Counted from the first letter of the stretch, positions 1-57,526 are shown. The stretch: 57,526 nucleotides of DNA from Prorocentrum cordatum (GCA_963575745.1 CAUYUJ010000018.1:62001-119526), one strand, 5' to 3'. Numbers and translations: made by a program. Notes: a model not told the origin generated them from the letters alone.

Positions 1-95
1 GACCCCTCCCTGGCGCTGGGAGCGCGCCAGGGGCCGAGGCACCGCCAAAGAGGCCGCGGCCGCGGCCAGCGGCGACGCCGGGAGAAGTGAGCAGG

Positions 96-1915
<1,820 letters not shown>

Positions 1916-2052
1916 TCATTCCTCTATCTCATAGAAAGCTTTTCCCTGTCGCACCCCGAAGCCGATCGAAAGGGCGGGCTGGTCATGTCGCCTGAGATTA
2001 TGTCACCGCTAATGACCCTGAAGCCTAAACATTGGCAACAGCTTCGCAGATG

Positions 2053-2430
2053 GAGGGCGGGCCGTTTTCAAAATGTGGTTTTCGCCTTAGCGCCGCGCAC
2101 ATTCGTTTAACACATTGCAAGCTTTTCGCGGATTGAGGGCGGTTCGTTCTCAAAATGCGGCTCTCGCCTTAACGCCGCGCACACTCGTTTTAACACGTTG
2201 CGAGCGCACCCTCCCAATTCTAAACTTGCAAGCGTTTCACGGAAACGTGCCAGAAATTCTGTTCTGGAAAGACTCAAGGTTATGAGGGCGCAACAGCTAC
2301 GTTGATTCGCGGTGTTGAAATCCCAGGAACGGCGTTCTGGCACGACTCAGGGTCGTCAAAGACGCAACAGTCAAGTTGATCCACGGCATTGGAGCCCGAG
2401 AATAATGTTTTGGCATGCTTCAGGGTCTTC
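2053..2430. repeat. Two short degenerate tandem duplications (~82-bp and ~75-bp units)
   Basis: gagggcgg..cgtt.tcaaaatg.gg.t.tcgcctta.cgccgcgcaca occurs at ~2053 and ~2135. ttctgg...gactca.ggt...gcaacag...gttgat occurs at ~2263 and ~2335, with a partial copy at ~2408. Confidence 0.7.
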
Positions 2431-3509
2431 AAACGGCTGTCTCCCAACGAGGCAGTTCACTCATTGGAGATGAATCCTGGTAGGGGCCTGTGAAGAATAA
2501 GCTTGGAAGGAGGGTTTATTACAGCATCGTTGATGATTTTTGGGTTTACACTGGTCCTCGTCGTCCTCCTCTTCCTCCACCTCCCCCTCATCCTCCTCAT
2601 CCTCCTCATCTCATGCTCCTTTCCATCCTCCGCGATAAGATTCCCATTATGGGCTTCCGGAGGCATCGAAGCTCGATCATGGCCCCCTTGTCTCCTAATC
2701 GAGCGGATGGGGTCGGAGGATCGCACCGCACCGTCGATGCATCAGAGCCCCGCCGCGCTCCCGGGTGCCGCCCAGAGGCTCTGAGATCCAAGACTCCCCC
2801 GGGTCACGAAGTACTGAGGACGGACATGTTGCGTTATTTGCGGCCTCTCGGGGGTCTTCCGAACCGTCAAAGCACGGCTCGGGATGAAAAGCTGGTCTAC
2901 ACGGAGGTCCACGTCAGGGACCTGGGATCTGGGAACCAGACAAGAATTCAAACTTTCGGAGCGAGTGCCAGTCTGACTCTCCAGAATCCAGACCAGTGGC
3001 CCGTCGCAGCGACGATTCAAAAAAACGGCGAGGAAGGATGGACACTGCCCGGGTTCTGTGGCACAAACAAGGAAAGCTCAGAGACATTCCCCGCTCTGGT
3101 TCCGTGCTCGCTGGCCGACGTCGCGCGGCAGCCAGGGGCAGGGAACTGTGGGCGGGGGCCCGGCACAGACCGTGCCCGGCGCGCGCTCATGCCGCGGCGC
3201 TGATCGTGCCTTCCAGCCAGGTTCGCTCCCGGAGTCCCCCGCTCTGCATCTTGAACACTGCCGGCCTAGCCGCTCGCCTTCGGCACTCTTTGGTGGGCGG
3301 GTGCCGGCGGGCGTAGCTGGCCGGGCGGCGCCGTGCTGACGCGCAGCTGGAGAGCGCCCGCGCGCCGTGCTTCGCGGGCACACAGACGCGGTCAATCCAA
3401 CTATTCGCGGCAGTGTGACTCTGATGGCTGGTGCTTGCCAGTCGCGGCTGTTGACTGGTCGTCGCGTTGGCCTGGCGAACGCCGAGCAGCAACGGCCCGG
3501 CGCGTGCTG

Positions 3510-3625
3510 ACTGAACGCAGCCAAACGCAGCGCAGTGTCGCAAGTGTCTATCTCGGCTGTTCGTGGCTGTCTCTGTACAGCATAGATGTCGGCGGCCAGT
3601 GCCGCATCCGACATCGCACACCGTC
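3510..3625 (-). pseudogene. Possible decayed class I SAM-dependent methyltransferase fragment
   Basis: TVCDVGCGTG (DVGCGTG at 3615-3595) matches motif I. After a 1-nt frameshift, EIDTCDTALRLA resembles the acidic motif II region. Confidence 0.35.
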
Positions 3626-4509
3626 TGTCGGTGGCACAGCGTGGCCAAGGCGACAGGCCACCGCGACGCATGCCGCCTGATTTGCAGAGGCGCGCGCAGC
3701 AATGCAGCACTAACATTTGCAGCGGCGCGTTGTCGCGCCGCCATTTTGAAATGCAGGCGGTGCTGAAGTGCCAGAACCGTGCACCTGCGCGCAGCGCGTG
3801 TTGAGCGCCCGACGAACTGTGGCCGCCAGAGCTTGGCGGCCCGCCAGCTGATCGCCCACTGCGGGCGCGCCAGCTGTCTCGCGACGACCGCGCCATTGCC
3901 CGCGCTGCGCTGCCGCGCTGAGAAATGAGAAAGCCCTCGCAGCTGACGCGGGCTGGCCAGCCACTGATGGTAGTGAACGGCTTCTCGGCGGCGGTCGCGT
4001 CGAACGCGGCCTGCGGCGAGCGCGCGGCCGGGTCGCCCTCGGGGCGCTCGTCGCAGCGGCGCCGCCGAGCGTCCTGCAGCCGGCGCGCCTGATGCTGGCG
4101 CGCTCGCGCCCGTCGGCGCGCGGCGGCGGCAGTCGAGGCGCGCGCATCCACGCTGCGCGAGGAGTTCAGGAGTAGATGCTGCGCCAGATGGACGCACGAA
4201 CATTTCCACCGATCCGTTGTGGGCGCGGCGAGATCCGCGCTGCTAGCTGCTGGCGGCCCCGTGGCGCGCGGTGGCGGGGTGCAAGCAGGAGTATTTGCCC
4301 GGGGAAATAGAGTCGTGCGCAACCGCAGCGGCCGCGTCGTTCTGCGTGGCGTAATCGGGCTGCTGGCGGTAAGCCTGGTAGCTGATGCCGCGAGCTGCGC
4401 AACTCTGGGCGCGACCTCACCGATGGCGCTCCGGGGCGGCACTGCCGCGCGAGTCGACGCAATAGTGCGCGACCGCCCGCGCGAGGGCGCTGTCGCGGCG
4501 GCGCGCAGG

Positions 4510-4985
4510 CAGCGCGCTGGCGCGTGTCGGCGCCAAGCCGCGTAGGACGGTCTCCAAGACCTGGCACCACCGCGCGCCGAAGCCGCACTGGCGCGCCAGA
4601 CCCACCCTCGGCAGACCCTGAAGCTTCTGACTCCAGCTCAACAAGAATATCCGCCATAGGGCCCCCTTCCTCCACGAAAGCAATCTCGTCGGCAGCAGCG
4701 CGAGGGCGCGTCGCAGCCAGCGCGCGCGACGCGAGCGGCGTCGGGCCCGAGGAGTGGTGCCGCCTGGCGCACTGCTGCACCGCGGCGACGGCTTCCACTT
4801 TCCCCAAATTCAGGGGCGCCCGCGTCTGCAAGCGGCGACTTGGGAGTTGCGCGACGCCGCGGCTCTCCGTCGCGACCGCGGAAGCAATGTCCTCCAAGAT
4901 CTTCGCGGCGTCCGCGATGATCTTGAACTCGGCGTCCTGGCCAGCCACGACGCTTCGCAGCCCGCTGCCATCCGCGCGCGCTCGT
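4510..4985 (-). pseudogene. Possible decayed filamin/ABP280-repeat coding sequence
   Basis: ARADGSGLRSVVAGQDAEFKIIA resembles the filamin repeat N-half. EEGG..DILVELE...VVPGLGD/SYAA/APTRAS (with frameshifts) resembles the C-half DxGDGxYxVxYxPTxxG. Confidence 0.45.
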
Positions 4986-6788
4986 TCTCGGCGCTCTCCC
5001 AGACGGATTTCGCGTCGGCGAGGCGGAGCCGGCGAGCGAACCCTCCCGGGATGGCGAAACGCGGCCATCCCGGCGGCCCTTTGCTTCGTTCGCCCTGCAG
5101 AATGCATGCCGGCGCGGGCGAGCGAGCTGTTGCGCTGAGCATGTGCCAGCAGCGATCAGACAAGCTCACCTTCTGTCAAGAATCCCGTGAGACGCGGAAG
5201 CACGTTCACCTACGCGTTGGCGATGCGCGCGGTTCTGGGCGCTGAACTCGCCGCGGCGCGGCCCCCTCGTCTCCCGCGCGAAGGGGGGGGAAGGGTTCTG
5301 TGGCAACGCCCCAAGCGAGGGCAGCCCGCTGCAACAGCGCGCGCGCGCGCAGCGGCGCATTCCGCCTATCCTGCAACCGCGAGGCTGAGCGGGCCGCAAG
5401 ACGGCGGCGCGCGCGCTACATTTGCGGTGCGACTTTTTTTGTGGCGCCGCTGCGGATGGCAGCCACGGGTCGCGCGGCGTGGCGCGCCACTTAGACTGCG
5501 CCGTTGCACGCGCGCGCGCCCGCCCGCGGGAAGTTGCGGTTACTGTGCGCCAGCATGGCCTGCCAGGCGCACGCGCCAAGGGCGATCCTGCTGGGCGGCC
5601 CCATTGACTGCGACTCGCCGATGGCGATGAACACATCGACGCCCCCCCGCAGCGCGCGCGCGCGCGGGCCGCGGGCCTGCAGGGCCGACGTGGCCCGATG
5701 CGGCCGCAACGCGGCGAATGAAGTCTGAGAAGGCGCACGGCGCTGCTGCGGCTGCAATCCGCCGGCGATCGATCCCGAGCTCGTTGTCGCAGTAGGCGTA
5801 GACGCGTAAACGCGGTGGCGGCGTTGGCCCTGACCGGCAGGCGGCCTGGCCCCGAGGACTAGGGCGTCCTGTCAGCGGGGCGCACCCAGGCACGCGGGCC
5901 ACAGATGCGCGCTCAGACCCTTGCTGCCGTTGTCTAGGAAGCGTCCTCAGCCGCCGCGTGCACCAGCTGGCGCGCTGCGCCTAACTGATATTGCGCCGCC
6001 GACTGCGAGTGAAAGTTGCCGGATGCAGCAGCGCTGAGTTTGAAAAGCGGTCAAAACAAATGGTTTTGCAGCGCATTTCTTACTTGCCGACTGCAAGTGA
6101 AGGTTGCGGCCGCAGGCCGATGCTCGGCGCGGGAGAGCAGGCGCACAGCGAGCAGCCGCCATGGCGGGGATGCATCAGGATGTAGGGAATGGTTGAGGTG
6201 TGCGAGAAGGGGAAGGCATGGCAGTGGCAGGGTTGGTCGGGTCTGCGCGAGCCGCGCGGCGGCGCTCACTCTTCCTCCGCGCTTGGGCGTCCTTCGCGGC
6301 ATCCTCCCCCTCATTGTCCGTCCCCTCCTCCCGACTGTTTGCCTCGCCCTCTGCCTTGCGTCGCCCCCCATCCCCCAGCGCGTCGGACTGCAGCCGGCGC
6401 CCCGCGGTGCGCGGCGTTGCAGAAGACAAGCAGACTGGGCAGCGAGCCCATGGATGGGCGTCCGCGCAGCTCGCGGAGCGCAGCCGCGCGCGCAGGAGCG
6501 CGCGGCGCGCGCGCATTCTGCCCAGACAGAGCTGCGCGCAAACGTGTGCACTAGTTTTGTTGCGGGTTGCTTCGGCGCGGCGCGCGACCGAGCTCTGCGC
6601 CCCTGCCCACTGACCCAGGGCGCAGCAGAGAGGCCGTGAACTCCCAGCCCAGACAACAGATGGAGGAATTACCCTGGCGACGTACCCAACCCCTGCGTAA
6701 TGCGGGGCATGAGTAGCTTGGAACACGTTATACGGAGGTAATGACGTGACATGGGCGCATATACTTCTGCGAGCGGCATTCCCGAGGC

Positions 6789-8428
6789 TCGCAGCCCCCC
6801 AGGGATTGCAAGGCCCCGCTCAGGTCTGCGGGGTGCTTCGCTCCGCCGGGCCCACCGGCAGCCCTCGAAAGCGGCGACAACGTCGCAGATCGCAGCCCCC
6901 CAGGGACGGCGAGGTCCCGCTCAGGTCTGCGCGGTGCCTCACTCCGCTGGGCCCACCAGCAGCCCTCGAAAGTGGCGACAACGTCGCAGATCGCCGCCTC
7001 AGGGACGGCGAGGTCCCGGTCAGGTCTGCGGGGTGCCTCACTCCGCTGGACCCACCAGCAGCCCTCGAAAACGGCCACAATGTCGAAGATCGCAGCCCTC
7101 CAGGGGCGGCGAGGTCCTGCTCAGGGCCTCACTCCGCCGGATCCGCCAGCAGCCTTCGAAAGAAGCCACAATGTCGCAGATCGCAGCCCCCAGGGAACGG
7201 CGACGTCTCGCTCAATTCTGCGCGGTCCCTCGCTCCGATGGACCCATCAGCAGCCCTCGAAAGCGGCGACAATGTTGCAGCTCGCAGCCCCCCAGGGGCG
7301 GCGAGGTCCCGCTCAGGTGCGGTGCCTCACTCCGTTGGACCCACCAGCAGCCCTCGAAAGTGGCCACAAAGTCGCAGATCGCAGCTCCCCAGGGACGGCG
7401 AGGTCCTGCTCAGGTCTGCGCGGTGCCTCACTCCGTTGGACCCGCCAGCAGCCCTCGAAAGTGGCAACACCATCGCAGATCGCAGCCCCCCAGGGACGGC
7501 GAGGTCCAGCTCGGGTCTGCGCGGTGCCTTACTCCGATGGACCCACCAGCAGCCCTCGAAAGTGGCGACAATGTCGCACATCGCAGCTCCCCAAGGACGG
7601 CGAGATCCCGCTCAGGTCTGCGCGGTGCCTCGCTCCGATGGGCCCACCAGCAGCCCGCAAAAGCGGCGACAGCGTCGCAGATCGCAGCCCCCCAGGGACG
7701 GCGAGGTCCCGCTCAGGTCTGCGCGGTGCCTCACTCCGATGTGCCACCAGCAGCCTTCGAAAGCGGCGACAACGTCGCAGATCGCAGCCCCCCAGGGACG
7801 GCGAGGCCCCGCTCAGGTCCGCGCGGCGCCTCACTCCGCTGGGCCCACCAGCAGCACTCGAAAGCGGCGACAATGTCGCACATCGCAGCCCACCAGGGAC
7901 GGCGCGGTCCCGCTCAGGTCTGCGCGGTGCCTCACTCCGATGGACCCACCAGCAGCCCTCGAAAGTGGCGACAGCGTCGCAGGTCGCAGCCCCCCAGTGA
8001 CGGCGAGGTCCCGCTCAGGTCTGCGCGGTGCCTCACTCCGTTGGACCCGCCAGCAGCCCTCGAAAGTGGCAACACCGTCGCGGATCGCAGCCCCCCTGGG
8101 ACGGCGAAGTCCCGCTCAGGTCTGCGCGGCGCCTCACTCCGCTGGGCCGCCAGCAGCCCTCGAAAGTGGCGGCTGCGTCGCAGATCGCCGCCTCAGGGAT
8201 GGCGAGCTCCCGCTCAGCTCTGCGCGGTGCTTCACCCCGCTGGGCCCGCCAGCAGCCCTCGAAAGCGGCGGCAGCGTCGCAGATCGCAGCCCCCCAGGGA
8301 CGGCGCGGTCCCGCTCAGGTCTGCGCGGTGCCTCACTCCGATGGACCCACCGGCAGCCCTCGAAAGTGGCGACAGCGTCGCAGATCGCAGCCATCCAGGG
8401 ACGGCGCGGTCCCGCTCGGGTCTCGCGG
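6789..8428. repeat. Tandem satellite, ~101-bp unit, about 16 copies
   Basis: The anchor ccctcgaaag recurs about every 100 nt (~6863, 6963, 7062 ... 8257, 8357). Unit: cagccctcgaaagYggcgacaacgtcgcagatcgcagccccccagggacggcgaggtcccgctcaggtctgcgcggtgcctcactccgNtggRcccaccag. Confidence 0.97.
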
Positions 8429-11400
8429 TGGACAGGAGGCAGGAGGCGGGGGCAGGAGGAGGGAGACGCGACCGCGGTGCTCTATTCAAAACGAAAACCC
8501 AACCAATAAGGGTTAAGACAAATCGCAGTTGCAAGCCAGCGCGAGCATGTCGCGCTCGGCTCTGCGTGGGTCTGGCGAACCTCTTGGAGGAGGCTTCAAG
8601 CTCTCAGGAGCTCGATCCCATGGGTCGTCGGGCGCCGATTCAATTGAACAGGCGCTGACCGCGATCCATCGCCAGCTGCGCGGCGTGGGACAAGGCACGC
8701 CCTTGGCTGGGGGCGCCGAGTCGTCGAGCCGGTCGGCGAAGCCTCAACGGAGGTGTTCCTCCCACCGGGCGACGGCGCAGCAGAGGACAACGCGCCGGAC
8801 GAGCCAGGTTCTGGGCCCGCGGCAAGTTGCATGCTGAAGACAGACCGTGCCAGACGGTAGATGAACAGCTGAGCGGCGGATCGCAGCGGCGTTGCACTGC
8901 CCGCGTCAGCTGGCACGCGCCTGAGATGTTCCCGTTCACTAAGGCGGCGACGTGGCTGAGTAGGTGGACAAGGGTAGACGCGTAGAGAAAGGCGCACAAT
9001 ATGTCATGTGCACACGGGCTGGAATCGCATGCCGGCTGACCCGGCCCACGCGCGGTCTTTCCGTGAGCTGCGTCCTCCGCGACAGAGCTGACTGCATCAC
9101 GTGGCTGACTGGGAGAAACCAATATCGGTGCCAGCAGGCACTTGGAGAGGCGGCTGGAACCGAGCTTGGCCAGGGCCAGCCCGCGCGCGCGAAGGCGTGC
9201 AACTGGGCGCATCAGTGCCCCATCGCGCATAGCACAGCGAAAGGTTTCGCACTGGCTTGGCATGCCTCTGCCTCTGCGCACGCTCTGGCGCATAGCTGTG
9301 CATGCTGATGCCCGGCGCGCGCCGCGTGACACGCAGGCGCGCGCGCGCGCGCGGCGCCGCGCGCGCGCTGGCGCCACCGGGCACAAACGGCGCCCCATCG
9401 CGCGCAGCGCAACGCACTGGAGGCCAAAGCATTGCGCGCCGTGCTTGCGCAGCTGCATTACCAGGCATTAGCGATGCCCCGGGCGCGCTGAGCAGCGCGC
9501 GCATGCGCAAGGGCGGCGCGCGCCGCGAGGCTGGCGCAGCGCGCGCTGACAACGCGCATTCGCGCCCCCCGCCAGCGAGTCCCAAACGATAAGACAACTG
9601 CCGCAAACGGGTCATCCGCGAACGCTTCTCTGTCCGAAACTGGCGTGGAAGAAGGCGCGCAGGTTGCCGCGTGGCCGCGCGCCTCGACCGAATGGCAGCG
9701 AAAAGGCTCCAACGAAATATTGCGGCCGAGGGCGCGACAAACGCGCCAGCATGCCTGAAGCCGCGCGTTCCGTGCATAGCGCGTCCGAGGGCCAGGGCGC
9801 ACGGCATGGAATCAATAATAGAACGACAGGTCTTGTGGTCAGGCGGGGGGCGCAGCTCTGCCCTACATACTTTCCAAATGCACTCAACCTTGCTACCTTG
9901 TTGAATGGGCGAGTGGGCCGCGCGCCTGTGGCAGCGCTGACACGCGGTCCTGGCCAGGGCCGCCCGTCGCGCAGCACGCAGGCGGGGCCGCTTCACTGTT
10001 CTTCGGGGAAGACCCTTTCACTAGGCGTCCGGGCAATACGCGGCGCAACAGCATTGCTGGCGATATGCCTGAAAGCCTCATCCTGGAGCAGAGGCGGCGC
10101 AGACGATGGCGAAGCCGCTGTCGGACTCCGCTTCGAGCAAGCGTAGAATGAGGAAGCACGGCAGTGCGCTGTTGCCGAAAATGTCGACGGTGGCGACGAG
10201 ACGACGAGACCTACAATGACCAATTCGCGTGGCGTGGCCGTCGAGCTGGCTTCAGCTGGATGTGGCGACTGCAACGTTTGCCGGATGCGCGACTGGCCTG
10301 CTGCGGTCCACAGTCAGGACACCAACATGCATCGGTGACATCTGGTTGGTGGTGGGGTGCTCACCATGGCACCAAGATGGCGTGCCTCCTCCTCAGAAAG
10401 TCTCGATGGCGATGTGGGCACCTTGGGACTCGGACCTGCAAGGGGACGGACGCCAAGTTGAAGTTCGGAAAAACCGTCATGGTGCGCGGGCCCTTGGCTG
10501 CGGCCTTGGCGTGGAAACGCTCGGAGCGCACAGCGTGCTCACTAAGATGTACGCCTGCACAGCTGCGCACTGTCCGAACCCAAGCGCTGGCCCAGCCGCG
10601 CGGCGCAACGCAAGACGGCAAGACGACTGCGTTCTGCTGCCAGTGTCGGGAAGTTGTTTGTGTGGTGAGGGAGCCGAGGCGTCGCTGCCTCCGAAGGCGG
10701 TGCGCCCCTGCACCTGGCAATCTGTCTGTTCCACGCGACGGTGCAACCACAGGAGCACTTGCGGCTTGACATTCGCTCCATCGCGCCTCTGGATGCGTTG
10801 GGCGAGTTCCCCGAAGGGGTGCTGAACAACCATACGCACAAGGTGTTCAGGAACCGGAAGGCGGCACCAATGCGGAGTGGGGCAAGTGCGGATGTGCGTC
10901 CATCTCGGACTCTGCGCAGCTCTCGTGGATCGGTGCTAGAGCTGGTTTGCACAAGCTCCGCTACCAACTGGAATTGTGGGTGACAAAGGTGCGGATCCCA
11001 GGAATCCGCGCGGAACGCCAACAATTTATGTTTATGGCGTTCTTGCTCTTCGAGATAGACCTGGCGGCAATGGAACTAGGTGTGAGAGGGATGGATGCTC
11101 CATGAAGCCAGTCTGCTATACCCACCCGCTGGGGGACACAGCGCGCACTATGAGTCGGGATGCCCCTCAGAGACGCGTGCGCCTTCAGGGCAGCGCGCAG
11201 TGAGGTGAGAGGATGAGAGGCGCGGGTGTTCCCACCGGCCAGGACTGCGCCATCTTCCATAATAAGGAGGGTTATTTTCCGCACCATCGACTATCTTCTC
11301 TCCGCGCGCACGCTCGAGCGATGCGATGACGGCGGCGGGCGCGAACGAACCATACTCAGACGAAGACGAGGAGGAGGGGGAGGAAGAGGAGGAGGAGGAG

Positions 11401-13346
11401 GAGGAGGAGGAGGAGGGGGATGAAGAGGAGGAGGAGGAGGAGCAGGAGGAAGAGCAGGAGGAGGAGGAGGAGGAGGAGAAGGGTAGGACATGGAAAAAAG
11501 ACGATGACGATGACCTCCCCCTGCGCCCCCCCGAGGGCGACGGGTGAGAAGGATCTAGGGCTGACCCAACCACCGTTTGCGAATATTGCTTCCCGAACCG
11601 CTCACGAAGCGCTCGTTTTGCACAGCCTTTCTTTCCCTCCACCGAACGGCCGTGGACAAGGCCCTTGAACTGGTTCCGAGACGTTGCCGCACCGTTCGCG
11701 AACACCCGATCACGGACATGTCTGCCCCACCCTTCCGAACACATTCTACGGCACGCCCAGGCGGCGAGTGCCTCGAGGGTGCCCGCGCCACCCTGGCATC
11801 GGGCGAGGTCGTACGCGGGCTCCCCTTCTGCATGCTCCTCGGCCAGGAGGAGGGCCTCGCGCCGGAGCGCCCCTCGGCACCCCACCGCGACCACACGCCG
11901 CGACCCGCCGGCTCGCAGACCACGGGGTCTGCCAGGCAACTGGTGGCTCACAGCAGGCTGCGGGACCTCGAGCCAAAGCGGCCACGGTGAAATAGACGGC
12001 GCCATTCTCGGGGCGTCGCGGGACGCCCCCGCGGCCGCGGCCGAGTCCGCCCCGAGGCTCCGGTGCAATCGCACCCCGGGAGGTGCCCTGGTGCCGACTT
12101 GCAACCTGCAGGCCCAAACCCCCTCACGTCGCAAACAGAATCCTGACGGGCTGTGGCTTCGCCACTCTCAACCTCCTGGGGGTCGTTGGCGGGCCCCGTG
12201 GCCGTCAAAAAACGGCCAGGGAAGAGGAGCCAGACAGAGGGGAGGTCTTCAGCGTGTACCACTCCCAGGTCGAGGATCGACGATGACTCGGGGGACGCCA
12301 ACGCGGTACAGTCGGACTGCTGAAGTAAGCAACGTTGATGAAGGTAGCCCTCTCTGGCACCAATCAACGCCTGGGCGCACGAGGAGGGCTAGAGGAACAA
12401 CCACGGAATGACCTGAGCAACTGTCAGCCCCTTCCGAAGCCAACGCGGTCCTTATTTCAGCGTCTTGGCTGCACGGTGCACACAGATCACAAGTAGTCCG
12501 CGGACAGGGGCCGCGCATTGAACAAAGCGCGACGTCGGAGGTCTCGGGCACCACCTCCACGGTGCCGACGACGCAGGCCGCGGCGACAACGCGGCCGGGC
12601 CAGGGTGCCGAGGGCAACGGCGACGGCGAAGAGGTGTTTTGAAGGTTTCGGAGTTCTGTCTCGAAAGTCTTCAGGCGATCTTTCGGAGGTGTGCGGATGC
12701 TTTCGCACGGAGCTCGGACGTCTTCGGGATGACTTCAGAAGGTTTGGGGTGGTCTTCACAGGTCTCGAAGGTGCTCTGCAATTTGAATGTTTCCAGAGGG
12801 GTTCGGAAACTCGTTCATGATTTGTTGGCGTACGTTTTTAAGGGGGTTAGGGAAAGCTTTCGCTGGGGTCGAGTGTTGATGGCTTTCGGATGCTCGAGGA
12901 AAGCTCTGGGAGGTCTCAGACAGCGTGTTGTGTCCTCCGAGATTGCTCTAACTGTTGCTCGTGATTGCTGTGCGTATACGTACACCCCTCTTCCGCTCGG
13001 CTGGCGCCCCGCCAAGTTCCATGAGCATCGTGTAACTGATCCCCATCCTCACTGGCGTGGCCTGGGCCCCACTGGCCGATTTACACCCTCGATGGGGATG
13101 CAGGCTGCTCCCGTCAGGCTTCGAAAGGCCTATCCCCGGCTGGGGTGTGTGGCATGGTGGGGCTGGGATACCATGGTCCGGTGGGGATGCGGATGGGTTT
13201 AGCGATACTGATTCCAGGAGGGGTAGCAATAGAATTAGGAAAGGGAAGAATGAATACGGACTAAGAGCAGACTGAACCCCGCGGCAGACGGAACAGACTG
13301 GGACAGCTCGGCAGTCTCGAGGGGCTCGGGGCTGGCTACTGGTCGG

Positions 13347-14153
13347 TCAGCCCTTAGCCTGCTTGGCTGCCCTGCGGTCAGCCTTTGTCACGGAGTGGTA
13401 ACCTGACTTGATTGACGTCGTCGTTCGGTCTGCGCCGCAGACGTTGCACTTTACGGCCCAGAGCCGCGTCGAGGAGTCCTTGACCAGCTCGGTGTCGGCG
13501 CCCTTGCACATGTGGCAGGTCACATAATCCTTGCGGAGGAGGGAAGCACCAACCAGACCGAGGAGGCGGGGGTGATCTGAGCATGGCCAGGGCCCTTCCT
13601 CGAGGGAGAAGCCCCCAACCAACCCAGGGGAACTCACTCCTGGCTTATCTGGTCAGGGTCCCCTGTCCCCAAAGTCCTTGATGTACTTTCGCAGCACGCT
13701 CTCCAGGTGCTTGGGCAGGTACCGGCCCTTCAAAACCAGCTGACCGTCAGCGCCGGCTCCCTCCGCGCGCGCGGTGGCAGAACCGGCCACCGAGCCCTCC
13801 GTGCCAAATTCCGCCAACACGAAGGACACGACGTGGTCGGATGGCCGCTTAATCATCTGACAGATCTCGGCAAAGTTTACCCAGGCCACCCTCTTGGAGC
13901 CCACGCGGACCACCTGCGGAGGCTTCAACACGTGCTTCTTCGCTACCCCCAGCGTCGGGCACTTGTTCTCGACGATCTCGTACATACGCGCGAGCATCTC
14001 CTGATAGGTGTACTCTGGCCCTTTCGACCAGTCCACGCTGGTAAGCTGGACTTCTTTCTCATCCTCGTCCGCTTTGTCCCTCTTCTCTTTTTTCTCCTTC
14101 TTCGGCTTCTTCTTCTTTCCGAAATCAAACTCGGGCTCCCCCTCGTCTCCCAT
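13347..14153 (-). CDS. EIF2S2: Eukaryotic translation initiation factor 2 subunit beta; two exons (14153-13677, 13529-13347)
   Basis: N-terminal poly-Lys box (DFGKKKKPKK) and eIF2B/5 core YTYQEMLARMY...KPPQVVRVGSKRVAWVNFAEICQMIKRP.DHV..FVLAEFGTEGS...QLVLKGRY...ESVLRKYIK. This joins in frame to the C4 zinc finger DYVTCHMCK...KCNVCGA..TSIKSGY. Confidence 0.95.
13530..13676 (-). other. 147-nt non-canonical GA-AG intron in eIF2-beta
   Basis: ATC AAG|GACTTT...CCGCAAG|GAT TAT. Removal restores the conserved KYIK-DYVTC. CAAGGA is repeated at both junctions. Confidence 0.85.
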
Positions 14154-14226
14154 TATTCCTACTCTTGTCTAGGGCCAGCGAGTCGTCGTGAAAGCTGCAG
14201 GAGCCTGCGTCCTTGGACCAGATCAA

Positions 14227-14261
14227 CTTGCCAAAATTGCTTGAGCCAAAACGGCTACGGA
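14227..14261 (-). other. Genomic DinoSL copy (14261-14240, 21/22 match) followed by a truncated relic SL (14239-14227)
   Basis: The minus strand reads TCCGTAGCCGTTTTGGCTCAAG then CAATTTTGGCAAG (compare CCATTTTGGCTCAAG), ~75 nt upstream of the eIF2-beta ATG. Confidence 0.92.
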
Positions 14262-14592
14262 AAAGCTGTCGCAGGGGTTCCAGACAGTTTCGGAGGTTTG
14301 CGGTGGCGACGACGACGGCGACCACCACCACCACCTCGACAACGGCAAAGACGCGGACCGCGGCGACGATGACGACAGACTAGGATTTGTTTGAAGAATG
14401 ATCTTTCGAAACGAACGAGTGCGCGCGCAAAGTATTATCAGGTATGAGGGGGCGTCGATACCAATTTGACTGGGATGGTACGATGAGGCAGAAGCACTCG
14501 TTGTAAGTAATCTCCCAGGGGGGGTCGATAAGTCCATGGGGTAGAGGGTGGTGGAATCGGTCTGTCTTTTGCAAAAAGATCAGATTTACATA

Positions 14593-14625
<33 letters not shown>

Positions 14626-15626
14626 ATATAAAATATGGAGCAAAATATGTGGCGCAATCTACGTATTGCAGGTGGTCAACCTGTGCGATGCGTGGTGCAA
14701 AGCGTGGGTCAAACCACGTAGGACAATTGCATATATGTGGCGCAATACAGCCAAACGTATGATTAAGAAGATCACGGTTTAGGAAACCTTAGCCAGCTCT
14801 TTCTGGAAGTTTCTTCAAACAAGCCTGGGTCAACTTCTGCTGTTCACGCTGGAGGGGCGAACGTGCTCAAGAAACGGGGCCAGCTTTCCAGCAAGTTGGT
14901 TACGACACGTTGGCCCAGCTTTTCAGCAAGAGGTTTCTGAATCAGATGCTAGACTGTAGATGTGATGCAAGCTATTCAGCCCAAGCTATGCGGTGCCATC
15001 TGCGCAACTGGAGGGCACAGGGGGCCCACGTGCCCCGGCAGACGCGGCCAGACGGGACTCCCACGAGACGCCCACGAGCGGCCACGAGGGCGAAACCTCG
15101 GTCGCGACGACGACGACGACAGGCCGTGCCAGAGGACGCCCAAATGAACAGGGCCGGGCATAGCGGTCAACCCGTTTAGTGAGAATGCGCGGTAAGGATG
15201 CAAAGGCCTTGGAAGGCCACGTCGACACTTTGCGAGCGGGGCGCGGCCAGCGAAAAGTCGCGAAGGATTGGCCGAAGGGGCAAGGATACAAGGGTACCCT
15301 TAGGAAGGCTTGCAATCCTTATTTCGCGGGTTGACTATTGCGGTCACGACCCTCCCCGAGAAATCTGGTGGCACTACTGGACAAGGACACCCATCCGACT
15401 CTGCGGCGATGCCTTTCCTAAGGGAGACATGCCCACCCCCAAAAACCTCTGATTCCGTGACTCTTTCACAGAATGTCGACCCCCAGAAGCCTCGACCCGT
15501 TCGCCAGGACCCGCTTTCCATCCCGAGTCGTTCTTTGACAGCCCCGAGGCTGGGCAAGGGCCCCGAGAGGCCGAAACCAGCGCGAGAACGACCTCCTGCT
15601 ACGATTCTCTCATGGCCCGAGGGAGC

Positions 15627-15803
15627 CTGGGCCCGCAGCGATGGCCACGAGGGCAGCGTCGCCTTCGCCAGGACCTGGGGTGCCGCCGCCTTGCAGGCGG
15701 CTGCGCGCGGCGGCAGGCACAGCCCCGCGGCCAACAGCGCCGCGGCCAGCGACGCCCCCGCCGCCAGGAGCTGCAGCGGCCAGCCGGCGTCGCCCGCTGG
15801 CGC
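15627..15803 (-). CDS. Candidate micro-exon of an unidentified host gene (hydrophobic, APAGDAGWPLQLLAAGASLAAALLAAGLC...LRAQ)
   Basis: Non-repetitive 177-nt (59-codon) island between repeats, bounded by cag|G and CAG|gc, stop-free and GC3-rich. Confidence 0.4.
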
Positions 15804-15829
15804 CTGCCGACGACGGCGGCAAAAGCGAC

Positions 15830-16232
15830 AAGGACGAGGAGGAGGAGGAGGACGAGGAGGAGGACGAGGACGACGGTGACGACCGCGGCGGCGAAGGAGG
15901 TGGGCGGCGGCGGCGACGAGGACGGCGTCGACAGCGGCGGGCGGCGACTGCGACGGCGGCGGCGACGGCGCCGACGACGACGACGACGAAGACGACGGCG
16001 ACGACGAAGACGACGACGACGACGACGGCGATGACGACGGCGATGACCACCACGGTGGCGACGACGACGACGGCGGCGACAGCGGCGGCTGGCGACGGCG
16101 ACGAGGACGACGACGACGAAGACGACGAAGACGACGGCGATGACGATGACGGTGGCGACAACGACGGCGGCGATCACGACGAGGACGACGACAACGGCGA
16201 CGGCTACGACGACGACGACGACGACGACGGCT

Positions 16233-16263
<31 letters not shown>

Positions 16264-16295
16264 CGACGACGGCGACAGCGGCGGCTGGCGACGGC

Positions 16296-16327
<32 letters not shown>

Positions 16328-16397
16328 CGAGGACGAGGACGAGGACGACGACGACGATGACGACGACTGCGGCGGCGGCGGCGATCACGACGAGGAC

Positions 16398-16433
<36 letters not shown>

Positions 16434-16538
16434 AACGACGACGACGGCGGCGGCGGCGGCGACGACGACGACGGCGGCGGCGGCGACGACGACGACGGCG
16501 GCGACAGCGGCGGCTGGCGACGGCGACGAGGACGACGG

Positions 16539-16574
<36 letters not shown>

Positions 16575-16587
16575 AGACGAGGACGAA

Positions 16588-16645
<58 letters not shown>

Positions 16646-18280
16646 GCGGCGGCGGCGGCTGCGACAGCTATGGGCGGCGAGGGCGACGAGGACGACGGCG
16701 TCGTCGTTTTGACGATTTTTGGGTGCGGAGAAAGAGGACCGACTCCGGGTCAGGCACACCCGGGGCCCAGGCTCGGTGCGTTCGCTATCCAGACTTGGCT
16801 GGGGAGGCATGTACGCCGATCTTGGGCCCCGTGTGGACCTGGCCAGGATCGGCGTATGTGCACAGTTCTCTTCGCCCAGTCTGGAGGCTCGTCGCCGCCA
16901 TGCGGTGGGGGACTGTGGCCTGAAAGGCCGCCAGGAGGCCGACGTCGTCCGCAGGGAGCCTCTCGCAGGCGCCGTCGGCGTCTTCGACGTCGGCTTCTTC
17001 GTCGTCTGCGGCGGCGTCGCCGTCGTCGCGACTGTCGTCGTCGGCGTCGGCGTCGTCGGAGCCGTCATCGTCGCAGGCTCTCCCAGCGGACCCTCGGATC
17101 TGGCGGCCTCTCCCCGAGGCTCCCAGGAAGGCTCTTCGGAAGCTCTCGGCGGCCTCGTGTGGCCCCAGGAGCACATCCCGGCTGCGACACGACATGATAA
17201 TCGGGCCCGTTCCATCGACGACACGTCGTGGTCGTCGTGGTCGTCGTTGACGCCGTGGTCGTCGCGGTCGTCGTAGTCATCGTCGCCGCCGTCGGCTCCA
17301 CCGTCGTGGTCATTGCCGTCGTCGTGATAGCCGTGTGGTGGTCGTCGTGGTGGTCGTCGTGGTGGTCGTCGTGTTGAACGTCGTGGTCATCGCGGTCGTC
17401 GTGGTCGTGGTCCTGATCGTGGTCGTGGTCGCCGCTGTTGTCGTCGCCGCCGCCGCCGTCTGACCAATATCCGCCCAGGGCCGCGTCTAGCCCCGGCCAG
17501 TTTCTTCGTGCCGCGCCCAGCCGTGGTAACGAGAACCTCCGGGGAGGCCCAGAAGGCCTTCGAAACGCCGAAGACGACGCCGTCGCCGCCGGTTTTGAAG
17601 CCTCGGGACGTCTCCGGACTTCTCCGGAGGTCTGCCGTCGTCGTCGCCCTCGTCGTCGTCGTCCTGGCCGCGCCCGCCGTCGCTGCCGCCGCCGGCGTCG
17701 AGGTCGTCGTGGTCGTCGTCGTCGCCGTTGCTGTCGTCGCCGCCGTCGCCGCCGTGGTCGACGTGGGAGGTACGGGCTGGCCTGCGGCGCTGCCCCGGCG
17801 GTGGCCAGCCTCCCAGCCGCGGGCTCGGCCTTCGCGGCGACGGCGTCCTGCGCGCCACGGGCGCCGTCACCGTGGTGGTCATGACGATCGTCGACGTCGT
17901 CGCAGGTCGGGGATCTAGAGTCGACGATACCATCGGAGACCGAGGATCGAGGATCGCAGATCGTCGAAGATCGAGGATAGGAGATCGGAGCCTATCGTCG
18001 GTGGCCTCAGGGGGCCTCCAGAAGCCTCAAACAAATTCCAAGAATCTCAAAAGAGTCTCCAGGAACTTGCGCAGACCACTGGAGACGACGCAACGCTATG
18101 GTCGTCAGCGTCGTGGTGGTGGTCGCTGTCGTGGTCATCGTAGTTGTAGACGTCGTAGTCGCCGTAGTTGTAGTCGCAGTCGTCGTCCTCGTAAACGTTG
18201 TAGTCGTAGTCGTAGTCGTTGTCGTCGGCGTCGGCGTCTGCATCGGCGTAGTCGTCGGCATCGTCGTCGCTGTCGTCGAC
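15830..18280. repeat. (GAC/GGC)n block followed by (GTC)n blocks
   Basis: Directly visible; polarity flips at about 16.7-16.9 kb. Confidence 0.9.
17782..17847 (-). CDS. Candidate 66-nt micro-exon (DAVAAKAEPAAGRLATAGAAPQ)
   Basis: gcgcag|GAC...CCG CAG|gcc; a phase-0 island within (GAC)n sequence. Confidence 0.4.
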
Positions 18281-18929
18281 GCAACTTGGGTATCCGAGGC
18301 TGTCTTCGGGCACTGGGGCCATCCAAGAGGCGGCCCGCGACGAGAAACCAGTCCCTGGGGTGTTGCCGACAGCTCCCGAGCCCACGTCGTGGAAGAGCTC
18401 GCGCGGCGGACATCTGAGTGACCTGCCGAGCCTCCAGAGCGCACGGAGGAACGCCCCGCCGCGGCGGACGCCGTGCAGGCCCAGCTGAGACCATGGTGGC
18501 CTCTGACATCTGGCCTGCCAGAGCAGCAGGCAACGCGAAAAAAAACGACAAGGAGCGAGGGCGAGGTCGAACCCCCCAGGGAGGGGAGGGAGAGGGAGGA
18601 GGTTCTAGGACGTCTGTGGGAGGTCTTTTGTTCAGTTCTGGGGTGCGCTTCAAGCGTACTCCCGGAGCTTGCCGAGCCCTGCGAGCAGGGCTTGAGAGCC
18701 AGGGGCAGGCGTGAGCAGTTCGGCAGGCGTGGGAATTTTGGCAGAATCTCCCAAGGACTCCGTGGCCCTACCCCCCCCCCGTTTGGGACGTCCCCGCCCC
18801 ATGTGGATCGGGAGGGGTCGTGCGGGCTGTTGCCATTGGCCCGAATTGACCCCCTTTCGTAAAACTCCGCCCCGTGCGCGGGCGTGCGTTGATCCCTTTC
18901 GGCTGCAGGGGCCGCCAGTCTTGTTTGCG

Positions 18930-20115
18930 TTCGATTCGTCGGAGTTTTTGACCACCGGGACACAGCAGCCCCGCAGGGAGCCGAGGGTAAAAACGTTGGT
19001 TTTCAGTGGTTGTTGTCGACTGGTTTCGCCTTCTCACGTTTTCCGGCTTCCAACGCTCCAAGACCGAGGAACTTGAAAAACATAAGGAATTTCACAAATT
19101 CCCTATTTTTGGCAGATTCAACACATGCGGGCCCCCCCTCCGGGGGCGTCCTCCACCTCGCTCACGTCTTCTGTACGCTCCCAGTGCCGCGCTTCCCAGC
19201 CTCCCGGGGAGCCCCCACAAGCCCAATGACAGCCCAAGACGACCCCAAGAAGCCCCCAGAACGAAAAAGAATTACCCAAGACGCTCCCAAGCAACCCAGG
19301 ATAGCTGTCGGGCGGCTCTCCAGGCTCCCAGGAGGCCTCAAGAGAGCTCCGAGAGGCCTCCCGAGAGCGCCAGGAGAATCTAAAGTCGTCAATGTTCCTG
19401 TTTTTTTCTCAAGGCTCTTGGCCTTCTCACCATTTCATGCTTCCAACGCTCCAAGACGGCCGAAGAGGCCCCCAAGACCGCCCAAGAGGCCCCCAAGACG
19501 GCCCCAAGACAGGCCAAGACGGTCCCCAGACTGCCGAAGAGGCGCCCCGGACAGCTCCAGACCACCCCGGAACAGGCCCAAGATGAGTCCAAGAGCAGGA
19601 GCAGGAGGCCGCCAGAGACCTCCGAGAGGACTCCGGGACCCCCCAGAGGCCTCCAACACACCCAGACCCTTGAGAGGTCCCCAGAGAAGCTCTGACGAGG
19701 CCCCCGAAACAGCCCAAGAGAGTTTCGAGAGCCGTCCCGAGAGAGCCCGAAGAGGGTAAAAATGCTGGTTTGCAATAGTTTGTTTGTCGACTTGCTTCGC
19801 CTCCTCACGTTTTCTGGCTTCCCACGCTCCAAGACCGACGAATTTTAGGAACAAAAAAAAGCAATTCCAGAGATTCCCTTCTAAGCAAAAATGAACAAAT
19901 GCGCGCCCCCTCCTCTCGGGGGTCCGCGCTTCCCGACCTCCAGGGGAGCCCCCAAAACGCCCAGGACAGCCCAAGATGACCCCAAGAAGCCCCCAGAACG
20001 TCAAAGAAAGGCCCCCCAAGACGCTCCCAAGCAACCTAGGATAGCTTTCGGTCGGCTCTCCACGGCTCCCAGAAAGCCTCCAAGAGACTTCAAAGACCGA
20101 GGAACTTGAAAAAAC
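18930..20115. repeat. Dispersed 'cccaaga'-rich repeat with internal duplication; relatives at ~30030-30260 and ~42385-42640
   Basis: gtcgact.g.ttcgcct.ctcacgtttt..ggcttcc.acgctccaagaccga occurs at ~19015 and ~19787. Runs of ggcc(c)caaga are shared with the other loci. Confidence 0.75.
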
Positions 20116-21814
20116 AAATCCAGATATTATTTTTTTTCAAGTTGGGACTCCTACTCCCTATCCTCTTCCTCGAGCCCCATCAAGACTTCGGGATCACATG
20201 CAAAGACTTGTCGGGATACTGTTGAACTCTCTAACGCTGTCTTGGTACTCTCTGGGATCGTCTTCGTGTCCTCTTGGCTGCCCCTGAAACCACCGTAGAA
20301 ATCGAGATCCCATGATCCCATGAGTCGAGAAAAAAAAGGAATTTCAAATTTTCTGCATCTTCATTAAATTCGCCCCGTGCCTATGTTTGCACGCAGACCA
20401 CGAGAGGCATCCCAACAGACCGCGGCCTGCATCCAGAAAACTTCTAACTCACAGCCCAGGCACGGTAACTTCATAAAAAAATGCTCCCACAGTTCCGTAT
20501 TTTTTCAAGTTCGCCCCCTTGTCTACTCTTGCAGAACAGACCACAATTGAGGCCCTCCTCAGCTCCCAGAAAAAGAACCCAGGAAGTCTTCGAGGGCCCC
20601 GAATCGTTGAATACCGAACGGGAATTAATGATTGTTGCGTTTCCGCAGTGATTCCGAGGCTTGCGCAGGGCCTCCAAGAGTCCGTGGATGCAAGAAACGA
20701 CCAAAAATAGATCCCATGAGTTAGCCCATCAAGCTTAGCTAGAACTTGATCGCGCGCGAATCGCGCGCGATGGTTCTATTGTATATATATATGTATGTAG
20801 AACTGCCCGAACCCAGCACCTGGAACCTCTTCCCCTCCTCTCTGCTGGCCGGAACCAGTGCTGGGCCAACTCAGACCCCAGCTGCCTTCAAACGCCGGAC
20901 AAAAAAAGGAAAGCGAAGGCCAGGGAACTCGCATAGCACCACATCTCTCCAGTCCGACTGCCTGTCGCACGCAGCCCCACACAGCCTGCCAGGCCCGACG
21001 CAAAACCCTGGACACGCACAGCGAGTTGAGGCGTCCCAAACCCCGATGGCGGGGCCGTCCAAAGCGCGTGAAAGCCTGTGGGGGACGCTTGCAAGGACGC
21101 TTAAAAAAATGTCTGCGGAGCTTGCAGCCTCGTGAGAAGGGGCTGCGCAGGGGCCCCCGAAAAGCTTCGAAGGAGCCGCGGAAAAGGCTTACCGGAAATG
21201 CATTGCAAACGAGCAAGAGAACGCTCTCGGGACAAGCTGCAATCTGACAGGAGTCGCTGCGGCGCTGCGTTACCAGCGCCAGAAAGAGCTCCTGAGCTAC
21301 CATTCGATGCCGGCTTCTCATCTGCAGCCTTCTGAGCTCTCAGAGAGCTATCCGGGAATCTCCAAAGGCCCCCCCACCCCCTATGATGTGCCGATGGAGG
21401 ATTATCGCCCGGGATGGGTGCAGGGGAGGGGCGGTGCCCTGGCTGCAATCTGTGGAGGAGGAGAGGGAGGAGGAGGAGGAGGAGGAGGAGGAGGAGGAGG
21501 AAGAAGAAGAGAACGAGGAGGTGGAGGAGGAGGGCCTCCACATCCTCAGTTCTCCCCCGGTAGCAGGAGAGCCCAGAATGGAATCGACAAATCGGATCGG
21601 CGATCGAAATGCATCGGATCGGCGGACATCGGTAGCCAAGTTGGGAGAAGTCGAATCGGCGGAAATTGGCAGCGGCAGACTAGCAGGCCTCCAATGAAAC
21701 ATCGGAGCCCAAATCGGAATCCGAAGTCGAATCGGAATCGGCAGCCATCGAGACCGAATCGAACCGATTTGGAGGGTTCGAAATGAGCCCTGTGGTCGTG
21801 GTGGTGGAAAGAAT

Positions 21815-22077
21815 GCCCCCTCCTCCTCCTCCTCCTCCTCCTCCTCCTCCTCCTCCTCCTCCTCCTCCTCCCTCCTCCCTCCTCCTCCTCTCCCTTCCCC
21901 CCCCCCCCCCAGCCAGAGCGACGGCCGCGTCCTGGCTGGCCACGAGCGCCGCCAAGCGGGCGCCGTGGGCCGCGAGCCGCTGGCCGCCGCGGCCGGCCAG
22001 GCGGCCCGAGGAAAGGGCCGTCGTCGTCGCCGCCGCCGCCACCGAGGTCGTCATCGTCACGGTCGTCGTCGTCGTCG

Positions 22078-22120
<43 letters not shown>

Positions 22121-22379
22121 TGCGTCGTGGTCGTGGTCGTGGTCGTCGTCGTCGTCGCTGTCGCGGCCGCCGCCGCCGCCGCCGCCACCGCGGTCGTCGT
22201 CGGGTCGTCGTGGGCGTCGGCGTCCGTCGTCGGGTCGTCTGTCGTCGGTCGTCGCCGTCGTCGTGGTCGTCGCCGTCGTCCTCGTCGTCATCCGTCGTCG
22301 TCGTCGTCCGTCGAAATCATCGTCATCGGCGTCGTGCACGCCCCTCGTCGCCGCCGTTGCCGTCGTCGTCGTCGTCGGC

Positions 22380-22432
<53 letters not shown>

Positions 22433-22443
22433 GCACCTGATTC

Positions 22444-22490
<47 letters not shown>

Positions 22491-22706
22491 CGTCGACGTC
22501 GTCGTCATCGCGGTCGTGGACGCCCCACGTCGTCGTCGTCGTCGCCGGCCTCCTAGGTCGTCGTCGAGTCGTCGTGGGCGTCGGCGTCCGTCGTCCGTCG
22601 TCGTCGTCGTCGTCGTCTTCTTCGTCGCCCGACGTCCTCGTGGTCGTCATCGCCGTCCGTCGTCCGTCATGCGTCGTCGGTCGTGGTCGGGTCGCCGACG
22701 TCGTCA

Positions 22707-22739
<33 letters not shown>

Positions 22740-23480
22740 TCGTCGTCGCCACCGCCACCGCGGTCGTCGTCGAGTCGCAGTCGTGGTCGTCGTCGACGCC
22801 GCCGTCGCCGTGGTCGGGTCGCCGTGAGCGTCGGCATCCGTCGTCGGTCGTCGTCGTCGTCGTCGGTCGTTGTCGGTCGTCGTCGTCCGCCGACGTCGTC
22901 GTCATCGTCGTCGTGCACGCCCCTCGTCGCCGCCGTTGCCGTCGTCGTCGTCGTCGGCACCCGTCGTCGTCGTTGTCATCGTCGTGGTCGTCGTCGTGCG
23001 ATGCGATGCGATGCAACCACCGTTGCGGACATCGTCCGGGCCTAGTGCAGACCAGGTGGGTGAGGCCATGGCCTCTAGGATCTGAGATATTTGGATTCAT
23101 GCAATGCGAGGCATGTAAAAAAGTTAGGAGGAGAAGGGGAGGAGGAGGAAAAAAAGTCCTTGGTGTCGGTGTCGGCGCGGGTTGGGCGAGATTACGTCAT
23201 TGGTCTGAGTCCCGGGTGCTGGTCGTGGGCTTCGGCGATTGTCGTCGTCGCGATTACGTCGTGGGCTTCGGCGGTTGTCGTCCATCGTCGTCGTCGTCGC
23301 GATGGTCGTCGTTGTCTTCTTCGTTCGCCATTGTCGTTCGTCTGTTGTCCGTCGTCAGTAGTGGTCCGTTGCCGTCGTCGCAGTGGTCGTCATCGTCCTC
23401 GTCGTCGTCGTTTTCGTCGTCGTCGCCGCAGCAGCCGCCAATGCGGTCACTTTCGGGTCGCAATCGTGGTCGTCGTCGTC
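21815..23480. repeat. (CCT)n / (CGT)n microsatellite field
   Basis: Directly visible. Confidence 0.92.
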
Positions 23481-23496
23481 GCTGGCTTCTTCACTA

Positions 23497-24187
23497 GAGC
23501 GCAGCTGTTAGCCGAGCACGTTCGTGCTGGCACGTGTGGGTGGATGGAGCATCCACCACCACCATGTAGAGACCGCAGGCGCAGTCTAGTTCCCAGTGGA
23601 TGCCCCTCAGAGCCTTAGAATGTTGCCTATTTTCCATACGATAACCTTCGGCCAATGTATGCATCAAGCTGGCGATCCGCACTCCCACGGTAAAGCGTCG
23701 ACTCGAACACTCGCCCCAAACTCCCAATGATGTACGGCCTCTTGAAGGCCACCAACAATGGTTTCTGCTACCACGGAGAGGGGGCGCACTCTGTGTGCTA
23801 GGAAAACACAAGGACGGGACTTCCAAGACCAGCAGCCAAAATACCTACCCCTACTCAATGTGCAGACCTATCGCGCAGGTCATGTTTAACGGAGTGCAAG
23901 CAGCGCATCACAACTAGGATGCTGGCGACCCTTCCGACTGTGCAGGACGAGGAATCTGATATCGCTGCTATCAGACAATTCGATGCGCCCTGGTCCGACA
24001 GTGGCGCGTTTTGGGAAGCTCCCGAATTCGCCGGCACTCGAGGGGCAAAACGCAAGCCCGACCCTGAGAGGTGGAGGTGGGTCCCCCCGACCCCTCCTCC
24101 CGCGCCCTCCTCCCTTGGTCCCGCTCCTGGCCCGCGACGCTTCAGCTGCATCAGGGCTGGATCTGAACGTTGTTGTTCGTGTTGTTG
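23497..24187 (+). pseudogene. Decayed C-terminal half of a retroelement-type C5 DNA methyltransferase (probable 5'-truncated retrocopy)
   Basis: Across frameshifts: GWMEHP (ATG at 23544; motif VI-like), TITFGQCMH, FCYHGEGAHSV/LGKHKDGTSKTSSQNTYPYSMCRPIAQVM. This is colinear with ENP...DYCAWG...C...H..I.G....G...EPNP..LC..F of the MTase at 48731-48006. It ends in a short (GTT)n tract. Confidence 0.6.
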
Positions 24188-24348
24188 AGGTTTTGTTTCT
24201 CGTTTTGCTCTACCTGTCTTCCTGCGCCTCCCTGCCAAACCGAAAAACAAGACACAGCCGAAGCCCAGCAGAACAGTGTTTGTGCCCAGCCCTGACCTTC
24301 ATCGCTGGCCTGGTCTGAGCAGGCTCCAAGAGGCGCCAGGCAAGTGTT

Positions 24349-24525
24349 AGGTCGGGCCTGTCCCCCTACAGGCGGACTTTGGAAGGAAAACATGTAGAAC
24401 ATCTTCTCAATTTGTCTCCCAACCCAAAAAAAAACACGAATTGTCGAAAAAACAAAATCAAAACGCCCCCAGGCCATTATTTGCCTGTTTTGGAATTTTC
24501 CTCCTGTAGAGGGGCACGCCCGCCT
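24349..24525. mobile_element. MITE-like element, family 1 (~23-bp TIR aggtcgggcgtgtccctctacagg)
   Basis: The left end aggtcgggcctgtccccctacagg is the inverse of the right end cctgtagaggggcacgcccgcct. Other copies lie at 55441-55603 and, left arm only, at 27214. Confidence 0.75.
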
Positions 24526-24666
24526 TCAGGCAAGTGCAGCGAGCTAGCTGGCGCTCCCAGGCTCTCTAGAGCGGGCTCCCTGCCGCTGCCCGCCGAGGAG
24601 CTCCCTCGACGCGGGCGACGAGGCGGCCAGGCCCCCGGGCCTGGAGGAGGCCGCGCCCGCCTCGGC

Positions 24667-24707
24667 CTCGGAGGATGCCCCGAGGGCGCTGGTCGCCCTC
24701 TCCTCCA

Positions 24708-24759
<52 letters not shown>

Positions 24760-24794
24760 ATGGCGGTCGAGGGTGATCCTGTGGCCATGCACGC
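24667..24794 (-). CDS. Candidate micro-exon with a poly-Gln tract (ITLDRHEQ15VEERATSALGASSE)
   Basis: gacag|GC...GAG|gc boundaries; (CAG)n embedded in an otherwise complex reading frame. Confidence 0.3.
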
Positions 24795-25478
24795 CTGTCC
24801 TGCCCCTCCCGCCCGGCAAAGACCTGGGTGGGAGGGTGGGCTCAACAGGGAAGAAGTATGTATGTATGTATGTATGTATGTATGTATGTATGTAGGTAGG
24901 TAGGTAGGTAGGTAGGTAGGTAGGTAGGTATGTATGTATATATAAATATATATATGTGTATGTAAAGAAAAACGCGCCGAAGCCCGAGAGAGGGAGAGAG
25001 AGACGACGACGACGCAAGCGCGCGTTTCCGTGGCATGTCGAGGCCATCCTGCGGCCCAAGTCGAAATTGTTGCGGCTTGCTGTGTGCTCCCGGGGCTTTA
25101 TAGGCCCTGAGGGGCCCAGACGGCTGCCCAGAACCATGGAGCACGACCCCCGACGTCATGACTTTTTCGTTACGTCGACCCCTGGAGGTCTCGACCCATT
25201 CCCCTGAACCGGTTTTTCACCCTGAGTCGTTCTTGTGGACGGCCCCGAGGACCGGTAAGGGCCCCCAGAGGCCGAAAATACAAAAAAAAAAAAAAAAACA
25301 CTCCCGTCCAGATTTTTGCATTGCCCGAGGGGGTCTGGGGAGCGCGACCCAGCGTCATCGGCCAGCGTCCACCGCCGCCCCCCCCCCCCCTCCCGCCCCC
25401 TGCAGGAAGGCCCGCGCGAGGCCACGAAAAGCGCCCCTGGGAAAGCTCCGGGCCCCGGCCCCAAGGGGGTTTGTGTGG

Positions 25479-25707
25479 AGCAGGGACCGACCGTCCAGGC
25501 ATTTCTGTAGGCCCACCACGACGTGTTCTTAGAACCCAACAGCGTTCCAATAACAAAAACGACATGTTCTTAGCACAGAAGCCCGATGTGTTAAAACAAG
25601 ACAGACGCAGCCAGAAATGTTCTGAGAACATTTCGTTGAAACCACGGGAGATCCTCAGAACACTCTTTGGTGGGCCTGCAGGCGAGCCAGGACGCTTCGC
25701 CACTGCT
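25479..25707. mobile_element. MITE-like element, family 2 (~40-bp imperfect TIR)
   Basis: Left end agcagggaccgaccgtccaggcatttctgtaggcccacca versus the reverse complement of the right end agcagtggcgaagcgtcctggctcgcctgcaggcccacca. A homologous copy lies at 55050-55277. Confidence 0.75.
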
Positions 25708-26669
25708 TGACTGTGGGCGCTCTTCGCCCGGCCGCGGCGCATGGCCCGCGCCGCGCCAGGACTCCAGCTCCCTGCGGAGCTGGTCGCCCTCGGCGTGCAG
25801 CGCCGCCTGCGCTCGCCGTCCGCCGCCGCCGCCGCGCGGTGCCGCTCGGCCGAGGACCCGTCCGTGGAGGCCGGGAACGCTCGAGCTCCGGTCGGTCGAG
25901 GCGCGAGGCTCGGGGGAGAAGGCTCGGGGCTCGAGGCTCGGGGCTCGAGGCACTCGAGGCTCGAGGCTCTCGAGATGCTCGAGGCTCTCGAGATGCTCGA
26001 GATGCGAGGCTCCAGATTGTCGTCGTCGCGACCGCCGGTCGATCGATCGAGAATCGAGGATCGCTCGCTCCGTGGCGGGTAGAGATCAGAGGAGCGAGAT
26101 TTCTTGCGTCTCGTCCTCCCTTCCCGGGCCCGAGGGGCCTCTGGAGGTCTCTGCGGGGGCCTACGGTGGCCTACGGGCCGCTGCTGCCGACGTCGATCGA
26201 GGGTCGAGGCTCCATCGATCGAGGCTCGAGGTGCGATCGAGCCTTTGCAGAGGCTGGATGGAGTCTGGGCAGATGGGGTCGGAGGGCCACGCCGCATCGA
26301 CGAGACACCGGGGCGATGCGTTGGCGATGCCTCGGCCATGCATCGGCGACGTCGGCGACGCATCGGCGACGTCGACACGAGGAACATCGGGATCCACAAC
26401 GAGCCGTCTATCGTGGATGCATCGGCGAAGCGGCGCGACCCTCCGACACCATTTACTCCGACTCCATCCAGGATGCCTATGTAGAGGTTGGACGCTCACG
26501 GTCCTTTCTGGGCCTCCGCGTAGGGGGTCCTTCGTGGCCGCGGGTGGGTCCGCCTCGAGGCCCTGGCCACGACGCACCCCCAGGACAGGCCCCTTGAAAG
26601 AACATATCGTGGATACCCCCTGGAGATCGGCGTCGTCCGACGTCCATCGTGTCGGCCATCGTGACCGTG

Positions 26670-26703
<34 letters not shown>

Positions 26704-26865
26704 TCGTCGTCGTCGTTGTGATTGTCGTCGTCGGCGGCGGCGTCCTCGTCCTCGTCCTCCTCCGCCTTGTCTTCCACGTCATCGTCGTCGTCGTCCTCCT
26801 CCCCCTCCTCCTCCTCCTCCTTCTCATCCTCCTTTTCCTCGTAGTCGTCGTCGTCGTGGTAGTCT

Positions 26866-26900
<35 letters not shown>

Positions 26901-27365
26901 CTTCGTCCTCGTCCTCGTCCTCGTCGCGGTCACGGCGGCCGTCGACGTCGTGATCGCGGTGACGGCGGGCGTGGAGCCAGGGGGCGCGCTGGGCGGCGGA
27001 GGAGAAGATCCGGAGGTTTTCGGGAAGTCTTCAAGGACGTTTGAGGGTCAACCTTGGGGGGGGGGCTGGCTCTGGGGGAGACATCGACCTAGAATCGGCG
27101 ATGCTTCGCCGATAAACAAGGCGCAGCTGCTGGAAGGCACCCCGAAGCTGGAAGGCCGACGAGAACCGACGAAGACGGCCGAACACCTCGACCCTCGAAC
27201 CGAACGTTGCCTTAGGTCGGGCGTGTCCCTCTACAGGCGGATTGTGGACTTAAACATGCCCCCCAAAATACCAACAAACATATTCAAGAATAGTCAAACA
27301 ATCGTCCCCTGACTATTTCTAGACTATTTTTGCCCTGGACTGGCGGCCTCGGGAAGCCATCGGGC

Positions 27366-27467
27366 CTGGGGGGCGGCTTCCATCAGCAGGACACCTCGCC
27401 AGGGGGCCGCACGGAGAGACGCCCCGGGGGGCGCCCCGAGCGGCCACCCGGGGCCAGAGGGCTCTGC
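27366..27467 (-). CDS. Candidate 102-nt micro-exon (AEPSGPGWPLG...VLLMEAAPQ)
   Basis: cacaag|GCA...CAG|gcc, phase 0, stop-free. Confidence 0.3.
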
Positions 27468-28454
27468 CTTGTGAGGGTCATCGAATGAGGGAATTGGTTG
27501 CTGCTGAAACAAACCTGGGTGCATGGCTTGATGGACCCATTTTCCACCACCTCTACCATGTGCAGGAGGGGGATGAGAAGGAGGAGGAGGCGGAAGAGGA
27601 GGAGGAGGAGGAGGAGGAGAAGGAGGACCTCCTCATCCTTCCTTCTCCCTCGTCCTGCATGTGGTAGTGGTGGTGGCAAACTGGCCCATCATGGCTGAGG
27701 TGGGGATCCGCGGCGCGGATTCTTGTTGTTGCTTGTCATTTTTCACGTCGTCCCCCCCTGGATCCACCAGCGACCCACCCGCGACCCACCCGCGACCCAT
27801 CCCGCGACCCACTCCGCGACCCACCCGCGACCCACCCCGCGCCCGCCCCCTGACCCTTACCCGCAAAATCGGGGTGCTACGCGTGTCGCGGTGGCGGCCC
27901 CGGCGACACGCTTTGCCTTGCGAGTGGATAACGTATCGCTCCGCTCCGCGGGGCGGGAAGATTCGAAAGGCTCGGGACGTTGACGTTCAGAGGTCCGGTC
28001 GTAAATAGCGTGTCGCGCCGAAGCGTGGTGGGCCAGAATCGGCGCCCTGACACGCTGACCCAAAGCTCCTGGCCGTACGTACGGCAGGTTCGTGCCGTGC
28101 CGACTTGGGCGTTGGTTCCTCACACCGCGGGATCAGTTCAGCCTTGAACGATCGACCGCTTCCAAAACGTCAGATCGTCAGATCGTTCAACATCGACCGA
28201 ATCTGGGTCGCTAGCGGCATACAACGTTGAACAAACGGGGCGGGATTGCTGCTGGTCGACGCGACGCGAACCTACCGTATTGAGTAGATGAAGCGGGTTC
28301 GAACAACAAAGAAAAAAACAACAAAAACAACTGCACCAACAAACCTTGCCATCTCTTGGGGAACAAATCCCACCAGCCCTCTGGGCGCAGGTGGTCTAAC
28401 GAGATGCCTCTTCCCTCGTCCAAAAAATCCCTCTTCCCCTACGGGGAGGGGTTT

Positions 28455-29448
28455 ATCACTGCTCCCTATTATTATATACCCCCTCCCCCAGGCGACTGGG
28501 AGCCAACCCGAGGCCATGCCGGCCACCCCACCATCCCTTGTAAAAAAAAACAATACAAAACACACACTGCCTCCAAATTCGGAGCATTCGCAGCGAACCC
28601 GATGCGGCCTCGCCCCACCATCCCTGTCAAAAACGATACGGAGTATACTTCGCAGCCGCGGCGGCTGCGGCGGCTGCGGCGGGGGCAGCGGCTGCGGCGG
28701 CTGCGGCGGTGGCGGCGGCGGTGGCGGCGGCGGCGGGGGCGGCGGCGGCGGCGGTGGCGGCGGCGGCGGTGGCATCGGTGGCGGCAGCGGCTGCGGCGGC
28801 AGCGGCTACGGTGGCGGCGATTCAGCGGCGGCGGCGACGGCGGCGGCGGCGGCGGGCGGCGCGATGGCGGCGGCGGCGGCGGACAGCGGCGGCGGCGGCG
28901 GCGGCAGCGCGTCGGCGGCGGGCGGCGGCGGCGGCGGAGGCGGATTCGCCCCCAGTAGCTGCCCATCCAAAAACGACTGTTGAATGTGCTGCGGCTCGGG
29001 CCAGGCTCAGATGCTACGTATGTGTTGGGAGGGCGGGTGGGGGTGAGCGAGACGGCTTGCGGGCGGGGAGGGAGTCTTGATCACTGTTCCCTATTAATAA
29101 ACACCCCCTCCCCCAGGCGACTGGGGGCCAACCCGAGTCCATGCCGACACCCCCCCACCATCCCTTGTAAAAACCATACAAAACACACTCTGCCTCCAAA
29201 TTCGGAACATGCGCAGCCAACCCGATGCGGCCCCCCCCACCATCCCTGTCAAAAAACAATACAGCGTACACTTGGCGGCGGCGGCGGCGGCGGCGGAGGC
29301 TGCGACGGCGGTGGCGGCGGCTGCGGCGGCGCGGCGGCGGCGGCTGCGGCGGGCGGCGGCGGCGGGCGGCGGCGGCGGCGGCGGCGGCGGCTGCGGCGGC
29401 GGCGGCGGCGGCAGCGGCTGCGGCGGCGGCGGCGGTTTGGCAGCGGGG

Positions 29449-29489
<41 letters not shown>

Positions 29490-29650
29490 AGGCGGCGGCG
29501 GCGGCGGCGGATTGGCCCCCAGTAGCTGCCCATCCAAAGACGACTGCTGAATATGCTGAGCCTCGGGCCAGACTCGGGTGCTACGTATGTGTTGGGAGGG
29601 CGGGTGGGAGTGAGCGAAACGGCTTGCGGGCGGGGGGGGGTCTTGACCAC
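28455..29650. repeat. Tandem duplication of a ~600-bp unit with an internal variable (GGC)n tract
   Basis: cccctcccccaggcgactggg...tgcctccaaattcgga...catccctgtcaaaaa-(GGC)n-ggatt.gcccccagtagctgcccatccaaa...ctacgtatgtgttgggagggcgggtggg occurs twice. Confidence 0.9.
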
Positions 29651-29677
29651 TCCCCCTACCCCCTCCCCTGGATTTTT

Positions 29678-29896
<219 letters not shown>

Positions 29897-32800
29897 GGGG
29901 GGGGGGGGTCGCGAGGTGTCAGGGCGTCCAAAACGGCCTCGGCGAGGAAACCAAAATCATTGGTTTTCCTTAGGTTTTGGCACCATGCTGGCCTTTCTGG
30001 GGGACTGAACGTTATACCATCTCCTCCTTTGACCGATGGCCTTCAAGATGGTCCCAAGAGGCCTTCCAGGTCCCCCAAGAGAGCTCCAAGAGAGCCCCAA
30101 GAGGGCCCCAAGAGGACTCCAAGACCCCTAAAAGAGCCCCGAGAGAGCTCCAATGCCCTCCCAAAGAGCTCCAGGAGAGCTCCAAGAGGCGATTTTGAGG
30201 GCTCCTGGGAAGGGGCCGAAATCGAGGACCCCCCATCTTTTGATCGATGCTCTCCTAGATGGCCCCAGCAGGCCTTCCAGGGCACCAGCCACAGCACCAG
30301 CAATGGCAGTAACAACGTCAGCAGCACCAGCAACAACCGCAGCAGCACCACCAGCTAATGACTGAGAAATCCCACCAGCCCTTTGGGCGACAGGTGGTCT
30401 GAGGGAGAATGAGGAATACATAAAGCAGAAGCACTCTTCCCCCTCTTCCTCCTCCTTTTCCCCTCGCCCACACGCGGCCCCCATGGATGGCGCGAAGAGG
30501 CCTTTTAACGCCACCCCCTTGCTCCCAGAAATCTCTCGGTCCATCCTGGTTGCTCGCTTTGTTTCCCTAGACGTATACCTTCGTCCCTTTTCCCGTCAGC
30601 TCTCATGGGCAGGGCTTCTGAAGAGCTGGTGGGCATATTTTTTCGGTCGCGTCCGCGAGCGAAAGCGCGGGCGGAGACAGAAACTGTCCGGGGCACGGAA
30701 ACAGACCTAATTAGCTACAGGGCGCGGATCGGGCCGGCCGGGCCAGCTCACAAGGCGGCTGCTGAACCGCAGGGCGAGGGCTGACTGGCTGAGGGCACCC
30801 AGGGAAGCTCAGGCATCGTGCAGCCCTGAGCAAAATGCCAGGGAATTCGAAGTACGCCCTGCGGCGTGGACCACTCGGTGAAGGCGAGAAGGTAAGCGAG
30901 CTGATGCCCACACCCCTCTCACGCCTGGTGGTCGCGAAGGCGAGGTGAACGATGAACGAGTCGCCAGCGGGGCGCCAAGTCCAGGTCCGTGCCAACGGCG
31001 TATGCCAGCTAGGTGGGCTGAGCAACCGAGGTGATGTCGTAGACCTGCCTAAATGGCTGGGACGGATTCAGGGAGGAGCGCAGCGTGAGACGGAAGGCTG
31101 AACCACTCCGAAGCGACCGCGGGGCTCCCGGGGCCCACCATCCCGAGCACGTGACGGGGCCGGCCCTGTGGCGAACCCTGTGGGCCTGGCCCCAGTCACC
31201 CGCGTGTCAAAGCGTGGTGAGGCGCCGCACTAAGTGTGACAGTAGCCAGGCTGGCGGGGATGAACATCGTCAGCGTGGCAGGATAGGCGAAATGGAAGTG
31301 CCGCGTCCGGCGGAAGGATGGACCACTCCGAGACGCTTGGCGCCATCCCGGGAAACGCCACTCCCGAGCAGGGGCAACGGACCGGCCCGAGTGTGGGGCA
31401 CCTGCGGGCTCGTCCCGTGGCCCCAGGGTCACGACGCGAGCGTCGTAGAGAACCGCGTATTGCGCGGAAGGGAAGCCAGACTGGCGGGGATGAGCGTCGC
31501 CAGCGCAACAGGAGAGTAGGCACCAGGGGGCGACAGAGCCAGGGGGCAATCACCCACGTGCGGAGCAGTGTCACGGGACCTGACGGGTCACCCTGCCCGT
31601 GCGGGACCCTCCTGTGGTGGGGTCGGCGGGGACAGACATCACCAGCCGGCCACATGGAGGGGCCCGCCGGGACACCCAGCGCCAGGGGGGAGGGGGAGAG
31701 GGGCCAGAGCCAAGGCCAGTACTCCAGGGTGCAGCTAACGGCTGCTCAGGGTTGAATTAAGACAGGTCCACGTCCAGTGGAACGCGGGGCCCAAGATCCA
31801 GGGATGCAGCTAACAGCTAACGGCTGCTCAGAGTTCGGTAAATGTCACGAGCGCCCACCCAGCAGGGGCGAAGTGTGGGCAGAGCTTCCCCCAGCGAAGC
31901 GCTGCCAACTATCGACCTGCTGGCCCCGGTGTCGGCGGCGTGCCTGCATCGCTGACATCTCACCAGGGGTGCAACTAACGGCTGCTCAGTGACGAAGGAC
32001 AACCAGGGGGGCCACAGCTGCTGCACTGGGAGGGGGGCTGTCCTGCATCGTTCTCGCCAGTGGCACGACTGCACCGCCGAGGAACTGTTCGTCCCTGCCA
32101 CTCGGCCGTCCAACCGTTTGGGTCAGACCGGCTCCCGCCAGTCGCCGACTGCGTGAAACCCTGGGGCCAGCGCTGGATCCTTCCCGCGCGTGTCCTGTTG
32201 GGAGGGAGGGTCGCCTGCGCCGGTGCGTACCCAGGGGAGACGCCGGGGGTGTGGCGGGCGCCGTCTGCCTTCTCCGAACAGCTGCATCCAGGGCGGCCGA
32301 GGCCTCTACAGTCACGAAGCGTGGCCGATACTGCTTCCAGGGTGGCCAAAGCTGGTGGGGATACTTTTTTGGTCTGCGGCCGCGCGACAACGGTTTGGCG
32401 GCGGGAAGCAATGTCCGGGGCGGGCGGCACAAAGCGAATTGGCAACCCCAACCGCCACGTTGACAGGCCGGATCGCACCTGCACAACAAGCGCGCAGATG
32501 CAAATGCACAGAACAAAATGCTCTGCATTCACCAACAGACGCACCTAGGCGCCACCCAGTAAACCAAAGTGTACAAGCGGCCGCGGGTGCGAGTGCAACG
32601 GGGTGAGTCGCCAGTGCGGCGCCAAACTCCAAGCAGCCAGCCCTGCTAGCTAAGAGACACGAGCCCGGGAAACCGGGCTGCAGGCGGTGGAAAACAAGAG
32701 GCAAACGACGCGGAATGCTGAACCACTCAGCGCGCAGCCCTCGAACTCCACCTCGAACTCCTCGAACTCCGGGGATATATGCGCGAAACGTGAATAATAT

Positions 32801-33539
32801 TTACTTCCGCCAGCTTCCGCCGAGCTTCCTTGTCTGTCAATTCGCCCGCAAGTTTCTGGGATAGAGCGTCCGGTCGCGGGCTTCGCTAAAAAGTCAACCA
32901 GGAACGGCGCGACGGAAACACTTAAGATCCCGTCGGGGGGCCAAGAAAAATCACGTACGGGGACCGCTGGGGACGAGGAAGGCGGACTAGCCCCATCTCC
33001 ATCTCCAACGTGCCACCCCTACGTGCTCCCACCGTTACGAAAGTAACACTGTACGGGCCCGCCGAGTTTCTGCCAGCTTCCGCTGGCGGTGGCGGCCTCG
33101 CTTTACTTCCGTCGCCTCCCGCCAGCCTTTCCCGAGCGCCCCACGCCAAGGAAGAGATAGATCAACTCCTTCGACCCACGAATGCGAGGCCTCTTTTTAA
33201 CATGCCTCACTAACAGGGCCCAGGGACACTCAAAACAAATATGCGCACATGTTTGTGTGGATGTTCGTCTTCCCCGTACACTTCCCATATTTTCCGATAT
33301 CTTCTTAGAAATCGACGTTTGTTAGCGTCCGTGTCTATTCTTTCCTCCGTGTAGAGAGGCCCCGACCCAGACCCCCGACGTCGTGACTTGTTCACAGCGT
33401 CGACCCCCCGAAGGCCCGACCCCTTCCACGGGAACGGCTCTTCATCCTCAAGCATTTCTTTGGCGGCCACGAGGCCCGGCAGGGGCCCTCGGAGACCGAA
33501 GAGAGCGAAAAACCTCCCGTCATGTTTTCGCGCGACGAC

Positions 33540-33571
<32 letters not shown>

Positions 33572-33895
33572 CGGCGACGACGACGACAACGACGACGACA
33601 CGACGACGACGATGACGGCGGCGGCGGCGAGATGCCCCAACGACCGCGGCCAGGAGGCCTCTGCGGCCCGCGCCTCCTCCAGCTGCGCGGCCAGCACGCG
33701 CGCGGGGTTGGCGGCGCCGCCGGCGGCGGCGGGCGCCTCTGTGCGCTGGGCGGCCGGTGGGAGGCGGCGGCGCCATCGCCCTCGGGCCTCCGCTGGCCTC
33801 CTTGGGCCTCGTCCTCTTCTTCCTGCCCTTCCTGCCCCTTTCTCCTCCTCCTCCCCCTCCTCCTCCTCCTCCGCCTTGTCCTCGTCCTCGACCTC

Positions 33896-33909
33896 GTCCT
33901 CCGCTTCTC
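33896..33909. repeat. Target-site duplication of the LINE (3' copy), gtcctccgcttctc
   Basis: Identical 14-mer at 38913-38926, immediately outside the SL. Confidence 0.9.
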
Positions 33910-33952
33910 TTGCCGCGTGGCCCAGGCGCTCGGTCACTCCCTCGCCCGCGCC

Positions 33953-36900
33953 CTACCGCCCCACGGCTAGGGCGACGACAGGCGCCAGTTCCAAAGCCTC
34001 CTCCCGTCTGAGAGGGCGGCCCAAAATGAAGCACTTCGCACGAATCGCACTGTACAGAAAATACGCAGCTATGGGAATCTCGCAGGACTTGCGAGACGGA
34101 TCCAGCACCCCCAGGCGGTCCAGATGGTCCCACGGGAGAACACGAAGCCTTAAGGTCTTGGCGGCGAGGGCATCGAAAGGGATGCAACACCAGTGATGGT
34201 GCATGTGGTCTTCGCCACCAGATTGTCGTGCGCACCCTAGTTTACAGCACGCATCTTCGGCAATAGACTTCTGGAATTGGCACTGGGTGAGCCAATTCTT
34301 AAAAACCGTGCGAAACCAGGCTGAGGCCAGAGCCGGCTTCAGCTTAGATGCGACGCGCCGCACCTCTGCCCAAGGGATCAGATCGAGACGCGAACCATTC
34401 CCAGGGAACCAGCTCCGAAGACGAGAATGGAGGAGCGAACGATTTGGGTCCGGGTGCAACGTCTGGGAAAACGCACGAGTTAACAATCGTTGGATTTTAA
34501 ACTTCTCACGACGGGGGTTCTCTACTTGCACGGAGGCGCATTCAGTCAGATGTTGGAGAAGGAGAAGGTGAAGGGGATGATCGGGATGTCCGTTACGTGC
34601 AGCATCCAAGTGTTGACATATGGCGGGGGATGACCAGTATTCAGGGGAGTTGACCAAAGAGAGTAAAGCCGAGACCACGGTGTTCTTCAGAGGCAGAGCG
34701 CAGACGCCGAAAACTTGGCTCCCAATCGTATGTGTCCCACGCTGCCCTCGTTCGGGCTGCTAGTGTCATCGCCCGCAGAGAAGGGATCTTTGGCCCTCCC
34801 ATGCGGACCACGAAAAGAAAGAGGCCCTGGCCAAGCCACAGGAAGGTAGGTGGAATATTCGAGCCAGCAGCACCGATTCGTCGTGGTCGATGCGAGGCGG
34901 GAGGGGAATGAACTGCGCCACACACGAGAGAGTCGAAGCAACACGAGAGGAGTACAGCATGGATGCGGTAGGGGTGGGGGAATGAATAACCGCCAACAGA
35001 CTCCCACGGGTGCGCCACTTGGAGATCGGGGCCTTCCAGGATTGTGCCTCATAGTCGGGTCCGATCCACATCCCCAGATATTTGATCATAGTCACAATAG
35101 ATAACTGCCCCCACCCAGGTCAAGTCAGGTCAGGTAAAGTTGGATCAGGTCAGGTGCGATCGGTCCCGCAGGAGGCAAGAGCTGGCACTTCGCTAAATTC
35201 AGACAGAGATTGGCGAGGGCGTTCGCATTGCCGAAGATGCGCTTGATCTTCGGAAATACTTCAGGCGAAACAATTACCGAACAAAGAACGTCCGCCCACG
35301 CGCGCACCTGTCCCCGCCGCATCAGCTCGACCGAGCGGAAGAAGTCCTGGGGGAAGGGCTCGAGACTTGCAGCAAAGCAAGTACCGCTGCCTGGGCAGCC
35401 TCGAATAATCCCCGCCAGGATCTGAAACAGATAACGCGTCTCCCCCCCGAACTTGGCGAAGCAGTGGGCGCTGGCATCAATCATTTGAATAAACCAAATC
35501 AGCGGACCTGGGACACGAATAGCGCTCAGCACCAGGAACAGCCAGGCATGGGCGAGAGACGGAAACGCCCGGGCAAAGTCGCACGCCAAGAGCGCGGGCA
35601 GTCGCTCTGCCGCCGACGGCAGCATCGAGAGGATACTGGATTCCGCGTCCACATCTATGATGTTCGTGCCGAACTGCCGCGCCCACCAAAAAAACCACGT
35701 TGACTGAAGTGGCCAACCTTGGCCCACTGGGCACTTAAAGCTCGGGCACAGACAGCCGCGGGGGTTTTGGCATCGCAGTTTTTTTGCCGAGAGGACGGAG
35801 TTCTGAGGCTTCCCGAACGGCACCGAAAGCGCGCCCCTCCTCCTCCTCCTTCGGAATGAAAGCTACACGTATATAACTGAACCCCATCACCATGTTCCCC
35901 CCTCCAATATCCAGACCATCACCTCGTCTAAAATGTCCGCGGCCATCGGCGCGCGCTGCCGGGCGGCGCAGGGAAGCATGTCTGGTCCAGGCTCGCTGTG
36001 GCGCACCAGAGACAGCTGCTTTTCAATCATTCGCTTGCTTGGAAGGGGGATGTTCGAGAGGTCTAGATGGCCCGTGAACTTATCAATGTAGAATTTCGCC
36101 GAGGCAGCGCGGATGGGCTTGGAATCAACAACAGGTCCCCAGTAGGACGGGATACATGCAGCAATCTCGCCGGGCGCCGTGCACGCGCCAAGCGGGCGCC
36201 TAATCCCTCGGAGCACAAGACGACGATCGACTGGGGCCCAGATCTTACATCGTTGTTGGAGCCGTCGTCGTTGCTGACTCAATCTCTTCATCGTCGCATT
36301 AGACTGCGATTATATTCCCATGGGCGCGCTGCGTATCCTCTCCTCCAGTCGCTGCTGCTGCTCCTCAAAGCCCTCCCGAATCAGGCGATCGATCGTCGTC
36401 GCGTACTCAGTTGGATACAGAAGCCACACCTTGTCTGCCATCAGATCCAGACCAAGATGTTCCCTAGCGAGCGGATGCGCGCGGAGTAAAGTAGACGCGA
36501 GCTGGGCGTCTTGCCGCCGCGCCGCCCGCCCCACAGATCTCAGGATAGTAATCTGCGCCAGCTGCGAGTCAGGTTCATCTGCCAGGAGAGAGTTGCGGGC
36601 CGCGCGAGCTGTTTCGCGCATCAGGTTCTTAGAATGGACTAGCTCGAGCGGGGGGGGCATGCTGGGCCAGTGCGTCGCATCGAGATAAGCTTTCGTCGTC
36701 AGTAGATCACACGTCGTGCTGAAAATGAATTTCGGAATCGGTCTCTCGTCGGGCGTCGACGATCGAGCCGGGCAAAATGCAACCGGAGTCGGGGCGTGAT
36801 ATGAGATGTTCTTGTGGCGCGTGATCTCAACCATTTCTTTAGTGTAACCAGTAGCAGCCATATTAGTAAGGGCCCAGCCAGGGACCGTAGTGAACATCCT

Positions 36901-37632
36901 ATATATGATGCTAGTGTGATCGCGGCCCGCGGAGAAGTGGGCGGGATCTGTCTGCTCGATCTCCACCAGCTGCGAGAAGAGGTGAGACCAGGCAGAGTCG
37001 CGCGCAAAGCGCCAAGATGCATACCCGTCTGCGGCTAACGCGGCAGCAGAGGGTACCAGCGGCTTCGGCGGGGCGGCAGCAAGTTCGAAATCTCCCACGA
37101 CCATGACCACGCGTTTGTCAGGTTCCTGGGCCGCAAGGGCCCTGTACCGAAGTACGCGGTTAATGATGCAGTTCCCCTCGGCTCGGCTAAGCCCAAAATT
37201 GTGGATGTTGTAGAGCGTGATCCACGCCCCAGACGCGCCCAGGTCGCTTCCACTCCGAGACATTCTCCCACGCGAAACCAGAACCGCAAGGGCTCGACTT
37301 TTGGTGATCTCTATGCCGCGCATAGATCCGCACCCTGGAGGGTGCTTTGGGACCAACGTGAGGACGCCACCCGCCTTAGCCGAAGGGCAGAAGGAAGTGA
37401 AGAGCTCCGCGTTCTTGTCGAAGAAATGCACCACGTCTTCAGCCTCGGACCTGGTCCCGCGGGTTGCCTGAACAGCGACGCAACTGGGAGGGCCCACCAG
37501 GGACTTCAAGTACTCGTACTTTTTGCCCCGAAGGGGAAAGTCGCGATGGAAAAGAGCTCGAGCATTCCAGCTAACAAAACTCAACGTGTCTCTGGACCCG
37601 CTGGACCCAGGACCAGAGACGGCAGAGAGCAT
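33953..37632 (-). pseudogene. LINE ORF2: AP endonuclease + reverse transcriptase + C-terminal zinc knuckle, multiply frameshifted
   Basis: APE: SWNAR, VQATR, YNIHN, VGDF, ISYHAP. RT: PGPD, AFIPK, RPLG, SQRGF, DFARAFPSLAH, GIIRGCPGSG, WADV, LNLAKC, KYLG. End: CKLGC...EDHMHHHWCC. Confidence 0.9.
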
Positions 37633-38679
37633 TAAAGACTCCACTGGGCGGGCGCCCTGTCCGCAAACAGGGCTTTGATGGGGGCCTCACAGACCGCCCT
37701 GTCGATCCCGAGGGTCTGCATGTTCTGCATCGCCCACTCGATGGCGGGGGGGTCGTCGGCGCCGTTCGCCGTGAACTTGAGGGCGGCCTTCCACAAGTGG
37801 CTGAGTTCACCGCGGTCGCGGTCAATGAAGCAGCGCTTCCCCTGGAACAGCTCCTCCATCTTCTTCTTGATGATATTGAGGCCCAGCTCGGTCTGGACCT
37901 GCTTCTGGTTCTTGTCCGTGGAGACGAACAATTCAGCCCGAATGCCTTCGGGAGTCTCGCAGTCGAAACGTCGCCGTCCAGCTTCACCAGGAAGGCGCAT
38001 GGCGGCCATCGCTTGGTTGACCTTGCGCGCAGCATACCCGGTGGCGCCACGAAAGGACAGCTTGTGGAGCTTCGCCACTGGGTCACCCTTGATGTGCCAC
38101 TCATCCTCCACGATGTTCGCGTCGTCCAGCCACGGCTTGATGGCCACCTGGACATGGGAGCGGGCCACCATGGAGCGTGAGCGAATCGTGATGATGGTCG
38201 GGTCCGTGGCGCGGTCGAAGCCGCGAGAAGAGGAGACGGGAGCTTTCGGCTCCCCAGAACGAACGATGCCCAGCGTGGTGCGCAGCTCGGCCACCTCCGA
38301 CTCGAGCTTCGCGAGCTTGGCGACGTGGAGAGAGCCGTGCCTCAGCTGCGGACATGCGCTCCTCCACCTGTTTGTCGCACGCCTGGAGGTGTTGGTGCAT
38401 GGTGTTGGACACGGCGGAAAGGGAACGTTGCATGCCTTCGATATGCTGGATGGGTGTCTTACGAGCGTTCTCGATGGACTCACGGAACGAATGGTAGTCC
38501 TCTGCCTGCGGCGTCGGGACGGGCGTGCCTGGAAGGGACGGCGCGCTGAACAATGATGAAGGGGTGCCAGCTTCACCACCAGCCAGGACGGGTGTGGGCA
38601 CAGGCTGACTCGATCCTGCCGTTCCAGTCCTTGGGGTCTGAAGGCGAGGTTCGCCCGTCTCTTGATCACGAAGAGCCAT
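37632..38679 (-). pseudogene. LINE ORF1 (coiled coil plus globular domain), one frameshift near 38330
   Basis: MALRDQ... then heptads (DKQVEERMSAAEARL / AKLAKLESEVAELRTTL), lying between the SL and ORF2. Its TAA overlaps the ORF2 ATG (TAATG, 37634-37630). Confidence 0.75.
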
Positions 38680-38890
38680 TGCGCCGCTGTGCTGGCACAG
38701 CACCCTGTCAAAGACAAAATGTACACGTTGACGCACAATCAGACAAAGAGGGGCTGAGAGAGTGCCCTGCGGGCGGTGGGGGCCTTCGCCGTGGGCCCTG
38801 CGCCCCAAGTCTGCCTGAGCAAGACTACGGGGGGGGGTCCAAAGCTAATCGCTGATTCTCAGGCGTCTATAGCCCTTCACAACGTTTAGC

Positions 38891-38912
38891 CTTGAGCCAA
38901 AATGGCTACGGA
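38891..38912 (-). other. Perfect 22-nt DinoSL at the LINE 5' end
   Basis: The minus strand reads TCCGTAGCCATTTTGGCTCAAG. Confidence 0.97.
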
Positions 38913-38926
38913 GTCCTCCGCTTCTC
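38913..38926. repeat. Target-site duplication of the LINE (5' copy)
   Basis: gtcctccgcttctc, identical to 33896-33909. Confidence 0.9.
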
Positions 38927-39484
38927 CTCTTCTTCCTCCTCCTCCTCCACGTATTCGTCCTCGTCCTCGTTCTCGTCTTCGTCCTCGTCCTCCTCCTCCT
39001 CCTCCTCCTCGTCCTCGTCCTCGTCCTCCTCATCCTCCTCCTCGGTCGGTCGGTCGGCCATAAGGGAACGAGTCTGAATCCCAGTCGAAGCTAAAAGAAG
39101 AGCGGTCGGCGGCAGAGAGAAAAAATGAGGCAACGATCGCGGCAGCGGGCAAACCTCGTGGGCAAAGAAGAGATACCCCACGAAGTCCACAGCTCATTTT
39201 ATATTGCCTCCATCGTACTTAAGGACCACATCCCAGAAATAACTTTGAGCACTCAGGAAAGTATCGAAACAGTGTCGAGCGAGTATCGCCTGCCAGGGCC
39301 CAACGCGTAAAAAACCTCCAGCTTCGGTACTTCCCTGGAGCTCGAAATTATTTCTGGCAATCCAGGCTAAGGTAGGCTGGAACATCACAAAGCTCATTCC
39401 CATAACCATGCAAGGCTTACTCAAAACCCCGGCTCCTGACGCATGGGTGGCAGAACGGCCTGGGGTAGTACGTCAACATAGTGG

Positions 39485-40200
39485 GTGCCATTCAACACGT
39501 ATATCCCAAACCCTCGATACCCGCCCTCTTCGTCTTCGATCGGACCCCATTGGGGGTATACCTTTTTTTACCAGCAACGCGTATTTCATGCAGCCCCTAC
39601 GGCAGAAGACGAGAGGACGGATGGAAGAAAGGGTCAATGGGGGAGGGAGGAGGATGGAGCACGAGAGAAAGAGTAGCAGGACGGGGGCTAGGAGCAGAAA
39701 ACACATGGCAGAATCAGACGGGCAGATCGGGTGGGTAGACTCTAACAGGTGGGTCGGGAAGGCGGGCCCAGGCGGCCAGGTCGAGCAGGCGGGTTGCTGA
39801 AGCGTGCGTTCTGCATGAATCGCGAGTCTGGAGCGATAGCGCGATCCCCAAGTAGATCCTGAGACAGGCCAGAGCGAGAGCGTGATTCCTGAGTGTCGAG
39901 GGCGCGGCGTCTGAATTAATTGCTCAAACATCCCGCGCGAGAGCGCGACTTCTGCATGAATTGTGAGGACGTCCCGCGCGCGAGCGCGATTTGGGAATAC
40001 ATTGTGAAGACGTATCAGGCGGCAGCCGTTGTTGTTGTAACTCGGGGGCCCGGGGCCGAATTCTGAGACCCACGACATTCCTCATACAAAAAGGGTGCGG
40101 GCCCTGGGAAGGGCACTTGAATTGAAAAATAAAATACGCCCCGGAGGGTGGTGGCCAACAAGGATTATTCTTCAGCAGTGGGAACTCAAGAACTCAACAA
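39485..40200. repeat. Dispersed repeat, homologous to 44210-45470
   Basis: Shared colinear blocks: accctcgatacccgccct.t..gtcttcgatc, gccgttgttg.tgtaa..cggggg.cc.ggggcc and attattcttcag.agtg.ga..tcaa. The second copy has an expanded (GA)n tract and ~41-bp repeats inside. Confidence 0.75.
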
Positions 40201-41126
40201 CATCAACATCAACAACAACAAACTCAACAAAAACCATTACGGCCCGCACAATTCTTGAGATCAAATGTGCCCCATGAGATGACATTCCAAAATGAGGGTC
40301 CCGATCCTCCTCCGTCGCCCAAATCATCCTCCTCGTCTTGACCACCCTCATCACGTCCACCGCGACTACCATCGTAGCAACGAGCATCCCCCCACCCGCA
40401 TCTCCCTTGGTATCCCCATTGGTATAACCGCAACCATCACAACTATGATCACCATCAGCATCACAAGCATCAACACAACCATCACCAACATCCCCATCGC
40501 CATCCGTACCAACACCACCATCATCATCATCATCATCAACACCATACGCTTTGTCATATGTAACATCCCCGTCATCACCACCATCCTCATGATCAGCGGC
40601 ATCAACATCCCTATTGCCTCAGCCACCATAAACAACGATTCAGCATCCTCATACAAACTCTTCCTTGCCTGCAGGTACGAGGACTCACACGTCAGGGTCA
40701 TCCGTTGCTTCCTTATCCTCCTCTTCTCTTCCTCCTCGTCCTCCTCCTCCTCCTCCTCCTCCTCCTCCTCCTCCTCCTCCTCTTGCTCCACCTCGTCCGC
40801 CTCGCCGTCATCAGCCTCATCATCGTCATCACCATCATCGTCATCACCGCCATCGTCCTCCACAGAGTCATCACCATCTGACCCACAATCGGGACAATCA
40901 TCATCATCGTCGTCATCGCCAGCGTCATCATCATCGTGATCGCCAGCGCCATCTTCATGGCCGTCGTTACCAGCATCACCATCACCATCAGCATCGTAAT
41001 CAGTATCCATATCCTGACCATGGCCATCATCATACCACAATCATCACCAAGCTCATCATCATCATGTCGCCTTCACCCTCATCATACCACAATCATCATG
41101 AACACCAGCGCCACCAACATCATCAT

Positions 41127-41784
41127 CAACGAAAAGAGGCGGGTCTTACGCGAGATGGCATAGCGACCTTACGTGGCACGGCAGGCGCCGCCGATTGCCG
41201 CCTCACGGGGTTCGACCACCATTATCCTCCTCCGAATCCTCATCCTCACCCTCGTCATCACAACCACCTTCAACATCAGCACCGCCAACATAATCATCAA
41301 TACCAGCATCATCATCATTATCATCATCATCACCACCACCATCATCAACATCACCAACATCATCACCATCAACGAAAAGAGCAGGGTCTTACGCGAGATG
41401 GCATAGCGACCTTACGTGGCACGGCAAGCGCCACCGAGAGCCGCCTCACGGGGTTTGACCGCCATGCTCCACCTCCTCCGAATCCTCATCCTCACCCTCA
41501 TCACCACCACCAGCAGCATCAGCACCATCAACAACATCATCATTAAAACATCAACATCATCGCCATCAACATCAGCATCACCAGCAGCAGCATCAACGAA
41601 AAGAGGCGGGTCTTACGCGAGATGGCATAGCGACCTTACGTGGCACGGCAGGCGCCACCGAGTGCCGCCTCACAGGGTTCGACCGCCATCCTCCTCCTCC
41701 GAATCCTCATCCTCACCCTCGTCATCACAACCACCTTCAACATCAGCACCGTCAACAAAATCATCAACCAACATCACCACCACC

Positions 41785-41846
<62 letters not shown>

Positions 41847-42385
41847 AATCATCATCACCATGATCATCAACATCATCATCAACGAAAAGAGCAGGGTCTT
41901 ACGCGAGATGGCATAACGACCTTACGTGGCACGGCAGGCGCCGCCGATTGCCGCCTCACGGGATTTGACCGCCATGCTCCACCTCCTCCGAGTCCTCATC
42001 CTCACCCTCATCACCACCACCATCATCAGCATCATTACCATCAACAACATCAGAATTACCAGCATCAACATCATCACTATCAACATCAGCATCACCAGCA
42101 GCAGCATTAACGAAAAGAGGCGGGTCTTACGCGAGATGGCATAGCGACCTTACGTGGTACGGCAGGCGCCACCGAATGCCGCCTCACACGGTTCGACCGC
42201 CATCCTCCTCCTCCGAATCCTCATCCTCACCCTCATCATCACCACCACCATCAGCAGTAGCACCATCAACAAGATCATCATTACCAGCATCATCATCATC
42301 ACCATCACCATCAGCATCACCAGCAGCAGCATCAACGAAACGAGAAGAGGCGGGTTTTACGCGAGATGGCATAGCGACCTTACCT
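41127..42385. repeat. Array of six conserved ~90-125-bp cores separated by variable (CAT/CAC/CAA)n spacers
   Basis: The core aacgaaaagag..gggtcttacgcgagatggcatagcgaccttacgtggcacggcaggcgcc starts at ~41127, 41370, 41594, 41880, 42108 and 42333. Confidence 0.95.
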
Positions 42386-43139
42386 GGCCCCAAGAGCGCT
42401 CCCAAGGCTCCCAAAAGCGCCTCAAGAGGCCCAAGAGGCGCCCAGGAGGCCCCAAGAGGCGCCCAATAGGCCTCCAAGAGGCTGCCAGGAGACCCCCAAA
42501 AGGCCACAAGAGGCTCCCCGAAACGCTCCAAGAGGCCCCTGGGACCGGCAAAAAGCCCCCAAGACGCAAGAGAGGCCCAACAGAGCCCCAAGACGGCCCC
42601 AAAGAGCGCCCAAGAGTGTCCCAAGAGCGCTCTAAGAGGGACTCTTCATGTGCGTGCTGCCCACTCCCCTGATCGAGGCAAATCCTCGGGGCATCGTCTC
42701 TGGATGGTGGGGTTACTTGTTTGGTATGCGGGCGCGCGAAGCAAGTCGAACGCCGAGCACGCTAGGGCGGGCCGCGCCGTAGCGAAGAAAACTACAGCGA
42801 AGTAAACTGGTGGGGCTACCTTGCTGGTTACAGCCGCAGACGAAGGCGCCAGCGGCGGGTCGAGTAGGCTCGGCCTACGAGCGAACCTAATTGCCGGCGT
42901 GAGCGCAAAAGAAAACAGGACCTACCGCCGGGCGAAGCAGCTGCGCTGGGGGCCGTGCTGCAACCGCCGAGGCTGAGAACCAGCGCGAAGGGTAGGGACT
43001 GCGAGTTGCTGGGGCTGCCAGGAAGCTGCAAACGTGCGGGTACCATAGAAGCTGGATCGCCAGGTACGTGAATTGGACCTAATTGGTGGGGCTACGCGAA
43101 GCGTCAGAGGAGTGCACCCAGCGCGATCCGAATGCGCCG

Positions 43140-43960
43140 CATTGCGCTCGTATAGGGCGCACCCAGGGCGCCCCCAGGACGCCCCACCCAGGGGGGGCGC
43201 CCTCAGGGCGCGCCAAGGAGCGCCCCCGCGGCGCCCACAGAAGGGTCTGCGGGGGACACACAGTGAACTGCTGGTGCGCTCCAGGAGGCGCGCGCAGGGC
43301 ACGCAGGGAACGATCGCAAGGCCAGGGAGCGCCCCGAGGGCGCCCTTCCGCGCGCCCCCAGGGCGCCCGAAGTGGTGCCCCAGGGCGCCCCAGGGAACGT
43401 GCCCACGGTGCACGGGGAGCGTTCGCAAGGAGCGTTCGCAGGGCGCCCCCAGTGAATCCCCAGGAAACGTGCCCAGGAGCGCCCCCGCTCCACGGAACGC
43501 ACCCAGCGCGATCCCAGTGAGCCCCCAGTGCGCTCCAGCATGGCGCACTCGAGGGAGCGCTCTCAGGGCGCTTTCAGAACGCTCCCAGTGAGCTCCCAGG
43601 AAACGTGCCCACAGCGCTGCCAGGGCACTTCTACGACGTCCCCAGGGAGCGCTCCCAGTGCGCTCCAGCGCTCCCAGGGCGGCCACAGGGAGCGTCCCCA
43701 AGGCGCTCCCACTGCACCCCTGATGAAGGCACATGGCATATGGCACCCTGAAGGGCGCTATCACTGCACCCCAAGGAGCGCCCCCAGTGTGACCCCAGCG
43801 CCCCCCCCAGCGCGATCCCAATGCACCCCAGGGAGCGCTCCCAGTACGCCCCCAGCGCCTCCCCCGGCACGATCCACATGCGCTCCATGGAGCGTGCCCA
43901 GGGCGCATAGGGAGCGCCCCCAGAACGCATGCAGGGAGCGTGCACAGTGCGCCCCGAAGG
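43140..43960. repeat. Degenerate GC-rich minisatellite (gggagcgc.cccag motifs)
   Basis: Recurrent cccagggagcgc / gcgcccccag words. Confidence 0.65.
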
Positions 43961-44514
43961 GTAAAATGGCATGCGCCTGCCCCTCCCCCTTGTTGCGCCC
44001 TCCTTCCCCCGCCCAAATACGCCGTTTGTTGTGCTTCCCTCCGCCACGTTGCGCCCCCCCCCCCCATCCCCCCCCGGCGCTCCCGCTCGAGCGTTGCGCG
44101 CTTGCGGTTGCGAGCCCCCCCCGCAACTCCTCCCGGGGGTACCAGAATCACGTCCTCGTCAACAACAGCAACAAGAATCATTCTAAGACTGTTCGCTCTT
44201 ACTTGTCCGTGTGTCATTCAAAACGAGTTCCCCACACCCTCGATACCCGCCCTTTCTGTCTTCGATCACACCCCCTTGGGGGGAATTCTTTCTCTTTGCG
44301 GGGGGCGGCGGGCTTAGACAGGCGGGCAAACCTGAACGGGCGAACAATCCTTCGTGGGCGTACATGTGCCCGCCATTGGACTTGGTGTGGGCCCTGCAAA
44401 AAGAGGAGGGGGAAGAACGAGGAAGAGTGGGAGGGGCGCAGGTAGAGGGCAAACGCCAGGAGAGAAGGAGCGAAGAGGGGGGCGGTTGATTAGAGGCAGC
44501 GGTTGATTAGAGGC

Positions 44515-44581
<67 letters not shown>

Positions 44582-44603
44582 GAGAAAGACAGATCAGAGA
44601 GGT

Positions 44604-44638
<35 letters not shown>

Positions 44639-45084
44639 AAACGACAAAAAGAAAGAAAGACGGAGGGAGGAGGCAGGAGAGGGGAGGGAGAAGGGAGGAG
44701 GGAGAGGAGGGAGAGGGGATAGGGCAGAGAGGCATAAGGATGAGGGAAGAGAGGAGGGAGAGAGAAGGGAGGAGAGGAGGGAGGAGGGAGGAGGGAGAGG
44801 GAGGAGGAGGAGCAAGGTAAGAGCGTGAACGTTCGAGGAAGTCCTACGCGAAAGCGCCGGGCGATCCCCTGGCGGGCGGGTCGAGCGGGTGGACATTCAA
44901 GCGGGATGCCTGAGTATGGCGAGAGCGCGATTACTAAGTAAATTGTAACGCCGCCCTTGGCGCAGCGTGTTTCCTGAGCGTCGAAAGCGCGATTTCTGAA
45001 ACAAACGCATGGAAGTCACAGGCGAAAGCGCAATTCCTGAATCAAATGTGAAGGGTTCTCTGGCGGGAGCGGGCGTCTTGATTA

Positions 45085-45292
45085 AAGTGCGAGGAAGTCT
45101 TGATTCAATTGCGAGGAAGTCTCAGCGGGAGCGCCCTTCCTGAGTAAATTGTGAGGAAGTCTCAAGCGGGAGCGGGGGTCCTGACTAAATTGCGAGGAAG
45201 TCACAAGCGGGAGCACCGATCCTGAGTAAATTGTGAGGAAGTCTCAGGAGCGGGGGTCCTGAGTAAATTTGAAGGAACTCTCAGGCGGGAGC
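45085..45292. repeat. ~41-bp tandem minisatellite
   Basis: gaggaagtctca.gcgggagcg....tcctgagtaaattg repeated about 5 times. Confidence 0.8.
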
Positions 45293-46815
45293 CGTTGTTG
45301 ATGTAATCCGGGGGGCCAGGGGCCCAGTTTGAGCAGGAAGACTTTCCCTGTCAAAAAACAGGGTGCGAGCGTCGAGATGCACACTTTGATTGAGAAAAGG
45401 GAGTATGCACCGGTGAGGGGGGATCAACAATAATTATTCTTCAGAAGTGAGAGTTCAACAACAATAACAACAACATAGCAACGACGCAACAACAATCCGC
45501 ACCGCAGAACCTCAGCTCAGCCAACTGCCCGTGGACAGTGAATGACCGTGCGGCCCCCTCACCCTGGCCAGTTTGGCTCGTTGTGGCGGCAGGATGGCTG
45601 AGGGGGAAGGGGTAAAGAACCCGGCGAAAGGGAAGAAGAGGACTGGCCGAGGAGCTGCTCTAAAAACACCTGCGCGCAGAGGTCTGGTGCGCACCTTGCG
45701 CGCTCGGCCCCGCCACTCTGACGTTCATGCAACTTCTCTGGTTCGAATAATTATCTTTTCACCGATCCCCATCCCCAGCGGCGTGGCCTGGGCCCCGCCG
45801 ATTTACCCTCTCGATGGGGATACGGGTTGTTCTCTTCGGGTCTCGAGGGGTGTCTCCCCAACTGGGGCGGTAATTTGGTGGGGGTCTCGAATCGGGCGTT
45901 GGCAGAACTGGGTTAGTTTAGTGGGACCTGGTTTAGTGATGTGTACCGGGGGACGCCCTCCGGCCCCGTTCCTCTAACCGGAACTGCCATCACCCGAAAA
46001 AACACCCGCTACGGCAGACCTGGTTTAGTGATCCTGGCCAATTCTTGGGGGGCTCCAGGGCCCTACCACTGACCAGGTCCCCTTCTACCTGGGGCCCTGG
46101 CTATACACCCGATCGAAGGGGATGGAGATGGGGACGGGGCTCGGCCCAACGATGCCGATGGCCCCTGGAGGCAACACCGCGGCCGCCCGCGCGCCTGCGC
46201 CGGGGGCGCGGCCGCGGCCCAGTGCTGCAGCAGCGACGCGTCCCGGCGCTCGGCGCGCCGGGCCTCCTGCCGGCGGGGCTCGGCCGGCCTCCTCGGCGGC
46301 CTCCTCGGGCGGCCTTCGGCGGCCTCCGTCGGCGCGCGGGGCTGTTTTCGGCCCTCGGGCCGAAGTCCGAGGCCCCAGCTCCTGCAGGCCTCGGCTCGCC
46401 TCTGAGGGCGGCCGAGCTCCCCTTGGGCACTTCGAGCTCGAGGTCAGCCGCGACGACGAGACCGGGCGGGCCGATGATTCTCGCGTGCGGCAGCAAGCGC
46501 AGCAAGCGAGGAGGAGCGCGCGGGCGCGCGCCGCTTTGCCTTCGGCCACGCGAGCCGACATGTTATCGGCGGCGGCGGTTTCCTCTCCGACCCTCGATCC
46601 TCGGACGGGGGGGAGGACAAGAAAGAGCGGAGCGGGGAGAGGGCCCAGACGGACCCAGACACTTCCCAGAACCTTCAGCGGGGAGAGCGCTCAAAATAAA
46701 CCGCGGTAACGTCACACACACACACGCGCGCGTGCACACGCACACTCTCACTCTCACACGCTCTCACACTCTCTCTCACACACACACGCACACACACACA
46801 CACACACGCACACAC

Positions 46816-46861
<46 letters not shown>

Positions 46862-47375
46862 ACCGCCTAAGAGCACTAGTTCACCCCCGGACCCCACCCA
46901 AGAATACAAGGACGGAGGAAACCCCAATGCAGGCAGAGCAGGGAGGGGGGCAAACGCGCCGTGTGGCCCCAGCGAGAGCGCAAAATTATCCCAGCGAGGG
47001 CAAGAACCCAGTCACCCCCCCACGCGATATACTTCAGATGGATCTTACGCTTCAAGCGGCGCCCACTCCCACGCCGAAGAACATCTCCGCTCGGACGGGG
47101 ACCGAGACCGCGTGGCACTGCAGCCAATAGCCGGCTGCCAAGCCTTTGCTGGCGCGCGCTCGTCGACGTGCCGCGGTCGTGCGCGCGGTGAGTGCCGAAT
47201 CGCGGGGGGGGCCTCGGGCAAAGGCGGGCCGCGGCCCTCGGCCCCCTGCGACCCGCCCGGGGCCCCCTTCCGAGAGAGGGCCGAAGCAGTTTAAACAATT
47301 ACCCCCCTCGGGAAAAGTTTAGACACCAAGCAAAACAAAACAACTCGATCTAAAACCAATGTACCACATACATAG

Positions 47376-47436
<61 letters not shown>

Positions 47437-47466
47437 TAAACAATATATATATATATATATATATAT

Positions 47467-47963
47467 GTGAGCTCCATTTTTTTCGAGGCCAGGTGGGTGC
47501 TAAGACGCCGATCCAGTAGCAGTTCGCCCGGCAACCGGGACACAGAAAAGCCAGAGGCCGCCTTGGGAAACCTCAAGCACGGCCGCTCGACCTCTCCGAG
47601 ACCTCTGTGCAGATCCGCAGGGAGGGAACTTAAAGGGGGGGCGCTTGAGCCATCGAGGTCACGGACATACAAGTCGACACGAAAATGCAATGCCGCGGGA
47701 CCCTGCGAAAAACGACCCCTTTTGGCTGAAATGGGTCGTTTTCTCCGGCGGCACGCATTCGTGAGGCGTGACCCCAAGGCGGCCCATCCCCGAGACATTA
47801 GCTAACAAAGGCGTGATAAACACTTGGCATGTGAGCTCCATTTTTCTCGAGGCCAGGTGGGTGCTAAGACGCCGATCCAGTAGCAGTTCGCCCGGCAGCC
47901 GGGACACAGAAAAGCCAGAGGCCGCCTTGGGAAACCTCAAGCACGGCCGCTCGACCTCTCCGA
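47467..47963 (-). repeat. 3' terminal block B1-A2-(42-nt spacer)-B2
   Basis: The B copies are 133 nt with 2 mismatches seen. A2 is 189 nt and identical by eye to A1. Confidence 0.95.
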
Positions 47964-48005
47964 ATTTGCTCCAAAGCACACTCTGGCCGAAGGCCTGGAT
48001 TATAA

Positions 48006-48731
48006 TTATCCGAATGGTTTAGAGAGCGGGCGAAGGATCTTGTCAGCAAAACAGCGCACAAACGCGGAGCAGAGCCGTGAGGGGTTGGGCTCTGCGAGCT
48101 TGCTAGATTTAATGCCACAGGGATGGTTGCCAATGATTTCTACGTGCCGCTTGCCTGAGAAAGAGCATACGCCTCGGCCGCAACAGGTTACACAGAGGTG
48201 CCTGCACGAGAGGTGAGCACAAAGAAACCTGGTGCGCTTGCGCCAGGGGGCCCCCCAGGCGCAGTAGTCAGTGACGCAAGTATCGATATCCTGGGTCCTG
48301 GCCAGGCTCTCGAACGCTTTCACATTCCACAGAAGGCTAGTGTGGGGATTCTCGACGACGCAAGGGATGCCTAACCTCCTGCAAAGGTCGAGGAGGCTGG
48401 AGGCAACTTTACACAAGCGATTAGCTACGTTGACGACGCGCTGGTCTGATGGGGAGAGGGAAGGAAGGCCGAGAGGAAAGGCCCGGGACCGAACAGGCGA
48501 GAAGAGGCACCGGAGGGCCGAGAAGGAGGAGCAGGGAGGAGCCAGCCAGACAGCAGCTATCAGACCAGCGCGCGCCCAACCTCGAATTTTGCGAACGAGG
48601 CTCTCATTCAACAGATCGAAGTGAGCACCGTGCCGAATGTCAACTTCAATTATCTCGATGTGCTTCAGGGCGGCAGAGCGGCGCCAGGCACGAGCAAAGC
48701 GCCCTGCGCCTGAGAAAAGTTCCAGAGCAAT
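48006..48731 (-). CDS. C5 cytosine DNA methyltransferase domain (start uncertain; possibly fused to YR)
   Basis: Motif I LELFSGAG, motif IV APPCSSFS, motif VI VVENP, motif VIII-like GAPWRKRTRF, C-terminal AEPNPSRLC; uninterrupted frame. Confidence 0.9.
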   Translation of the reverse strand: MALELFSGAGRFARAWRRSAALKHIEIIEVDIRHGAHFDLLNESLVRKIRGWARAGLIAAVWLAPPCSSFSALRCLFSPVRSRAFPLGLPSLSPSDQRVVNVANRLCKVASSLLDLCRRLGIPCVVENPHTSLLWNVKAFESLARTQDIDTCVTDYCAWGAPWRKRTRFLCAHLSCRHLCVTCCGRGVCSFSGKRHVEIIGNHPCGIKSSKLAEPNPSRLCSAFVRCFADKILRPLSKPFG

Positions 48732-48742
48732 CTGTCGCCCGC

Positions 48743-49981
48743 TCAGCGCAGCACGCCGGACGGCATCCTCAAGATGTTCGAGCCGATGCTGGCCGCAGCG
48801 GCGTAGGCCCGGCGCTGGACGGCCTCCGACGCCCGCTGCAGCTGCGTGGGCAGGAGTCCGCTCTTCTCGTAGCGGCGCACGCTGCTGTCCGCCGCCCACC
48901 GCCCCCGCTTCTTGATCTCGGCGAGCGGGCGGGCGCGGGTGGCCAGCTCGTGGCTGGCCCCCCCGTGGCGGAGCTGATACAGCGTGGGCGGTCCAAGGCC
49001 GCCGAGGCCCGCGTCTACCGCGGCCCGGGGGAACAGGGCGGCCCAGGTCGCGTGCGTCAGGCCGAGCAGCGGCTGCGTTGCGCTGCGGCCGGCTCGGAGG
49101 CGGGTCAGGAGGCCCCCCACCCACCAGAACTCAGTGTTGTCGTGGCTCGGCGACTCGTCGAACTCGCCTGTTTCGGACGGGGTGCTGTTCTCCGACGCAT
49201 TCAGCAGCGGGGTCTAAAGGGCGAGGGCTCTGGGCCCTCCCCGCGGCGGCGGGACGGCGTCCTTCACCCGCAGGCGGAGAAGCTCCGACGGCCGGGTGTA
49301 GAACACGAAGCACAGGAGCGTCGCCGCAGCCGCCGCCCAGTGGCCCTGGCCGATCAGCGCGTCCGCTATCAGCGCCACGAAGGGCCACGGGAAGGGCCAG
49401 CGCGACCGGTTGGGCGCCGCCCTCGAGAAGCCCAGGAGGGCCCGCCTCGCCCGCGGCAGCTCTGGCGCCTTCGGCGACAGGTCCTGCCGGCAGTACGTCA
49501 GGGCGGCCAGCAGGAAGGTGCCCGCGGAGCTCGGGAAGCCCTCGAAGAGCTGCTCGTGGAGGTAGGCCGTCACCGCCGAGTCGAGCTGCGTGGTGTTGCT
49601 GATCGCCATGTTGGCCGTCGCGCACCAAAGGTAGAACTGGCTCACGATGTGCTTGTACCGGTTCTCCTGAGGCTTCTTCACGGTGCGCCTCTCGAGCAGG
49701 GTCAGGCCGTGCTCGTCGGTCGCGGGCTCCCCGCCGTAGACCCTGCGGCGCCGGACTGCTCGGTCGGCTCGCAGGTTCGGCTCGATCCCGCGGGAGGGCG
49801 GCGGGCGGCCCGCTGCAGGCCTCTCGCGGCACCTCCGGCGAGCCGAGAGCGCGGTCACCAGAGGGGGCGGCGAGCTCATCAGAGGGGCCGAAGTCGACGC
49901 CGAAGGCCCGGCCAAGGCTGGCTGCAAAGGCGCGGACGCGGCGGTCTCGCTGGCCGTAGGAGTCCCCGCCCAGCGGAGCAT
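48743..49981 (-). pseudogene. Tyrosine recombinase, frameshifted near 49215
   Basis: YTRPSELL (catalytic Arg), PSETGEFD (Lys position appears changed to Glu), LYQLRHGGAS, RGRW, VRRY (catalytic Tyr). Confidence 0.9.
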
Positions 49982-50049
49982 GCCTCGGCGCCGGCAGCGC
50001 GGCCGGCGGCGGGTCGGCTTCGCGGGGCCGGGTCGAGGCCTCAGCCCAG

Positions 50050-52271
50050 TCCCCCCTTTTGAGTCTCGAGCCGCGGTCAGCGGGGTTGCGCTCTGAGGGG
50101 AGCCAGCGCCACCGAGAGGTCATGTTGAAGGCCAGGTTAAGGCCGCCAATCTGCCGGCAGACTCTCATCAGCTTCGAGGATGATCGACCCTTGGATACGG
50201 CAAGGATGCTAGCCATGGCGTCTCCCAAGAACAAGTGGCGCTTCCCGAAGTTGGCCAGGGACCGCGTCTTGTGGAGGTGGGCCAAGACCATGCTGCGGCC
50301 CTCGAGGATCACCTGGGCCTCTGACCGGGCCCATCTCTTAGCTAAGACACGGCGCCACTCGCCATCCCACACGTCCGAGCCGATGTCGAGCGCACCCTCG
50401 GGGACCTCAGGAGCAGGACCGTCTATAGCAAAACCGCCAAGAGTAGCCAGAGCAAGAGCGTGGTCCCGAGGTCGATAACCCAGCTCGTCTTGTCGAGAAA
50501 ACCTCCACCTCTCGTTGAATCGACCGAGCGACATGACGACGTCGACCGGCACTCTCTGCTGCACGATGCAACCTCCCCAGGACGACGCGTCGACGGCGAG
50601 GACATCTTCAGACCAGGCAGCCCCGAGATCCCGAGAAGCGAGAAGTATAAGCCCAGCGGCCCAGCCAAGCTCACGGCGAACAGAAGCCCACAGCCGGCGG
50701 CGACGGGGTCCAGCGTCAGCTGCGAAGGAGTAACATGCATAAACACGCATAACAATTCACGGCGTACAAGTGCACGAGTCGTGTAGTGCGACATAATGAC
50801 AGTTAGAGTGCCCCCACTTGCGTACCCCTCAATGAGAATATGCTGAATGGGCAATCTGATCCTCCAGGCGACCCGGGGGCTCAACCCGACAGTAGCATTC
50901 TCGTCCGAGAAAGTCCAGCCTAGTGCAGTGGTGCCGGGACCAGCCTCAACTGGATGAGTGGGAAGGTCGACCCCGCTCAACTCCTGCTGAACCGCTTCCG
51001 CCACCCCTCCGACGACTTCTCGATCCTTCCCGAAGGCGAAAAAGCTGTCGACATACTCCGTGCGTGAAGGGCTCCAGGCTGGGAGGAGGAAGGTGATCGA
51101 CGACAGCGTTCTTTTCTGAGACGCCAGGCACCAGCCGGGCCCGATGCTCCAGCACCTGCTGACACGCCCAAAGAGAAAGCTTCCAACCCATCGGGATCAC
51201 CTTCAGGACTGGGAAGAGGTATTGGCCTCGTCTGATAGCCCGGCCATGGGCTGACGAGACATTCACCAGGTCGGCGCGGATCCTAGGAAAAACGAACATG
51301 CCTCGAAGGGCCTCTGGTAACTGCACGTTGTAGAAAGCGTTTACGATATCGACCGAGCCGACCTGGATGGGCGCAGCGCTGTCAACCTCGATGGCGGAAA
51401 AGGCGGCCCCAGAGGCCAGCGAGACAGGGTCACTGTCGCGAAAATGGCACGATGGTAGCCGACCATCGACAATCAAACGATATCTTCCTGACTTAGTATA
51501 TGCGAAGAACAGGCCGCAAGAGACCTCGCCCGTCAGACGCCACTCGATCAGGTCACAGTCGGCCATCCTGCGCAGCAGCTCCGCGTACAGGGCGGGCGAC
51601 CGCTTGAGGGCGGGGTCGGAGTAAGGCCGAGCGGGCCCCTGAAGTTTAGCTATCTCCCTGCCAGTGGATTCTGGCAAGCGCAATTGAATTAGTCACTCAG
51701 CAATCTCTTTGCCCCGATCTCCAGCCAGATGCTCAAGAGAACGCGAGACCGACCCAGCAGCCGGCAAGTCGATCAGGTGGGCGGTGTCCATGCTGAGGGG
51801 AGCGATCACGGCGCCTTCGCCGTAAGCACTCTTAGCCCGGAGCGCTTGCAGGGCTCCTGGGCCGCTCATGTCGCCCGGCGGCGGGCCCATGGACAAGACA
51901 GACTGGCGAATCGAGTTGAGACTGGCCTGCTGACTCGCCGAAGGGCCACGATTCATCCGTGGACAAGATGAGCCAAGGTACAAATCGTTCAACGTGCCGG
52001 CAAATTCATCGCACACCATATCGACGTGGTTAGTGCGCTGTAGCCGACGACGAGTAGACCTGCCAAGATGTACAGCAGCTCCACTAAAGCCTCGATGCAA
52101 AACTGTATGGGGACGAGGAAGAGGCAGCAAGTTCCGCTGTCGCTCGTCTGCCCAAAAAGGATGGCTGAGAGCAGGCTGCCCCCCGGTCGCCAGTCCAGGA
52201 GGCCCTCCCCGAAGGTCACGTTCGTGCCGGGGCTGGCTGGGAGGTCTCTCCAGCCCCGGAGGGGCGAACAT
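50050..52271 (-). pseudogene. Pol: reverse transcriptase + RNase H, with an in-frame TGA (51695-51693) and frameshifts near 51060 and 50745
   Basis: GLFFAYTKSGRYRLIVDGR, DIVNAFY, IPMGW, YVDS, LGW. RNase H: VDASSWG, ILEG, LGDA, KGRSSS, WLPSERNPADRGSR. Confidence 0.92.
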
Positions 52272-53579
52272 CACCCCGACTCCTCCTTCCCCTTCTTGCC
52301 CTGCTTGGCCAGCTCCGCCCTCTCCTCTCGGGCCTTGCGGACCTGCTTGAGGATGGCGGCGTCGCGCTCGACCTCAGCCGCCACATGGGCGATCAGGTCT
52401 GGGCAGACCATCGCCATGCCTGAGTCCTTGGTCACCCCTGAGAAGATGGCGCCTTCGTCGAAGACGGCGTGCTGGAGGGAGGCCGCGCCGCCCTTGCCCT
52501 TGCCCATGGTGTTGGGCCCACGCGTGGCAAGGAAGTCCATGTGGTACACGTACTCTACCAATTGCGCCTTCCTGAGCAACAGCTCGATGGTGGCGCTGTT
52601 GCTGACGTCCACCACGTCGTAGCAGAACCCCTTGTCGAGGCACCTCGTGGCCGCGCGGTGAACCTCGACGCCCCAGTCCTCGGACCGCAATCCGAAAGTC
52701 ATGACGAGCGATCGGTGATGCTCGAGCGGCCCCCCTTGGCGCCTGAAGAGCCACACGCAGCACCACTTCACCGTCCTCGGCCCAGGCACGGGCCAATCGG
52801 GGAACGGCGACTCTCGAAGCTGTACGTCCGAGCTGGTGAAGCGGCTTCTCGCTCGATCCTTGGAGGCGATGACCGTCGCCTTGCTGATCCTGAGGTCGTG
52901 GTGGCTCTCCATCACCATGTACTCCTCCACGGGGTGCGCCTGCAGGTCGCGGACCAGCACGGCGACGCCTGCGGGCGTGGTGAAGATGCCCACCTCGCCT
53001 TTCACGACGTCCGTCGCCGACAGGACGACCGGGGTCCCCCTGGAGGCAAAGGTGGTCGACTCCACTGTCACCCACTGCGCCCCGGCCGCGGCAGGCGCGG
53101 CTCCGCCCGCCAGCGGGGCGGCCCCGGCCGGGCCTGCCGCGGCGGCGGGCTGGCCGCCGGCGGGCGCTGGCCGGCGGCACGAACGGGACGAAGGCGCCGC
53201 CCAGCGGAGCCACCGCTGGCAGCCCGGCAGCCGCTGCCTGCTGGATGTACAGGTCGTCGGCGGCCTGACGGGCCTGGCCCATGAACGCGGCGAGCTCCGC
53301 CGCGGTCGGCTCCCTCCTGAAGCGGTAGGTCTGACCGCGTGCAATCCCTGGAGGGATGGTCCGACGATCCGGCGAGAACCTCACAGCCTGGTAGTCGGGG
53401 CTCGTGCCGTCCACCAGCTCGAAGTAGACGTCGGCATCCGGCGTCGCGCACACGATCAGAAAGTCATTGACTGGATTCGCTCCCGGCGGCTGCAAGTGGC
53501 CCAGGACCCGTCGCTGCTGCCATCCTTGGTCCCCGTTGTGCAGGATCCATGCCCAGAGCTGGACGGCTCCGGACGCCAT
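52271..53579 (-). pseudogene. Gag-like ORF of the YR retrotransposon, one frameshift near 53170
   Basis: Long GC3-rich frame(s) upstream of pol, with DWPVPGPRT and a C-terminal helix ILKQVRKAREER. Its TGA overlaps the pol ATG (TGATG, 52273-52269). Confidence 0.7.
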
Positions 53580-53907
53580 GGCGGCGAGTGGTCCTGACGG
53601 TCAAGGAGCCGCACCAGCCGATCACGACGAGGATGCCCGAGGCCGCGATGGATACGACCGCGCCTGCAAGGAGGTCCCAGAGACGCCCCGGGGCAGCCGG
53701 CGCCTCGAGCGTCGGGCAGGCCGGAGGCTCAGGGCACGACGCCTGCACTGGCGTAGGCGCCCCTGGGCACGCCGGGCAGCTTGGCACCGCCGGGCACGTC
53801 AGCTGGCAGGTATACGGCGGGCACTCTGGACAGGAGGGCGCGGCGGGGCACCGACTGAGGTAAGAGATGACGCCCGCTCCAAGCCAATCGGTCACACGGT
53901 TCAACAT
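53464..53907 (-). CDS. Small Cys/Pro-rich single-pass membrane protein (147 aa), first ORF of the YR element
   Basis: The ATG lies just downstream of repeat A1. CPxxPxCP repeats, a hydrophobic segment LWDLLAGAVVSIAASGILVVIGW, then basic RTTRRHGVRSR; overlaps the gag start. Confidence 0.6.
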   Translation of the reverse strand: MLNRVTDWLGAGVISYLSRCPAAPSCPECPPYTCQLTCPAVPSCPACPGAPTPVQASCPEPPACPTLEAPAAPGRLWDLLAGAVVSIAASGILVVIGWCGSLTVRTTRRHGVRSRPALGMDPAQRGPRMAAATGPGPLAAAGSESSQ

Positions 53908-53921
53908 CGGAACCGTGCGCT

Positions 53922-54110
53922 CGCTTGAGCCATCGAGGTCACGGACATACAAGTCGACACGAAAATGCAATGCCGCGGGACCCTGCGAAAAACGACCCCT
54001 TTTGGCTGAAATGGGTCGTTTTCTCCGGCGGCACGCATTCGTGAGGCGTGACCCCAAGGCGGCCCATCCCCGAGACATTAGCTAACAAAGGCGTGATAAA
54101 CACTTGGCAT
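53922..54110 (-). repeat. 5' terminal repeat A1 (189 nt)
   Basis: Identical to 47642-47830; contains a stem-loop aaaacgaccc...gggtcgtttt and an SL-like 22-mer. Confidence 0.95.
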
Positions 54111-54597
54111 AACTAAATTATGCAACATAAATGTATATATATATATATAGATGTATCACGCAGGAAGTTGCGAGCGGGAGCGCGCCCGAAAGCTCAGACG
54201 AACAAAGAAGTTGGTTCAGGTGAGGCCCAAGAGAATATACCATTGAACCAAGTACCCTCAGGAGGGCGCAATTGATCTAAACGCTCCTGCGTGGGGCCAG
54301 CGCTGCGCGGGGGGTGGCCATGGGTACGAGTGAGAGGCTCCAAGGCCCTTCCCCTCGCCCTCAGAGCACCGCTGGGCGTGTGCGATCGACGCCCCAGCCA
54401 CCCTGCGAGTCTGCTCGACGCGGGCCGTTCGCGCTGCAGGCGCGCGCGGCCTGCAGCGCCGCGCGGCTCTCGTCGGCGCAGGCGCCGACGGCCGTGCCCG
54501 CGCACCAATGCTCGACGTTCCAGAACGATCGTTGCCGAGGCTGGGGGCGTCTCTCCGGCCCTCACCTGGCGCGAGCCCCACCCTCCCTGGTCACCAT

Positions 54598-55042
54598 ACT
54601 GGTCGTAGCCCCAACTGCCCGACCCTCGGCACCCATCGGTCGGAAGAAGTAGACTGAGGGGGCCCAGGGACACACAAACCAATACACACAAATCCCAGGA
54701 TTCCCCATATGCTTATGTTTTTTTGAGTTTCGTCTTCCCCCCAACTTCCCATATTTTCCATATGTTCTGAGGAATCGACGATTTGTCTGTGTTTTTTCCC
54801 CTCCTGATCGACAGAAACACGAAGTGGGAAGGCGTTGGAAGCAGATCGGGGGTCCGCCCGCCCTCCCTAAGGAGGACGGAAGAGGTGAAGCCACTCGACC
54901 ATTGACGAGGAGGGACGAGGAAAACCCGCTCGAGCCTTGAAGTAGGAAGGCGCCTAACATAGATTGGCACCTGGGCCTCCAAAAACGCATATTTTCAACG
55001 ACCGATGGGCACTGGTCGTAGCCCCAGCTGCCCCGCCCTCGG
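54598..55042. mobile_element. ~380-bp insert with 11-bp inverted ends, flanked by 32-bp direct repeats
   Basis: actggtcgtagcccca.ctgccc..ccctcgg at 54598 and 55011; cccatcggtcg (54632) / cgaccgatggg (54999). The interior is similar to ~33215-33450. Confidence 0.55.
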
Positions 55043-55049
55043 TGTATTG

Positions 55050-55277
55050 AGCAGGGACCGACCGTCCCGGCATTCCTATAGGCCTACCACGAGATGTTCT
55101 TAGAACCCAGCAGTGTTATCATAACTAAAAGCAATATTCTTAGAACGTCGACCCGAGGTGAAAAAAAAGCCAGACCCAGCCAGAAATGCTCTAAGAACAT
55201 CTCGTGCAGACCACGATAAGGTTCCCAAAACATTCCTTGCGGGGGGCCGACAGGCGAGCCGGGGCGCTTCGCCACTG
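55050..55277. mobile_element. MITE-like element, family 2, second copy
   Basis: Colinear with 25479-25707. Confidence 0.72.
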
Positions 55278-55440
55278 GGGCGGACGGCCCTCCTGCGGGT
55301 GCCCTGTGCCTGCGCAGACCGACCTCGTGCGCAGGGGCCAGGGCCGCGGCGGAGCGCGGGCGCGCGGCCCCCGCGCATCCACGGGCATGCTCGGGTTGGG
55401 CGCCGCGATCTGTGGCTGCAGGGCGCCACCTGCTGGCGCT

Positions 55441-55603
55441 AGGTCGGGCACGTCCCCCTGCACGGGGGGGGGGGGGGGCGAAACATCAAACATAGTCCGA
55501 GAACAAATGTTCGAAAGATGTTCGAAAAAGGTCCAAAAATCGTCCCCGGGCTATTTTTTTGACTATCTTTGACTCTTCCTCCTGTAGAGGGACACGCCCG
55601 ACT
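55441..55603. mobile_element. MITE-like element, family 1, further copy
   Basis: aggtcgggcacgtccccctgca ... cctgtagagggacacgcccgact. Confidence 0.72.
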
Positions 55604-57526
55604 GAATGTTGGCGGCGCGCAGAGGGGGGCAGGGGCAGGGGGAAAGCCTTCTCAGAAGGAGGCCGCCTCTGAGGGGGCGCTGGCCCTGCATCTACAGGCA
55701 AGGCCCGCGCCTTCCCAGGGAGGAGGAGTGCTTCTGAGCAGCCTGCCTCCCTCCTCCTGCCCCCCTCCCAGGGGGGTCCCAAAAGGCGTGTTTTCGGGGA
55801 GGCGGTTTCCCAGGAGGGGCCCCCCAGGCCCCACTCTGACGAGGTTCTCCGAGGCCCCTGGGGGGGCTCTCTGGAAAACCCCCGGGAGGAGGAGGAGGAG
55901 GGAGGAGGAGGAGGAGGAGGAGGAGGGAGGAGGAGGAGGGAGGAGGAGGAGGAAGAGGGAGGAGGAGGGAGGGAGGAAGGAGGGTAGGGGGAGGAGGGAG
56001 GAGGAGGGAGGAGGAGAGGAGGAGGGGGAGGAGGAGGAGGAGGGAGGAGGAGCTCCCCTAATTAACACCCCCTTTTGGAACCCTCTGGCCCTCTGCGCGT
56101 GGCCGACCTGGCACTCGGGGGCGGGCGCGCGCGCGTCCGCGCACCCACCCGCGCGCTCGGAGTGGGCGCCTCGCTCTGCGACTGCCAGGCGCCGCCTGCA
56201 TCCGCGCTCCGCGCCAGGCCGCCCACGGCGGGCCGCCAGGGGGACGAACTCCCTCGCGCGGCGAGGCCGGCGGGAGGGCCCGCTCCTCTGCCGCTCCGCT
56301 GCCGGCTGCTGCGGTCGGTGGCCCACCGGCGCAGTCGCGGTCGGTAGCCCCCCCAGCCCCCCAGCGTGCGCGACGAAGACCTCTTCCGGGCAGTGCTCGT
56401 CGGTGCCGCCTTCGGGGGCGGACCAGAAGGTGGGTTAGCCCATCGCGACGGGCTGCCCCATCGCAGCACTGGACTTCGTGCCGAGCCCAGGGGCCTCGCC
56501 GGCGCGCCCACCTGCCTCCCCGATGCACGCGCCGCGGGCAGCCACCCTGCCAGCTATGGTTGGGCTGGGGATGGGCCGCCCCCGAGCATTGCCGCCAGTG
56601 CCGCTACGGCACGAGCAGCCGCAGCAGCCCATGACCCCGCCGCGGCTGCCAATGCCGAAGCTCTTGGGGGAGGGCAAGGCTGCCAAGTCGCCTGCGGGAA
56701 AGATCGGCACGAGCCTGGCATGGTTGCAGTGGCTGCCGTCCGGAGGGTTGCTGGTCAAGGTGCTCCTCGGCGGGATGCTCCTCAGCCTCCTGCCGACACT
56801 TCCCCAACACTTTGAGGACCCTTGTCGTGATGACCGACGTGGCCCAGGAGGTGGGCTCGGCCGAAGACAAAATCGTGACGGTAAGGGCCAATGTCAGCAC
56901 CAGCGCCGCCAAGTTCGTGTCGGCAGTGACCGACGGCTCCATCGGGATGCTCGCGGCAGCTTGGCGTGGCGTGGACCTGCTGCACGTGACGTCGTTGGCA
57001 GCTCAGGCCAGGCTTTCGTCGAGGGCGAGGACAGCTGGACAGCTTCCCCTGCCGCGCCAGAGGTTCAGCACACGATGGGGCTGGAGCAGGATGTGCTGTC
57101 CGAGCTCGAGCGCTTGCTGTCTCTCCGTTCGCCCAGCCGCCCTCGAGGCGAATTCACGCATCACCGCGTCCCTTCAGCGCAGCTTCGCCAGCATGCGAGT
57201 TTTTGGGCCCGCCGGCTTCCCAGCCCACACGCCGGGATCGCCCGGAGGGTGGTCGCCGTGACCTTCCGCCCTCGCTGGGCGAGCCCTCTTGGGGGGCTCC
57301 GCGGCGTCAACGGGTCGACCGAGGCCCCGAGCGTGAGCGATCGTCTCCAGCAGCTGGGCCTCCGGGCGCTCCCAGCCAGCCAGATCTCGGCCTCGGCCGG
57401 CGCTCCGTGGCTCCCCTGCCGCTCCTGCATCGGCCCTCTTCTCGGAGGCCCCGCCGCCGCGCCGAGCTGTGGGCAGTGCGCGTCTCACGGAGCCTCCGCT
57501 CGCTCTCTGCGCCAGCTGGCGTGGCG

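What the first reader, a model, noticed from the sequence alone, without database searches (positions are those of the whole stretch)
33896..38926. Full-length LINE whose 5' end is a perfect host spliced leader, inside a 14-bp TSD
Seen: TSD - perfect DinoSL - 5'UTR - ORF1 - ORF2 - TSD, with no bases between the TSD and the SL. Inference: the integrated template was an SL-trans-spliced RNA, so any promoter/outron upstream of the acceptor was lost. Each new copy would depend on read-through transcription and could be re-spliced at an AG within or after the SL, giving a promoter-less LINE life cycle that parasitises trans-splicing. SL relics on retroposed host genes are known; an SL forming the 5' terminus of the retroelement itself is less familiar to me.
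Basis: partly seen in the sequence, partly recalled or inferred. Interest (0 to 1): 0.85.

Follow-up and report, generated by a model that had tools for sequence, protein, structure and literature searches.

The report
LINE retrotransposon headed by spliced leader
A dead copy of a dinoflagellate jumping gene starts exactly with the host's 22-base mRNA leader, and a very distant relative from a metagenome carries the same leader-bearing head, so the leader looks like a built-in feature of these elements and not an accident of one copy.

Summary
On the minus strand, a 5,003-nt non-LTR element (33910-38912) lies between exact 14-bp target-site duplications. Its first 22 nt are a perfect DinoSL that abuts the duplication directly. 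There is no poly(A) tail. The copy is structurally full length but dead: ORF2 has five premature stops and a frameshift, and ORF1 has a frameshift.

The leader is not a one-off. A metagenome contig (L001) holds a LINE whose proteins are only 19-26% identical to ours. It begins the same way: host flank, perfect SL, the same 53-nt unit (50/53 identical), a C/T run, then a second degenerate SL. The ~125-nt heads are 86% identical while the coding DNA does not align. Contigs of a DNA run show the same head, five of them with the second SL-like start.

So the SL belongs to a conserved, apparently portable 5' head. Each generation's RNA must start at SL nucleotide 1. I favour renewal by trans-splicing at the AG that ends the inherited SL (about 0.45). 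A cis-encoded leader with an internal promoter (about 0.27) and template switching onto unspliced SL RNA (about 0.1) remain open. No RNA data or genome-wide census was available.

The parts
33896..33909 (.). Target-site duplication, copy at the element's 3' end (GTCCTCCGCTTCTC on the + strand)
   Evidence: Exact 14-mer with only 2 hits in the window at up to 1 mismatch; read directly
33910..33952 (-). 3' UTR (43 nt), ending ...CCACGCGGCAA with no poly(A) tail
   Evidence: The ORF2 stop TAG is at 33953-33955
33953..35119 (-). ORF2 C-terminal part, in the frame reached after the frameshift; 2 premature stops (34768 TGA, 34762 TAG)
   Evidence: tblastn of 12 full-length relatives: 12 of 12 change frame here; stops listed
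35128..37686 (-). ORF2 N-terminal part (APE-type endonuclease, linker, reverse transcriptase); 3 premature stops (36312 TAA, 35889 TGA, 35865 TAG). The ATG at 37632-37630 overlaps the ORF1 stop as TAATG
   Evidence: Own Pfam hit is only a weak RVT_1 (E 1.9e-4, 21.6 bits against a 29.6 cut-off). 361 relatives at E<=1e-3. Of 14 long relatives, 14 carry RVT_1 above cut-off and 12 carry Exo_endo_phos at E<=1e-3.
37632..38679 (-). ORF1. The ATG at 38679 is the first ATG of the element. Coiled-coil-like N-terminal half. Frame change near 38340. Stop TAA at 37634-37632. No Pfam family
   Evidence: 19% identity over 188 aa to L001 ORF1, E 9e-7
38789..38912 (-). Conserved 5' head (~125 nt) shared with the distant LINE on L001
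   Evidence: blastn gives 112/130 columns identical (86%). Nothing else of the two elements aligns as DNA
38814..38830 (-). Second, degenerate SL relic (CCGTAGTCTTGCTCAGG, with a 4-nt gap relative to L001's TCCGTAGCCTGTCTGGCTCAGA)
   Evidence: Alignment. L001's relic is 17/22 to the SL, and 0 of 300 shuffles reach 17/22. TCCGTAGC... follows the C run in 5 contigs of run X1
38829..38837 (-). Run of 9 C between the unit and the second relic. L001 has CCCTT here; X1 contigs have CCCC or CCCT
38838..38890 (-). 53-nt unit after the SL. It begins with GC, is predicted to form a hairpin that includes the last 4 nt of the SL, and is 50/53 identical in L001
   Evidence: Fold z-scores are -2.9 (ours) and -3.75 (L001). 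2 of the 3 differences lie in predicted pairs and keep them
38891..38912 (-). Perfect 22-nt dinoflagellate spliced leader; first nucleotides of the element
38913..38926 (.). Target-site duplication, copy at the element's 5' end

Best explanation
This is a dead copy of an APE-type LINE from a dinoflagellate. Its closest named relative is a protein fragment from Prorocentrum cordatum. It inserted by target-primed reverse transcription into a (GAG)n.(CTC)n tract and made a 14-bp duplication.

Its RNA template began exactly at nucleotide 1 of the host spliced leader. The leader is not an accident of this copy. It is the start of a ~125-nt head: SL, a 53-nt hairpin-forming unit, a C/T run, a second degenerate SL, then about 35 nt. 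LINE lineages whose proteins have diverged almost beyond recognition share this head. The head is therefore much younger than the bodies, or much more constrained. It has probably been passed between lineages.

Favoured mechanism (inferred): a genomic copy is transcribed as part of a host transcript. Here the copy lies in the same orientation as all the strong SL relics of the window. The transcript is then trans-spliced at the AG that ends the inherited SL (...CTCAAG|G...). Each cycle thus replaces the old leader with a fresh one at the same position, and every new insertion starts with a perfect SL. The downstream degenerate SL is the fossil of an earlier 5' end that stopped being renewed once the head was extended upstream.

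Shown: the anatomy, the duplication, LINE identity, the broken ORFs, sharing of the head, and the second relic.
Inferred: trans-splicing, read-through transcription, and transfer of the head between lineages.
For: - Exact 14-bp TSD and a 22/22 SL abutting it.
- LINE identity: 361 relatives at E<=1e-3. I gave Pfam the 14 longest-type hits of the 150 listed; 14 of 14 carry RVT_1 above cut-off, 12 of 14 carry Exo_endo_phos at E<=1e-3, and 9 of 14 carry it above cut-off. 12 of 12 relatives align along ORF2.
- No poly(A) tail and a short 3' UTR. de Mendoza et al. 2018 describe this for Symbiodinium LINEs (PMC5890265, passages read).
- L001 has a CTC-rich flank, a perfect SL, the same unit (50/53), CCCTT, a 17/22 second SL, an intact ORF1 and the start of an endonuclease.
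- The heads are 86% identical over 130 columns and no other DNA aligns. The proteins are 26% identical over 180 aa (E 7e-7) and 19% over 188 aa (E 9e-7).
- In run X1, 12 contigs share the SL plus unit. In 5 of them the continuation after the C run begins TCCGTAGC.
- The second relics share the same departures from the SL in L001 and in 2 X1 contigs, and in part in ours. That points to common descent of the whole head.
- The SL ends in AG followed by the unit's G, so the inherited SL itself offers an acceptor (sequence).
- Of the SL-like matches at 16/22 or better, 6 of 7 lie on the minus strand, this element's own SL among them. The LINE is therefore co-oriented with the apparent gene array.
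- The first ATG of the element is the ORF1 start, after a 233-nt leader.
Against: - No RNA evidence of any kind. No RNA run was listed, and I report that only as something tried.
- No genome-wide census was possible. The family-level claim rests on one metagenome contig plus short contigs of one run. L001 was found by searching for the SL-unit junction, so its having the head is partly by ascertainment.
- Host retrogenes, including one in this window at 14261, show truncated stacked relics from splicing at the internal AG of the SL. The LINE heads show none directly behind the SL. Exclusive use of the terminal AG therefore has to be assumed.
- Trans-splicing alone does not explain why the 53 nt downstream of the acceptor are 94% conserved between lineages whose proteins are about 20-26% identical.
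- The unit begins with GC, a permitted dinoflagellate donor dinucleotide (PMC6616646, sections 3 and 4 read). In X1, 7 contigs continue differently right after the unit. Both facts fit an independent small RNA.
- This copy's upstream flank is purine-rich, a poor context for an acceptor.
Confidence: 0.45

Rival explanations
1. Cis-encoded leader with an internal promoter. The head is an SL-RNA-gene-like module that makes RNA polymerase start at SL nucleotide 1. The LINE mRNA is then born with a host-like 5' end and needs neither read-through nor trans-splicing. The SL is inherited and kept intact by selection.
For: - The head is far more conserved than the ORFs: 86% against unalignable DNA. That is expected of an internal promoter.
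- There are no stacked truncated relics behind the SL in ours or in L001.
- Precedent in another trans-splicing lineage: the first 77 nt (Pr77) of trypanosomatid L1Tc/ingi elements form a conserved internal Pol II promoter. It binds TBP and SNAP50, which also bind the SL gene promoter (abstracts; passages of PMC8190864).
- Seen in passing: in 131 distinct SL contexts on IMG/VR giant-virus-type contigs, the SL sits right after AT-rich DNA in 111 and within 150 nt upstream of an ATG in 130. Other parasites of dinoflagellates therefore do encode the leader in cis.
- Song et al. 2017 proposed that the TTTT of SL relics acts as a promoter element (PMC5585692, passages).
Against: - No promoter test exists and dinoflagellate promoters are barely known.
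- The second, full-length degenerate SL has no natural place in this model except as a duplication.
- No upstream element can be conserved, because the flanks are host DNA, so all signals would have to be internal.
Confidence: 0.27
2. Chimeric retrocopy. The first ~75-79 nt are an unspliced SL donor RNA (22-nt exon plus an intron beginning GC). [quoted passage not shown] I recall U6-L1 chimeras in mammals as the analogue; that comparison was not tested here.
For: - The unit starts with GC directly after the exon. SL-gene downstream sequences are reported to start GU or GC (PMC6616646).
- SL plus unit is 75-79 nt and folds into an exon hairpin plus a long stem.
- The unit is 94% conserved between very different LINEs, as a host gene would be.
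- The C/T junction varies in length.
- 7 X1 contigs carry SL plus 52 nt followed by unrelated sequences.
Against: - The conserved head runs on beyond the unit, through a second SL that bears the same derived changes in different copies. The whole arrangement was therefore inherited and not re-made each time.
- Even if the head arose this way once, every later generation still needs an RNA that starts at SL nucleotide 1.
- Six SL-RNA-gene-like contexts on four MAG contigs (L007, L008 twice, L014 twice, L020) all start GTAC and have a hairpin followed by a T run. The unit has neither, although these contigs come from other dinoflagellates.
- Rfam gave nothing.
- The unit matches none of the SL-gene sequences in the supplement of PMC6616646.
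Confidence: 0.1
3. One-off or artefact. Either a single LINE transcript happened to be trans-spliced and retroposed like any host mRNA, or the junction is an assembly chimera and the 14-bp repeat is chance in low-complexity DNA.
For: - The flanks are low-complexity.
- No read-level confirmation of the junction could be obtained.
- No other copy lies in the window.
Against: - The 14-mer is not a simple repeat and is unique to the two ends: expected 0.06, and 0 of 100 shuffles gave 2 or more.
- An independent assembly (L001) has the same flank-SL-head layout on a different LINE.
- 12 X1 contigs share the SL plus unit.
- The 3' end is LINE-type without poly(A), unlike a host-type processed retrocopy.
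Confidence: 0.05

Closest known systems
DinoSL relics on retroposed host genes ('mRNA recycling', Slamovits & Keeling 2008, as described in PMC12014239, PMC7245778 and PMC6050394; passages read)
   Same: A DNA-encoded DinoSL marks the 5' end of a sequence that went through an SL-carrying RNA and reverse transcription. More than one leader copy records more than one cycle. The window itself holds such a retrogene (SL 21/22 at 14261 plus a truncated stacked relic).
   Different: Here the retroposed RNA is the retrotransposon itself. The 3' end is LINE-type without poly(A). The leading SL is complete. The older relic is full length and lies about 57 nt downstream, not truncated and directly stacked. 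The SL is also part of a conserved head shared by distant LINE lineages.
SymbioLINE elements of Symbiodinium (de Mendoza et al. 2018, PMC5890265; passages read, supplements not seen)
   Same: Endonuclease (Exo_endo_phos) plus RVT_1 in ORF2, an ORF1 upstream, flanking TSDs, conserved 5' and 3' UTRs, no poly(A) tail.
   Different: ORF1 here has no DNMT domain or any Pfam family. An SL at the 5' end is not mentioned in the passages I read. The phylogenetic relation was not tested.
Pr77 head of trypanosomatid L1Tc/ingi retroposons (PMC1874656, PMC3383444, PMC4748587 abstracts; PMC8190864 passages)
   Same: A ~77-nt 5' head conserved across divergent LINE and SINE-like elements of an organism that trans-splices all its mRNAs. 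The head solves the problem of making a defined 5' end. It is tied to the SL gene transcription factors.
   Different: Pr77 is not the SL sequence and gives unspliced transcripts. It also encodes an HDV-like ribozyme. Here the head starts with the SL itself, no promoter activity has been tested, and no ribozyme family matched.
SL-gene-specific LINEs (SLACS, CZAR, CRE in trypanosomatids; NeSL-1 in nematodes). Recalled; seen only in the search listing
   Same: Non-LTR elements whose life cycle is tied to spliced-leader sequences.
   Different: Those insert into SL RNA genes and, as I recall, use a restriction-like endonuclease. This element has an APE-type endonuclease and sits in a (CTC)n tract with its own TSD, not in an SL gene.
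DinoSL carried by a Symbiodinium +ssRNA virus ('molecular mimicry', Levin et al. 2017 as cited in PMC9651163; passages read)
   Same: A genetic parasite of dinoflagellates that bears the host leader at the 5' end of its RNA.
   Different: That is an RNA virus and not a genomic retrotransposon. How it gets the leader is equally unresolved.

Membership tests
APE-type non-LTR retrotransposon (LINE) | Reverse transcriptase domain in ORF2 | tested here: met
   The own sequence gives only a weak RVT_1 hit (E 1.9e-4, 21.6 bits, below the 29.6 cut-off). However, 12 of 12 relatives align across about 800 aa including their RT, and 14 of 14 long relatives carry RVT_1 above cut-off.
APE-type non-LTR retrotransposon (LINE) | N-terminal apurinic-endonuclease-like domain | tested here: met
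   The own sequence has no Pfam hit. The 458-aa N-terminal segment finds 361 relatives. Of the 14 long ones scanned, 12 carry Exo_endo_phos at E<=1e-3 and 9 carry it above cut-off, in the region that aligns with ours.
APE-type non-LTR retrotransposon (LINE) | Target-site duplication flanking the whole unit | tested here: met
   14-bp exact repeat at both ends, unique in the window.
APE-type non-LTR retrotransposon (LINE) | Intact coding capacity (autonomous copy) | tested here: not met
   5 premature stops and a frameshift in ORF2, and a frameshift in ORF1. This is a dead copy.
DinoSL-tagged processed retrocopy of a host mRNA | DNA-encoded DinoSL at the 5' boundary | tested here: met
   22/22 SL abutting the TSD.
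DinoSL-tagged processed retrocopy of a host mRNA | Host-type mRNA 3' end (poly(A) remnant) and a host gene as cargo | tested here: not met
   The 3' end is ...GCGGCAA with no A run. The cargo is LINE ORF1 and ORF2.
SL-gene-specific LINEs (SLACS/CZAR/NeSL type) | Insertion inside an SL RNA gene | tested here: not met
   The flanks are a (CTC)n tract. The SL lies inside the TSD, so it is part of the inserted unit.
Chimeric retrocopy with unspliced SL RNA | The 5' part equals the organism's SL donor RNA (exon plus intron) | tested here: inconclusive
   The GC start and the size fit. The unit shows no likeness to six SL-gene-like contexts of other dinoflagellates or to the published Fugacium sequences. 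This organism's own SL RNA genes could not be examined because no genome is held.
SymbioLINE-Dnmt (de Mendoza 2018) | DNMT domain in ORF1 | tested here: not met
   No Pfam family in any ORF1 frame.
Pr77-like promoter/ribozyme head | 5' head conserved across divergent elements | tested here: met
   86% identity over the head, against 19-26% protein identity in the bodies. Only two full heads could be compared.
Pr77-like promoter/ribozyme head | Promoter activity; HDV-like self-cleavage at nucleotide 1 | not testable with these tools
   Promoter activity needs an experiment. No ribozyme family matched 38700-39000 at E<=10, which is weak negative evidence.

The most novel reading that the evidence does not exclude
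The ~125-nt head is a portable 5' module that different LINE lineages have captured. It encodes the host spliced leader in cis, together with an SL-RNA-like hairpin, and works as an internal promoter or 5'-end-defining element. The retrotransposon's mRNA is then born looking like a mature host mRNA without being trans-spliced. The giant-virus-type contigs seen in passing, which place the same leader directly in front of more than a hundred genes, would be a second, independent use of this trick by parasites of dinoflagellates.
Probability: 0.25. Interest if true: 0.85.

Novelty: new variant of a known kind. Interest (0 to 1): 0.7.

Why it matters
Dinoflagellate genomes are full of retrocopies tagged by the spliced leader, yet the elements that make them are poorly described, and how they express themselves in a genome with almost no known promoters is open.

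A LINE family whose conserved 5' head begins with the host leader gives a concrete answer that can be tested: either the element lets the host's trans-splicing machinery re-create its 5' end every generation, or it carries the leader as its own start signal.

Either way it explains how such elements stay full length without an ordinary promoter. It also gives a sequence tag (SL plus the 53-nt unit) for finding them. And it parallels the Pr77 head of trypanosomatid LINEs, the other large group that trans-splices every mRNA. That the head is far younger or far more constrained than the coding parts suggests modular exchange of 5' ends between LINE lineages.

I found no report of an SL-headed LINE in the held literature. 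Full-text searches: 39 papers; 19 papers. Passages read in PMC3229502, PMC12014239, PMC7245778, PMC8045281, PMC5890265, PMC9651163, PMC5585692, PMC6050394.

Song et al. 2017 did note that 'RNA-dependent DNA replication' genes are enriched among SL-tagged retrogenes. That may be the same phenomenon seen without this reading.

Tried and rejected
- No whole genome is held for the window, so no census of copies, empty site or SL RNA genes was possible.
- Sequencing runs: no RNA holder was listed. The only holder, X1, consists of low-depth short contigs. X2 gave nothing. X3 gave only low-complexity matches.
- No joint across the element (empty site) was reported. The one long 'joint' (33620 to 37095) has a 20-nt side in repeat DNA and I disregard it.
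- The flank-SL junction could not be checked, because contigs were cut at the flanking repeat.
- The unit was sought in viral contigs and genome contigs: 0 hits. The single metagenome scan gave 1 contig, and the cap barred a second.
- tblastn of 5 protein pieces of this element and 2 of L001 against all 140 fetched loci found only L001 matching itself.
- blastn of the head against the loci and the window found only ours and L001.
- Pfam on 27 ORFs downstream of the SL in 16 GC-rich contigs found no RT or endonuclease. These LINE endonucleases are also missed by Pfam in our own copy, so this is weak.
- The search for homologous proteins with 'longer' found nothing at E<=1e-3. The exhaustive HMMER search did find relatives.
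- Rfam: nothing at gathering threshold in the whole window and only noise at E<=10 around the head.
- Literature string searches for the unit found nothing relevant.
- Zhang et al. 2007 (PMC1838650) is not held.
- An early impression of several frameshifts inside the RT was dropped. Relatives align in one frame through the RT, apart from one short side match for 1 of 12.
- In-silico removal of the element plus one TSD copy gives an open frame through an acidic repeat (MADRPTEEEDEED...), but the low complexity makes it unsafe to call this a host exon.

Full report
**What is there.** The feature lies on the minus strand. Read 5' to 3' on that strand, the sequence runs: host (GAG/GAC)n repeat, then GAGAAGCGGAGGAC, then TCCGTAGCCATTTTGGCTCAAG, then 4,981 further nt of element ending ...CCACGCGGCAA, then GAGAAGCGGAGGAC again, then host repeat.
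- The 14-mer occurs only at 33896-33909 and 38913-38926, even with one mismatch allowed. The expected count is 0.06, and 0 of 100 shuffles gave two or more.
- The 22-mer is a perfect dinoflagellate spliced leader. The only other close match in the window is at 14240-14260, with 1 mismatch, and the expected count is 0.00.
- The two flanks are halves of one (CTC)n/(CTCGTC)n tract.
- The element is 5,003 nt (33910-38912), is 59% G+C against 63% for the window, and has no second copy in the window.

**It is a LINE, and a dead one.**
- The element's own ORFs give Pfam only a sub-threshold RVT_1 hit (E 1.9e-4).
- The exhaustive HMMER search with the 458-aa N-terminal ORF2 segment found 361 relatives at E<=1e-3. 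The best is about 30% identical.
- I scanned 14 of the 150 listed, chosen because they are long (960-1,508 aa). All 14 carry RVT_1 above its cut-off. 12 carry Exo_endo_phos at E<=1e-3, and 9 carry it above cut-off. This is an APE-type non-LTR retrotransposon.
- Twelve relatives laid back on the element by tblastn all align in one frame from about 37,600 to about 35,130-35,176. All 12 then continue in another frame from 35,083-35,119. Run X1 has a sister copy with about 11 extra bases exactly there (table 4).
- ORF2 also has five premature stops: 36312 TAA, 35889 TGA, 35865 TAG, 34768 TGA, 34762 TAG.
- ORF1 starts at the first ATG of the element (38679, after a 233-nt leader) and changes frame near 38340. 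Its TAA stop overlaps the ORF2 ATG as TAATG.
- There is no poly(A) tail, and the 3' UTR is 43 nt. TSDs, conserved UTRs and the lack of poly(A) are what de Mendoza et al. describe for Symbiodinium LINEs (PMC5890265, passages). ORF1 here has no DNMT domain.
- One short relative carries the public name of a Prorocentrum cordatum protein.

**The leader is part of a conserved head.** One scan of metagenome contigs for the SL-unit junction returned a single 2,007-nt contig, L001. It reads as follows:
- a CGT/CCT-rich flank;
- a perfect SL;
- a 53-nt unit identical to ours at 50 of 53 positions;
- CCCTT;
- a second SL-like 22-mer, TCCGTAGCCTGTCTGGCTCAGA. It is 17/22 to the SL, and 0 of 300 shuffles of the contig reach 17/22;
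- about 35 alignable nt;
- an intact 408-aa ORF1;
- the start of an endonuclease ORF.

blastn aligns only the first ~125 nt of the two elements, with 112 of 130 columns identical (86%). Nothing else aligns. The proteins are homologous but remote: 26% identity over 180 aa of the endonuclease (E 7e-7) and 19% over 188 aa of ORF1 (E 9e-7).

In our copy the second relic survives as CCGTAG....TCTTGCTCAGG behind a run of nine C.

The contigs of DNA run X1 add partial support. 12 contigs match our sequence from within or next to the C run onward, through the unit, and then leave it. In 5 of them the continuation begins TCCGTAGC or TTCCGTAGC, the same second SL start. In the other 7 the continuations differ from ours and from each other (table 7). 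Other X1 contigs are either 100% identical to our copy or 8-13% different from it, so the subfamily has a few diverged copies (table 8).

**What follows from this.**
1. The RNA that was integrated here began at SL nucleotide 1 and ended at a LINE-type 3' end. This is read directly from the TSD.
2. The SL head is not peculiar to this copy. The caveat is that L001 was found by searching for the head.
3. The second, degenerate SL is full length. It shows the same departures from the true SL in L001 and in two X1 contigs, and in part in ours. [quoted passage not shown]
4. The head is about 86% identical, and 96% over the first 75 nt, while the proteins have almost lost recognisable similarity. The head is therefore either much younger than the split of the two LINE lineages, meaning it was passed between them, or under very strong constraint.
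5. The unit is predicted to form a long stem that includes the last four nt of the SL (z -2.9 and -3.75). Two of the three differences between the copies lie in predicted pairs and keep them. With two sequences this is only a hint.

**Mechanism.** Whatever the origin of the head, every generation needs an RNA that starts exactly at SL nucleotide 1, because host DNA lies directly upstream.

I favour renewal by trans-splicing (about 0.45). A copy is transcribed within a host transcript. The inherited SL ends in AG followed by G, which makes it a usable acceptor. Splicing there swaps the old leader for a new one at the same place. This matches how all dinoflagellate mRNAs get their 5' end, explains the fossil SL, and fits the orientation: of the seven SL-like matches at 16/22 or better in the window, six are on the minus strand, the element's own SL among them.

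Several points count against it:
- There is no RNA evidence.
- The truncated stacked relics that host retrogenes show are absent. One such stacked relic is in this window at 14261.
- The conservation of the 53 nt downstream of the acceptor is unexplained.

The main rival (about 0.27) is a cis-encoded leader with an internal promoter.
- The Pr77 head of trypanosomatid LINEs is a documented precedent. It is a 77-nt conserved 5' promoter that binds TBP and SNAP50, as the SL gene promoter does.
- The giant-virus-type contigs seen in passing encode the same leader directly in front of genes.

A third reading (about 0.1) takes the first ~75 nt as unspliced SL donor RNA captured by template switching.
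- In its favour: the unit starts with GC, a permitted donor (PMC6616646), and seven X1 contigs continue differently after it.
- Against it: the inherited second relic shows the arrangement was not re-made each time. The unit also resembles neither the six SL-gene-like contexts on MAG contigs (SL|GTAC, hairpin, T run) nor the published Fugacium sequences.

Artefact or a one-off is unlikely (about 0.05).

**Comparison with what is known.** SL relics on retroposed host genes are well known (passages in PMC12014239, PMC7245778, PMC6050394, PMC5585692). The elements thought to make them are described without any mention of an SL at their own 5' end in what I could read. My full-text searches found no such report.

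Song et al. 2017 found 'RNA-dependent DNA replication' genes enriched among SL-tagged retrogenes, which may be this phenomenon unrecognised.

SL-gene-specific LINEs such as SLACS, CZAR and NeSL-1 (recalled; listing) differ in target and, as I recall, in endonuclease type.

I therefore rate this as a new variant of a known kind: an ordinary APE-type LINE with an unusual, conserved, leader-bearing head.

**Limits.**
- No genome, no RNA and only one comparable full head were available.
- The junction here was not confirmed by reads.
- About 3% decay since the last functional ancestor would explain five stops and would still leave a fair chance (roughly one in five, my own estimate) of an untouched SL and TSD. 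So I cannot say whether this copy died before or after it inserted.

Noticed in passing
Loci L022-L140 (IMG/VR contigs, many labelled GVMAG): AT-rich giant-virus-type contigs carry the perfect DinoSL 21-mer in front of many genes. There are 131 distinct contexts with enough flank. In 111 the 25 nt upstream are at least 80% A+T, often a motif like TTTTTATTTTTAAATATAAATTTTA. In 125 the base before CCGTAG is A. In 130 an ATG follows within 150 nt, and in 116 of these the frame is open for at least 60 codons. The host leader seems to be encoded in cis at the 5' ends of viral genes. Two searches found no report of this in the held literature.
   Followed up: partly
Loci L007, L008, L014, L020 (contigs filed in bacterial MAGs): Six contexts read SL|GTAC..., then a hairpin, then a run of 5-6 T. 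L008 has two copies 870 nt apart with an identical upstream motif. These look like true dinoflagellate SL RNA genes present as contamination in prokaryote MAGs.
   Followed up: partly
window 14130-14261, minus strand: A host retrogene signature. An SL relic (21/22) is followed directly by a truncated second relic (CAATTTTGGCAAG). About 90 nt further on, an ORF begins MGDEGEPEFDFGKKKKPKKEKK.
   Followed up: partly
window ~47644-47832 and ~53924-54112, minus strand: An exact 189-nt repeat in two places ends in an SL-like 22-mer, TCCGTGACCTCGATGGCTCAAG (16/22), plus CG. The sequences downstream of the two copies are unrelated. It may be an SL-like gene or the end of another repeat. It is unexplained.
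   Followed up: partly
window 11967-11988, minus strand: A further degenerate SL-like 22-mer (17/22, ACCGTGGCCGCTTTGGCTCGAG). Of the seven SL-like matches at 16/22 or better in the window, six are on the minus strand, including the LINE's own SL. This suggests a one-directional gene array.
   Followed up: no
window 6789-8430 and 41034-42388: Tandem arrays of roughly 100-nt and roughly 250-nt periods, at 82-88% identity between copies (self-blast).
   Followed up: no
window 37630-37634, minus strand: The ORF1 stop and the ORF2 start overlap as TAATG. This layout is usually associated with termination-reinitiation (that link is recalled). L001 shows no ATG at the corresponding place.
   Followed up: no
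window 38927-39065 with 33700-33895, minus strand: With the element removed in silico, an open frame starting MADRPTEEEDEED... runs through the acidic repeat into which the LINE inserted, in the same orientation as the LINE. It may be a disrupted host exon or merely low complexity. L001's LINE also abuts a triplet-repeat tract, so a target preference for such tracts is possible.
   Followed up: partly
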